From positions 1-38,013 of the forward strand of contig JAFXJW010000026.1 in assembly GCA_017532045.1 (NCBI GenBank): 38,013 bases of DNA, written 5' to 3'. This DNA comes from Clostridia bacterium. GTDB lineage: Bacteria > Bacillota > Clostridia > Oscillospirales > CAG-272. Under the pieces are notes generated by a model, which was not told where the DNA came from, made no database searches, and saw nothing but the letters and a program-made list of their open reading frames with translations. Below are positions 1 to 38,013 of this stretch, in pieces. The translations under genes were made by a program, and so were the position numbers. How positions within the stretch are numbered: position 1 is the stretch's first letter; each line of letters begins with the position of its first letter.

Positions 1-69
1 ACGGCTATAGATACTTACTATTTCAATAGTGGTAGGGCGACTACCGCAAGTTGCGGATTTTTCGACGAG

Positions 70-140
70 CCTATAGGCTCAGCGTGTGAAATGCCCCAAG
101 GGGGCTATCGCAAGCCACCAGCACGGCTGGTGGTCATGAC
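70..140 (+). mobile_element. IS200/IS605-family right-end remnant (subterminal hairpin)
   Basis: GCCTATAGGC palindrome, then CAAGCCACCAGC-acg-GCTGGTGGTCATGAC, the hairpin plus ...GGTGGTcATGAC ending typical of Firmicute IS200-type right ends; any transposase would lie left of the window. Confidence 0.5.
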
Positions 141-185
141 TTGCGGATTTTTTTGAAAAATGTTGTTTTTTCACAATGAAAAGTA

Positions 186-214
186 TTGATTTTTGAAAAA
201 AAGAGTGATATAAT
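186..214 (+). promoter_or_regulatory. sigma-A-type promoter of the lipoprotein gene
   Basis: TTGATT-17bp-TATAAT with extended -10 TG. Confidence 0.7.
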
Positions 215-289
215 TCCATTACCTATTTTTTATATGCGTGTATGTATATGCATGACAGGCAAGAAAAAAATAAAAAATGGAGGCAAATC

Positions 290-2659
290 ATGAACAAATC
301 CACATTTCGTAAGCTTGTTGTGGTCCTCTGCGTTGCCATCAGCATTTTGCTGGTCGTATGCGCTTGCGGCGACGGAAACGTAGAGCCCGAGACCACCGCT
401 CCCGAAACCACGGCACAGCCCGTGGAAACCACCGCTGCGCCCGAGACCACGGCCGCAGAAGAGACCACTGCGGAGGATACCACCGCTTCTACCAAGATCA
501 CCTATACGGTGAAGGTAGTAGACGAGAACGGTAAATCTCTTGAAGGCACATCCGTTCAGCTTTGTGTTGGCGATGCTTGCCAGCTCCCCGTAACCACCAA
601 CGCGCAGGGCGTTGCAACGATCGAGCTTGACAAGGCCGACTACACCGTTAAGGTTACCCTTGATGGCTACACCGGCGAGGCCAGTTACACCTTCCCCACA
701 GGCTCCACCATGCTTACCGTTGAGCTGACCAATAATAATCCCGAGACCACTGCGGCTCCCGAGACCACTGCGGCTCCCGAGACGACTGCTGCTGAAATTG
801 AGACCATCGATCCCAATGCTGAGACCGAGCTCGTCGAGGAAGAGATCGTTCTGGTTGAGTATGTGGGCTTCGGTGATGCCGACAACGGTTGGCTCTTCTG
901 GGGCAACGGCTCCCAGACCTTCGGTCAGAAGATCAACATTGGCAACAGCTTCCTGAAGTCCATCTTTGTTGAGTACATCGGCACCTACGGTGCTACCGAG
1001 AACACCTACACCGTCAGCTTCTGGCAGTGGAACACCGACTATGCCACTACTGTTGCAGGCGAGGCTGTCTACGTATACGAGGGTGCTAACCATCCGGACG
1101 GCGGCAACCTCTACGTTGAGATTCCCGCTGATAAGGCGCTCCTCGGTGAGATCTACTACGAGGTCAAGGTTCTGACCAACAGCGCTCCCACCGGCCAGAC
1201 CGATTTTATGCCCTTTATCGGTGAGGATGTTGTTGAGGGCGTCGTGTCCTTCCAGGACGGCGTGGCTGCTGTTAACAACTACAACTGCAAGGTAGTTGTT
1301 GACAAGATCGTTGTCGTCGAGCCCGAGACCACCGTTGAGCCCGAGACCACCGTCGAGCCCGAGACTACCGTCGAGCCCGAGACCACCGTTGAGCCCGAGA
1401 CCGATCCCGTACTCGGCAGCGAGCAGAACCCCATTTTTCCCGAGTTCACTTGGAATGACGAGCAGACCGAGGCTACCGTGACCGTTATCGCTCCCGTAGG
1501 TACTACCTACTACGCCGTATACGGTGGCGCCGGCATGGCTCTCACCATCAACGACGGTGAGCCCACCATTCTCGTTGCCAACGGCATGGGCCGTGCTCCC
1601 GCTATCTTCTCCATCACCAACGAGGGTGAGGCTGAGGCTGAGTACATCCTGAAGCTCACCTGCCCCGTAGGTAGCATGATGAATCCCGAGGTTATCGAGG
1701 ATATGTCCCGGTACTGCGGCGAGGTCAGCCAGGCTGCCGGCAATACCCAGGGTTACTACTACACCTACACCGCCACGGCCGAAGGCACCATTACTGCGTA
1801 CTTCGGAAATGAGGGCTTCCCCGAGGGCTACGAATGTGATATCATTCTGTACAACCTCACCACCTACGAGCAGAAGACCCTGCTGGCAGACGGTGTTGAC
1901 AACTACGGTCTGGAGGTGTCCATAAACGTTCAGGCCGGCGATGTGCTTCAGATCAATGTTGTCGCCATTCAGGATGCGGACGGTAACTACAATCCCGCAG
2001 CCGATATGACCTGGTGCGGTAATTTTGCCACCCCCTCCGGCACCGCAAACAACCCCATCTATCTCGAGTGGGAGTGGGATGACGACTATGTAAACGCAAC
2101 CGTTTCGGTCACCGTCGCGGCCGGCGAGACTGTTTACTTCTCCGGCACCGCCGGTATGATCCTGACCGTTGACGGCGTTGAGGCCGAGATGGATGCAGAC
2201 GGTATCTTCTTTATCACCAACGACGGTGAGGAGGAAGCAACCTACGAGCTTGCTCTGGCAACGCCCGTGGGCGCTGGCAGCAATCCCGAGATCATCGAGG
2301 GGCTCCCCTTCACCGACGAGAAGTCCCTGGATGAGGACGGTGAGTATTACTACATCTGGACCGCAACCGAGGATGCTACCGTTGTTCTGACTATTACTGA
2401 GGGGGCCAACATTACCGTTGACAAACTTACCTACGAGGAAGATAGCGAGTGGCCTATCACCGAGCAGGTTGCTCTGGCCGAGCCCGATATAGACGAGAAC
2501 TGGAACTACGTTGGCTGGATCGTTGAGGACGAGCTCGTTATTGAGGTCGCTGCCGGTCAGCAGCTGAAGATCCAGGTCAATGCCCTTACGGATTGGGAAA
2601 CTTGGTCTACTCCCGCTATCGACTATACCTTGACCATTGCCGAGGTTGTCGCTGAGTAA
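290..2659 (+). CDS. Large acidic surface lipoprotein with PETT linkers, an N-terminal carboxypeptidase-regulatory-like beta domain (C-x4-C) and a duplicated C-terminal module
   Basis: GGAGG RBS before ATG 290; basic N-terminus, hydrophobic stretch and lipobox-like VVCAC; (P/V)EPETT-type repeats; GSEQNPIF..PVGSMMNPEVIE repeated as GTANNPIY..PVGAGSNPEIIE; strong codon bias. Confidence 0.85.
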   Translation: MNKSTFRKLVVVLCVAISILLVVCACGDGNVEPETTAPETTAQPVETTAAPETTAAEETTAEDTTASTKITYTVKVVDENGKSLEGTSVQLCVGDACQLPVTTNAQGVATIELDKADYTVKVTLDGYTGEASYTFPTGSTMLTVELTNNNPETTAAPETTAAPETTAAEIETIDPNAETELVEEEIVLVEYVGFGDADNGWLFWGNGSQTFGQKINIGNSFLKSIFVEYIGTYGATENTYTVSFWQWNTDYATTVAGEAVYVYEGANHPDGGNLYVEIPADKALLGEIYYEVKVLTNSAPTGQTDFMPFIGEDVVEGVVSFQDGVAAVNNYNCKVVVDKIVVVEPETTVEPETTVEPETTVEPETTVEPETDPVLGSEQNPIFPEFTWNDEQTEATVTVIAPVGTTYYAVYGGAGMALTINDGEPTILVANGMGRAPAIFSITNEGEAEAEYILKLTCPVGSMMNPEVIEDMSRYCGEVSQAAGNTQGYYYTYTATAEGTITAYFGNEGFPEGYECDIILYNLTTYEQKTLLADGVDNYGLEVSINVQAGDVLQINVVAIQDADGNYNPAADMTWCGNFATPSGTANNPIYLEWEWDDDYVNATVSVTVAAGETVYFSGTAGMILTVDGVEAEMDADGIFFITNDGEEEATYELALATPVGAGSNPEIIEGLPFTDEKSLDEDGEYYYIWTATEDATVVLTITEGANITVDKLTYEEDSEWPITEQVALAEPDIDENWNYVGWIVEDELVIEVAAGQQLKIQVNALTDWETWSTPAIDYTLTIAEVVAE
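740..793 (+). repeat. 18-bp coding tandem repeat x3 (PETTAA)
   Basis: cccgagaccactgcggct twice plus a degenerate third copy. Confidence 0.9.
1316..1402 (+). repeat. 18-bp coding tandem repeat x4.8 (VEPETT)
   Basis: gtYgagcccgagacYacc repeated in tandem. Confidence 0.9.
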
Positions 2660-2675
2660 TCCTGCGTAACCCACC

Positions 2676-2715
2676 AAAAATACCCCCGACGGACGAATCC
2701 GTCGGGGGTATTTTT
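2676..2715. terminator. Rho-independent terminator (bidirectional form)
   Basis: aaaaatacccccgacgga-cgaa-tccgtcgggggtattttt perfect stem. Confidence 0.9.
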
Positions 2716-2826
2716 GCCCTTGGATATGCAAAAAAATATAAAATTGGATAATCCCTCTTAATTTTATTCGGATTTTCTATTATAATATAGAACAGTATGG
2801 CTACAAAATCTGAAAGGAAGATACGC

Positions 2827-3606
2827 ATGTCCAAAAAAACAGCTAACCGCATCCGGCGAATATACGGCGTAGCGCTCTCGCTTGCGCTGATCGTGACCGG
2901 TATTCTGCTCATGATATCCTGCGTGAATATATATAAGAGCGGCCCACGCCCCTTCACACCCGAGAGCATTTCCGCCGCCTTTTCCAAAATTGCGGTGTTC
3001 GTGTGGGTGACCTGCGGCGCTTTGGCCGTGGGAATCATTCTGGCTCTCGTCTGCCCCGCCGAGCAGGGAAAGCCCCGTGTTATCAAGCATAAGAAAATCA
3101 CTCTGACCCGCCTGCAGAGCCGCCTCGATACCCGCCTCTGCGACGCCGATAGGCTGGCTCTGATCCGCAAGGAGGAGAAGCTGCGTATCTTCCTGCGCAT
3201 TGTCGCGACTCTTTCCTGCGTGGCGGTAGCTGCTCCCGCGGTGGTGTATGCCCTTAATTTTGATCACTTCAGCCTGGATTACGATGCCAGCGTGATTGCC
3301 GCTTGCCTGTGGCTCATTCCCGCCACCCTGATTTGTATGGGTATTTGTTTAGCCCTCGTGTATCTGGAGGAGGCCAGTCTGGATCGCCAGATCGGACACG
3401 TCAAGTCGGCGCTTGCTGAGGTCGGCGCTTCGACTCCCCATGACGAGCCTGCCAAGCCCTCTCGCTCCAAGCTGATTTGGGGCATTCGAGTGGCTGTCGC
3501 CGTCGTTGCGGTTGCCTTCGTCGTCTTGGGTGTGCGCAACGGCGGTATGGCGGACGTTCTCTCGAAGGCCATCAACATCTGCACCGAGTGCATCGGTCTT
3601 GGTTAA
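2827..3606 (+). CDS. Multi-pass membrane protein ending in a CD1871A-family CXXC motif
   Basis: AAGGAAG RBS; about 5 hydrophobic segments; C-terminus GGMADVLSKAINICTECIGLG; directly precedes a 4Fe-4S membrane protein, the usual context of this motif. Confidence 0.8.
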   Translation: MSKKTANRIRRIYGVALSLALIVTGILLMISCVNIYKSGPRPFTPESISAAFSKIAVFVWVTCGALAVGIILALVCPAEQGKPRVIKHKKITLTRLQSRLDTRLCDADRLALIRKEEKLRIFLRIVATLSCVAVAAPAVVYALNFDHFSLDYDASVIAACLWLIPATLICMGICLALVYLEEASLDRQIGHVKSALAEVGASTPHDEPAKPSRSKLIWGIRVAVAVVAVAFVVLGVRNGGMADVLSKAINICTECIGLG

Positions 3607-3617
3607 GGGGGCAGGGT

Positions 3618-5207
3618 ATGAAAAAAATTCTTGGCTGGTTCAAGGCCCACAGACCTACGAAAAGGCGGCTGATCCAGGTGTACGCCGCCCTGCTCTTCAA
3701 CGCCAACCTGAAAGGCTATATCACGGGCGACATCTACAAGGGGCCCTTGAAGAACGCCTGTACCCCCGGCCTCAATTGCTACTCCTGCCCCGGCGCATCG
3801 GGGGCTTGCCCTCTCGGTGCGCTTCAGAACGCCCTCTCCTCCAGCGGCAAAACCGCACCCTACTACGTCTTTGGCATCATCATGCTGTACGGACTCATGT
3901 TCGGACGCTGGATCTGCGGATTCCTCTGCCCCTTTGGGTTGATTCAGGAGCTTTTCCATAAGATCCCCACGCCCAAGCTCCAAAAGGGAAGGATCACCCG
4001 CATTCTCTCCTGCTTCAAATACGTTATTCTGGTATTTTTCGTCATCATTCTTCCGCTGGCGTATGCCTGCCGAAATTTCCCTCTTCCCGGCTTCTGTAAG
4101 TACATATGCCCCGCAGGAACCCTGGAGGGGGCTATGGGATTGCTCTCCAACAGCGTAAACGAAAGCTACCTCCGCATGCTGGGCCCCCTGTTCACGTGGA
4201 AGTTCCTCCTTATGGTTTCCATCCTCGTGGCCTGCGTGTTTATCTTCCGCTTCTTCTGCCGCTTCCTCTGCCCTCTGGGTGCTCTGTATGGACTCTTCAA
4301 TAGGATCTCCCTCGTGGGTGTCAAGCTTGACCGGGCGGGTTGTACGGATTGCGGACTCTGTGTAGGTACATGCAAAATGGATATCAAGCGCGTGGGTGAT
4401 GCCGAGTGCATCAACTGCGGCGAGTGCATTGGCGTCTGTCCCACTAAGGCCATTAGCTGGAAGGGATCGAAGCTATTCCTGGCTCCCAATGCCATCGACG
4501 GCGAGAGTGAGGGGGCAGACACCCACCGAGAGAATGTCCAAAAGGCCAAGAAACGCCACACCGCTGTCAAGGTGACGGTGGGAGTGCTCATGGCGGCTCT
4601 CCTCGGCGCGGCGCTGATCTACTACAATTTCATCGACGGACGGGAGGACGAGCCTATCCTGCTTCCCCCCGAAACCACCGAAGCCACCGAAGCTACCACC
4701 TCCGCCGACGACCCCGAAACCCAGCCGGATCAGCCCGAGAAGCCCCCCGTGGGAACGGCGGTGGGCAACACCTGCCCCGCCATCGTCCTTGACCTGATCG
4801 GCAGTGACGCCAGGTTCAGCGTGGAGGAAAATGCGGTGGCAGGGAAGGTCACGGTGCTGAATTTCTGGTTCACCACCTGCGGCCCTTGTCTGCACGAGCT
4901 GCCTTATTTCTATCAGGTAGCCGGGGATTACGCCGAACAGGTGTCTGTGGTGGCGGTACATATCGAGCAGCGGAACGTGGACGTAGCCGACTTTATTCAG
5001 AATGATTCGGGACACCCCGAATGGGGCGACGGAACCATGCTCATCGGCTGGGACACCTCTTCCTATTGTTTGAAGCTGTTCAACATCCAGGCCTGTCCCG
5101 TTACCGTGGTGATCAATGCAGACGGCGTGATCACCGATTACTTCGTCGGTGGACTCATGCAAGACGAGCTTGTCGCCGCCGTGGAAAAGGCCTTGGGGGA
5201 TGAGTAA
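3618..5207 (+). CDS. NapH/MauN-like membrane 4Fe-4S binding protein fused to a C-terminal TlpA-like thioredoxin domain
   Basis: NCYSCP..CPLG, CGFLCPFG, CKYICP, CRFLCPLG motifs; CTDCGLCVGTC and CINCGECIGVCP ferredoxin motifs; TM helix, T/E/P linker, then VLNFWFTTCGPCLHELP and PVTVVIN. Confidence 0.88.
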   Translation: MKKILGWFKAHRPTKRRLIQVYAALLFNANLKGYITGDIYKGPLKNACTPGLNCYSCPGASGACPLGALQNALSSSGKTAPYYVFGIIMLYGLMFGRWICGFLCPFGLIQELFHKIPTPKLQKGRITRILSCFKYVILVFFVIILPLAYACRNFPLPGFCKYICPAGTLEGAMGLLSNSVNESYLRMLGPLFTWKFLLMVSILVACVFIFRFFCRFLCPLGALYGLFNRISLVGVKLDRAGCTDCGLCVGTCKMDIKRVGDAECINCGECIGVCPTKAISWKGSKLFLAPNAIDGESEGADTHRENVQKAKKRHTAVKVTVGVLMAALLGAALIYYNFIDGREDEPILLPPETTEATEATTSADDPETQPDQPEKPPVGTAVGNTCPAIVLDLIGSDARFSVEENAVAGKVTVLNFWFTTCGPCLHELPYFYQVAGDYAEQVSVVAVHIEQRNVDVADFIQNDSGHPEWGDGTMLIGWDTSSYCLKLFNIQACPVTVVINADGVITDYFVGGLMQDELVAAVEKALGDE

Positions 5208-5234
5208 CGTCCCGCTCCCTCCAAAACAAAAAAG

Positions 5235-5272
5235 AATACGCCCCGTCTCGGACAACCGAGATGGGGCGTGTT
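5235..5272 (+). terminator. Hairpin after the 4Fe-4S/TlpA gene
   Basis: aatacgccccgtctcgg-acaa-ccgagatggggcgtgtt; G-U pairs favour the + strand; weak U tract. Confidence 0.65.
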
Positions 5273-5305
5273 GCAGAATCGGGAAGGGTACGTGCCAAGA
5301 CCGAG

Positions 5306-5360
5306 AAAAAAAGAAATGACCCTTGCCTACGTTTCTCAAGCGCAGACAAGGGTCATTTCT
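5306..5360 (-). terminator. Minus-strand Rho-independent terminator
   Basis: minus RNA AGAAAUGACCCUUGUCUGCG...CGUAGGCAAGGGUCAUUUCUUUUUUU; two wobble pairs form only on the minus strand. Confidence 0.8.
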
Positions 5361-5685
5361 GGTCGTTCTTAGTATCTAACATCCTTTGTATATCCTCCTA
5401 TTCTACGGTCTACCTTCTACTCATTCTCCCATGAATCCGTGAAATCCAATTCTTCATTACTTCTCTAACCGAGAAACGGTTTTTTCATGCGCTTTTCGTG
5501 GGGCTTTGTAAAAGGCGAGTGTCAAGTGACCTTGATCATGTAGACAACACATTGGCTTTCATCGCTCGGATCTGATTCTATATTTTGTCGTCTGTTGTCT
5601 TGTTCAGATCCCGTTGTGTTCTGCTGGTCTTTTCCAATCAAGGCCGTCAGCTTACTTTGCCATTGGACTGTACCTCCTCTGTTGT
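5306..5685 (-). ncRNA. Candidate ~380-nt small RNA or mini-ORF transcript
   Basis: Bounded by a near-consensus promoter and a strand-specific terminator, with no ORF over about 40 codons; strong RBS AGAGGAGG leads only to ATG GCA AAG TAA (5663-5652). Confidence 0.5.
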
Positions 5686-5691
5686 GATTAC

Positions 5692-5720
5692 AGTATAGCA
5701 TATTTTTGAGGGAATTGCAA
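5692..5720 (-). promoter_or_regulatory. sigma-A-type promoter (leftward)
   Basis: minus strand TTGCAA-17bp-TATACT with extended -10 TG. Confidence 0.75.
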
Positions 5721-5793
5721 TATTCAAAATATACGAAATTAACAAAATATTTTTGTTCATAAAATAGAAAAACAATAAAATGCCGAAAACCTC

Positions 5794-5822
5794 TTGCAAT
5801 TTGTTTTTAGATGTGTTATAAT
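5794..5822 (+). promoter_or_regulatory. sigma-A-type promoter (rightward, divergent from previous)
   Basis: TTGCAA-17bp-TATAAT with extended -10 TG. Confidence 0.75.
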
Positions 5823-5940
5823 AATATTTGTGGTTGTGTCTCTTGTGAGCTCCTGCCTGCTACCGCCCACTGATCCTGTCCCCGCCCCATTCGCGGAGGG
5901 AGGGCCCATCGGCGTTCTCTTCTGTCAAACTATATAGGAT

Positions 5941-5998
5941 ACTCGCCTCAAGTTGATGAATATTCGTCGATTTATTCATTGACTTTGGGGCGGGTTTC
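5941..5998 (+). terminator. Long G-U-rich hairpin, terminator/attenuator-like
   Basis: actcgcctcaagttgatgaata pairs with tattcattgactttggggcgggt using several G-U pairs, followed by a short T run. Confidence 0.55.
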
Positions 5999-6007
5999 TG
6001 CTATAAT
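5979..6007 (+). promoter_or_regulatory. sigma-A-type promoter of the antiporter gene
   Basis: TTGACT-17bp-TATAAT with extended -10 TG. Confidence 0.75.
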
Positions 6008-6105
6008 GCTCCCTGTTCGCATATGTTATACGGAGCGTAAATGCCTCCGTCCATACCCGTTTATTCTACCGTTACGACGCCCGATATGAGCGGGCAAGGA
6101 GTATT

Positions 6106-7455
6106 ATGAATATGAATACCATTCAGACTCTTCTCAGCATTGCCGTCTGCCTGTTTGCGGGACTCATGATGACCCGTGTTCTCAAGCGGCTTCACCTCCC
6201 CGACGTGACCGCGTACCTCATTGCCGGTGTGGTCATCGGTACATATTGCATTGGTCGTTTTGTCGTTGGAGGCTTCAGCTTTGGCTTCAACAATGAGGTC
6301 TCCCCCGTCGGCAGCTTCACCATCATCTCGGACATCGCCCTGGGCTTCATCGCCTTTGATATCGGTAACGAGTTCCGTGTGAAGGATCTGAGGCACACGG
6401 GAAAGCAGGCTACCGTCATCGGCATCGTTCAGGCCGTGACCGCTACTCTGGTGGTGGATGCCGTCCTGGTGGGCGTGCACTTCCTGCTCATCGCTTTGAC
6501 GGGCGTGGACTATCTCCCCCTGCCCGCCTGCATCCTGCTGGGCGCTATCGCATCGGCGACTGCCCCCGCCGCTACCCTCATGGTGGTGCGCCAGTACAAG
6601 GCCAAGGGCCCTCTGACCGATCTCCTGCTCCCCATCGTCGCTCTGGACGATGCCGTGGGACTGATCCTCTTTGCCGTGTCCATGGGTGTGGCCAAGGCGC
6701 TTCACGGCGGCGAGCTGAGCGTGGTCTCGGTGCTGGTTGAGCCCATGCTGGAGATTCTGCTGTCCCTTCTTTTGGGCGCTGTGCTGGGCTTCTTTTTGTC
6801 CTTTGTGGAGCGGGCCTTCCACTCCAACTCCAACCGCCTCGCCCTTATGATCACCTTTGTGTTTCTGACGGTGGCGCTGGCCATGCTGCATTTCGAGATC
6901 AACGGCGTACACATCGGCTTTTCCTCCCTGCTCACCTGTATGATGCTGGGCACCGTATTCTGCAACGTCTGTAAGACCTCCGAGGAAATGATGCAGAGAA
7001 CCGAGAAGTGGACCAAGCCTCTGTTCGTTTTGTTCTTCGTGATCAGCGGCGCAAGTCTGGATCTGACCGTCTTTAAAGAGCCCGTATTCATCCTGATCGG
7101 TGTGATCTACATCCTGTTCCGCTCCGTGGGTAAGATCGTAGGCTCCTTCAGCAGCGCCAAGCTCATGAGGTGCGACGAGAATACCGTGAGGTATTTGGGT
7201 GTCACCCTCCTGCCTCAGGCGGGCGTCGCCTTGGGCATGGTTTCTACCGTAGGCGCTGACAGCGTGTTCGGCGGCAGTACCATTGGCAGTACCGTGCGTT
7301 TTGTCGTCCTCTTCGGCGTTCTGATCTACGAGATCCTTGGCCCTATGATGACCAAGTGGGCGCTGACCAAGGCCGGGGACATCACCGAGAAGCCCCAAGG
7401 CATTTCTGCCCGTGTCATTGACCCCCATCATCTGGAGAAGGAAGGCAATTCCTGA
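6106..7455 (+). CDS. Cation:proton antiporter (Na+/K+:H+ exchanger family)
   Basis: AAGGAG RBS; about 12-13 TM segments; LGAIASATAPAATL, VALDDAVG, FFVISGASL and LLPQAGVALG motifs. Confidence 0.9.
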   Translation: MNMNTIQTLLSIAVCLFAGLMMTRVLKRLHLPDVTAYLIAGVVIGTYCIGRFVVGGFSFGFNNEVSPVGSFTIISDIALGFIAFDIGNEFRVKDLRHTGKQATVIGIVQAVTATLVVDAVLVGVHFLLIALTGVDYLPLPACILLGAIASATAPAATLMVVRQYKAKGPLTDLLLPIVALDDAVGLILFAVSMGVAKALHGGELSVVSVLVEPMLEILLSLLLGAVLGFFLSFVERAFHSNSNRLALMITFVFLTVALAMLHFEINGVHIGFSSLLTCMMLGTVFCNVCKTSEEMMQRTEKWTKPLFVLFFVISGASLDLTVFKEPVFILIGVIYILFRSVGKIVGSFSSAKLMRCDENTVRYLGVTLLPQAGVALGMVSTVGADSVFGGSTIGSTVRFVVLFGVLIYEILGPMMTKWALTKAGDITEKPQGISARVIDPHHLEKEGNS

Positions 7456-7470
7456 TTCCGTTCTATAACC

Positions 7471-7501
7471 AAAGGGCTATCCCGTGGGGATAGCCCTTTT
7501 C
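7471..7501. terminator. Bidirectional terminator between convergent genes
   Basis: aaagggctatccc-gtg-gggatagccctttt. Confidence 0.85.
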
Positions 7502-7521
7502 TGTATTGGTATAGGGGAGTG

Positions 7522-8469
7522 TCACTCCAAAAGGATCTTGTCCCACAGCATTCTGCGCCCTGCCAGCGCCGCACCACGCTCGGCCATGGTCAGGCCACCC
7601 TCTGCATGGCTGATCAGAATATCCACCCCATCGGGGAGAAGGGGCGTGTAAAACGAGCCGTCGGGCAGAATGCTCCGCGCATCCTCCACGTAGATGAGAT
7701 CGGGGCACAGAAAACGGCATAAGTCGGTGAGGAATACCGCCGTACTGCGGCGGATTCCCTCGGCGGAGGATTCTGTCGAGCGGAGGGTGCGGAGCAGAGT
7801 GTGGGTCAGACTGTCTCCGAGGGAGGAGGGATGCCATAGCCCCTCCCCGTCCTTGAGGAGCAGACAGGCGTGCGTCCCCTCTCCAATCGATGCAAAGAGC
7901 AGGGACGCGGCCGCCCGGGGCAGCTTTCTGCTCTTGACCGCCCAAGCCACCGCCTCTCCTTGTCCCGTGACGGCCAAAGGGGATTTGCCAAGGGCGTGGG
8001 TGAATACGTCCCGTAAAATCTTAGAGGGAAGCGTCCCGTCTGTCAAAAGAACAGGAGCGGTCACAGCCCCCTCGCCACACCCTCGCAGAAGGGTCAGGAG
8101 GCGGCGGGCAAGGAGTCGGGCCGATTCCTCGGGTGGGGAGGCGGGGTACAGCTCCACCGTGGCCGAGGCCATGGGGGAAAGCTCCATGTCCAGTACACGG
8201 ACGGCGCCGTATTCACGGGTTACCGTCAGGACGGGGAGCAGGAGGTTTTTGGCAGGGGAAAGAACACGGCAAGGACGGCCGCTGTCGGGGGATATACCCG
8301 TCTCGGAGCGGAGAATACCGTGGGACAGACAGGCGGAGATGGCACGGGTAACCGTAGACTGTCCCAAGCCAGTGGCCTCGGCCAGCGCCTTGCCGGTGGT
8401 GGGGAGGGATGCCTCCAGCGCATCCAGAATGCGGGTGAGGGCGGCGGGGGATATAGAAGGGTACGGCAT
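7522..8469 (-). CDS. Winged-helix protein with degenerate ROK-like architecture
   Basis: GGGAGG RBS before ATG 8469; TGKALAEATGLGQSTVTRAISACL..G..SGRP N-terminal wHTH; later ASIGEG and FLCPDLIYV segments resemble the ROK fold. Confidence 0.65.
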   Translation of the reverse strand: MPYPSISPAALTRILDALEASLPTTGKALAEATGLGQSTVTRAISACLSHGILRSETGISPDSGRPCRVLSPAKNLLLPVLTVTREYGAVRVLDMELSPMASATVELYPASPPEESARLLARRLLTLLRGCGEGAVTAPVLLTDGTLPSKILRDVFTHALGKSPLAVTGQGEAVAWAVKSRKLPRAAASLLFASIGEGTHACLLLKDGEGLWHPSSLGDSLTHTLLRTLRSTESSAEGIRRSTAVFLTDLCRFLCPDLIYVEDARSILPDGSFYTPLLPDGVDILISHAEGGLTMAERGAALAGRRMLWDKILLE

Positions 8470-8492
8470 AGTGACCTCCCGATGAAAAAGTA

Positions 8493-8521
8493 TTGACAAG
8501 ATAAGGGAAACGTGGTATAAT
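8493..8521 (+). promoter_or_regulatory. rnpB promoter
   Basis: TTGACA-17bp-TATAAT, perfect consensus with extended -10, 6 nt before the RNA. Confidence 0.9.
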
Positions 8522-8527
8522 AGGCGG

Positions 8528-8915
8528 GTAGCTTCGTCGGACGGCCGCGCGGGATGTTGCCGAAAGGTATTCCCGTGAGGAAAGTCCGGGCATCATAGGG
8601 CAGGATAACTGATAACGTCAGCCGCGGGTAACCGCCGGAAAAGGGCAACAGAAATAGACCGCCGTCCTTTGGGACGGTAAGGATGGAAAGGCGAGGTAAG
8701 AGCTCACCCACTTCCACGGTAACGTGGATTTGCTGTAAACTCTATCCGATGCAACACCGTGTAAGGCCGTAAGGCGGGTCGGCCCGACCCAATCCACTTA
8801 CTGGGTGGCGCACAGCTTATGGCTGTGAAGCGTTTCGGTGACGGAACGCGCAGATAGATGGTCGTCATCTGTCCCTCGGGACAGTCAACAGAACCCGGCT
8901 TACAGACGGAGCTAC
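8528..8915 (+). ncRNA. rnpB: RNase P RNA (bacterial type A)
   Basis: GAGGAAAGTCCGGGC, GCAACAGAAATAGACCGCC, GGTAAGAGC, AGATAGATG and ACAGAACCCGGCTTA universal motifs; P1 formed by gtagcttcgtc and gacggagctac. Confidence 0.97.
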
Positions 8916-8940
8916 GAAGGAAGAAGTGTTACAACATATA

Positions 8941-8990
8941 GAGATACGAGATACGGAAGGCTTTTGCCCATTCGTATCTCGTATCTTTTT
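8941..8990. terminator. Terminator after rnpB
   Basis: agatacgagatacgga...ttcgtatctcgtatct followed by a T tract. Confidence 0.85.
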
Positions 8991-8995
8991 GGGGG

Positions 8996-9304
8996 TTACT
9001 TCATCTGATCCACCAGCCTGGACACAAGCGCAAGCTGCTCGGGGTTGAGGCGCTTGAGCTTGGCCGTGATCTCGGACAGGCGGTCGGGGGCGCGGGACTC
9101 CAGGTCGAAGAACTCCTGCGGGGATACCTTCAGGTAGTCGCAGATGTAGAAGAAGACCGACATGGAGGGGAGATTGTGTCCGTTCTCAATATTGCTGATA
9201 TAGCTTTCGCTTTGTCCCAATGATAAACTCATGTCACGGGCAGATACGTCGGCCTGAGTGCGAAGTTCTGCCAGTCTTTTGTGAAACTGTTGGTTGATAA
9301 ACAA
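8996..9304 (-). CDS. XRE-family helix-turn-helix regulator
   Basis: AAGGAGGTG RBS, TTG start; RLAELR..VSARDMSLSLGQSESYISNIENG..PSM. Confidence 0.9.
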   Translation of the reverse strand: MFINQQFHKRLAELRTQADVSARDMSLSLGQSESYISNIENGHNLPSMSVFFYICDYLKVSPQEFFDLESRAPDRLSEITAKLKRLNPEQLALVSRLVDQMK

Positions 9305-9456
9305 AATATCACCTCCTTGTACATTATTGTACTATTGAGAAGGTGATAAATATAAAGTTATAATATATACTTCGGAATCTAATATACAACAAATATGGAT
9401 TTTGCAGAATATCTATTTTTAAATTGTCTTTGCGGGGGAGGGACGCCCCCCACAAC

Positions 9457-9492
9457 AAAAAGACCGCCCGATCCTGTCGGGACGGTCTTTTT
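9457..9492. terminator. Bidirectional terminator
   Basis: aaaaagaccg-cccga...tcggg-a-cggtcttttt. Confidence 0.75.
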
Positions 9493-9497
9493 GTTCG

Positions 9498-9671
9498 GCG
9501 ATATGTTTGCTTTGCAAACGCGATATACTCGCTTCGCTCGTGCGATATATTGTCGCTTCGCTCCAATGCGATATGATATAAATCCCCACGCCCCGCAGGG
9601 CATATCGCTTGCCGTAGGCAAATATCGCTCCCAAAGGGAATATCGCAAATCCCGCAAGGGATTTATATCGC
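9498..9671. repeat. REP/MITE-like nested palindromic element (GCGATAT x4 then ATATCGC x4)
   Basis: Four GCGATAT heptamers followed by four reverse-complement ATATCGC heptamers separated by short hairpins (ttgc-cgtag-gcaa, tccc-aaa-ggga, aaatccc-gcaa-gggattt). Confidence 0.75.
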
Positions 9672-9701
9672 TGCGTGTTCTCCGTTCAGGAGAACACGCA
9701 T

Positions 9702-10229
9702 TTACAGATTATCCTCACCCTTCCGCAGCTCGGCACGGTCAATGATGCGCTGCTGAGCCCCCAGATATTTCGCCACCGTCAGCGTGGCCACGTAGAGAGC
9801 GGCGTAGGCGGCAAAGATCACCAGAAATCCCCAGTAGGGCGTATCGTTGACGAGGGATTCGTAGGTCACGCCCCAGCCGTTGAAGATCAGGCCGGCGGTG
9901 AAGCGCACGCTCCCCGACACAAAGCCCTGAAAGTGAAAGAGCATGGAGAAGAGCAGGTGAATGACAGAGGCCACAGCGCCGGCGGCGATGGTGCCACCCA
10001 CGTGGCAGTACCCCTCACGGTACCCCTCCATCCGCCCTACTACGGCCAGAATGGCCGCCACACCTGCGGTGTAAACGATGATGCGAATGACCGTCAGCAC
10101 AGGGTAGGGAAGGAGCACGAATTTGTCCACCATCCTCACCAGCAGGGCTTCGACGATCATGGCGAGGATGCAGGATCCAAAGACGTACAGAAAGTAGAAA
10201 AGACCGTTGATGGCGATATTCTTTTTCAT
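9702..10229 (-). CDS. Hypothetical membrane protein (about 4 TM)
   Basis: Coupled to the upstream gene stop; hydrophobic segments; host-like codon usage; alternative TTG start at 10235. Confidence 0.8.
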   Translation of the reverse strand: MKKNIAINGLFYFLYVFGSCILAMIVEALLVRMVDKFVLLPYPVLTVIRIIVYTAGVAAILAVVGRMEGYREGYCHVGGTIAAGAVASVIHLLFSMLFHFQGFVSGSVRFTAGLIFNGWGVTYESLVNDTPYWGFLVIFAAYAALYVATLTVAKYLGAQQRIIDRAELRKGEDNL

Positions 10230-10231
10230 GA

Positions 10232-10816
10232 TCAATAGGAGCTCATGAGGTGAGCCAGCATCTCGTCGGAGCTCTTCTTGATGAGGGCGGCGTAGTAGGC
10301 GGTGACGATGATCTCCAGAGCGGTGGACAGTCGGTCACGGGCGCCGGGAGCGGCCTCCTCGTAATCGGCGATCTGGCGGTTGATCACATCCTTGATGGTT
10401 GCCTTGGAGGCTACGTCCTCACGGGTCAGCGCCTCTAAAATGCGGCAGATGTAGTCGTAGAGGACAGAGTCGCGGATGATGTCGTCGCTGGTATCGTCGA
10501 TCTTTCCGTTGATGTACTGGAGCAGGAAGGCGATATGATCAAGCTGAATGCAGGAGCGGAGCATATTGATGATGAGGATGTGAGCCACCTGATCAATGTT
10601 GTACTTCTTGAGGCGGGCGTTGGCAACCCAGCCGCGCTTGGTCCAGTTCTGCAGGGTAGAGCCGTCAATGCCCGATACCTCGCGGATCTGGGAGAGCATC
10701 ACGCCTTCGCTGATATAGAAAACCTTGGAAAGGAACTCTAGTCCCGTTACGTTGCCCATGTCGCGCTTCTTCAGCCTCGTACCGGGAATCATAGCGTCAT
10801 TAATTTCGAGATTCAT
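10232..10816 (-). CDS. DUF1836-domain protein (MerR-like HTH)
   Basis: GGAGG RBS; IDGSTLQNWTKRGWV...KKYNIDQVAHILIINMLR..IQLDHI signature. Confidence 0.8.
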   Translation of the reverse strand: MNLEINDAMIPGTRLKKRDMGNVTGLEFLSKVFYISEGVMLSQIREVSGIDGSTLQNWTKRGWVANARLKKYNIDQVAHILIINMLRSCIQLDHIAFLLQYINGKIDDTSDDIIRDSVLYDYICRILEALTREDVASKATIKDVINRQIADYEEAAPGARDRLSTALEIIVTAYYAALIKKSSDEMLAHLMSSY

Positions 10817-10904
10817 AGGTTACCTCCGTATGGTAATGATGAGTATATGCGGGCATACCATTGCCCGTTGTGAGTCCGATTGGACTTGATGCGATTGTGT
10901 CTTT

Positions 10905-10933
10905 ATTATATCACACGGTCTCCCGATTGTCAA
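10905..10933 (-). promoter_or_regulatory. sigma-A-type promoter of the DUF1836 operon
   Basis: minus strand TTGACA-17bp-TATAAT, perfect consensus. Confidence 0.85.
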
Positions 10934-11015
10934 GAGAAGGGTAAAATTTTTGCGAATGGTTTACAAAATATTTCATATCGTATGAATACAGAAAAGGGAA
11001 GCAGGAGGAAGGATC

Positions 11016-11636
11016 ATGGGAATGGCGCGCATACGCATTCGCCCGATGGCGGCGATCTTGGGGGTAGGAGTGGCTCTGATGGCTCTGTGGGGCTCTCTGA
11101 CAGGGCGGGAGGAGTGGGGGGCGCTACGGGTGGGGGAGCTTCTTTCCGTGGCTCTGGCGGCCCTTTTGCACGAAATTGGACATGGGGTGGCGGCTTGGGG
11201 GTGGAGCGTCCCCATCCGCACCCTGCGGCTGGATCTATTTGGGGCGCGGATGGAGCTGGGAGGGCTCACAGGCTACGCCGCAGAGCTGGCCGTGGCGGCG
11301 GGAGGGCCGCTGGTCAGTCTGCTGGTGGCGGCACTGGTATGGCCTGTGGGGATATTCTGGGAGGGAGCGGAGTTCTTTTCCCTCGTATCTCTGGGGCTGG
11401 GACTGCTCAACCTTCTCCCCGTGCGGGGGCTGGACGGCGGTCGGATGCTGGCCTGCGCCCTGTCTCTGACGGCGGGGGAGCGAGTCTCGGAGACCGTCCT
11501 GCGGCTGACCACGGGACTTTTCCTCGGAGGGCTTTGGCTTCTTTCGGTGTACGCCCTTTTGCGGGTGGGGGAGACCTTGACTCTGTTCACCTTCACCCTC
11601 TGCCTCCTTTTCCGACTGCTGGAGCCGCAAAAATAA
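11016..11636 (+). CDS. Site-2 protease, peptidase M50 (SpoIVFB-like)
   Basis: AGGAGG RBS; LLHEIGH zinc motif, LFGA, ELAVAAGGP, NLLPVRGLDGGR. Confidence 0.88.
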   Translation: MGMARIRIRPMAAILGVGVALMALWGSLTGREEWGALRVGELLSVALAALLHEIGHGVAAWGWSVPIRTLRLDLFGARMELGGLTGYAAELAVAAGGPLVSLLVAALVWPVGIFWEGAEFFSLVSLGLGLLNLLPVRGLDGGRMLACALSLTAGERVSETVLRLTTGLFLGGLWLLSVYALLRVGETLTLFTFTLCLLFRLLEPQK

Positions 11637-11659
11637 ATGGGAAAATTTTTGTTTCACCC

Positions 11660-11688
11660 TTGAAAAAAAGGCAGAAATGTGTTACAAT
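11660..11688 (+). promoter_or_regulatory. sigma-A-type promoter
   Basis: TTGAAA-17bp-TACAAT with extended -10 TG. Confidence 0.65.
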
Positions 11689-11735
11689 AAATAGAAAGGC
11701 AAAATGCCGTACTTAATAGGAAAGGATAATCCGCC

Positions 11736-12824
11736 ATGAATGGAAATATCTTGAATCTTCACTACGATTGCAGCCCCGGACAGGTTCTGCGCGATCCCGA
11801 ATTCTTCACCAAAAAGGTTCCCTATATGAAGGCCGCCGGTGTCAAGACCATGTGGCTCTGCGACCTCGTCTACGGCAGATGGTACGGCACCGCCGAGGAT
11901 ATTAGCCGAGCCAAGAAAATGCTGGAGGAAGAAGGCTTTGACGTGCAGGTTATTACCGTGCCTCTGGGTCACGGCTCTAACGCCCTGAACGGAAATGAGC
12001 CCGATCCCTCTCTGCCTGCGGATTGGAAAAACCGTGTGGACGTCAACGGGAACCGCATGGGCACCACCACCTGCATTGATGATACCGTGATCAAGTGGTA
12101 CCGTGATGCCCTTGAGATCCATAAGGAGCTGGGATTCACCCAGGTCTTCCACGACGACGACCTCCGTCTGGGTATGTTTGGCCCCGATCTGCAGGGCTGC
12201 TTCTGTGACCGCTGCATGAACCGCTTCTATCAGGCCTATCCTCAGTTTGACGGCATGAGCCGTGCCGACATCGTTCGTCTGGGCACCCCCGGCAGCGAGG
12301 TGCGGGATGCATGGGAGACCATTCAGTGCGATTCCATCCGTCGCTTCGTGAGAGAGACCACCCCCGAGGGTATGACTCCCGGCGTTATGGTCATGCACTG
12401 CGGCGACCGTCGCCACGGCATTGACATTGCGGGCATCAGGAAGGATTTCCCCAACGCCCTCTTCCGTGTGGGCGAGAGCCACTTCCACGATGGCGCTGTC
12501 AACCATCCCCTGTACCCCTCTGCTCTGAAGAGAGGCATCAGCAAGCACCTGGCCCTCATCGGTTCGGTGGAGAACGCCTTCTCCGAGACCACCACCTACC
12601 CCGTAGGCGCTCTGTCCCCCGAGAATTTGGTGAAAAAGATGAAGGTCGAGATCGAATGCGGTCTGCGTAATATCTTCTTGATGGGAGGCAATAAATTCTA
12701 TACCGATGACTTCTGGGAGGCTCTGATCGCCGCTCGCTCCGAGCTGGAGGAGCTGGCCGCCTCCACCCCCCTGCCCGTTCTGGACGGAACTCCCATTGAG
12801 GACGATTTCATCTGGCACGGCTGA
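11736..12824 (+). CDS. Hypothetical cytoplasmic protein, probable TIM-barrel glycoside-hydrolase-like fold
   Basis: AAAGGA RBS; MKAAGVKTMWL, FHDDDLRL and GCFCDRC (reminiscent of the CYCxxC zinc motif of GH42-type enzymes); no signal peptide. Confidence 0.7.
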   Translation: MNGNILNLHYDCSPGQVLRDPEFFTKKVPYMKAAGVKTMWLCDLVYGRWYGTAEDISRAKKMLEEEGFDVQVITVPLGHGSNALNGNEPDPSLPADWKNRVDVNGNRMGTTTCIDDTVIKWYRDALEIHKELGFTQVFHDDDLRLGMFGPDLQGCFCDRCMNRFYQAYPQFDGMSRADIVRLGTPGSEVRDAWETIQCDSIRRFVRETTPEGMTPGVMVMHCGDRRHGIDIAGIRKDFPNALFRVGESHFHDGAVNHPLYPSALKRGISKHLALIGSVENAFSETTTYPVGALSPENLVKKMKVEIECGLRNIFLMGGNKFYTDDFWEALIAARSELEELAASTPLPVLDGTPIEDDFIWHG

Positions 12825-12864
12825 TCCCAAGGCTTACCATTATCCAAGCGAAAGGAATATAGAA

Positions 12865-13716
12865 ATGTCTGAGTGTACCCATAACTGCTCTACCTGCTCG
12901 GCGAATTGCTCCTCCCGTCAGAAGAGCCGTGAAGAAATGTTTGAAAAGCCCAACGACCTCTCCTCCGTCAAGCACATCATCGGTGTGTGCAGCGGTAAGG
13001 GCGGCGTGGGTAAGTCCCTCGTTACCTCCATGCTGGCCGTCAATATGCAGAGACGTGGCTACAAGGTGGGTATTCTGGATGCCGACGTGACCGGCCCCTC
13101 CATTCCCAAGGCCTTTGGCCTGAACGCCCCCGTTGAGGGCGACGGTCTGGGCATGATCCCCCCCTCCACCACCACGGGCATCGACATCATGTCGGTCAAC
13201 CTCATGCTGGATGACGTGACCAAGCCCGTGATCTGGCGCGGTCCTGTCATCGCAGGCACCGTCAAGCAGTTCTGGACGGATACCATCTGGAACGAGATCG
13301 ATTATCTCTTCGTAGATTGCCCTCCCGGAACGGGTGACGTCCCCCTGACCGTGTTCCAGTGCCTGCCTCTGGATGGCGTTGTCATCGTCTCCAGCCCCCA
13401 GGATCTGGTTTCCATGATCGTACAGAAGGCCGCCCATATGGCCGATATGATGAAGGTGCCCGTGCTGGGTCTCGTGGAGAACCTGAGCTACGTGGTCTGT
13501 CCCGATTGCGGCAAGGAGATCCGTGTGTTCGGTGACAGCCACATCGAGGAGATCGCCGAGAAGTTCGGCTACGATCTCCTGGGCAAGATCCCCATGGACT
13601 ATAAACTGGCCGCTCTGGTGGACAAGGGCTGGATCGAGATGATGGAGAATACCTATCTCGAGGCCGCCGCCGATACCATTGAGCGTAAGTGCCCTGTCTC
13701 TCAGGACGAGGAGTGA
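12865..13716 (+). CDS. Mrp/NBP35-family Fe-S cluster carrier ATPase
   Basis: N-terminal CTHNCSTCSANC; SGKGGVGKS, DADVTGPS, VIWRGP, DCPPGTGD, ENLSYVVCPDC. Confidence 0.95.
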   Translation: MSECTHNCSTCSANCSSRQKSREEMFEKPNDLSSVKHIIGVCSGKGGVGKSLVTSMLAVNMQRRGYKVGILDADVTGPSIPKAFGLNAPVEGDGLGMIPPSTTTGIDIMSVNLMLDDVTKPVIWRGPVIAGTVKQFWTDTIWNEIDYLFVDCPPGTGDVPLTVFQCLPLDGVVIVSSPQDLVSMIVQKAAHMADMMKVPVLGLVENLSYVVCPDCGKEIRVFGDSHIEEIAEKFGYDLLGKIPMDYKLAALVDKGWIEMMENTYLEAAADTIERKCPVSQDEE

Positions 13717-13750
13717 TATCTCCCCCCGAAAGGAGCGTTATACCGTGAAA

Positions 13751-14530
13751 ATGACCCCCCAAAAGCCCGAAAATGCCTTAGAGCGTAAGCCCAAGGCAGG
13801 ACTGTGCCTTGGAGTCCTTTTCCCCCGCATCTCCCACGCACGGGAGGGTGGTGAGACGGTACGGCGCTCCTTTTTGGCGATCCTTGGACAGTGTGTCCTC
13901 CTTCTGGCTCTTTGTATGGTGCTAATCCTTACCTTGGTTCTGACCGTTTCCCTTACCATGGTCAGGCTGACCGCCCCTGCTATTGTCACGACAGACACCC
14001 TCCCCGACGGAGCGGAGTATGACTGTATCCTCGTCCTCGGCGCAGGGGTACGGGCGGACGGCACCCCCAGCGATATGCTCCGTGACCGTGTCAGCGTGGC
14101 CGTGGAGCTGTATAAGGTTACAGGCGCCCCGCTCCTCATGAGCGGCGACCACACGGGAGACTACAACGAGGTGGGCGTCATGAAGGCGCTGGCGGTGGAG
14201 ATGGGAGTTCCCTCGGAGGACGTCTTTCTTGACCACGAGGGCTACTCCACCTACGAGAGCCTCTACCGTGCGAAAAGGGTATTCGGCGCACGGAGCATCC
14301 TCGTCGTCACCCAGGAATACCACCTCCACCGCGCCCTGTACATATCCCGTGAGCTGGGCATGAAGGCGGAGGGTGTCTCCGCCGATCTTCGTCCCTACCG
14401 TAAGCAGACCCAATACGCCCTCCGTGAGCATCTGGCTCGCTTTAAGGATCTCTTCACCGCCGCCAAAGGGAACTACGAGGGGCATCTCGACCCGCCCGTG
14501 GATCTGGACGGGGACGGGGATCTGACGTAA
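13751..14530 (+). CDS. SanA/YdcF (DUF218, ElyC-like) protein
   Basis: N-terminal TM anchor; LVLGAGV, LRDR, LMSGDH, YNEV, DHEGYSTYES, VTQEYHLHRALY, RE motifs; exact start uncertain (GTG 13745 possible). Confidence 0.88.
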   Translation: MTPQKPENALERKPKAGLCLGVLFPRISHAREGGETVRRSFLAILGQCVLLLALCMVLILTLVLTVSLTMVRLTAPAIVTTDTLPDGAEYDCILVLGAGVRADGTPSDMLRDRVSVAVELYKVTGAPLLMSGDHTGDYNEVGVMKALAVEMGVPSEDVFLDHEGYSTYESLYRAKRVFGARSILVVTQEYHLHRALYISRELGMKAEGVSADLRPYRKQTQYALREHLARFKDLFTAAKGNYEGHLDPPVDLDGDGDLT

Positions 14531-14571
14531 GAGTTCTTACATTTAGCAAAAAAACATGAAGAGGAAAGCCT

Positions 14572-15279
14572 ATGTTCGACTTCAAAAATAAGATTGCCGT
14601 GGTTACAGGCGGAGCGCGGGGCATCGGCAAGTGCATCCGTGAGCAGTTTGAGGCCGCCGGCGCAACCGTGTGTGTCATTGATCTATTGGAGAACGACTTT
14701 TTCGTGGGCGACATTTCCGATAAGGCCACGCTGGAGGCCTTTGCGCAGAAGGTGATCGCCACCCATGGGCGGGTGGACTATATCATCAACAACGCCGCCC
14801 CCACGGCCTGCGGGCTGGAGAAGGGAAGCTACGAGGACTTTGAGTACGCCCTGAAGGTGGGTGTCACCGCCCCCTTCTACCTGACCAAGCTCCTCATGCC
14901 CTACTTGAGCGAGGGAGCGTCCGTCGTTAATATCTCCTCCTCCCGTGACCGCATGAGTCAGCCCCAGACCGAGAGCTACACCGCCGCCAAGGGAGGCATA
15001 TCCGCCCTTACCCACGCCATGGCCGCCAGCTTGGCAGGATGGGCACGGGTCAATTCGGTCTCCCCGGGCTGGATCGACACCAACTATACCGTCTACGAGG
15101 GCCCCGACGCCACCCAGCACCCCGCAGGACGGGTGGGAAATCCCCCCGATATCGCCAGTACGGTGCTGTTTCTCTGCTCGGATATGGCGGGATTCATCAC
15201 GGGTGAGAACATCTGCGTGGACGGCGGCATGACGAGACTCATGATCTACCACGGCGACCACGGCTGGTCGCTGAAGTAG
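14572..15279 (+). CDS. SDR-family oxidoreductase
   Basis: TGGARGIG, INNA, YTAAK, VNSVSPGWI, FITGENICVDGG. Confidence 0.95.
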   Translation: MFDFKNKIAVVTGGARGIGKCIREQFEAAGATVCVIDLLENDFFVGDISDKATLEAFAQKVIATHGRVDYIINNAAPTACGLEKGSYEDFEYALKVGVTAPFYLTKLLMPYLSEGASVVNISSSRDRMSQPQTESYTAAKGGISALTHAMAASLAGWARVNSVSPGWIDTNYTVYEGPDATQHPAGRVGNPPDIASTVLFLCSDMAGFITGENICVDGGMTRLMIYHGDHGWSLK

Positions 15280-15287
15280 GGCTTAAT

Positions 15288-15443
15288 GCAGGGGTTTCAC
15301 CCCTGCACCCCACCAGAAACCCTTTTATAAAAGGGTTTCTGGACTTCCCAAAACTTTCAAAGCATTTATTTGTTAAAGGTTCTTGGGATTCTTAAACCCT
15401 TTTTTCAAAAAGGGTTTGGTGGGGGTTTGGGGGCAAAGCCCCC
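15288..15443. repeat. Clostridial REP-like inverted element pair
   Basis: gcagggg-tttca-cccctgc plus aaaccctttt-at-aaaagggttt on the left, mirrored by aaaccctttttt-c-aaaaagggttt plus ggggc-aaa-gcccc on the right. Confidence 0.7.
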
Positions 15444-15465
15444 TATAAAATACAAGGAGGCAACT

Positions 15466-15993
15466 ATGAACACCCAAGAAGCCATTGCAAAGAGAAAATC
15501 CACCCGCTCCTACACCTCCGCCCCCGTTCCCGAGGAGGCGCTGACGGCCATCCTGCAGGCAGGCTTTGCCGCCCCCGTGGCCATGGCCAGATACGACTCC
15601 CTCCACATCACGGTTCTGCAGAACGAGGATACCATCAAGCGCATCAACGATGCGACCTCCGAGATGTTCTCGAGGCGCATGGGCGTGAAGAGAAACATGG
15701 ATTTCGGCGCCCGTACCCTGCTCTTCGTGTCCACCACCACCGAGGGACTCCTTCCAGAAATGGCCTACGCCAACGTAGGCATCGTGGTGGAGAACATGGT
15801 CATTTCCGCCACCGATCTGGGCATTGATACCGTCATTCTGGGCGGCGCTCCCAGAATCATCGTCGAGGACGAGACCCTCATGGAGGAGCTGGGCATCCCC
15901 GCAGGCATGAAGCCCGTGCTGGGCATCTGTCTGGGCTACGCCACCACCGAGGAGCCCCCCAAGACCCACAGCATCACGGTCAATCGGGTGTGA
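15466..15993 (+). CDS. Nitroreductase-family protein
   Basis: AAGGAGG RBS before ATG 15466; AIAKRKSTRSY, AGFAAP, ENMVISATDLGI, LGY motifs. Confidence 0.92.
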   Translation: MNTQEAIAKRKSTRSYTSAPVPEEALTAILQAGFAAPVAMARYDSLHITVLQNEDTIKRINDATSEMFSRRMGVKRNMDFGARTLLFVSTTTEGLLPEMAYANVGIVVENMVISATDLGIDTVILGGAPRIIVEDETLMEELGIPAGMKPVLGICLGYATTEEPPKTHSITVNRV

Positions 15994-16031
15994 GAGCTGA
16001 GGTCGACTCTGCCCTCCCGAAGACCAAAGAG

Positions 16032-16065
16032 AAAAGCCGATGGGAAGCCCCCATCGGCTCTTTTT
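16032..16065. terminator. Bidirectional terminator between convergent genes
   Basis: agccgatggg-aagc-cccatcggct flanked by A and T tracts. Confidence 0.8.
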
Positions 16066-16588
16066 ATATCCCATACGTCCCCGTCAAGGGGTCGCGTAAC
16101 ACCCCGATCTCAGGGGTAAGGAAGGTGAACACCACAAAGAGCAGGGCGATCCCCCAGAGGACTCCCACGGCAAGCTTGGGACGCTTACAGACCACCGTCC
16201 CCCGCTCAAAGAGCCGTGTTTCATAGAGGTAGACCACCGCCGCCGATACAAAGAAAATGGCGATGTTCAACCAGTCGGGAGAAGGGCCCACCACCCCGTT
16301 GTAGGTGTAGAACAGAACGGGAATGAGCGCAAGCCCCAAAAGGATCCCCCGTAGCTTGACACACCAAAAGTCCTTACGGTCACGGAAAAATCTGCTCTGC
16401 ACCGCGGCGTAGAGGAGCATGGGCCAGAATAGGAGCTTCATATGCTCCCAGGTGGATTCGTTCACCCCCGAGAAGGGAGCGACCCACACCGCCCCTCCCA
16501 GCCAGTCGTAGAGGAAGTGAAGGAGCGTGCCGCCCAGAGCGGTCACACCAAAGCCAAAAAGCTGCCAAAGCCGAGTCGAGCGATCCAT
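16064..16588 (-). CDS. Conserved membrane protein (DUF6512-like)
   Basis: AGAGGT RBS; GTLLHFLYDW..FSGVNESTWEHMKLLFWP, FYTYNG, C-terminal DP..GTYGI. Confidence 0.78.
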   Translation of the reverse strand: MDRSTRLWQLFGFGVTALGGTLLHFLYDWLGGAVWVAPFSGVNESTWEHMKLLFWPMLLYAAVQSRFFRDRKDFWCVKLRGILLGLALIPVLFYTYNGVVGPSPDWLNIAIFFVSAAVVYLYETRLFERGTVVCKRPKLAVGVLWGIALLFVVFTFLTPEIGVLRDPLTGTYGI

Positions 16589-16608
16589 AAAGCACCTCTT
16601 TTTTTTTC

Positions 16609-16637
16609 AGTATATGTGTATGTCCCCGCCCCTATGC
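16609..16637 (-). promoter_or_regulatory. Putative sigma-E-type sporulation promoter
   Basis: minus strand GCATA-16bp-CATATACT about 20 nt upstream of the start codon. Confidence 0.45.
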
Positions 16638-16657
16638 GTCAGCCCATAGACAAAGAA

Positions 16658-16738
16658 CAAGGCTCCCACAAAAGTGGGAGCCTTGCCTGATTCGGTTCGG
16701 GTACCCCCCGAGGCTACCGCTTGCGGTAGCCTCGGGGG
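16658..16738. terminator. Two tandem hairpins at the end of the Ig-protein operon
   Basis: caaggctcccac-aaaa-gtgggagccttg and cccccgaggctaccgc-tt-gcggtagcctcggggg. Confidence 0.75.
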
Positions 16739-16760
16739 AAGTTTATAGAACTACGAAAGA

Positions 16761-19700
16761 TTACTTGCCGTAGTTGTGGTTGTAGAACAGTGCGGTTCCG
16801 ACAGTTCCGAGACTGGGAACCTCAATGGGCATCTCGATGAACTGATGAGTGGTATCCACGTACATCTTGGTGATGGCGCCCGTGGAAGGATCTCTCTCAG
16901 ATTTGGTCAGCACGTCGGTGACAAGCTGGTCAACAGTGATGATACCGCCATCCTGGTAGCTAGGATAGATGACCTTACTGGTGTTGGGCTGGAGGTGGGC
17001 GAGATCGTTGAACAGCAGGGAAACGAGGATGAACTGATCGGACTCGTTTTGGATGTGTCCGAGCGCATTCCAACCAGCAGCCTCGCCACTGATAGGATCT
17101 TCGTTCTGACAAACGGTTACAATGCCGCCGACATTGCCATTAATGATCTCGGGTACGGTGGCGCCGCCTACCTTATAGTTCTGGAAATACGTGGTGTTAC
17201 CGGCGTTGAGGTTAGAGGACGTATTGATCGTGCCACTGATGGTGACCTGCTGGATCTCATTATCGTTGAGACCGGCCTCGTTGCATTCCTCAGGAGCAAG
17301 CTCCATGCCGGTAGCTCCGCAGGGGCCAAACGTTAGGTTTTCGAAGGTCATAATATTGGAGCGTGAGAATATGCCGGTAGAGAAGCAGTTATATACGTGA
17401 ACGTTGGAAACCTTTCCGTTACCTACTATTCCCAGGAAGCTCATGCCTGCATAGAACGCGGAAGATGTGATGTTGTTTGCGTCAATATAGTAGTGGCAAT
17501 TATATTCGCGCGATCCAATATTGATACCATGCGTGTAACAACCGATATTCATTTCGGTGCTACCCTCTTTTCTATAGAGCGCAGGATCGTAGTCAATAGG
17601 CTGATTTCCCTTTGTTTCAAGGTTGTAGAGATTTACACTATAAGTCTTATTATTGTTGGTGCCTGCGCTTACGTCGCCACCTGCATTCCAAGGTTCTGCG
17701 CTAAGCAAGGAGCTGATGTTGTATAGCTTATCGGTTACTCCGTATCTGTTGCAGTAATCATCGTATTCAACCTCGGTGAATACACGCATCTGGGAAGCGT
17801 CGATCTTGTGGTTGTTTCCGTTGATGTAAAGGCTCTTATTGACCGCCTGGATACGGTTGCTGCCCATAGCGGGAACCTCATCACGGGGACCGCGAAGGAT
17901 CTCGTCAATCGTCTGGTCATTCTGAGGCTTCAGGGCAACCAAGGGAACGAGGTCGTAGCCGTATTGGTAATTGTTTGCGCTTCCGTCGGGCTTTTCAAAA
18001 ACAGCAAAGTTGATCTGCTGTCCCTGATAAATGTCATTTCGAACTACCAGCCAAAGCTCTTCAAAGGTATTTACGTTGTATCCCTCGTTAATATTGAACG
18101 TATAGGATATGGTAGCCTCAACCTTACTTCCCGATGCGGAGCTGACGGTAACGACAACCTTACCGGTCTTCTTGAAGGTTATTGCACCATTCTCGTATAC
18201 AGCAACCTCATCGCCGGTAGCACCGCTCTCGTGACGGAAATTAAAGGCAAGATCCTTGCAAACAATTCCCGTTCCGCGAACTGTGGGAACAAAGGGCAAG
18301 CTGGACATTCCGGCAACCTCAACAACATTTCCACTGATACCTGTGATCGTATGGTCTATCATGGAGAAGGAGTACTCGATGTCTGTTCTCTCAGCGAATA
18401 CCTCGGGAAGAACGACTGCGTCGGGAGGAACGATGACGTTGACCTCTGCGGTCTCTACCACGTCGGTACCCTGAATGCGGATCTCCACGATGGCAGTACC
18501 GTGACCCTTCAGGTCGGTGAAGCTGCAGTTAGCGCCGCTTGCTGTAATACCGAGGTACTCAGCGCCCGAGATCACTCGGAACTCAAGAACCTTATCGGTA
18601 ACCTGCTCGTAGTTGTAGTTGTATACCGTTGCGACAAGAACGGGAGCGGCAGCCGTACCCTTCTTGTCTACCGTGAAGATATCCTTATCAAGGTCGATGT
18701 AGAACCTGGAAGCATTGATCTCCTCCTGGGAGGGCTGTACGATGAAGGTAAGAGCGTTACTTTCAACGTCACCTGCAACTGCCTTAATGGTAATTCTTGT
18801 TCCGGTTCTTGCCTCGGAGCTGATGATCAGCGTGTCGCCGTTGAAGGTTGCGTAGTTTGCTCCCTCAACAAACTGCCAGAGAATCTCCTGGTTTGCGTTT
18901 GTGGGGTTTACGATCTTATTCACGATGACCGCCTGACCTCTGAGAACCTCCGTATTGGCGGAGAGCTGAATGGATTCAACCTTGATCTCCTCGGTTGCGG
19001 GTCTTACCGTAAAGGTAAGAACGTTACTCTCAACAGAGCCGACAACGGCCTTGACAGAGATCCTGGAATCCTTCTCAACGTCAGGCTTGACTACCAGAAC
19101 GTTACCCGACATGGAAGCGAAGGTGTCACCCTGGACGATAACCCAGGAAAGCTTGTCGGTGGTGTCAGTGGGAGTGATATTGACGTTGATCGTTACACTG
19201 TGTCCTGCGATGGGAGAGAGATTGTCAGCAGAGATCTCAACCTTCGTTGCGGGCTTGCTGGTATCTCTTACCGTAAATACAAGCTCGTTGCTGTTCGTGG
19301 TGTCAGCCTTTGCAACGACCTTAACGACCGTACCTGCGGGAGCGTTCTCGCTAATAATCAGAACGTTGCCCGAGAGGGAAGCATGCTGTGCGCCCTCGGT
19401 GATGGAGAGGATAATGTGGTCTGTCGAGTCAGCGGGCTCGATCGTGCTCTTGATGATCATTGTCTGACCGGGCAAGAGGTTGAAATAATCGGCGGAAAGG
19501 GTAACCTTGGTGGCCTTGATCTCGGAGGAGGCGACCACGAACTTGAGGACGTTACTCTCTACGTCTCCCGCGGTTGCCTGAACCTTGATCACGTCGCCTG
19601 CGACTGCGGTATCCTTGATCATAAGAACGTCGCCGACCATCTCTGCCTTGTCGGAGCCCTCGATCACGGTCCACACAACCGTGTCGGTCGTGTTGGCGGG

Positions 19701-20717
19701 ATTTACGTCCTTACTGAGAACAACGCTCTGCCCTGCGAGAGGAGCGAGTTTGTTTGCGAAGATCTCAATGGACTCTGCCGCAACAGAGGTGTCACGCACG
19801 GTGAATACCAGCTCGCTGCTCTTCACGTCACCTGCGTATGCGACTACCTTGATCACAACGCCTGCGGTAGCATTCTTGCTGATGATCAGAACGTTGGCGG
19901 AGAGGGAAGCGAAATCCTCGCCGTCTACGATCTCATAGCGGATGGAGTCGGTAGAGTTGTCGGGGGTGATCTTGCCGGTCAGGACTACGCTCTCACCTAC
20001 CAGAGGATTGAGGGTAGGAGCGGTAACGGTAACGGCGGTTGCGGGAATCTCCTCAACCGAGCTTCTGACCGTGAGGGTCAGCTCGTTACTCTCAACGTCA
20101 CCGGAGGCGGCCTTGATCTTGATCACGGTGCCAACGGGGGCGGTCTCACTGACGGTGAGGGCATCACCCGCAACGGTGGCGAACTCTGCACCCTCGGTGA
20201 TGGTCCAGCTAATGGTCTGGGTAGCATCGGAGGGGTCAACCACCTTGGTCAGCACTATGGTCTGGCCTGCGGTGGGCTTATCCGTTGCCGCGCTGATCAC
20301 GATGGATTTAAGGGGAACGGAAATCTTAACGGTAATCGTGTTGGAATAGGAAGCGCCTTCCTTTGCCTGTACGGTTACGGTAGCGCCGTGGGGGGCGGTC
20401 TCGCTGATCTTGAGAACGTTTCCCACTACGGAAGCGTACTCAGATCCGCTTACAAGGATAAACTCGGTATCCTCAGAGGGAATATCCTCTGCTCCCTCAG
20501 CCTTCAGAACTGCGGAGAGATTCACGGATTCACCGCGGGTCGCCTCGCTCTTGTCTGCGGTAAGGGTCAGGGTGTATTCGATGGGCTTCTCTTCAGGAGC
20601 AGTCTCAGACTCTGTTTCAGACTCATACTCCGTAGGAATATCACATGCAGCGAAGCATGAAATGAGCAGAGCAAAGGCGAGAGTGAGGACAAGCATCCTT
20701 TTTAGTGCTGATGTCAT
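16761..20717 (-). CDS. Large surface lipoprotein with seven tandem ~88-aa Ig-like repeats and a distinct C-terminal domain
   Basis: AAGGAG RBS before ATG 20717; signal peptide ending FAAC; ESETESET linker; repeats with pattern G.SV.L...V.P...T....W....G...A...G..L.I...A..G..I.V.A..G.VESN.L.F.V. Confidence 0.88.
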   Translation of the reverse strand: MTSALKRMLVLTLAFALLISCFAACDIPTEYESETESETAPEEKPIEYTLTLTADKSEATRGESVNLSAVLKAEGAEDIPSEDTEFILVSGSEYASVVGNVLKISETAPHGATVTVQAKEGASYSNTITVKISVPLKSIVISAATDKPTAGQTIVLTKVVDPSDATQTISWTITEGAEFATVAGDALTVSETAPVGTVIKIKAASGDVESNELTLTVRSSVEEIPATAVTVTAPTLNPLVGESVVLTGKITPDNSTDSIRYEIVDGEDFASLSANVLIISKNATAGVVIKVVAYAGDVKSSELVFTVRDTSVAAESIEIFANKLAPLAGQSVVLSKDVNPANTTDTVVWTVIEGSDKAEMVGDVLMIKDTAVAGDVIKVQATAGDVESNVLKFVVASSEIKATKVTLSADYFNLLPGQTMIIKSTIEPADSTDHIILSITEGAQHASLSGNVLIISENAPAGTVVKVVAKADTTNSNELVFTVRDTSKPATKVEISADNLSPIAGHSVTINVNITPTDTTDKLSWVIVQGDTFASMSGNVLVVKPDVEKDSRISVKAVVGSVESNVLTFTVRPATEEIKVESIQLSANTEVLRGQAVIVNKIVNPTNANQEILWQFVEGANYATFNGDTLIISSEARTGTRITIKAVAGDVESNALTFIVQPSQEEINASRFYIDLDKDIFTVDKKGTAAAPVLVATVYNYNYEQVTDKVLEFRVISGAEYLGITASGANCSFTDLKGHGTAIVEIRIQGTDVVETAEVNVIVPPDAVVLPEVFAERTDIEYSFSMIDHTITGISGNVVEVAGMSSLPFVPTVRGTGIVCKDLAFNFRHESGATGDEVAVYENGAITFKKTGKVVVTVSSASGSKVEATISYTFNINEGYNVNTFEELWLVVRNDIYQGQQINFAVFEKPDGSANNYQYGYDLVPLVALKPQNDQTIDEILRGPRDEVPAMGSNRIQAVNKSLYINGNNHKIDASQMRVFTEVEYDDYCNRYGVTDKLYNISSLLSAEPWNAGGDVSAGTNNNKTYSVNLYNLETKGNQPIDYDPALYRKEGSTEMNIGCYTHGINIGSREYNCHYYIDANNITSSAFYAGMSFLGIVGNGKVSNVHVYNCFSTGIFSRSNIMTFENLTFGPCGATGMELAPEECNEAGLNDNEIQQVTISGTINTSSNLNAGNTTYFQNYKVGGATVPEIINGNVGGIVTVCQNEDPISGEAAGWNALGHIQNESDQFILVSLLFNDLAHLQPNTSKVIYPSYQDGGIITVDQLVTDVLTKSERDPSTGAITKMYVDTTHQFIEMPIEVPSLGTVGTALFYNHNYGK

Positions 20718-20785
20718 AGTACATCTCCTTTTTCCTTTTTCATTGGGGGGGTCATTTATATATAAAGAGCTGAAGCTCATTATTT

Positions 20786-21742
20786 TCACTGGGCCGTTTG
20801 GAGACCGAACTTATATTCGATCTTCTGAGTGGGAGCATTCTCGTCACCCACGTAGGCCATAACGGTAAATGTACCGTCCAGATAAATTTCGAGAATTCCG
20901 TTTTCGTTAATCTTTGCGCGTTGCATTTTGTTCTCGCCCGAGCCCTTGTACTCGTTGGCCACGATCTTGATCTTAACGTCGTCAGGATTGATGGTCCCAT
21001 CAGTCTTGAGTACGGCACGGAGGTCGATGATCTTCTCGGTGGTGACGTAAATGTCGCTGGCATTCTTGTTGATGTTGGGATTCCCGTCAAAGTCAAAGTA
21101 GATGGGAAGCACGCCCTCGACTACCGTTACTGTACAGGTGTCGACCCTCTCGCCAAGCTCGGTGGTTACGGTGATGACGGCTGTTCCCGTGCCTCTTGCT
21201 TTAACGTTGCCGTTGACGTCTACGGTTGCGACGCTTGTGTTGGAGGAGGTGTATTTAACAGCCTTGTTTACTGCAACGGGAGCGTCAACCTCACAGGAGA
21301 GGGTGTACGTCTGACCGACCTTGAGATCAAGCTCATGGTCCGAAAGAGCAACCGCAAAGGGAACCTTAGCGGTTACCTCAACGTTCAGAACGAAGGTCTT
21401 GTTGCCGTCCTGCGTCTTGACCGTTACTGTGGTATTTCCCCAGTGAACACCTGTGATGATGCCGTTTTCGTCAACGGTGCAGATGGATTCGTCCTGAGAA
21501 GAATAGGTTACGGCTTTGTTGGAGGCCAGCTTTGGGTATACGTTTACGATGGTCTCCTTGCTCTTGCCTTGCTCCACCGTAAAGAAGAGATCGCCCTCGT
21601 AGACGGAATTCATTCTGTCCACGACCTCAACCTTTTCCACGGGGATATACTGGTAAAGAGCCAGTATGCGTCCTGCGAATGCGATGACGACCAGCAGAAC
21701 GATGGGAAGCACCGCAAGAATGATCAATATAGTTTTTTTCAT
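20786..21742 (-). CDS. Membrane-anchored protein with two Big_2-type Ig-like domains
   Basis: N-terminal hydrophobic helix; ASNKAVTYSSQDESICTVDENG.ITG..G...VTV.T.DG and NKAVKYTSSNTSVATVDVNG.V.A.G.G.A.ITVTT. Confidence 0.88.
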   Translation of the reverse strand: MKKTILIILAVLPIVLLVVIAFAGRILALYQYIPVEKVEVVDRMNSVYEGDLFFTVEQGKSKETIVNVYPKLASNKAVTYSSQDESICTVDENGIITGVHWGNTTVTVKTQDGNKTFVLNVEVTAKVPFAVALSDHELDLKVGQTYTLSCEVDAPVAVNKAVKYTSSNTSVATVDVNGNVKARGTGTAVITVTTELGERVDTCTVTVVEGVLPIYFDFDGNPNINKNASDIYVTTEKIIDLRAVLKTDGTINPDDVKIKIVANEYKGSGENKMQRAKINENGILEIYLDGTFTVMAYVGDENAPTQKIEYKFGLQTAQ

Positions 21743-21807
21743 AGAATAAATGTTACCTTTCTTGGCCACTTGCGGAGGCATTGCCCCCACAGATTGACAA
21801 AAACAAA

Positions 21808-23415
21808 TTACATCTCGATCTTATGGTAGCTGCAGTTGATTCTGAGGATCATATCCACGATTCTGTTTACCATATACAGGAACGACAGAGCAATGATGAT
21901 CCAGTAGGGAAGGGAGGGGTTTTTCACCGCAGACATGAGGATCACGATCATACCGAGGATGAAGCCCACCAAAAGGCCAACCACCAGACATCTCGTGGTG
22001 CTCTTACTCACCGTGGAGGATTCTTCGTCACCGACGGCGCTGATGGTGGGATTCCTGATATCACAGCTGATGCTGTATGCGATGTGACCGATGGCCGCCA
22101 TGGCGACGGCGATGCTGCCCATCACGATTTGCCAGGAGGGATAATCGAATGCGAGGAAGGAGATCACGGCGGTCAGGATGATAGCGCCTATGGTGAATAC
22201 CGCATTGAAGGAGAATTTTACGAGCATCTGTGTGAAGAAATTCACGGGAATCGTTTTGGACGTGTGGAAGTTTCCGCCGTCACGGGAAACGGCCGAGGCG
22301 GAGGAGATGTTCGACAGCATAGCCATGATGGCAACCACCATGACGTGTGCGCCTGCGATCATGTTGATGCCCGCCTGATTGACTGTGATGGTCATGAGCA
22401 GACGGTCGTAGGAAAATACGATGAAGGGCATCAGGATGGTGAAGAGGAAGTATTCGAATATTTCGGCGCTGGAGCGGAATACGCAGAAAACTTCCTTTCT
22501 GAAAAGAGTTGCGAAGCGGGATCTTTTTCTGAATTTCTTGGTCTTGGCTTTTACCTTAACGGTGTTCTCAAGGCTGGTCATAGCCATCTTGAAGAAAAGT
22601 CTTCTTGTAAAGAGAACCGCGATAACCGACACGGCCACACAAAGAACAATGAATATGGGGAACCAATGCCACATGGTAAAGGTGGTCATGGCTCGACCGA
22701 GCTGGTAGTACAGTGGGATCTTTCTTCCGACCATGGCAATCACGTTGTTGATTTCAAGGACGGTTTCGATCTGCTTGTCGGTAATATTGAATTCGCTGGC
22801 AATGCTTCCGATGGCGGAAAGATAACCCCAAAGGCAAACGCTGACGATGCTGAATATGACTACGATAGCCAGGAGGGTATGCTTTTTCAGGAATTTGATG
22901 ATCCACATGACGGGGATGCTCAAAAACGCCGCAACAACGATGGGGAAGACAGGCAGGAGCATAACCAAAAGCGGCAGGGAGAGAAAGAAGCTCACACCGG
23001 CGCTTGAGAAGATACCGAGGGTGACGAATATAGGCAACGTGATCAGCGCGTTAACCGCAACCTCCTTGATATAGATGACAAGGAGCTTGGAAATGAAAAG
23101 CTGATTGGAGGTAACGGGCAAGCATATAAGCATTTCGTTATCTCTGTTCAGATACAGCGTATTGATGACGTTTCCTACCGCAAAGGCAAGAGAGAGTAGC
23201 TGTGTAACAAGAAGCACCAAGCTGAAAAGCTCCGCATTGATCGCAAAGCCCAGGGAGAAAATGCGCGCAAGTCCGATCCAGACTACTGCGGTGGCGGCTA
23301 CCAGCAACGCGATGGCCTTCAGCAGAGCGGGAAACATGATTTTCGGAGACGTCATTTTCAGGAGGTTGGTCTTGTTATCCAGTTGCATCCTTAAGAGCGA
23401 CAAGATATTTTTCAT
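21808..23415 (-). CDS. ABC-2 type exporter permease (about 12-14 TM)
   Basis: LICLPVT..QLFISKL, FRKEV, AVSRDG..F...KTIPV motifs; follows the ATPase. Confidence 0.88.
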   Translation of the reverse strand: MKNILSLLRMQLDNKTNLLKMTSPKIMFPALLKAIALLVAATAVVWIGLARIFSLGFAINAELFSLVLLVTQLLSLAFAVGNVINTLYLNRDNEMLICLPVTSNQLFISKLLVIYIKEVAVNALITLPIFVTLGIFSSAGVSFFLSLPLLVMLLPVFPIVVAAFLSIPVMWIIKFLKKHTLLAIVVIFSIVSVCLWGYLSAIGSIASEFNITDKQIETVLEINNVIAMVGRKIPLYYQLGRAMTTFTMWHWFPIFIVLCVAVSVIAVLFTRRLFFKMAMTSLENTVKVKAKTKKFRKRSRFATLFRKEVFCVFRSSAEIFEYFLFTILMPFIVFSYDRLLMTITVNQAGINMIAGAHVMVVAIMAMLSNISSASAVSRDGGNFHTSKTIPVNFFTQMLVKFSFNAVFTIGAIILTAVISFLAFDYPSWQIVMGSIAVAMAAIGHIAYSISCDIRNPTISAVGDEESSTVSKSTTRCLVVGLLVGFILGMIVILMSAVKNPSLPYWIIIALSFLYMVNRIVDMILRINCSYHKIEM

Positions 23416-23418
23416 CCC

Positions 23419-24147
23419 TTATACCTCTTCGATCTCGCCGATGATTTCCATGAATATCTTCTCAAGAGATTCTCCGCGAGCCTTCAGCTCGGCAATGTCG
23501 TATACTCCCTGAAGCTTACCGCCCTTGATGATACAACAGCGGTCACAGAGATTTTCAACCACGTCGAGAATATGTGAGCTGAAGAATACGGTGTTACCCT
23601 CGGCCGCATGCTGCTTCATAACCTGCTTGAGCTGATAGGAGCTCATGGGGTCAAGTCCCGTAAGCGGCTCGTCGAGTACCCAAAGCTTGGGATTGTGTAC
23701 CAGCGCCGCAATAACCGAGATCTTCTGCTTCATACCGTGAGAGTAGCTCTTGATGGGGTTATTAAACGCCGCGCGAAGCTTGAAGATATCGAGAAGCCGA
23801 TCCGTTCTCTCCTTGGCAAGCTGGGGATCTACACGGTAGAGGTTTGCGATGTGGTTGATGTATTCCTGGCCCGTGAGTCTCTCAAAAACCGCATGGTTAT
23901 CCGAAACGTAGCCGATCTGCATCTTGGCGCGCAAGGGGTCGGTCTTGATGGATACCCCGTCTATGAGGATATCTCCTTGCTGAAAAGGGTAGATTCCCAT
24001 AAGGCTCTTGATGGTGGTACTCTTTCCGGCACCGTTAGGACCGAGGAAGCCGTATATTTCACCTGCCTTCAGAGAAAACGAAAGATCCTCTACGGCGTTT
24101 ACCTGAGAGTTGCCATAGCTCTTTGTAAGATTTTTTATCTCTAACAT
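23419..24147 (-). CDS. ABC exporter ATP-binding protein
   Basis: GPNGAGKST, YSHGMKQK, LDEPLTGLDP, SSH. Confidence 0.96.
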   Translation of the reverse strand: MLEIKNLTKSYGNSQVNAVEDLSFSLKAGEIYGFLGPNGAGKSTTIKSLMGIYPFQQGDILIDGVSIKTDPLRAKMQIGYVSDNHAVFERLTGQEYINHIANLYRVDPQLAKERTDRLLDIFKLRAAFNNPIKSYSHGMKQKISVIAALVHNPKLWVLDEPLTGLDPMSSYQLKQVMKQHAAEGNTVFFSSHILDVVENLCDRCCIIKGGKLQGVYDIAELKARGESLEKIFMEIIGEIEEV

Positions 24148-24163
24148 CTGTAGTACTCCTTAC

Positions 24164-25591
24164 TTATTCTGTAATGTTCTCAGGAAGCTTCGTTTTTCTT
24201 CCCTTAATTTTCTTGCACAGATCAACCGCCGAATGGTGAAGCTCGATGACCTTGTCCTCGTACCGGTATAGCCATTTCATAAAGAGGAAGAATCCCATAC
24301 AGAGGAGGGAATAGCCAACGTACACGATGGCGAACACCAGCGGATATACTACGAATCTGCCGAACTCGAAGTAGTAGTCCTCTATGAATTGCAGGAAGGG
24401 GAAATAATCGAAGGCGATCTTGAAATCAAACATATAGAAATAGTTCACCGTTTCTCCGGTTACGTCCTGATATCCGTTCAGGATCGTTCCGAGAATATAG
24501 CAGAAAACGATGTAAATGGAGAACCCCGCGAAATAATATCCAATGCTTTTCTTTGTAAGACGGGGGAATACTCGAAGACCCATACAAATGGCGGGAACGA
24601 TCAGAACGTAGGAATGCTCAAGCAGGAAGTGCACGTTCCAGAATCCCGTGTAGCCCACACCGAAGTCGGGCGCGAGAATAGCGAACATGGTTCCCACAAT
24701 GTTGGCGATGAAGCCGTAGTGGAACAGTTTCTTCCACTTGAATGCGAAGGCCGCAAGGAAGGTGTAGGCGGCGAAGTTACAAAGCTGGAAGGGGAGTCTC
24801 TTGAGGGTGAGTCCCATGAGGTAGAGGGAATTGTAATGGAAGAAAAGAACCAGCACCATGAAGAGGCAGACGCTGTATCTGACCTCGTAGCTTTGGAATC
24901 TGAATATGTAATAGATAATCAAACCGATAGCGAGGGTCGAGCCGATCCAGATGAGATGGTAGGGGCTGAACCACTGAGGAGTCAGGTTATTGGTTCCGAA
25001 GAAGCTGGGGATTGCGTATACGGGAATCATGATAAGAACAACTGCGGGGACACCCAGGATATAGTTTCTCCACTCCTTGATATCCTTGAAGTTGAACACG
25101 TGGCGATCGCCTACATGCAGGATAATGGGGATGATGATAGCAAGCACAAGCTCAGCCGCAAAGAACGCGTATCTGAATTCGGGGGTCAGGTGATAGCCCA
25201 TACCCGTGGGATCCAGGAAGTAATTCATGAAGTCCTCGTAGTACACGGCGGAGAGGATGGAGAAGGGGAGGGAAAAATATCCCGCCATATTTCGGAAGAA
25301 TCGGTTCTTTGTAAATACGGCTGTCGTCAGAACCGCATAGTTGGTGTAATAGCCCCAACGAAGGATCACGTTGAAGAAGTCGGTTTCTTCGTAGCGCACA
25401 CCCTGGAACCAGCCTCCGTTGATCACGTATGTAATGGAGTCAGAAAGGAAGAACCGTACAAATCCAACCGCACAGAAAATAACGGTGATGGTTTTGAGTA
25501 TGTTATGGCGACAGTTTTCGTGCTTTTTGCAAAGAAGCAACACCAACGCACTGATTACAGCGGCGGATGAAAAAATAATAGCTTGATACAT
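24164..25591 (-). CDS. YwaF/TMEM164-like integral membrane protein with an extra N-terminal membrane domain
   Basis: GGAGA RBS before ATG 25591; C-half FSPYHLIWI, RLPFQLCN, AILAPD, FLLEH, N...NYFYM; N-half about 6 further TM segments. Confidence 0.75.
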   Translation of the reverse strand: MYQAIIFSSAAVISALVLLLCKKHENCRHNILKTITVIFCAVGFVRFFLSDSITYVINGGWFQGVRYEETDFFNVILRWGYYTNYAVLTTAVFTKNRFFRNMAGYFSLPFSILSAVYYEDFMNYFLDPTGMGYHLTPEFRYAFFAAELVLAIIIPIILHVGDRHVFNFKDIKEWRNYILGVPAVVLIMIPVYAIPSFFGTNNLTPQWFSPYHLIWIGSTLAIGLIIYYIFRFQSYEVRYSVCLFMVLVLFFHYNSLYLMGLTLKRLPFQLCNFAAYTFLAAFAFKWKKLFHYGFIANIVGTMFAILAPDFGVGYTGFWNVHFLLEHSYVLIVPAICMGLRVFPRLTKKSIGYYFAGFSIYIVFCYILGTILNGYQDVTGETVNYFYMFDFKIAFDYFPFLQFIEDYYFEFGRFVVYPLVFAIVYVGYSLLCMGFFLFMKWLYRYEDKVIELHHSAVDLCKKIKGRKTKLPENITE

Positions 25592-25683
25592 GATTTCTCC
25601 TATACAATAACGTAGCGTTTGTACTTGCGGCAGGCGGTTCGCGGCTGCAAAGTCCGTCCGCACCAAATGTCACTTTCTTCATA

Positions 25684-25712
25684 ATTATACACCAAATCCG
25701 ACAAAAAGTCAA
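25684..25712 (-). promoter_or_regulatory. sigma-A-type promoter of the YwaF-ABC-Ig operon
   Basis: minus strand TTGACT-17bp-TATAAT. Confidence 0.8.
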
Positions 25713-26050
25713 CCCTTTCGCCCCGAGGGGGGATTTTTCGCTATTTTACAACAAAAATTAAGCACTCCGTTTTTGTTTTTGTGGGCAAATGACCGCGTTT
25801 TATGGTACTTACTGGTAGAAATGGAAAAAGCAGAAAATATGTGACCCGTTTTGCCCTTTGGGAAAGTCGAAATGCGGACATTTTTGTCGCTCAAAGCAAA
25901 ATGTTTTCGGTTTCGTCATCGAATCAGGCCAGAAAATTAATATATGTTGGACATGAAATTGCCGCTTTTTGACAGATTTGGTTGGAGTTCTCGGGATTTT
26001 ATGGTATTTCCTTCCAAATTAAATGGAGGTGTGAAAGCTCTGTAGAGGAG

Positions 26051-26079
26051 TTGAATTATGGCGTAAAGTATGATATAAT
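26051..26079 (+). promoter_or_regulatory. sigma-A-type promoter
   Basis: TTGAAT-17bp-TATAAT with extended -10 TG. Confidence 0.6.
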
Positions 26080-26211
26080 AAAAAGGAAATGAAATGCATG
26101 GATAACAAGTCCTTTGTATACAGAATAGCTTGAAAAGACAATTTCTAATAGTGTATGATGCAGCAATAAAGAGGTTAAAGGGCTGTATAGGCATGAAAGG
26201 GAGGGGAACAT

Positions 26212-26373
26212 ATGATGCTTGAAACCAAACGCCTCATCATCAGAGAATACACGACGAGGGATTTCGACACCCTGTTCGAGATCCTATCCGATGAGGAAAC
26301 CATGAAATATTATCCCGGTCCCTACGACGAGAAGGGGCTACCGTGTAAACGTACGGCAGAAAAGGGATGCTGA
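26212..26373 (+). pseudogene. Truncated RimJ/RimL-type GNAT acetyltransferase (N-terminal fragment)
   Basis: GGAGGGG RBS; MMLETKRLIIREYTTRDFDTLFEILSDEETMKYYP..Y then stop after 53 codons; not in the ORF track (below its length cut-off). Confidence 0.75.
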
Positions 26374-26417
26374 GAAAATCAGATTTATTGAAAATAAATT
26401 GCGAGAGGGATCAGACC

Positions 26418-27173
26418 GTGTTGAAGAAGCTATACGATACAAGCAAAATATGGTTTGCCGCCTCGTGGATCATTGCATATTGTGTGCTGATGTCTGCGGG
26501 AGACGCGCTTTCTGCGTGGATCGGCATAGATAAATCGGTGACACTTGTCATCGGAGGTGTCCTTTCGGCAACACTGCTGCTGTTTTTGAAGAAAAACGGA
26601 CTTTTTTCGGATTACGGACTATGTACCCCCAAGACCTCCGCGAGGTCCATGCTGTACTACGTGCCGATCCTGATCATGCTGAGTGTAAATCTTTGGTATG
26701 GCGTGGCCTTGAATCGCAGCGCGCTTGAAACCGTACTCTACGTTCTGGCGATGCTTTGCGTTGGCTTCCTCGAGGAAATCATCTTCCGCGGGCTTCTCTT
26801 TGAGGCGATGCGAAAGGACAACGTAAAAGCCGCCGTCATCGTTTCAAGTGTGACCTTTGGCATCGGGCATATCATTAATCTGATCAATGGCTCGGGGGCT
26901 GAATTGCTTCCAAATCTGCTTCAGGTGGTGTATGCTACCGCGGCGGGCTTTCTGTTCGTGATGATGTATTACAAATCAAAAAGTCTACTTGTCTGTATTG
27001 CCGCTCATGGTGTTTTCAACGCGCTCAGCGTCTTTGCCGATGAAGCAAGCGCATCGAACGAAATGCGAATATTGACCGCACTTTTGCTCACCGTGATAAC
27101 GGGCTCTTACGCCCTGTATCTCACGTTTTCGATGAAAGGAAAAACGAAGGATGAAGGAACTCAAGGTAGCTAA
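26418..27173 (+). CDS. CPBP-family (Abi/CAAX) intramembrane metalloprotease
   Basis: EEIIFRG, FGIGH, HGVFN motifs; GAGGGA RBS before GTG 26418 / TTG 26421. Confidence 0.92.
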   Translation: MLKKLYDTSKIWFAASWIIAYCVLMSAGDALSAWIGIDKSVTLVIGGVLSATLLLFLKKNGLFSDYGLCTPKTSARSMLYYVPILIMLSVNLWYGVALNRSALETVLYVLAMLCVGFLEEIIFRGLLFEAMRKDNVKAAVIVSSVTFGIGHIINLINGSGAELLPNLLQVVYATAAGFLFVMMYYKSKSLLVCIAAHGVFNALSVFADEASASNEMRILTALLLTVITGSYALYLTFSMKGKTKDEGTQGS

Positions 27174-27339
27174 GCCTTCTTTCATGCCCGATGCAGGAAG
27201 CTGACGCTGAACCTTTCGTCACATCCTCATTGCCAACGTCCTGTGGCTGTCTTCGGCGGCAGAGAAATGGTACCGGCATATCTCGCGTTCGATTCTGTTG
27301 CGAGGGCCTTTTGAGTCGAAAAAATATGATTCTCCCCTC

Positions 27340-27368
27340 TTGCAAATGCGAGAGGGATATGCTATAAT
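27340..27368 (+). promoter_or_regulatory. sigma-A-type promoter of fucU
   Basis: TTGCAA-17bp-TATAAT with extended -10 TG. Confidence 0.75.
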
Positions 27369-27408
27369 GAAATCAGTTCCCCGAAAATAACTTATTGAGA
27401 GGTGTACT

Positions 27409-27849
27409 ATGCTGAAAGGAATTCCGAAGATTCTCCCTCCCGAGCTGCTCAAGGTTCTCTGCGAGATGGGCCATAGCGACCGCATCTGCATTGCCGACGG
27501 CAATTTCCCCTCCGCCTCCATGGGTAAGGATGCCATCGTCATCCGCATGGACGGTCACGGCGTCCCCGAAATTCTGGATGCCATCCTGACCGTATTTCCC
27601 CTGGATACTTACGTTGAAAAGCCCGCAACCCTCATGCAGCTGATGGACCGTGACGTGGGCCGCGTCGAGACCCCCATCTGGGACGAGTACGCAAGCGTCA
27701 TCGCCAAACACGACCCTCGCGGCAAGGCCGCCCTGGGTAACATCGACCGCTTTGATTTCTATGACGAGGCAAAGAAGTGCTACTGCATTATCGCTACCGG
27801 TGAGAGCGCCATTTACGCCAACATCATGCTCCAGAAGGGTGTGATCTGA
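27409..27849 (+). CDS. fucU: L-fucose mutarotase (RbsD/FucU family)
   Basis: MLKGI..ILPPELLKVLCEMGHSD.I.IADGNFP, PLDTY, RFDFY, ATGE.A.YAN..L.KGV; near fucI. Confidence 0.92.
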   Translation: MLKGIPKILPPELLKVLCEMGHSDRICIADGNFPSASMGKDAIVIRMDGHGVPEILDAILTVFPLDTYVEKPATLMQLMDRDVGRVETPIWDEYASVIAKHDPRGKAALGNIDRFDFYDEAKKCYCIIATGESAIYANIMLQKGVI

Positions 27850-28416
27850 GTGGGGATCCTGGCCGGCCTTTTTGGAGGGATGGAGCCCATTGATCTGATC
27901 GCCCAGGCCTTCAGCATTATTGGACTCGTCATCATCGTCCTCTCCTTCCAGTTTAAAAAGAATAGCACGTTTTTCTTCCTGCAGGGAAGCGGTAGTCTGA
28001 TGTTTTTCATCAACTTCCTCCTCATCGGCGCATGGGCCGGTGCATTCTTCAATATGTGCAACCTGCTTCGCGGGCTGCTGTTCATGAAGGAGGCGAAAAA
28101 GACGTGGAAGCTGGCCGTGGTCGAGGTGGCATACGCCGGATGCTTTGCCTTCTCGGTGGTGCTGGACCATAGCTGGCAACAGATCCTGCTTGCGGCTCTG
28201 CCCTGCGCGGCGCTGCTGGTCATGAGCGTCTTTATGTGGAGGGGCAATCCCAAGCACATTCGCTACTGCCAGATATTTTGCTCGTCGCCCGGATGGATCG
28301 TGCACAATATCTTCAATCTGTCCGTTGGCGGACTCATCTGCGAGTGCTTCAACATGATTTCCTCGGTGATCTACCTGATCCGTCGGCGTGATGATGCCAA
28401 GCAGACCCCAAATTAA
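27850..28416 (+). CDS. YgjV-family inner membrane protein
   Basis: AQAFSIIG..SFQFK, LLIGAWAGA..N..R, IR..SP.WIVHN....GG..E..N..S pattern; start uncertain (ATG 27880 possible). Confidence 0.75.
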   Translation: MGILAGLFGGMEPIDLIAQAFSIIGLVIIVLSFQFKKNSTFFFLQGSGSLMFFINFLLIGAWAGAFFNMCNLLRGLLFMKEAKKTWKLAVVEVAYAGCFAFSVVLDHSWQQILLAALPCAALLVMSVFMWRGNPKHIRYCQIFCSSPGWIVHNIFNLSVGGLICECFNMISSVIYLIRRRDDAKQTPN

Positions 28417-28418
28417 CG

Positions 28419-28457
28419 AAAAAGCACACTGCGAGCCTGTCTCGCAGTGTGCTTTTG
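28419..28457. terminator. Bidirectional terminator
   Basis: aaaagcacactgcgag-cctgt-ctcgcagtgtgctttt. Confidence 0.88.
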
Positions 28458-28467
28458 CTTCCTTTTA

Positions 28468-29385
28468 TTATAACGTGGAATCGGGCGGATATTCACTCGC
28501 CGATTCCTCCGGCGCCGAGCGGGGGGTTCCGGTAGCCTGCTTGCGGTAGACCAGGGGGGTGACGCCCTCCAGCTTTTTGAAGGTCTTGAAGAAGAGCACG
28601 TGATCCTTGTATCCGCAGGCCTCGCCGATGGCGGAGGCCGTCATGTCGGTCTCCTGCAAAAGCTTTTTGGCGTGGGCGATCCGCCGTGTGGTGACGTACT
28701 GCATGGGGGGCATGCCCATGTAGTTTTTGAACACGTGGGAGAGGTAGTACTTGCTGACATCCAGCTCGTCGCAGATCTGATCCATGGATTCGATTTCGGA
28801 GAAGTGACCCGACAGGTACTGGTGGATGCGGGTGAAGATGGCGTTGGCGATGAACTTGGCCTCGGAAATGTTCGCCAGACGCAGGATGCGGATGAGGATG
28901 AGGCGAGCCCAGTATTTGGCCATAAGCTCATTGTATTGCGCATCCTCGCACATTTCCTCCACCAGCGAACGGAAGTAGAAGTGGAAATCCGCCTCGTTGG
29001 AGCCGGTACGCAGAATGGGGGAGGAGTCCTTGCTGATGAGACAGTCGAAGGGAAGGCCGCTGAGCTGGAAGTTGGTGATGCCGAAATAGCCCAGCTCCAG
29101 ACCCGCCTCGCCCAGGGTGCTTTCCCAATGCACCGAATTGGGGTTGTAGATCAGGATGTCGCCTTTTTTGATGGAATAGGTCTTGTCGTCGATGCAAGTC
29201 TCTCCCTTTCCCGAAAAAACGAAAAGGATTTCGCAAAAGGGGTGGCTGTGGGGCTTCTCCTTCCATTGCTTGATACGCTCGAGCTTTCCCGCATATAGGC
29301 ATTTTGTGTCAAGCTTGATAACGTCTACCTTGGAATAGGCAACGGTTCTTTGTTCATTTGCCCCCGTTTTAGTCCGGTTTCTCAT
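28468..29385 (-). CDS. AraC-family transcriptional regulator with cupin sensor domain
   Basis: GGAGGTG RBS; PHSHPFCEI..V..G.G; SKYYLSHVFK..G.PP.QY...RI..AKKLL..T; GYKD...F.K.FKK..G.TP..YR. Confidence 0.93.
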   Translation of the reverse strand: MRNRTKTGANEQRTVAYSKVDVIKLDTKCLYAGKLERIKQWKEKPHSHPFCEILFVFSGKGETCIDDKTYSIKKGDILIYNPNSVHWESTLGEAGLELGYFGITNFQLSGLPFDCLISKDSSPILRTGSNEADFHFYFRSLVEEMCEDAQYNELMAKYWARLILIRILRLANISEAKFIANAIFTRIHQYLSGHFSEIESMDQICDELDVSKYYLSHVFKNYMGMPPMQYVTTRRIAHAKKLLQETDMTASAIGEACGYKDHVLFFKTFKKLEGVTPLVYRKQATGTPRSAPEESASEYPPDSTL

Positions 29386-29550
29386 CAACACCTCCAAAAA
29401 TGACACTCTAAATTTATGAATAATAGCCAATAAATGTGTTTATTCTTGCTTTTTGGCTTTTCGTGAATTTCATCAAACACGGCGAGCCGAATGCGGCTGA
29501 AAATCAGTCATTTGGCGAAAAAAAGAAAATTTCTTTTCTTTAATGGCCTA

Positions 29551-29579
29551 ATTATAACACAAAGAAGAGAGAATTGCAA
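29551..29579 (-). promoter_or_regulatory. Promoter of the AraC gene
   Basis: minus strand TTGCAA-17bp-TATAAT with extended -10 TG. Confidence 0.7.
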
Positions 29580-29635
29580 TAGGTTTGCCTTACATTTTGT
29601 GTTTATTTTTGTGATTTTTTTCGCACAATCTGCTA

Positions 29636-29664
29636 TTGAAAAAAGAGAAGGGAAGTTGTACAAT
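29636..29664 (+). promoter_or_regulatory. Promoter of the sugar ABC operon
   Basis: TTGAAA-17bp-TACAAT. Confidence 0.65.
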
Positions 29665-29695
29665 AGTTATGTAAATACGAAAGGGGGTCACCTCA

Positions 29696-31195
29696 ATGCA
29701 GAATGTACTGCTCGAAATGACGGGAATACATAAGCGCTTTCACGGTGTGCATGCACTTAAGGGCGTTGATTTCCAACTGAGAAGTGGCGAGGTACACGCT
29801 CTGATGGGCGAGAACGGCGCAGGTAAGTCTACGCTTATGAAGGTTTTTACCGGAATTCATAAGCGGGACGAAGGCGAGATCGTTCTGTACGGCGAGCCGG
29901 TCAACTTCTCCAACATTAAGGAGTCCCAAGACGCCGGTATCAGTATGATCCATCAGGAGCTGAACATGATGAATCACCTGACCGTCGCGCAAAACATCTA
30001 CATCGGCCGCGAGCCCATGTCCGGTGGACTCATTGACGACAAGAAGATGGTAGAAGACGCTGCGGAGCTTTTCGCTCGCATCGGCGTCAAGATCGATCCC
30101 TCCACTTCCCTCGGTACGCTGACCGTCGGTAAGCAGCAGATGGTGGAGATCGCCAAGGCAGTCTCCCGTAACGCAAAGATCCTGATCCTTGACGAGCCTA
30201 CGGCAGCTCTGACTCAGGCTGAGGTTGAGGAGCTCTTCAAGATCATGCGTGATCTGCAGGCAAAGGGCATCGGTATGATCTACATCTCTCACCGAATGGA
30301 CGAGATCAAGCGCATCTCCGACCGTATCACGGTCATGCGCGACGGCGAATACGTCGGCACCGTGGACACCAACGCCGTAACCAAGGACGAGATCATCAAC
30401 ATGATGATCGGTCGTGTGGTTTACGAGGACCCCAAGACCCAGAGCGAGGTTCCCGAGGGAGCCGAGGTGGTTCTGGAGGTCAAGAACCTGTGCAGCGGTA
30501 AGACCATTCGTGACGTCAGCTTTACCCTCCGCCGCGGTGAGATCCTCGGCTTCTCGGGACTTATGGGCGCGGGACGCACCGAGGTGGCTCGCGCGATCTT
30601 CGGCGCCGACCCCTACGACAGCGGCGAGATCTACGTAAAGGGAGAAAAGGTCAGCATCAAGACTCCCGTAGATGCCGTTAAGCACAGCATCGGTTACCTG
30701 TCTGAGGACAGAAAGAGATACGGTCTGATGCTCTTCAAGTCGGTTGCGGAAAACACCGCTATCGCCTCCATGGATCGCTACATTTCGGGCGGTCTGATTA
30801 ACGACGGTAAGCTGAAGGACGAGGCCGTGGAGTATAACGAGAAGCTCCGCACCAAGACTCCCTCCATTGATCAGCTTCTGAAGAATCTTTCGGGCGGTAA
30901 TCAGCAGAAGGTCATCATCGCTCGCTGGCTGATCCAGGATTGTGATATTCTGATCTTTGACGAGCCTACCCGCGGCATCGACGTCGGTGCCAAGAGCGAG
31001 ATCTACACCCTGATGAATGAGCTTGCCAAGCAGGGCAAGGCCATCATCATGATTTCTTCGGAACTGGTAGAGATCCTTCGTATGAGCGACCGTGTTCTGG
31101 TCATGTGCGAGGGCAGAAAGACGGGCGAGTTGGATATTTCCGAGGCAACTCAGGAAAACATCATGCAGCTTGCCACTATGCGAGAGGAGAATTGA
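29696..31195 (+). CDS. Monosaccharide ABC importer ATP-binding protein (RbsA/MglA type, double NBD)
   Basis: GENGAGKST, LDEPTAAL, ISHR, EDRK, LSGGNQQK, DEPTRGIDVGAK. Confidence 0.96.
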   Translation: MQNVLLEMTGIHKRFHGVHALKGVDFQLRSGEVHALMGENGAGKSTLMKVFTGIHKRDEGEIVLYGEPVNFSNIKESQDAGISMIHQELNMMNHLTVAQNIYIGREPMSGGLIDDKKMVEDAAELFARIGVKIDPSTSLGTLTVGKQQMVEIAKAVSRNAKILILDEPTAALTQAEVEELFKIMRDLQAKGIGMIYISHRMDEIKRISDRITVMRDGEYVGTVDTNAVTKDEIINMMIGRVVYEDPKTQSEVPEGAEVVLEVKNLCSGKTIRDVSFTLRRGEILGFSGLMGAGRTEVARAIFGADPYDSGEIYVKGEKVSIKTPVDAVKHSIGYLSEDRKRYGLMLFKSVAENTAIASMDRYISGGLINDGKLKDEAVEYNEKLRTKTPSIDQLLKNLSGGNQQKVIIARWLIQDCDILIFDEPTRGIDVGAKSEIYTLMNELAKQGKAIIMISSELVEILRMSDRVLVMCEGRKTGELDISEATQENIMQLATMREEN

Positions 31196-31196
31196 T

Positions 31197-32444
31197 ATGA
31201 AACAGCAGAACACCCCCTTCAACACCAAGCTGAACGCCCGCGGTAAGCTCCGCCAGGCGTTCGTAAAGACGGGCAAGTACCTGAGCACCAGCGGTAAGCA
31301 GAACATCGTCATCGTTTTCGCAACCATTGCTCTGTTTGCCATTTTTACCCTGATCAACCCCAGCTTTGCCAGCGAGGGCATGCTGCTTACCATGAGTAAG
31401 GCTCTCGTGCCCTACGCCATCCTCGCCCTCGGCGTTACCTTCGTAATCGCAACGGGCGGTATCGACCTGTCCATCGGTACGGTTTGTATCGGCTCTGCCG
31501 TTCTGGCAGGCGCGATCTGCCAGACCGGTGTTACCCAGGACGAGGGTATCCTGTGGCTGACGATTCCGATCGTCCTGTTCACGGGTCTCGCCTTTGGTCT
31601 CATTAACGGTCTGCTGGTTGCGAAGTGCAAGATCGCTCCCTTTATCGCAACCCTGGGTACCATGCTGGTGTCCCGCGGTCTGACCGCCGTGGTCTCCGAG
31701 GCAGTCAGAGAGACCTCCGCGGCCGTTAAGTACCCCGCAACCGGTTGGTTCCAGAAGATCTTTACCAACTATGAGGGCTTCCCCATCGGTATCGTTTGGG
31801 TGCTGGCTCTGCTCGTCATCTGCATGGTCGTCATGTACAAGACCAAGATCGGTCGTTACATCCTGGCCATCGGTAGTAACGAGGAGGCTACTCGTCTGTC
31901 CGGTATTAACGTGGACAAGTACAAGATCATCGCTTACTCCATCGGCGGCTTCTTCGCAGGCCTCGCCGCTCTGTTCTACGTGGCCTCCAACCCTTCTCTG
32001 AACATCGCTTCGGGTAATGGTATGGAGCTTGACGCCATCGCCGGCGTTTACATCGGCGGTACCAGCACCACCGGTGGCGCAGCCTCCGTGGCCGGTACTC
32101 TGCTCGGCTCTATGATCCTCGTGGTTATCCGTCAGGGCCTGAACATGGCTCTCTCGGGTGGTAGCGTGGTTTCCGCAACCAACATCACCTACGCCGTAAC
32201 CGGTGTGATCGTTGTAGGCGCCGTTCTGCTTGACGTTCTCAAGAAGAAGGCCGCTAACAAGGTCAAGATCGAGAAGCCCGCTGCTAAGCAGAAGCGCGAT
32301 ATCAAGGAAAAGATCGCAGAGCTCAAGAACGAGCAGGACTACGCTCTCTCCGCCGCCAAGAAGAATCCCGAGGCCGCTGCCCGCGCCGAGGAGATCGCTT
32401 CCGAGATCGCTGAGCTGAAGACCCGGCTGAAGGCAATCAAGTAA
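31197..32444 (+). CDS. Monosaccharide ABC importer permease (RbsC type) with C-terminal charged helical tail
   Basis: GGIDLSIG, PFIATLG, GRYILAIGSNEEATRLSGI, ELDAIA.V.IGGTS. Confidence 0.93.
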   Translation: MKQQNTPFNTKLNARGKLRQAFVKTGKYLSTSGKQNIVIVFATIALFAIFTLINPSFASEGMLLTMSKALVPYAILALGVTFVIATGGIDLSIGTVCIGSAVLAGAICQTGVTQDEGILWLTIPIVLFTGLAFGLINGLLVAKCKIAPFIATLGTMLVSRGLTAVVSEAVRETSAAVKYPATGWFQKIFTNYEGFPIGIVWVLALLVICMVVMYKTKIGRYILAIGSNEEATRLSGINVDKYKIIAYSIGGFFAGLAALFYVASNPSLNIASGNGMELDAIAGVYIGGTSTTGGAASVAGTLLGSMILVVIRQGLNMALSGGSVVSATNITYAVTGVIVVGAVLLDVLKKKAANKVKIEKPAAKQKRDIKEKIAELKNEQDYALSAAKKNPEAAARAEEIASEIAELKTRLKAIK

Positions 32445-32519
32445 GTTCCGGTGCCCCTACTTAATTTTGTATAAAAACAGACATGTTTTTATAAATATTT
32501 TATTGGAGGAACATCTCTC

Positions 32520-33557
32520 ATGAAAAAGTTGACCAAGATTTTCGCAATCGTTCTGGCCGTTCTTCTGTGCGCTGCTACCTGCGTTGCTTGTACTCCCGCC
32601 GAGGGGACTTCTGACGTCAAGGGCACCATTGCAGTCGTGGCTAAGGGTGAGACCCACGCCTTCTGGCAGGCTGTTAAGGCCGGCGCTGAGCAGGCCGGTA
32701 AGGACTACGGTTACAACGTAACCTTCCGTGGCCCCACCGCTGAGTCTGAGGAGTACGTAAACTCCCAGCGTGAGATGGTTCAGGCTGCTCTGAACACCAA
32801 GGACATCAAGGGTATCGTTCTGGCTACCATCGGTCTCGGCTTTGCTGACGAGCTGGTTTCCGCTTTCGATAAGGGTCTGCCCGTAGTTGAGTTCGACTCC
32901 GGTCTGTACTCCAACGGTGCTGATATCACCGCAGGTAAGGATCCCACCATCGGCGGCGTTGCTACCGATAACAAGGCTGCTGCAGGCGTCGTTGCAGAGA
33001 ACTTCTACAAGTACCTGAAGGACAACAACCTGGTGGCTAACGGCTACAAGGTTGGTATCATCCAGCACGACTCCACCTCTACCGGTATCGACCGTGCAGG
33101 CGGCTTCAAGGAGAAGATCGAGGCTCTGGCTAAGGCTGACGGCATCACCCTGGACATCAACGTTCAGATCAAGGCTAACAACGCCGGTGAGTACAAGCTG
33201 GGTCTGACCGCTCTGAAGGAGTGGGGCGCCCAGTCCATCTTCATGACCAACGAGGGTGTTGTAAACGAGGTTTACCCCGAGGTTAAGGATAACGCTGACA
33301 CCTACAAGAGCATCCTGTTCTGCGGCTTCGACGCAGGTACCAACCAGTACAACTGGATGAAGGACGCTGGCAAGACCTGCGCTCTGCTGGTCGGTTCCGT
33401 CGCTCAGGACTCCTACAGCATCGGTTACAGAGCTGTTGAGCTGGTCGCTAAGAAGCTGGCCGGTGAGAAGGTTGAGGATGTCGGTATCGCCGGTGTTTGG
33501 TACAACGCTGCCAACATCGACGAGCAGAAGGATAAGAACATCTTCTACATGGGTTAA
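32520..33557 (+). CDS. Sugar ABC substrate-binding lipoprotein (probably L-fucose or related)
   Basis: GGAGG RBS; lipobox-like CVAC; FWQAVKAGAEQAG, FDSG, ATDN, GFDA, VAQD..IGY. Confidence 0.92.
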   Translation: MKKLTKIFAIVLAVLLCAATCVACTPAEGTSDVKGTIAVVAKGETHAFWQAVKAGAEQAGKDYGYNVTFRGPTAESEEYVNSQREMVQAALNTKDIKGIVLATIGLGFADELVSAFDKGLPVVEFDSGLYSNGADITAGKDPTIGGVATDNKAAAGVVAENFYKYLKDNNLVANGYKVGIIQHDSTSTGIDRAGGFKEKIEALAKADGITLDINVQIKANNAGEYKLGLTALKEWGAQSIFMTNEGVVNEVYPEVKDNADTYKSILFCGFDAGTNQYNWMKDAGKTCALLVGSVAQDSYSIGYRAVELVAKKLAGEKVEDVGIAGVWYNAANIDEQKDKNIFYMG

Positions 33558-33617
33558 TTGAATACCCACGCTAAAGCTCAATCATCAAGGGAAATTTCTT
33601 GACTAAGTAATTTCTTT

Positions 33618-33654
33618 GGGTCTTTCTCTGTTTTGGCGGGGAAAGACCCTTTTT
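33618..33654 (+). terminator. Terminator-like hairpin between the binding protein gene and fucI
   Basis: gggtctttctctg...cggggaaagaccc followed by TTTTT. Confidence 0.65.
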
Positions 33655-33696
33655 AAAAGTTTGATCTCAATTTTTCATGATATGGAGGTAGAATAT

Positions 33697-35499
33697 ATGG
33701 CAAAGAACAGATACGTCGGTGAATACCCCGTAATCGGTATTCGCCCCACGATCGACGGTCGCCGTGGCCCCCTGAAGGTTCGCGAGAGCCTGGAGGAGCA
33801 GACCATGGCTATGGCCGAGGCCGCCAAGAAGCTGTTTGAGGAGAACCTGCAGTATTCCAACGGCGAGCCCGTAAAGGTTATCATCGCAGACACCACCATC
33901 GGCCGTGTGGCCGAGGCCGCCGCCTGCGCCGAGAAGTTCAAGAGAAACGGTGTGGACATCACCCTGACCGTTACCCCCTGCTGGTGCTACGGCTCTGAGA
34001 CCATGGACATGGATCCTCAGACCATCAAGGGCGTTTGGGGCTTCAACGGTACCGAGCGTCCCGGTGCTGTGTACCTGGCTTCCGTTCTGGCATCCCATGC
34101 GCAGAAGGGTCTGCCCGCATTCGGCATCTACGGTCACGACGTCCAGAATCTGGACGAGGTAACCAACATTCCTGCTGACGTGCAGGAGAAGCTGCTCCGC
34201 TTCGGTCGTGCAGCCGTGGCTGTTGCCACCATGCGCGGCAAGTCCTACCTGCAGATCGGTTCCATCTGCATGGGTATCGGCGGCTCTATCATTGATCCCG
34301 ATTTCATCGAGTCCTATCTCGGTATGCGCGTAGAGTCTGTTGACGAGGTGGAGGTCATCCGCCGCATGTCCGAGGGCATCTACGACGCCGAGGAGGTTGC
34401 CAAGGCTAAGGCTTGGATCGCTGAGAACTGCAAGGAGGGCTGGGACAAGAACCCCGACTTCGTAAAGACCTCCGACGAGAAGAAGGCCGAGCAGTGGGAC
34501 TTCCTGGCCAAGATGTACTGCATCATCAAGGATATGTTCAACGGTAATCCCAACCTGCCTAAGGGCTGCGAGGAGGAGATGGTGGGTCACAACGCCATCG
34601 CCGGCGGCTTCCAGGGTCAGAGACAGTGGACCGACTTCTATCCCAACTGTGACTTCCCCGAGGCTCTCTTGAACTCCAGCTTCGACCACAACGGCGCTCG
34701 TGAGCCCTACATCCTGGCTACCGAGAACGACGTTCTCAACGGTCTTGGCATGCTGTTCATGAAGCTGCTCACCAACCGTGCTCAGATGTTCTCCGACGTC
34801 CGTACCTATTGGTCTCCCGAGGCATGCGAGCGTGCCTCCGGCTACAAGGTCGAAGGTAGGGCTCTGGAGAACGGCGGCTTCATCCACCTGATCAACTCGG
34901 GTGCTACCGCTCTGGACGCTTGCGGCGAGTGCAAGGACGAGAACGGTAACGGCATCATGAAGAAGTGGTGGGAGGTAACCGAGGAGGACATCAAGAAGAT
35001 GACCGAGGCTACCACCTGGCCCGCAGCCGACAACGGTTACTTCCGTGGCGGCGGATTCTCCTCCAGCTTCACCACCCGTGCCGAGATGCCCGCTACCATG
35101 ATCCGTCTGAATCTGGTGAAGGGTCTGGGCCCCGTGCTGCAGATCGCCGAGGGTTGGACCGTTCAGCTGCCTGACGACGTGACCAAAACTCTGATGATGC
35201 GTACCGATCCCACCTGGCCCTGCACTTGGTTCACTCCTCGTTGCGACGGCGTGGAGGGTAGCGCATTTGAGGATGCTTACAGCGTCATGAACAACTGGGG
35301 CGCTAACCACGGTGCCATCTCCTACGGCCACATCGGCGCCGACCTGATCACCATGTGCTCCATGCTTCGCATCCCCGTGTGCATGCACAACGTGGCGGAT
35401 AAGGATATCTTCCGTCCCGCGGCATGGAATGCCTTCGGTATGGATAAGGAAGGCCAGGACTACCGCGCTTGCGCTACCTACGGTCCTCTTTACAAGTAA
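33697..35499 (+). CDS. fucI: L-fucose isomerase
   Basis: GGAGG RBS before ATG 33697; [65 protein letters not shown]. Confidence 0.97.
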
Positions 35500-35513
35500 T
35501 TCTATATGGCTTT

Positions 35514-35542
35514 GGGCCGCCCGCATTTGCGGGCGGCCTTTT
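35514..35542 (+). terminator. Terminator after fucI
   Basis: ggccgcccgc-attt-gcgggcggcc followed by tttt. Confidence 0.85.
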
Positions 35543-35559
35543 GTGTTGTAGCTTCAGCG

Positions 35560-35918
35560 CAAAAATCCACCGCTTGAAGCGGTGGAAAAGAAATCTTTAG
35601 ATTCAAGAAATAGACGTCCTATGGTATAATGATGAAGGTTCGCCAACCGCATCAAAAATAACACATAGGAGGAATGTCATGAAGGACACTAATAGTTTAT
35701 CACATTCTAAATGGAATTGCAAGTACCATATCGTATTTGCTCCAAAATATCGTCCACAGGTAATATATGGGAAAATCAAGGCGGATATTGGAAAGATACT
35801 GCGACAACTATGCGAAATGAAGGGAGTAGAGATCATAGAGGCGGAAGCATGTCCAGATCATATTCATATGCTGGTAAGTATTCCCCCGCACTTGAGCGTT
35901 GTCGCATTCATGGGGTAC
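35560..35918 (+). mobile_element. IS200-family element, left end plus 5' part of tnpA
   Basis: Left-end hairpin tccaccgctt-g-aagcggtgga (35566-35586), TGGTATAAT promoter element, GGTTCGCCAACC leader, then tnpA. Confidence 0.85.
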
Positions 35919-35948
35919 CATCATATATGTTATACCACGATTTTGTGA
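35679..35948 (+). pseudogene. tnpA: Truncated IS200/IS605 Y1 transposase
   Basis: SLSHSKWNCKYHIVFAPKYR, CPDHIHML (HUH), SIPP..FMGY then loss of homology; expected LKGKS..FW..GY and catalytic Tyr helix are absent. Confidence 0.9.
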
Positions 35949-35957
35949 ATAATTCAA
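35929..35957 (-). promoter_or_regulatory. Leftward sigma-A-type promoter at the tnpA breakpoint
   Basis: minus strand TTGAAT-17bp-TATAAC with extended -10 TG. Confidence 0.55.
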
Positions 35958-36131
35958 GTAGGAAATCAATATGTGCGCGCAGATTTTTGAAGCTCAAAAA
36001 ATGAGTCACTATTCAAAGAAAAGGGTTTGTCGAGTTAACAAAAAGTTATCTGGACTTTACGCATGTATTGTGATATTGTATTGCTAATCCCCAAAGGACT
36101 ATTAGCATGAACAGAAAATCAGAGGTATAAG

Positions 36132-36479
36132 ATGGAACTTTCTCAACGTGAATTTTTACGAAAACTTGGAAAAGAAATATGCGCGGCACGCAAACGGCTG
36201 AATATGAGTCAGGAAGAGCTTGCGGAAAAAGCCGATTTGTCGGTAACATATATTAGTAAGATAGAGTGTGGGCATAGAAATTTCAGTGTTCATACAATGG
36301 CAAAAATAGCGCAAGTATTAGAACTCCCACAATACAAAATGATAGAAGTTACTTGTTGTGAAAAATATAATGAACTACTCAAAGAAATATTCAAGGAATA
36401 TTCCTTCGATGAAATAGAGGATATTGCTCAAATACTTCAATCCATTAATAGGTTGATTGTAAAAAGACCGCTTAAATAA
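36132..36479 (+). CDS. XRE-family helix-turn-helix regulator
   Basis: GAGGT RBS; LGKEI...RKRLNMSQEELAEKADLSVTYISKIECG.RN.S; AT-rich codon usage. Confidence 0.92.
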   Translation: MELSQREFLRKLGKEICAARKRLNMSQEELAEKADLSVTYISKIECGHRNFSVHTMAKIAQVLELPQYKMIEVTCCEKYNELLKEIFKEYSFDEIEDIAQILQSINRLIVKRPLK

Positions 36480-36483
36480 GCGT

Positions 36484-36522
36484 CGGGATACATCTTTTTT
36501 AGGTGTATCCCGCTATTTTTTT
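36484..36522 (+). terminator. Terminator after the XRE gene
   Basis: cgggatacatct-tttt-aggtgtatcccg followed by ctattttttt. Confidence 0.8.
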
Positions 36523-36696
36523 GCATACTTGCCATATCGTTCAAGCACCAGCCACATCGTTTATTTCAAGTTCCCGCTATTTATTATAAAATATTATTTT
36601 GTGGTATAAAACTCTGTCTGTATCTGCGGTTTTAGGATTATTCGCAAATATTTGGTAAAATAATAATACCAATACCTAACGCAAGGAGAGTGTTTT

Positions 36697-37536
36697 ATGA
36701 AAAGGATTTTAGAACCAAAGAAAATGCAGGAATTTGAATTCCATTTAAGAAACGAGGAAAGGAGCGCGGCAACGATTGAAAAATATATGCGAGACGTAAG
36801 AGGCTTTGCGGCATTTGTCGGTGACGCGGAAATCGACAAGCAGAAAGTGCTTGACTACAAAAGTAAACTTGGCGAGACTTATGCGGTGGCAAGCGCAAAT
36901 TCTATGCTCGCGGCAATGAACTGCTTTCTTCGCTTCTGCGGTTGGCACGATCTGTGCGTCAAACAGTTCAAAATGCAAAGAGAAGTTTACTGCTCGGAGG
37001 AAAAGGAACTGACCCGTGCGGAATATATTCGGTTGCTTGATGCTGCAAATGCCAAGCACAATGAACGGCTCAATCTGATTATCCAGACGATCTGCGGAAC
37101 GGGGATCCGTGTAAGTGAGCTGCAATATATCACCGTGGAAGCGTTACACAACGGTGAGGCAATCGTAAACTGTAAAGGCAAGAACAGACGTGTGTTTATC
37201 GTCCCCGAGCTAAAGAAAAAACTGCTCCGTTACGTGAAGGAGCAGGGAATTAGTGCCGGAACGGTATTCGTTACAAGGGGCGGAAAGCCCATAAGCAGGC
37301 ACAGCATTTGGAAGGATATGAAGGCACTGTGCGAACAGGCGAACGTATCGCCGAGCAAGGTCTTTCCTCACAATCTTCGCCACCTATTCGCCCGCACCTT
37401 TTACGGCATTGAAAAGGATATTGCCAAGCTCGCAGATATACTCGGACACGCAAGCATCAATACGACACGCATTTATATCGTTACAACCGGCGCGGAACAC
37501 AAGCGCAAGATGGAGCATATGAGGCTCATCATATAA
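36697..37536 (+). CDS. Tyrosine recombinase (short, Xer/FimB-like, no arm-binding domain)
   Basis: AAGGAG RBS; SAM-like N-terminus (ERSAATIEKY.RD); intact catalytic set TGIRVSEL, KGK, HNLRH, LGH, TTRIY. Confidence 0.95.
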   Translation: MKRILEPKKMQEFEFHLRNEERSAATIEKYMRDVRGFAAFVGDAEIDKQKVLDYKSKLGETYAVASANSMLAAMNCFLRFCGWHDLCVKQFKMQREVYCSEEKELTRAEYIRLLDAANAKHNERLNLIIQTICGTGIRVSELQYITVEALHNGEAIVNCKGKNRRVFIVPELKKKLLRYVKEQGISAGTVFVTRGGKPISRHSIWKDMKALCEQANVSPSKVFPHNLRHLFARTFYGIEKDIAKLADILGHASINTTRIYIVTTGAEHKRKMEHMRLII

Positions 37537-37576
37537 AAGAAAAAATCCCGATGCGAACACACCGAGACCGACAGCA

Positions 37577-37656
37577 ACATAACGAGAGTTATGTCGCCTT
37601 CAAAATAACATAACGAGAGTTATGTCGCCTTCAAAATAACATAACGAGAGTTATGT
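37577..37656 (+). repeat. 31-bp tandem repeat carrying three copies of ACATAAC-gaga-GTTATGT (putative left crossover sites)
   Basis: Identical 18-mers at 37577, 37608 and 37639 separated by an identical 13-mer cgccttcaaaata. Confidence 0.92.
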
Positions 37657-37713
37657 GGTTAAAAAGTGGGAATCGTTACCAAATTCGCTTTGATGCGAAC
37701 AAAAAAGAGCACA

Positions 37714-37768
37714 ACAAAAAGCCTTTCGCCGTAATTTTTTTTAAAAAAAGTACGAAAGGCGTTTTTGT
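37714..37768. terminator. Hairpin inside the putative invertible segment
   Basis: acaaaaa-gcctttcg...cgaaaggc-g-tttttgt with an inner T8/A7 stem. Confidence 0.6.
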
Positions 37769-37833
37769 CACGCAATTTTTTAAATAATATTTAATAAATT
37801 TATCTTGTCAGCCTATAAATTTTGCCAAACCTA

Positions 37834-37862
37834 TTGATTTTTAAGCGTCTTTGTGGTATAAT
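37834..37862 (+). promoter_or_regulatory. sigma-A-type promoter inside the putative invertible segment, pointing right
   Basis: TTGATT-17bp-TATAAT with extended -10 TG. Confidence 0.78.
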
Positions 37863-37900
37863 TCCTATGTATCTGAAAAAAATATCGGATATCTAATATC

Positions 37901-37918
37901 ACATAACTCTCGTTATGT
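37901..37918 (-). repeat. Inverted copy of the 18-bp site (putative right crossover site)
   Basis: ACATAAC-tctc-GTTATGT is the exact reverse complement of ACATAAC-gaga-GTTATGT. Confidence 0.92.
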
Positions 37919-38013
37919 CGCTTTATTAGTCTTAGTGAATTGTACCCGTTCATAAAAAACAGAATCCTACTCAGATAGGAATTTTTTTAGGAAGCCGGTG
38001 TAGCGTTCACTAA

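Follow-up and report, generated by a model that had tools for sequence, protein, structure and literature searches.

Invertible promoters that lie beside tyrosine recombinase genes are textbook biology, so the existence of one more such switch is unsurprising. In E. coli, fimS is a short invertible element that carries the promoter of a surface-fiber operon and is flipped by the product of an adjacent tyrosine recombinase gene. The RecV switches of Clostridioides difficile (cwpV, flgB, and pdcB) are short invertible elements upstream of surface or signaling genes; RecV works in trans on several repeats that differ from one another, and terminator formation controls cwpV, whose promoter is outside of the element. 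The inversions of the Xer1/vpma and mba systems bring alternative genes to one fixed promoter. These systems, from Mycoplasma agalactiae and Ureaplasma, respectively, are described as inversions by a locus-encoded Xer-like recombinase that vary surface proteins (PMC2268961, PMC3047005). The dif site is described as a central region of 6 bp between inner arms that are conserved, CATAA on one side and TTATG on the other, and E. coli K12 dif as printed shares CATAA-N6-TTATGT with the sites reported below (PMC2731167).

A group of invertons with a similar layout has been described in the human gut. Inverton group 139 of a 2025 Microbiome paper (PMC11892184) comprises 33 invertons, 32 of them from Clostridia, nearly all with a tyrosine recombinase ("invertase group 35") no more than 5 kb away. 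Two of these invertons are given as examples, one with ~13-bp repeats around 228 bp and the other with ~25-bp repeats around 206 bp, and read-level orientation shifts are reported in culture. The family presented here is in the same size range (repeats of 18–27 bp around 187–360 bp, median 243) and probably falls within group 139. The strains named for that group were not among the related loci that we found.

The window analyzed is a stretch of 38,013 nt on the forward strand of contig JAFXJW010000026.1 from a Clostridia bacterium (Oscillospirales; CAG-272; assembly GCA_017532045.1). It is likely, in our judgment, to end in a phase-variation switch in which an Xer-like recombinase inverts a 244-bp promoter segment in front of a probable surface-fiber operon. 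Like fimS with FimB/FimE, the proposed switch would combine a promoter element, a neighboring tyrosine recombinase that flips it, and a surface-fiber operon. Unlike FimB/FimE, the recombinase is outside of that family (NCBIfam subfamily cutoffs unreached: NF007370, 29.3 versus 221 bits; NF007371, 21.4 versus 222 bits), and unlike fimS, the sites are dif-like, 18 bp long, and often in tandem, with terminators on both sides of the switch. The site architecture resembles that of XerC/XerD-dif as printed, and the closest solved structures to the recombinase are XerA, XerD, and XerH; in contrast to XerC/XerD-dif, a single recombinase would act on a pair of inverted sites next to its own gene, separated by ~240 bp, and would produce inversion rather than resolution, and the central region is hypervariable between loci. 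In vpma and mba, genes are moved to the promoter, whereas here the promoter cassette itself would flip between two fixed flanks. The RecV switches (PMC2784873, among others) share with this locus the class Clostridia, a tyrosine recombinase, and short invertible elements, and a protein with HD and EAL domains is encoded downstream of one related switch (L013); unlike RecV, each switch here has its own recombinase in cis and its promoter inside the segment.

The recombinase gene and its dif-like sites

The initial annotation read the open reading frame at 36697..37536 (+ strand) as an intact short tyrosine recombinase, and protein searches bear this out. The 279-amino acid product matches Phage_integrase (PF00589; E = 3.4e-26; 92.5 bits, cutoff 27.1), and the SAM-like N-terminal domain PF02899 was also matched in the Pfam search. 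The R-K-H-R-H/W-Y catalytic residues of the tyrosine recombinase superfamily are present as R138, K162, H225, R228, H251, and Y260, and all six are invariant in an alignment of 16 family members with 49%–100% identity. Scores against the Xer equivalogs in NCBIfam were below cutoff in each case (XerA_Arch, 141.6 versus 220; XerD, 115.3 versus 329.6; XerC, 111.4 versus 335.15; XerS, 59 versus 267 bits); judged by these scores, the recombinase is Xer-like yet no Xer equivalog. A putative promoter for the gene, with a TGnTATAAA extended −10 element, is located at 36582..36610 (+ strand). The 12-nt TTTGTGGTATAA at 36598 recurs unchanged as the −10 region of the switch promoter at 37850, and homology to the window starts at ~36587 in most relatives; the consensus promoter scan did not have this promoter in its list.

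Three tandem copies of the site ACATAAC-GAGA-GTTATGT follow the gene (+ strand; 37577–37594, 37608–37625, and 37639–37656), with a period of 31 bp and the spacer CGCCTTCAAAATA; the first begins 40 bp past the recombinase stop codon. The right site, at 37901..37918 (+ strand), has the core TCTC; its sequence, ACATAAC-TCTC-GTTATGT, matches the left sites exactly when reverse-complemented. Allowing up to two mismatches, the site pattern has four matches in the window compared with a mean of 0.04 in shuffled sequences, with none of 100 shuffles reaching four, and it is absent elsewhere in the 1.68-Mb genome bin.

The same arrangement recurs in homologous recombinase loci, where a search for paired ACATAA-N6-TTATGT sites found a site 31–102 bp past the recombinase gene in 41 of 43 loci and an inverted partner in all 32 that retained enough flanking sequence. 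Copy number in this first set of 43 was one to three on the left and one or two on the right. A scan of DNA alone, for two sites 218–248 bp apart, returned 64 stretches; the inner sites were exact reverse complements in 61 of these, a recombinase homolog lay beside 57, and up to three right-side sites were seen. Across all of the loci retrieved, the dif-type pattern of inner CATAA/TTATG arms and a 6-bp center, in the form ACATAA-N6-TTATGT, was found in 132 distinct switch sequences. Their central hexamers, of which there are 51 different ones, are exact reverse complements between the paired sites in 129 of the 132. In the initial annotation, oppositely oriented asymmetric cores were taken to give inversion, and this co-variation of the centers within each locus supports an invertible segment.

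From the constant adjacency of gene and sites, we infer that this recombinase is the catalyst of inversion. It would bind the dif-like ACATAA-N6-TTATGT sites and exchange strands at the two borders of their asymmetric 6-bp center (CGAGAG on the left and its complement on the right), and recombination of any one left site with the right site would invert the 244-bp segment. The outer tandem sites may be usable as alternative crossover points, and an inversion through one of them would carry extra tandem sites across to the other side. In the related locus L032, the right-side spacer equals the left spacer of the window, reverse-complemented without a mismatch, and in a contig from sequencing run X2, the left spacer of the window appears, reverse-complemented, after 37918.

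The invertible segment and its two orientations

The segment enclosed by the innermost left copy and the right copy spans 244 bp (37657..37900), as first annotated. It was also described as having no open reading frame, which is not strictly correct: frames of 44 amino acids (37653–37787, + strand; no Pfam match) and 40 amino acids (37831–37953, − strand) overlap it. Its predicted sigma-70-type promoter, TTGATT (starting at 37834)-17-TATAAT (ending at 37862), has an extended −10 TG and is on the + strand at 37834..37862, where it faces the right site and the contig end; the earlier description of a near-consensus promoter that is "ON" toward the right edge and fires through the right site agrees with our own. 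The same promoter is at the same position of the segment in 31 of 32 relatives, and in the aligned segments, the columns of its −35 and −10 elements vary little or not at all. The locus shares three features with known invertons: inverted repeats with matching asymmetric centers around a short segment, a promoter, predicted from consensus and conservation, within that segment, and, among relatives, both orientations in nature.

The evidence for the last of these comes from 32 related loci that retain both sites. The promoter points away from the recombinase in 15 and toward it in 15; one locus has two divergent promoters, and one was left without an assignment. Both flanks are collinear across relatives whichever way the segment is oriented. 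On the recombinase gene tree, orientation requires 12 changes over 27 labeled tips (shuffled labels: mean 9.2, maximum 12). Sister loci show the flip: between L008 and L009, the left flanks share 98.6% identity over 1459 bp and the right flanks 89% over 2034 bp, whereas the 284-bp switches are 98.2% identical in reverse. The pairs L028/L031 and L029/L032 have the same flip-only pattern. Flipped alleles, whose absence from relatives would have counted against the initial annotation, are therefore as frequent as unflipped ones, and with the reverse-complement centers, they uphold its view of the segment as an invertible promoter adjacent to its recombinase.

Sequencing runs were examined as assembled Logan contigs. 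In run X1, one contig continues past 37657 with the reverse complement of 37889–37899, which is the junction expected after a flip; this single contig, with its 11-letter overhang, might belong to another, related species that the sample contains. Contig joints classed as skips, in which the intervening sequence is ambiguous, were left out of the count of inversions. The RNA runs X18–X20 contain 5%–6% of the sampled words.

Terminal inverted repeats of 18 bp around a short non-coding segment also resemble a miniature transposable element, and 11 of the 43 related loci end 0–280 bp past the recombinase gene, which shows that assemblers struggle at this locus and raises the question of whether the two orientations are assembly errors. 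Both ideas are hardly credible, and we reject them. The segment is single-copy in the genome bin, its position beside the recombinase is constant, and the site centers vary between loci but match within each locus, none of which suits a miniature element. With respect to misassembly, the 18-bp repeats are shorter than the k-mers given in contig titles (k141 and k127), so an assembler would need junction-spanning reads to join either orientation, and both orientations were recovered from several studies and assemblers. The assembly breaks seen here are explained by the locus itself.

Terminators, leader RNA, and downstream genes

Three structured elements accompany the promoter. The terminator-like hairpin reported within the segment is present at 37716..37765 (arms 37716–37728 and 37753–37765); it is preceded by an A-run and followed by a T-run and resembles a terminator in both directions. 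Its folding energy is −18.9 kcal/mol for the + strand (z = −3.45) and −24.9 kcal/mol for the − strand (z = −4.90), and none of 200 shuffles was as good. Across 31 aligned segments, the stem core GCCTTTCG/CGAAAGGC hardly varies, and RNAalifold on these segments recovered only this central hairpin, with little co-variation.

A second hairpin is located outside of the segment at 37532..37569 and faces the switch on the − strand, where the stem at 37569–37544 is followed by a U-run. Folding is strand specific (−12.6 kcal/mol, z = −3.87 on the minus strand versus −1.2 on the plus strand), and a terminator scan called the element as a minus-strand terminator. A hairpin and U-run occupy this position in 42 of 42 loci, although the stem sequences differ in distant relatives. 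The initial annotation had the flipped promoter firing antisense into the recombinase gene. That part is not supported, as this minus-strand-only hairpin and U-run intervene between the left sites and the stop codon; antisense transcripts should stop before the recombinase, and the terminator should shield the gene from the flipped promoter.

The third element is the transcript leader. Downstream of the promoter and still within the segment, a hairpin at 37869..37892 (+ strand) would form the 5′ end of the promoter transcript. Outside of the right site, a stem formed by 37932–37939 and 38006–38013 encloses a hairpin at 37965–37980 and a U7 run at 37982–37988, and the contig ends there; this structured leader (37932..38013, + strand) folds at −23.7 kcal/mol (z = −3.29). 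Both sets of stems were named by hand before the pairing statistics were calculated, a procedure that leans toward them, and the following values should be read in that light. For the hairpin in the segment, 82.7% of alignment cells are paired compared with 75.6% in shuffles, 14 cells are changed on both sides compared with 4.5 expected (0 of 500 shuffles reach 14), and G-U pairs are on the promoter-sense strand. For the stems of the outer leader, 84.1% of cells are paired and seven pairs are changed on both sides compared with 3.3 in shuffles (4 of 500 shuffles reach seven). RNAalifold on the leader alignment found neither stem, and Rfam returned no family at E ≤ 0.1 for L039, L018, or the end of the window. 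A leader hairpin and U-run outside of the right site recur, with different stems, in 24 relatives. "ON" may thus mean attenuated rather than free read-out because a conserved hairpin and U7 sit before the first downstream gene; they could terminate much of the "ON" transcription.

These terminators allow a different account of the output, in which inversion is real but the promoter, boxed by terminators on both sides, does not simply turn an operon on or off. Each orientation might instead produce a different short RNA, or the operon might depend on conditional read-through of the leader terminator together with its own TetR-like regulator. The conserved minus-strand terminator just outside of the left sites, the conserved hairpin and U7 ~45–70 nt outside of the right site, the co-varying long-range stem that encloses the U7 hairpin and has G-U pairs on the + strand, and the conserved 5′ hairpin common to both transcripts are all consistent with this account. 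We nevertheless regard it as unlikely. The 3′ half of the long-range stem is beyond the U-run, and its conservation argues that transcripts do read through. Additionally, the right-flank hairpin is weak in the group to which the window belongs (a stem of only 5 bp), no known RNA family was matched in the Rfam search, and in some relatives (L012, L082, L102, and L104), there is no TetR-like gene and the fiber genes are directly downstream.

Under the favored reading, an operon switch, the segment would combine a single strong promoter with a short hairpin in the leader and a terminator that works in both directions. In the orientation seen in the window, the promoter would read through the right site toward genes past the contig end, and the internal terminator would halt read-through from the recombinase gene. 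After a flip, the promoter would read toward the recombinase and be halted at once by the minus-strand-only terminator, and the internal terminator would adjoin the right site and block read-through into the operon.

The contig of the window ends 95 bp past the right site, before any downstream gene, and the identity of the operon in this genome rests on flank similarity: the right flank is 82%–88% identical to the region upstream of a TetR-like gene in eight relatives. Downstream genes in relatives encode a TetR-like regulator, a zinc-ribbon protein, a SipW-type signal peptidase, and TasA/camelysin-like secreted proteins. Among these proteins, Peptidase_M73 scored 29.6 and 42.4 bits (cutoff 22.5), TIGR04088 scored 23.1 and 25.9 (cutoff 19), and TIGR02228 scored 84.5 in L042 (cutoff 51.85); the SipW equivalog NF046067 was below cutoff (66.1 and 91.6 versus 190). 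Taken together, these genes look like a surface-fiber operon. The last 300 bases of the contig have no overlap with other contigs of the bin, tblastn with the TetR-like, zinc-ribbon, and 165-amino acid proteins of relatives found no match in the 80%-complete bin, and a 36-base pattern taken from the end of the contig had no exact match in the metagenome contigs.

Distribution of the switch family and its neighborhood

The family is large, with more than 591 relatives in one scan of species-representative genomes, and it is barely described. Its carriers are gut Clostridia of ruminants, humans, chickens, and rabbits, and the related loci are almost all from uncultured metagenome-assembled genomes (MAGs). 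In the literature, SipW was not found together with "invertible promoter" or "tyrosine recombinase," and TasA, camelysin, or SipW was not found with "DNA inversion," with phase variation mentioned once, among the matches listed. The terms dif-like, Xer, promoter, inversion, and phase variation were not found combined in any paper, and the site half-motifs returned only papers on dif/Xer and genetic engineering.

The distribution is patchy. Genomes of the same genus match the neighboring fucose isomerase gene, but most of them have no match to the cassette, recombinases 90%–95% identical are found in MAGs labeled as different families, a truncated IS200 transposase lies directly at the left boundary of homology, and a second integrase is close to L010. 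All of this would suit a mobile island whose integrase is the recombinase and whose attachment or resolution sites are the repeats, with the inversion of the sites being incidental and the two orientations arising from independent insertions. Such an island would be expected to have direct repeats at its flanks, whereas the sites here are inverted, are separated by 187–360 bp, and without exception lie together to one side of the recombinase gene. The segment holds a conserved promoter and terminator and no cargo, and sister loci with 98% identical flanks differ by the flip only. We therefore rejected the attachment-site interpretation, which is very improbable on this evidence.

Phase variation and mobility are combined in a broader reading of the family, which we offer tentatively as one possibility: an Xer-derived, self-contained phase-variation cassette that moves between genomes, has a private 6-bp address in each copy, and is plugged in before different surface-fiber operons. 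If this were true, the recombinase, the dif-like inverted sites, and the terminator-insulated promoter would form a unit, the private centers would let several cassettes coexist in a genome without cross-recombination, and the cargo would be TasA-like or type IV pilin operons across gut Clostridia. The extra tandem sites, at intervals of about three helical turns, would adjust the rate or bias of switching. In relatives, the switches sit before TasA/camelysin-like or pilin genes, so adhesion fibers of uncultured fiber-degrading, mucus-associated bacteria would be phase variable, which bears on colonization, phage escape, and strain-level heterogeneity in metagenomes. The 51 central hexamers on one compact recombinase scaffold are a natural site library that invites a test of orthogonality and may serve as a set of small recombinase/site pairs.

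Upstream of the recombinase gene, the window encodes a 115-amino acid XRE-type helix-turn-helix protein (36132..36479, + strand; HTH_3, PF01381, E = 1e-14). It accompanies the cassette in only some relatives; tblastn found an XRE-type protein in L010 that is 87% identical to that of the window and weaker matches in 16 other loci.

Recombinase and paired recombination sites

The locus lies on the 38,013-bp contig C149, which the window covers from end to end and which is one of 176 contigs in a 1.68-Mb genome bin that is 80% complete. The gene at 36697–37536 (plus strand) encodes a tyrosine recombinase of 279 aa in which a SAM-like N-domain accompanies the Phage_integrase catalytic domain (E 3.4e-26); R138, K162, H225, R228, H251 and Y260 are invariant across 16 aligned family members (49–100% identity). 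The nearest solved structures are XerA (4a8e, 5hxy), XerD (1a0p, 5dcf) and XerH (5jjv), and the top-ranked NCBIfam models are XerA, XerD and XerC. By sequence comparison, the enzyme is a Xer-like tyrosine recombinase. It was rejected as a Xer equivalog because every Xer score fell far under the equivalog cut-off, and as a Fim-type invertase because the FimB and FimE models, with cut-offs near 220 bits, gave only 29 and 21. An identical 12-nt sequence, TTTGTGGTATAA, occurs upstream of the recombinase gene (36598–36609) and at the -10 region of the switch promoter (37850–37861), and both promoters may be built to a common design.

Three left copies of the site ACATAAC-GAGA-GTTATGT start at 37577, 37608 and 37639 with a 31-bp period, the first 40 bases past the recombinase stop, and their exact reverse complement (core TCTC) is located at 37901–37918. 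Shuffled sequence gave a mean of 0.04 site matches and reached four in 0 of 100 shuffles; a motif search of the bin found no further copy. The sites, recombinase, promoter and hairpin reported in the initial annotation are all present. Its statement that the intervening segment (37657–37900) contains no ORF holds apart from two short overlapping frames of 44 and 40 aa, the former with no Pfam match.

A protein-based scan of species-representative genomes yielded 43 loci (66–95% identity), all from uncultured gut Clostridia, chiefly ruminant. A site follows the recombinase gene by 31–102 bp in 41 of these, and the remaining two contigs stop at the gene. An inverted partner site is present in every one of the 32 loci whose sequence extends far enough, and the nine with a left site only extend 280 bp or less beyond the gene. 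The switch is a frequent assembly break point, with 11 of the 43 loci ending 0–280 bp past the recombinase gene. Where the centre, the asymmetric middle of the site, is not GAGA, it changes jointly in both sites (AAGA/TCTT, GGGA/TCCC, GGTT/AACC).

A DNA-only scan for two sites 218–248 bp apart, with centres unconstrained, returned 64 stretches; the inner sites are exact reverse complements in 61, and a recombinase homologue (49–95% identity) immediately adjoins 57. In four more, L048, L088, L091 and L105, the switch is close to an end of the available sequence, and the tail of a recombinase gene sits at the contig edge in L048 and L088. The last three, L069 and L106 (direct centres) and L114 (palindromic centre), have the usual spacing and no recombinase homologue nearby, and are possibly relics or chance pairs. 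More than 591 relatives were among the matches listed in a profile scan. The best 80 of these share 59–91% identity, 70 of them have at least 330 bp past the gene, and 69 of those 70 carry an inverted repeat there, nearly always ACATAA-N6-TTATGT.

All loci pooled gave 132 distinct switch sequences (median inner length 243 bp, range 187–360) that use 51 different central hexamers, and the two hexamers are reverse-complementary in 129, as predicted from the homology that tyrosine recombinases require between two sites recombining with each other. The inner arms and 6-bp central region are shared with dif sites as tabulated (CATAA-N6-TTATG; PMC2731167). A literature search found no paper describing dif-like invertible promoters.

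Both orientations of the promoter segment

When all protein-scan loci were oriented by the recombinase gene, the segments of relatives matched that of the window either forward or reversed, and both flanks matched forward throughout. The promoter points away from the recombinase in 15 of 32 relatives, as in the window, and towards it in 15; one relative has two divergent promoters (L012) and one was left unassigned. The L012 segment (4898–5215) is longer, at 318 bp, with one promoter each way, and the downstream TetR-like gene is missing. Mapped on a maximum-likelihood recombinase-gene tree with 27 labelled tips (14 and 13), orientation needed 12 changes; label shuffles averaged 9.2 and never exceeded 12, so orientation carries no phylogenetic signal. 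The sister loci L008 and L009 have left flanks 98.6% identical over 1459 bp and right flanks 89% identical over 2034 bp, with a 284-bp switch that is 98.2% identical in reverse; the pairs L028/L031 and L029/L032 follow the same pattern. These comparisons bear out the promoter inversion originally proposed. The window locus is a genuine switch of the invertible-promoter kind and has a Xer-like recombinase of its own; the role of that recombinase in the inversion, switching within a clone and the effect on expression are putative.

More than two sites, arranged as LLLR, LLR or LRR (L, left copy; R, right copy), were found in 15 among the window and 32 relatives. If an outer site were used for inversion, the inner copies would ride along to the other side, and a reversed spacer on the right is the expected product. 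The window left spacer, exactly reverse-complemented, recurs between the two right copies of L032 and in nearly exact form in L014, and a contig from the public sequencing run X2 carries the reversed spacer past 37918. One assembled contig from another run, X1, goes on past 37657 with the reverse complement of 37889–37899, which is the flipped left junction, and in other public-run contigs the left array has one copy or two. This is weak evidence for a flip in this strain because related species within one sample share the cassette.

Invertible-promoter switches are already known as a kind, and the window locus adds a member that may be likened in function to fimS and other invertons. For a defined human-gut community, a survey from 2025 describes 33 invertons that form one group, 32 of them in Clostridia and nearly all adjoining one group of tyrosine recombinases (PMC11892184). 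Its two printed examples match the window family in size, and the two families may be the same.

Promoter, terminators and leader

The segment bounded by the innermost left copy and the right copy is 244 bp long and contains a predicted plus-strand promoter, TTGATT-17-TATAAT with a TG extended -10, together with a long hairpin that has an A-run on one side and a T-run on the other. This hairpin folds well on both strands (-18.9 kcal/mol on the plus strand, -24.9 on the minus), and none of 200 shuffles did as well. Across 31 aligned segments, conservation is highest in the promoter hexamers and in the core of the hairpin stem. The predicted transcript begins with a short hairpin (37869–37892) whose pairing survives changes in both arms, with G-U pairs on the promoter-sense strand.

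The initial annotation had the flipped promoter firing antisense into the recombinase gene, which is contradicted by a hairpin and U-run between the recombinase stop and the first left site. This structure forms on the minus strand (-12.6 kcal/mol, z -3.87) and not on the plus strand (-1.2 kcal/mol). It is present in 42 of 42 loci examined, with different stems in distant relatives, and the plus strand is no better than -1.4 kcal/mol in 25 of the 42. Because it faces the switch, this putative terminator should stop flipped-promoter transcripts short of the recombinase gene.

Past the right site and ahead of the first gene, relatives retain a small hairpin with a run of about seven U after it; a co-varying long-range stem, which uses G-U pairs on the plus strand, encloses them. 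The window shares this structure, a terminator-like hairpin and U7 in a long stem, at 37932–38013 (plus strand) with the leaders of 24 relatives (alignment A3), and its sequence runs out precisely where the 3' arm of that stem ends. The leader matched no Rfam family. It may act as an attenuator, a processing site or a stabiliser, and is the chief caveat to a simple ON reading.

Downstream genes and distribution of the cassette

The last 95 bases of the window are 82–88% identical to sequence upstream of a TetR-like gene in eight relatives; the relatives' downstream genes were not found in the 80%-complete bin. In relatives, the switch is followed by the TetR-like gene (204 aa; TetR_N 24.7 bits, cut-off 24), a double zinc-ribbon protein (82 aa), a membrane-anchored protein of no family (165 aa), a SipW-type signal peptidase and a small membrane protein, then by one to three proteins with a SipW-dependent signal peptide and Peptidase_M73 (camelysin/TasA) matches. 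A literature search found no paper tying SipW/TasA-type genes to DNA inversion. Among more distant members, the switch precedes type IV pilin genes in L026 and L043. In L013, a 460-aa HD + EAL protein (3326–4705) replaces the fibre genes after the TetR-like gene and may be likened to the phase-variable c-di-GMP phosphodiesterases of C. difficile.

Window DNA has matches in 14 of 18 same-genus genomes, chiefly at the adjacent gene for fucose isomerase, and none of the same-genus matches listed covers the recombinase or switch. The sole long match over these among the matches listed is a genome of another family, and MAGs with different family labels carry nearly identical cassettes. Homology to the closest loci (L010, L011, L013 and L022) begins at about 35917, where a truncated IS200-type transposase frame ends (35679–35948; Y1_Tnp profile positions 2–71 of 121). 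With this boundary and the patchy distribution, the cassette looks horizontally acquired, or else the contig was joined there; the boundary could mark either the edge of an island or a chimeric join in the assembly. L010 has a second, larger tyrosine integrase of 383–384 aa with Phage_int_SAM domains (7333–8487, minus strand), about 600 bp past the 165-aa gene, which hints that the locus is within an integrative element. One 32.7-kb contig of a Mediterraneibacter MAG holds two paralogous recombinase-switch cassettes (L072 and L115), about 80% identical, with different centres (CTTCTG and CTGCGG) and oppositely oriented segments. At the other end of the window, the first 138 bases of the contig (4–141) are identical to the ends of C93 and C94 from the same bin and are a repeat sitting at contig ends.

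Follow-up and report, generated by a model that had tools for sequence, protein, structure and literature searches.

An invertible promoter is regarded as a switch with two states and a single repeat at either end, and the software that finds such promoters seeks one repeat pair. The locus described here carries three copies of its crossover site at one end of a promoter segment and a single copy at the other, which raises the question of whether the additional copies take part in inversion. The window, that is, the whole stretch of 38,013 bp that was analyzed, is a complete contig (C149) of a MAG that comprises 176 contigs and is 80% complete. It was assembled from short reads, and it breaks off 95 bp past the distal site. 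We propose that the left triplet probably represents three complete crossover sites for an adjacent Xer-like tyrosine invertase that would flip a 244-bp promoter cassette, and that use of an outer site would shift units between the ends. The features of the switch and its surroundings are collected in Table 1.

Table 1. Features of the invertible switch and its neighbourhood in the window.
Feature	Coordinates	Strand	Basis
XRE-family helix-turn-helix gene, upstream of the recombinase	36132..36479	+	Pfam HTH_3, E 1e-14
Xer-like tyrosine recombinase, 279 aa, presumed invertase	36697..37536	+	Pfam Phage_integrase 3.4e-26 and Phage_int_SAM_1
Terminator-like hairpin and T-run, leftward-reading, located after the recombinase stop codon and before the array	37544..37569	-	Terminator scan
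Crossover site copy 1, outermost, recombinase-proximal	37577..37594	+	Pattern search
Spacer 1, cgccttcaaaata	37595..37607	+	Sequence
Crossover site copy 2	37608..37625	+	Pattern search
Spacer 2, same as spacer 1	37626..37638	+	Sequence, Tandem Repeats Finder
Crossover site copy 3, innermost	37639..37656	+	Pattern search
Invertible segment, 244 bp	37657..37900	.	Inverted sites at both ends
Hairpin between A-run and T-run, bidirectional terminator-like, within the segment	37714..37767	.	RNA folding
Extended -10 promoter, TTGATT-17-TATAAT preceded by TG at the -10 box, directed towards the distal end (ON)	37834..37862	+	Consensus match only
Distal crossover site, single, inverted	37901..37918	-	Pattern search
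Distal flank, putative beginning of the controlled operon's leader; contig stops	37919..38013	+	Similarity to the flanks of relatives

The pattern search placed ACATAACGAGAGTTATGT without any mismatch at the four positions given in Table 1. When up to three mismatches were allowed, no further match was found in the 38,013-bp window, and the sequence was not matched in 100 dinucleotide-preserving shuffles. All 176 contigs of the MAG together contained only these four sites, all of them in the switch. Both 13-nt spacers between the left copies read cgccttcaaaata, and Tandem Repeats Finder reported the array at 37576-37656 with a period of 31, 2.6 copies, 100% matches and a score of 162. The three identical 18-bp sites, the identical 13-bp spacers and the 31-bp period of the preliminary description were confirmed, coordinates included, by the sequence and the pattern search. 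The site itself is a 7-4-7 palindrome with the asymmetric centre GAGA. A likeness that had been noted between the right flanks of copies 1 and 2 and that of the distal site was also real: the first two copies are followed by cgcctt and the distal site by cgcttt, whereas copy 3 is followed by ggttaa.

The segment between the sites contained no ORF of at least 50 aa. Its predicted promoter was kept in the related loci L037, L030 and L007. The hairpin inside the segment folded at -21.5 kcal/mol (z -4.3) on one strand and at -27.9 kcal/mol (z -5.7) on the other. BLAST matches to distant loci concentrated on segment positions ~45-145, and this hairpin was the best-conserved part of the cassette in distant relatives, exceeding the promoter region. 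It could act as a bidirectional terminator or as a binding platform. The leftward terminator-like element was found at the equivalent place in L037, L030 and L007. This putative terminator would block transcripts from the flipped promoter from going antisense into the recombinase gene, and together with the cassette hairpin it suggests a well-insulated ON/OFF switch. Overall, the locus showed the features of an inverton, including inverted repeats around a short non-coding segment, a predicted outward promoter, an adjacent tyrosine recombinase and the occurrence of both orientations among species.

The recombinase gene ends 40 bp before copy 1, and its product aligned with profile positions 2-166 of the 172 in Pfam Phage_integrase. 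The motifs GIRVSEL, HNLRH and GH...RIY, which were picked by eye in the translation, presumably hold the catalytic residues. The top NCBIfam matches were XerA, XerD and XerC, and none reached its equivalog cut-off (XerA_Arch, 141.6 vs 220; XerD, 115.3 vs 329.6; XerC, 111.4 vs 335.15). By these cut-offs, the recombinase is not an XerA, XerC or XerD equivalog. The nearest solved structure was PDB 4a8e, an XerC-like protein (2e-17). Upstream of the gene, Pfam matches identified the XRE gene, a fragment of an IS200-type transposase and a gene for fucose isomerase; of 46 related loci, 12 also have an XRE homologue before the recombinase gene. An 89-aa ORF at 35679-35948 covers the first 71 of the 121 positions of the IS200-like Y1 transposase profile and looks like a truncated IS remnant just 5' of the XRE-recombinase-switch module. 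A further observation in the window concerns a predicted secreted or lipoprotein-like protein of 805 aa (242-2659, +) with PETTA/EPETTV repeats, which derive from 18-bp tandem repeats at 739-793 and 1315-1402.

The last 95 bp of the window matched the distal flanks of L056, L068, L044, L057 and others at 81-89% identity, and flanks of this type run on into TetR-like, SipW and TasA-like genes. In these relatives, the first gene lies 120-150 bp past the distal site and encodes a protein of ~200 aa with a weak TetR_N match. Genes for small membrane proteins come next, then a signal peptidase resembling SipW and camelysin/TasA-like proteins of the Peptidase_M73 type, joined in some loci by DUF5305 proteins or large secreted ones. 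A search of the window's MAG with the TetR-like protein of L057 as query did not recover the controlled operon; because this MAG is only 80% complete, the missing match says nothing about the absence of the operon. In the leader, 3' of the distal site, a small conserved hairpin followed by 6-7 U folds at 37955-37990 in the window and at ~4345-4375 in L037. The terminator scan did not flag this leader hairpin, which may be an attenuator.

The exact 18-mer was present in 67 loci of a species-representative genome collection. Almost all of the relevant loci came from MAGs with a Clostridia or Eubacteriales label, and in many of them the isolate name refers to sheep, yak, deer or faeces. A recombinase homologue adjoined the site in 55 of the 67 loci, with 62-95% identity where full length. 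The remaining 12 fell into two kinds: lone matches in unrelated phyla, and sites at contig ends or inverted pairs for which the DNA examined contained no recombinase (L015, L036). For the comparison of both ends, loci were oriented by the recombinase, and up to three mismatches per site were allowed. We left out L032 and L063, as they show the contigs of L016 and L045 a second time, and seven loci in which the contig ended before the distal end. Both ends could be seen in 47 loci, one of them the window, and these formed the comparison set.

Compared across these genomes, the number of sites varied from 1 to 3 per end. The proximal and distal numbers were (1,1) in 23 loci, (2,1) in 7, (1,2) in 8, (3,1) in 4, (2,2) in 3, and (3,2) and (2,3) in one locus each, so that arrays of 2-3 sites stood at one or both ends in 24 of the 47. 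Judged from this sequence comparison, the site arrays are a family trait and no oddity of a single contig. Incompletely covered loci added further examples, with three proximal sites in L064, two in L013 and three in the metagenome contig L084. The cassette had the same orientation as in the window in 24 of the 47 loci and was flipped in 20, while three were too diverged for alignment. The site centre was inverted between the two ends (GAGA vs TCTC) in every case. Across the 47 loci, the numbers were too small for any pattern between array count and orientation.

The same comparison bears on whether the third copy, or the entire array, is an assembly artefact of the repeat or of a population with mixed orientations. 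The identical spacers of the window, the short period of 31 bp and a short-read MAG contig that breaks 95 bp past the switch would all suit such an error. However, arrays with a period of 29-33 bp recurred in MAGs of several projects with differing contig-name conventions. Three-site arrays with non-identical spacers were seen in L029, L008, L064 and L084; these cannot come from a collapsed or expanded cycle, and such arrays are thus no collapsed-repeat artefact. The spacer sequence is absent elsewhere in the locus, so mis-joined parts cannot make a spacer, and the array of 80 bp is shorter than a typical short read. An artefact is therefore very improbable.

The palindromic form of the site might also point to another function, in which the 18-bp palindromes are mainly operators of a repressor, either the downstream TetR-like or the upstream XRE protein, and the array provides cooperative repression. 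A 7-4-7 palindrome is of the type bound by HTH dimers, the first downstream gene of relatives has its weak TetR_N match, and an XRE gene lies upstream. These points have to be set against the position of the sites, which border a segment occurring in both orientations, and against the asymmetric centre, whose constant inversion between the ends was noted above. In addition, L050 has an array although its first downstream gene has no Pfam match and hence no TetR, the XRE gene is limited to 12 of the 46 relatives, and a recombinase lies beside the site in most of the 67 loci. We consider that a main role as operators can hardly be credited, and crossover by the adjacent recombinase remains our reading of the sites.

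A metagenome scan gave 27 more loci. A recombinase adjoined the site in L084, L086, L087 and L092, and L073 contained the sites and the cassette without a recombinase match. The others were single matches without a close recombinase homologue, with only a distant match of 34% identity in L082 and L088. No match to the site was found in the viral contigs that were scanned. Among the genomes, the inverted 18-bp site pairs of L015 and L036 are ~260-275 bp apart, with no recombinase homologue in the DNA examined. We also noted MAGs with two site-bearing loci, on the contigs of L022 and L033, L013 and L015, L021 and L036, and L025 and L035. Both observations imply that one recombinase may serve more than one switch. 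Contigs broke inside the switch or within ~300 bp of it in the window (at 38013) and in L013, L021, L025, L033, L051, L064 and L071. Such frequent breaks are consistent with sampled populations that contained more than one orientation or partition, a mixture that would mislead assembly programs.

Use of an outer site in place of the innermost one would make the inner units flip with the cassette and land reverse-complemented at the opposite end. We compared distal spacers as reverse complements, which brings them into the same form as proximal spacers. In all five loci with arrays at both ends (L022, L028, L042, L048 and L061), one distal spacer was the exact reverse complement of a proximal one; a second distal spacer in L028 had one difference. 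The spacer cgccttcaaaata was proximal in the window, L017 and L064, and it occurred reverse-complemented at the distal end of L037, with near-copies distal in L030 and proximal in L022. Another spacer, actttcaaaaatca, was proximal in L023, distal in L040 and L044, and present at both ends in L048; it stood beside cgccttcaaaata in the array of L064. As the model predicts, variant outer-facing half-sites moved with every internal unit, namely ACGTAAC in L028 and ACAAAAC in L022, while the outermost distal half-site of both loci stayed ACATAAC beside the fixed flank.

The distribution of sites between the ends was also examined. The three-site loci comprised seven of the (2,1) and eight of the (1,2) type, and equal use of either left site predicts equal numbers. 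The seven four-site loci were divided among (3,1), (2,2) and (1,3) as 4:3:0, compared with 0.3:0.4:0.3 in the model. The lack of a (1,3) locus among the seven was not a significant difference (0.7^7 = 0.08). Taken together, the mirrored spacers, the distal copy in L037 and the 7:8 split indicate that outer sites have served in inversion and have carried site-plus-spacer units across. The cross-genome comparison of sequences thus supports the earlier suggestion that any of the left sites can serve and that sites are redistributed between the ends.

A different explanation is that only the innermost site recombines. The outer copies would then be accessory or decoy sites for recombinase binding, or neutral scars of slippage, and the matching ends would arise by gene conversion between inverted repeats. 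The inner flank of the outer sites, which is CGCYTT instead of the GATA of the innermost sites, would agree with this, and the perfectly identical spacers of the window suit recent slippage or duplication. However, a unique spacer of 13-14 nt that is reverse-complemented at the opposite end is most simply obtained by outer-site inversion, and this was seen in every both-end locus and, for the window's spacer, across species. The nearly even split of three-site loci is what equal use of either left site predicts, and gene conversion needs a pre-existing homologous tract outside the 18-bp site. We regard recombination at the innermost site alone as unlikely. Exclusive use of copy 3, a case that the preliminary description had set against its own proposal, was likewise a poor fit to the mirrored spacers and to the three-site split.

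Units are gained and lost as well as moved, probably via unequal exchange or slippage. In a tree of 42 full-length recombinases, the array state differed between close neighbours. At the nucleotide level, for example, the recombinase genes of L017 (2,1, ON) and L039 (1,1, OFF) shared 98.4% identity. The window and L057 each had two identical spacers, which differed between the two loci, and the spacer pairs in L029 and L028 were one base apart. These identical or nearly identical pairs within loci imply that units were duplicated locally. Unequal exchange between sister chromosomes, which had been offered as an alternative in which the array is a scar, suits such gain and loss and is compatible with redistribution.

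The spacing of the sites was narrowly confined. Of 35 spacers, 19 had 13 nt, 10 had 14 nt and 3 had 15 nt, with one each of 12, 11 and 35 nt; 29 of the 35 were thus 13-14 nt long despite at least eight unrelated-looking spacer sequences. The unit would consist of the 18-bp core and a spacer of 11-15 nt, usually 13-14, which gives a period of 29-33 bp, close to one recombinase-dimer footprint or to three helical turns. The Rci sfx site has 31 nt arranged as 12-7-12, according to PMC11852207, and this agrees with the unit here being one full site. According to PMC4929723, Cre/lox recombination drops sharply below 94 bp and is lost at ~80-82 bp, while Flp/FRT is still active at 74 bp. The recombinase footprint may set the lower bound of the spacing and survival the upper bound, because direct repeats of an active site at a loopable distance would be excised. 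The array would persist since its direct repeats are too close for looping deletion, and each site would still be able to pair with the inverted site at least 244 bp away.

The sequences next to the sites also followed a pattern. Spacers tended to start with CGCYTT, similar to the distal outer flank CGCTTT, and to end with AAAAYA, similar to the proximal outer flank. The resemblance of spacer starts to the distal outer flank explains the flank likeness in the window. Innermost sites at both ends run into GATA and non-innermost sites into CGCYTT, and the latter may therefore be poorer substrates. The likeness between spacers and flanks might be attributed either to arm contacts of the enzyme or to the origin of the units.

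In the mechanism that we favour, the adjacent recombinase would be the flipping enzyme, and all of the sites in the window genome would be active today. The cassette is predicted to be ON here and to point at an operon whose counterparts in relatives specify a signal peptidase of the SipW type together with fibre proteins resembling TasA and camelysin. As outer-site use moves units, the window would show one of the three ways in which four sites can be divided, (3,1), (2,2) and (1,3), each either ON or OFF. The preliminary description had proposed that the array might tune the switching rate, place recombinase-binding roadblocks or hairpins in a transcript leader, or give a multi-state output. 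It is conceivable, although we hold it to be doubtful, that the partition forms a heritable and reversible register on top of ON/OFF and sets the rate or bias of flipping, through the number of site pairs p x d, or the output.

One route by which moved units might affect output, namely that a moved distal unit creates a terminator in the leader, gave a negative outcome and stays speculative. Folding of the RNA from the promoter through the array gave one hairpin per site, and in L037 the outermost distal site formed a stem of 14 bp. The terminator scan of L037, L030 and L007, however, flagged none of these hairpins, and the palindrome was extended in only ~6 of 13 distal arrays, as counted by eye.

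Contigs assembled at k=31 from four public runs provided weak hints, among them a suggestion that both orientations occur within one population. Copies of a 31-bp repeat cannot be counted in such contigs, and related strains are a possible source of them. Joints with sides of 30 letters or fewer were excluded as possibly coming from related organisms, and three observations were kept. In X2, one contig of 137 nt had the window's left flank joined straight to one site and the cassette (2 differences, 1 gap), which weakly suggests a one-site left end in a nearly identical lineage. In X5, one contig of 302 nt with 5 differences had 11 nt of the spacer followed by a site, the cassette, the distal site and then the reverse complement of the same 11 nt. 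Two arrangements would give this contig, one with an array at each end and one in which ON and OFF forms, each with a proximal array only, coexist in that sample. X1 had copy 3 followed by the flipped end of the cassette (11 letters).

Among known systems, the locus resembles fimS with FimB/FimE, the switch of the E. coli type 1 fimbriae, in combining a short promoter segment, an adjacent tyrosine recombinase and a surface-fibre operon. fimS has a single inverted repeat at each end, whereas the ends here have 1-3 close-packed identical sites whose distribution between the ends changes. The locus also recalls Xer/dif dimer resolution, since the nearest families of the enzyme are XerA/XerD/XerC and the short palindromic site is asymmetric in its middle. 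It differs in scores far below the equivalog cut-offs and in sites that are inverted around a promoter, in contrast to a single dif.

Shufflons provide a further comparison. The R64 Rci/sfx system, as given in PMC11852207, also has more than two crossover sites, one tyrosine recombinase and alternative pairings, and its sfx of 31 nt is the same size as the repeat unit here. Four sites are present in our locus, and outer-site use would allow alternative pairs, as indicated by the mirrored spacers of relatives. The alternative coding ends of a shufflon, which belong to pilV, were not seen; the non-coding spacers are 13 nt in the window and 11-15 nt in the family, with one of 35 nt, and the sole cargo is one promoter cassette. 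In addition, Rci has a further domain at its C-terminus, whereas the enzyme here is a 279-aa Xer-like protein, and unlike those of shufflons the sites here are tandem and abutting.

Among natural invertons, group 139 of the Clostridia with tyrosine invertase group 35 comes close, as it consists of promoter-sized invertons of gut Clostridia with a nearby tyrosine recombinase, and an example has ~206 bp between 25-bp repeats (main text of PMC11892184). The terms 'tandem' and 'multiple IR' do not occur in that main text, which the comparison here covered; the repeat motifs are in the supplement. In synthetic Cre/lox barcode cassettes, as described in PMC4929723, same-orientation sites under the looping limit cannot be excised, so that the cassette is stable in size while longer inversions go on. 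Those cassettes are engineered and use Cre, whereas the arrays here are natural, with another recombinase and a promoter as cargo.

Our literature search found no description of tandem, end-swapping arrays of crossover sites on a promoter inverton, although the supplements of PMC11892184 could hold related motifs. It also found no invertible promoter for TasA/SipW operons. The preliminary description had known of no inverton with such a layout, and the search agrees with it. The new part is the movable arrays of crossover sites. In its working, the switch is otherwise comparable to promoter invertons of the fimS type and, as regards alternative sites, to shufflons.

These results have several implications. 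Half of the loci in a widespread Clostridia family of the animal gut have extra close-packed sites, which have swapped ends during evolution. Extra sites that change ends make several structural states per orientation possible at one locus. Arrays of this kind can break assemblies, as at the end of the window contig, and could make inverton callers report overlapping invertons. Their layout shows how direct repeats of an active site persist through spacing under the DNA-looping limit. To our knowledge, engineered lox cassettes are the only earlier use of this principle. If the partition does act as a register, packing below the looping limit would be a trick for array stability, and the family would represent a naturally occurring recombinase device with multiple states, akin to synthetic barcodes and state machines built on recombinases. 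If the number or partition of sites alters the flip rate or the output, the arrays would provide a new way of tuning the phase variation of surface fibres.
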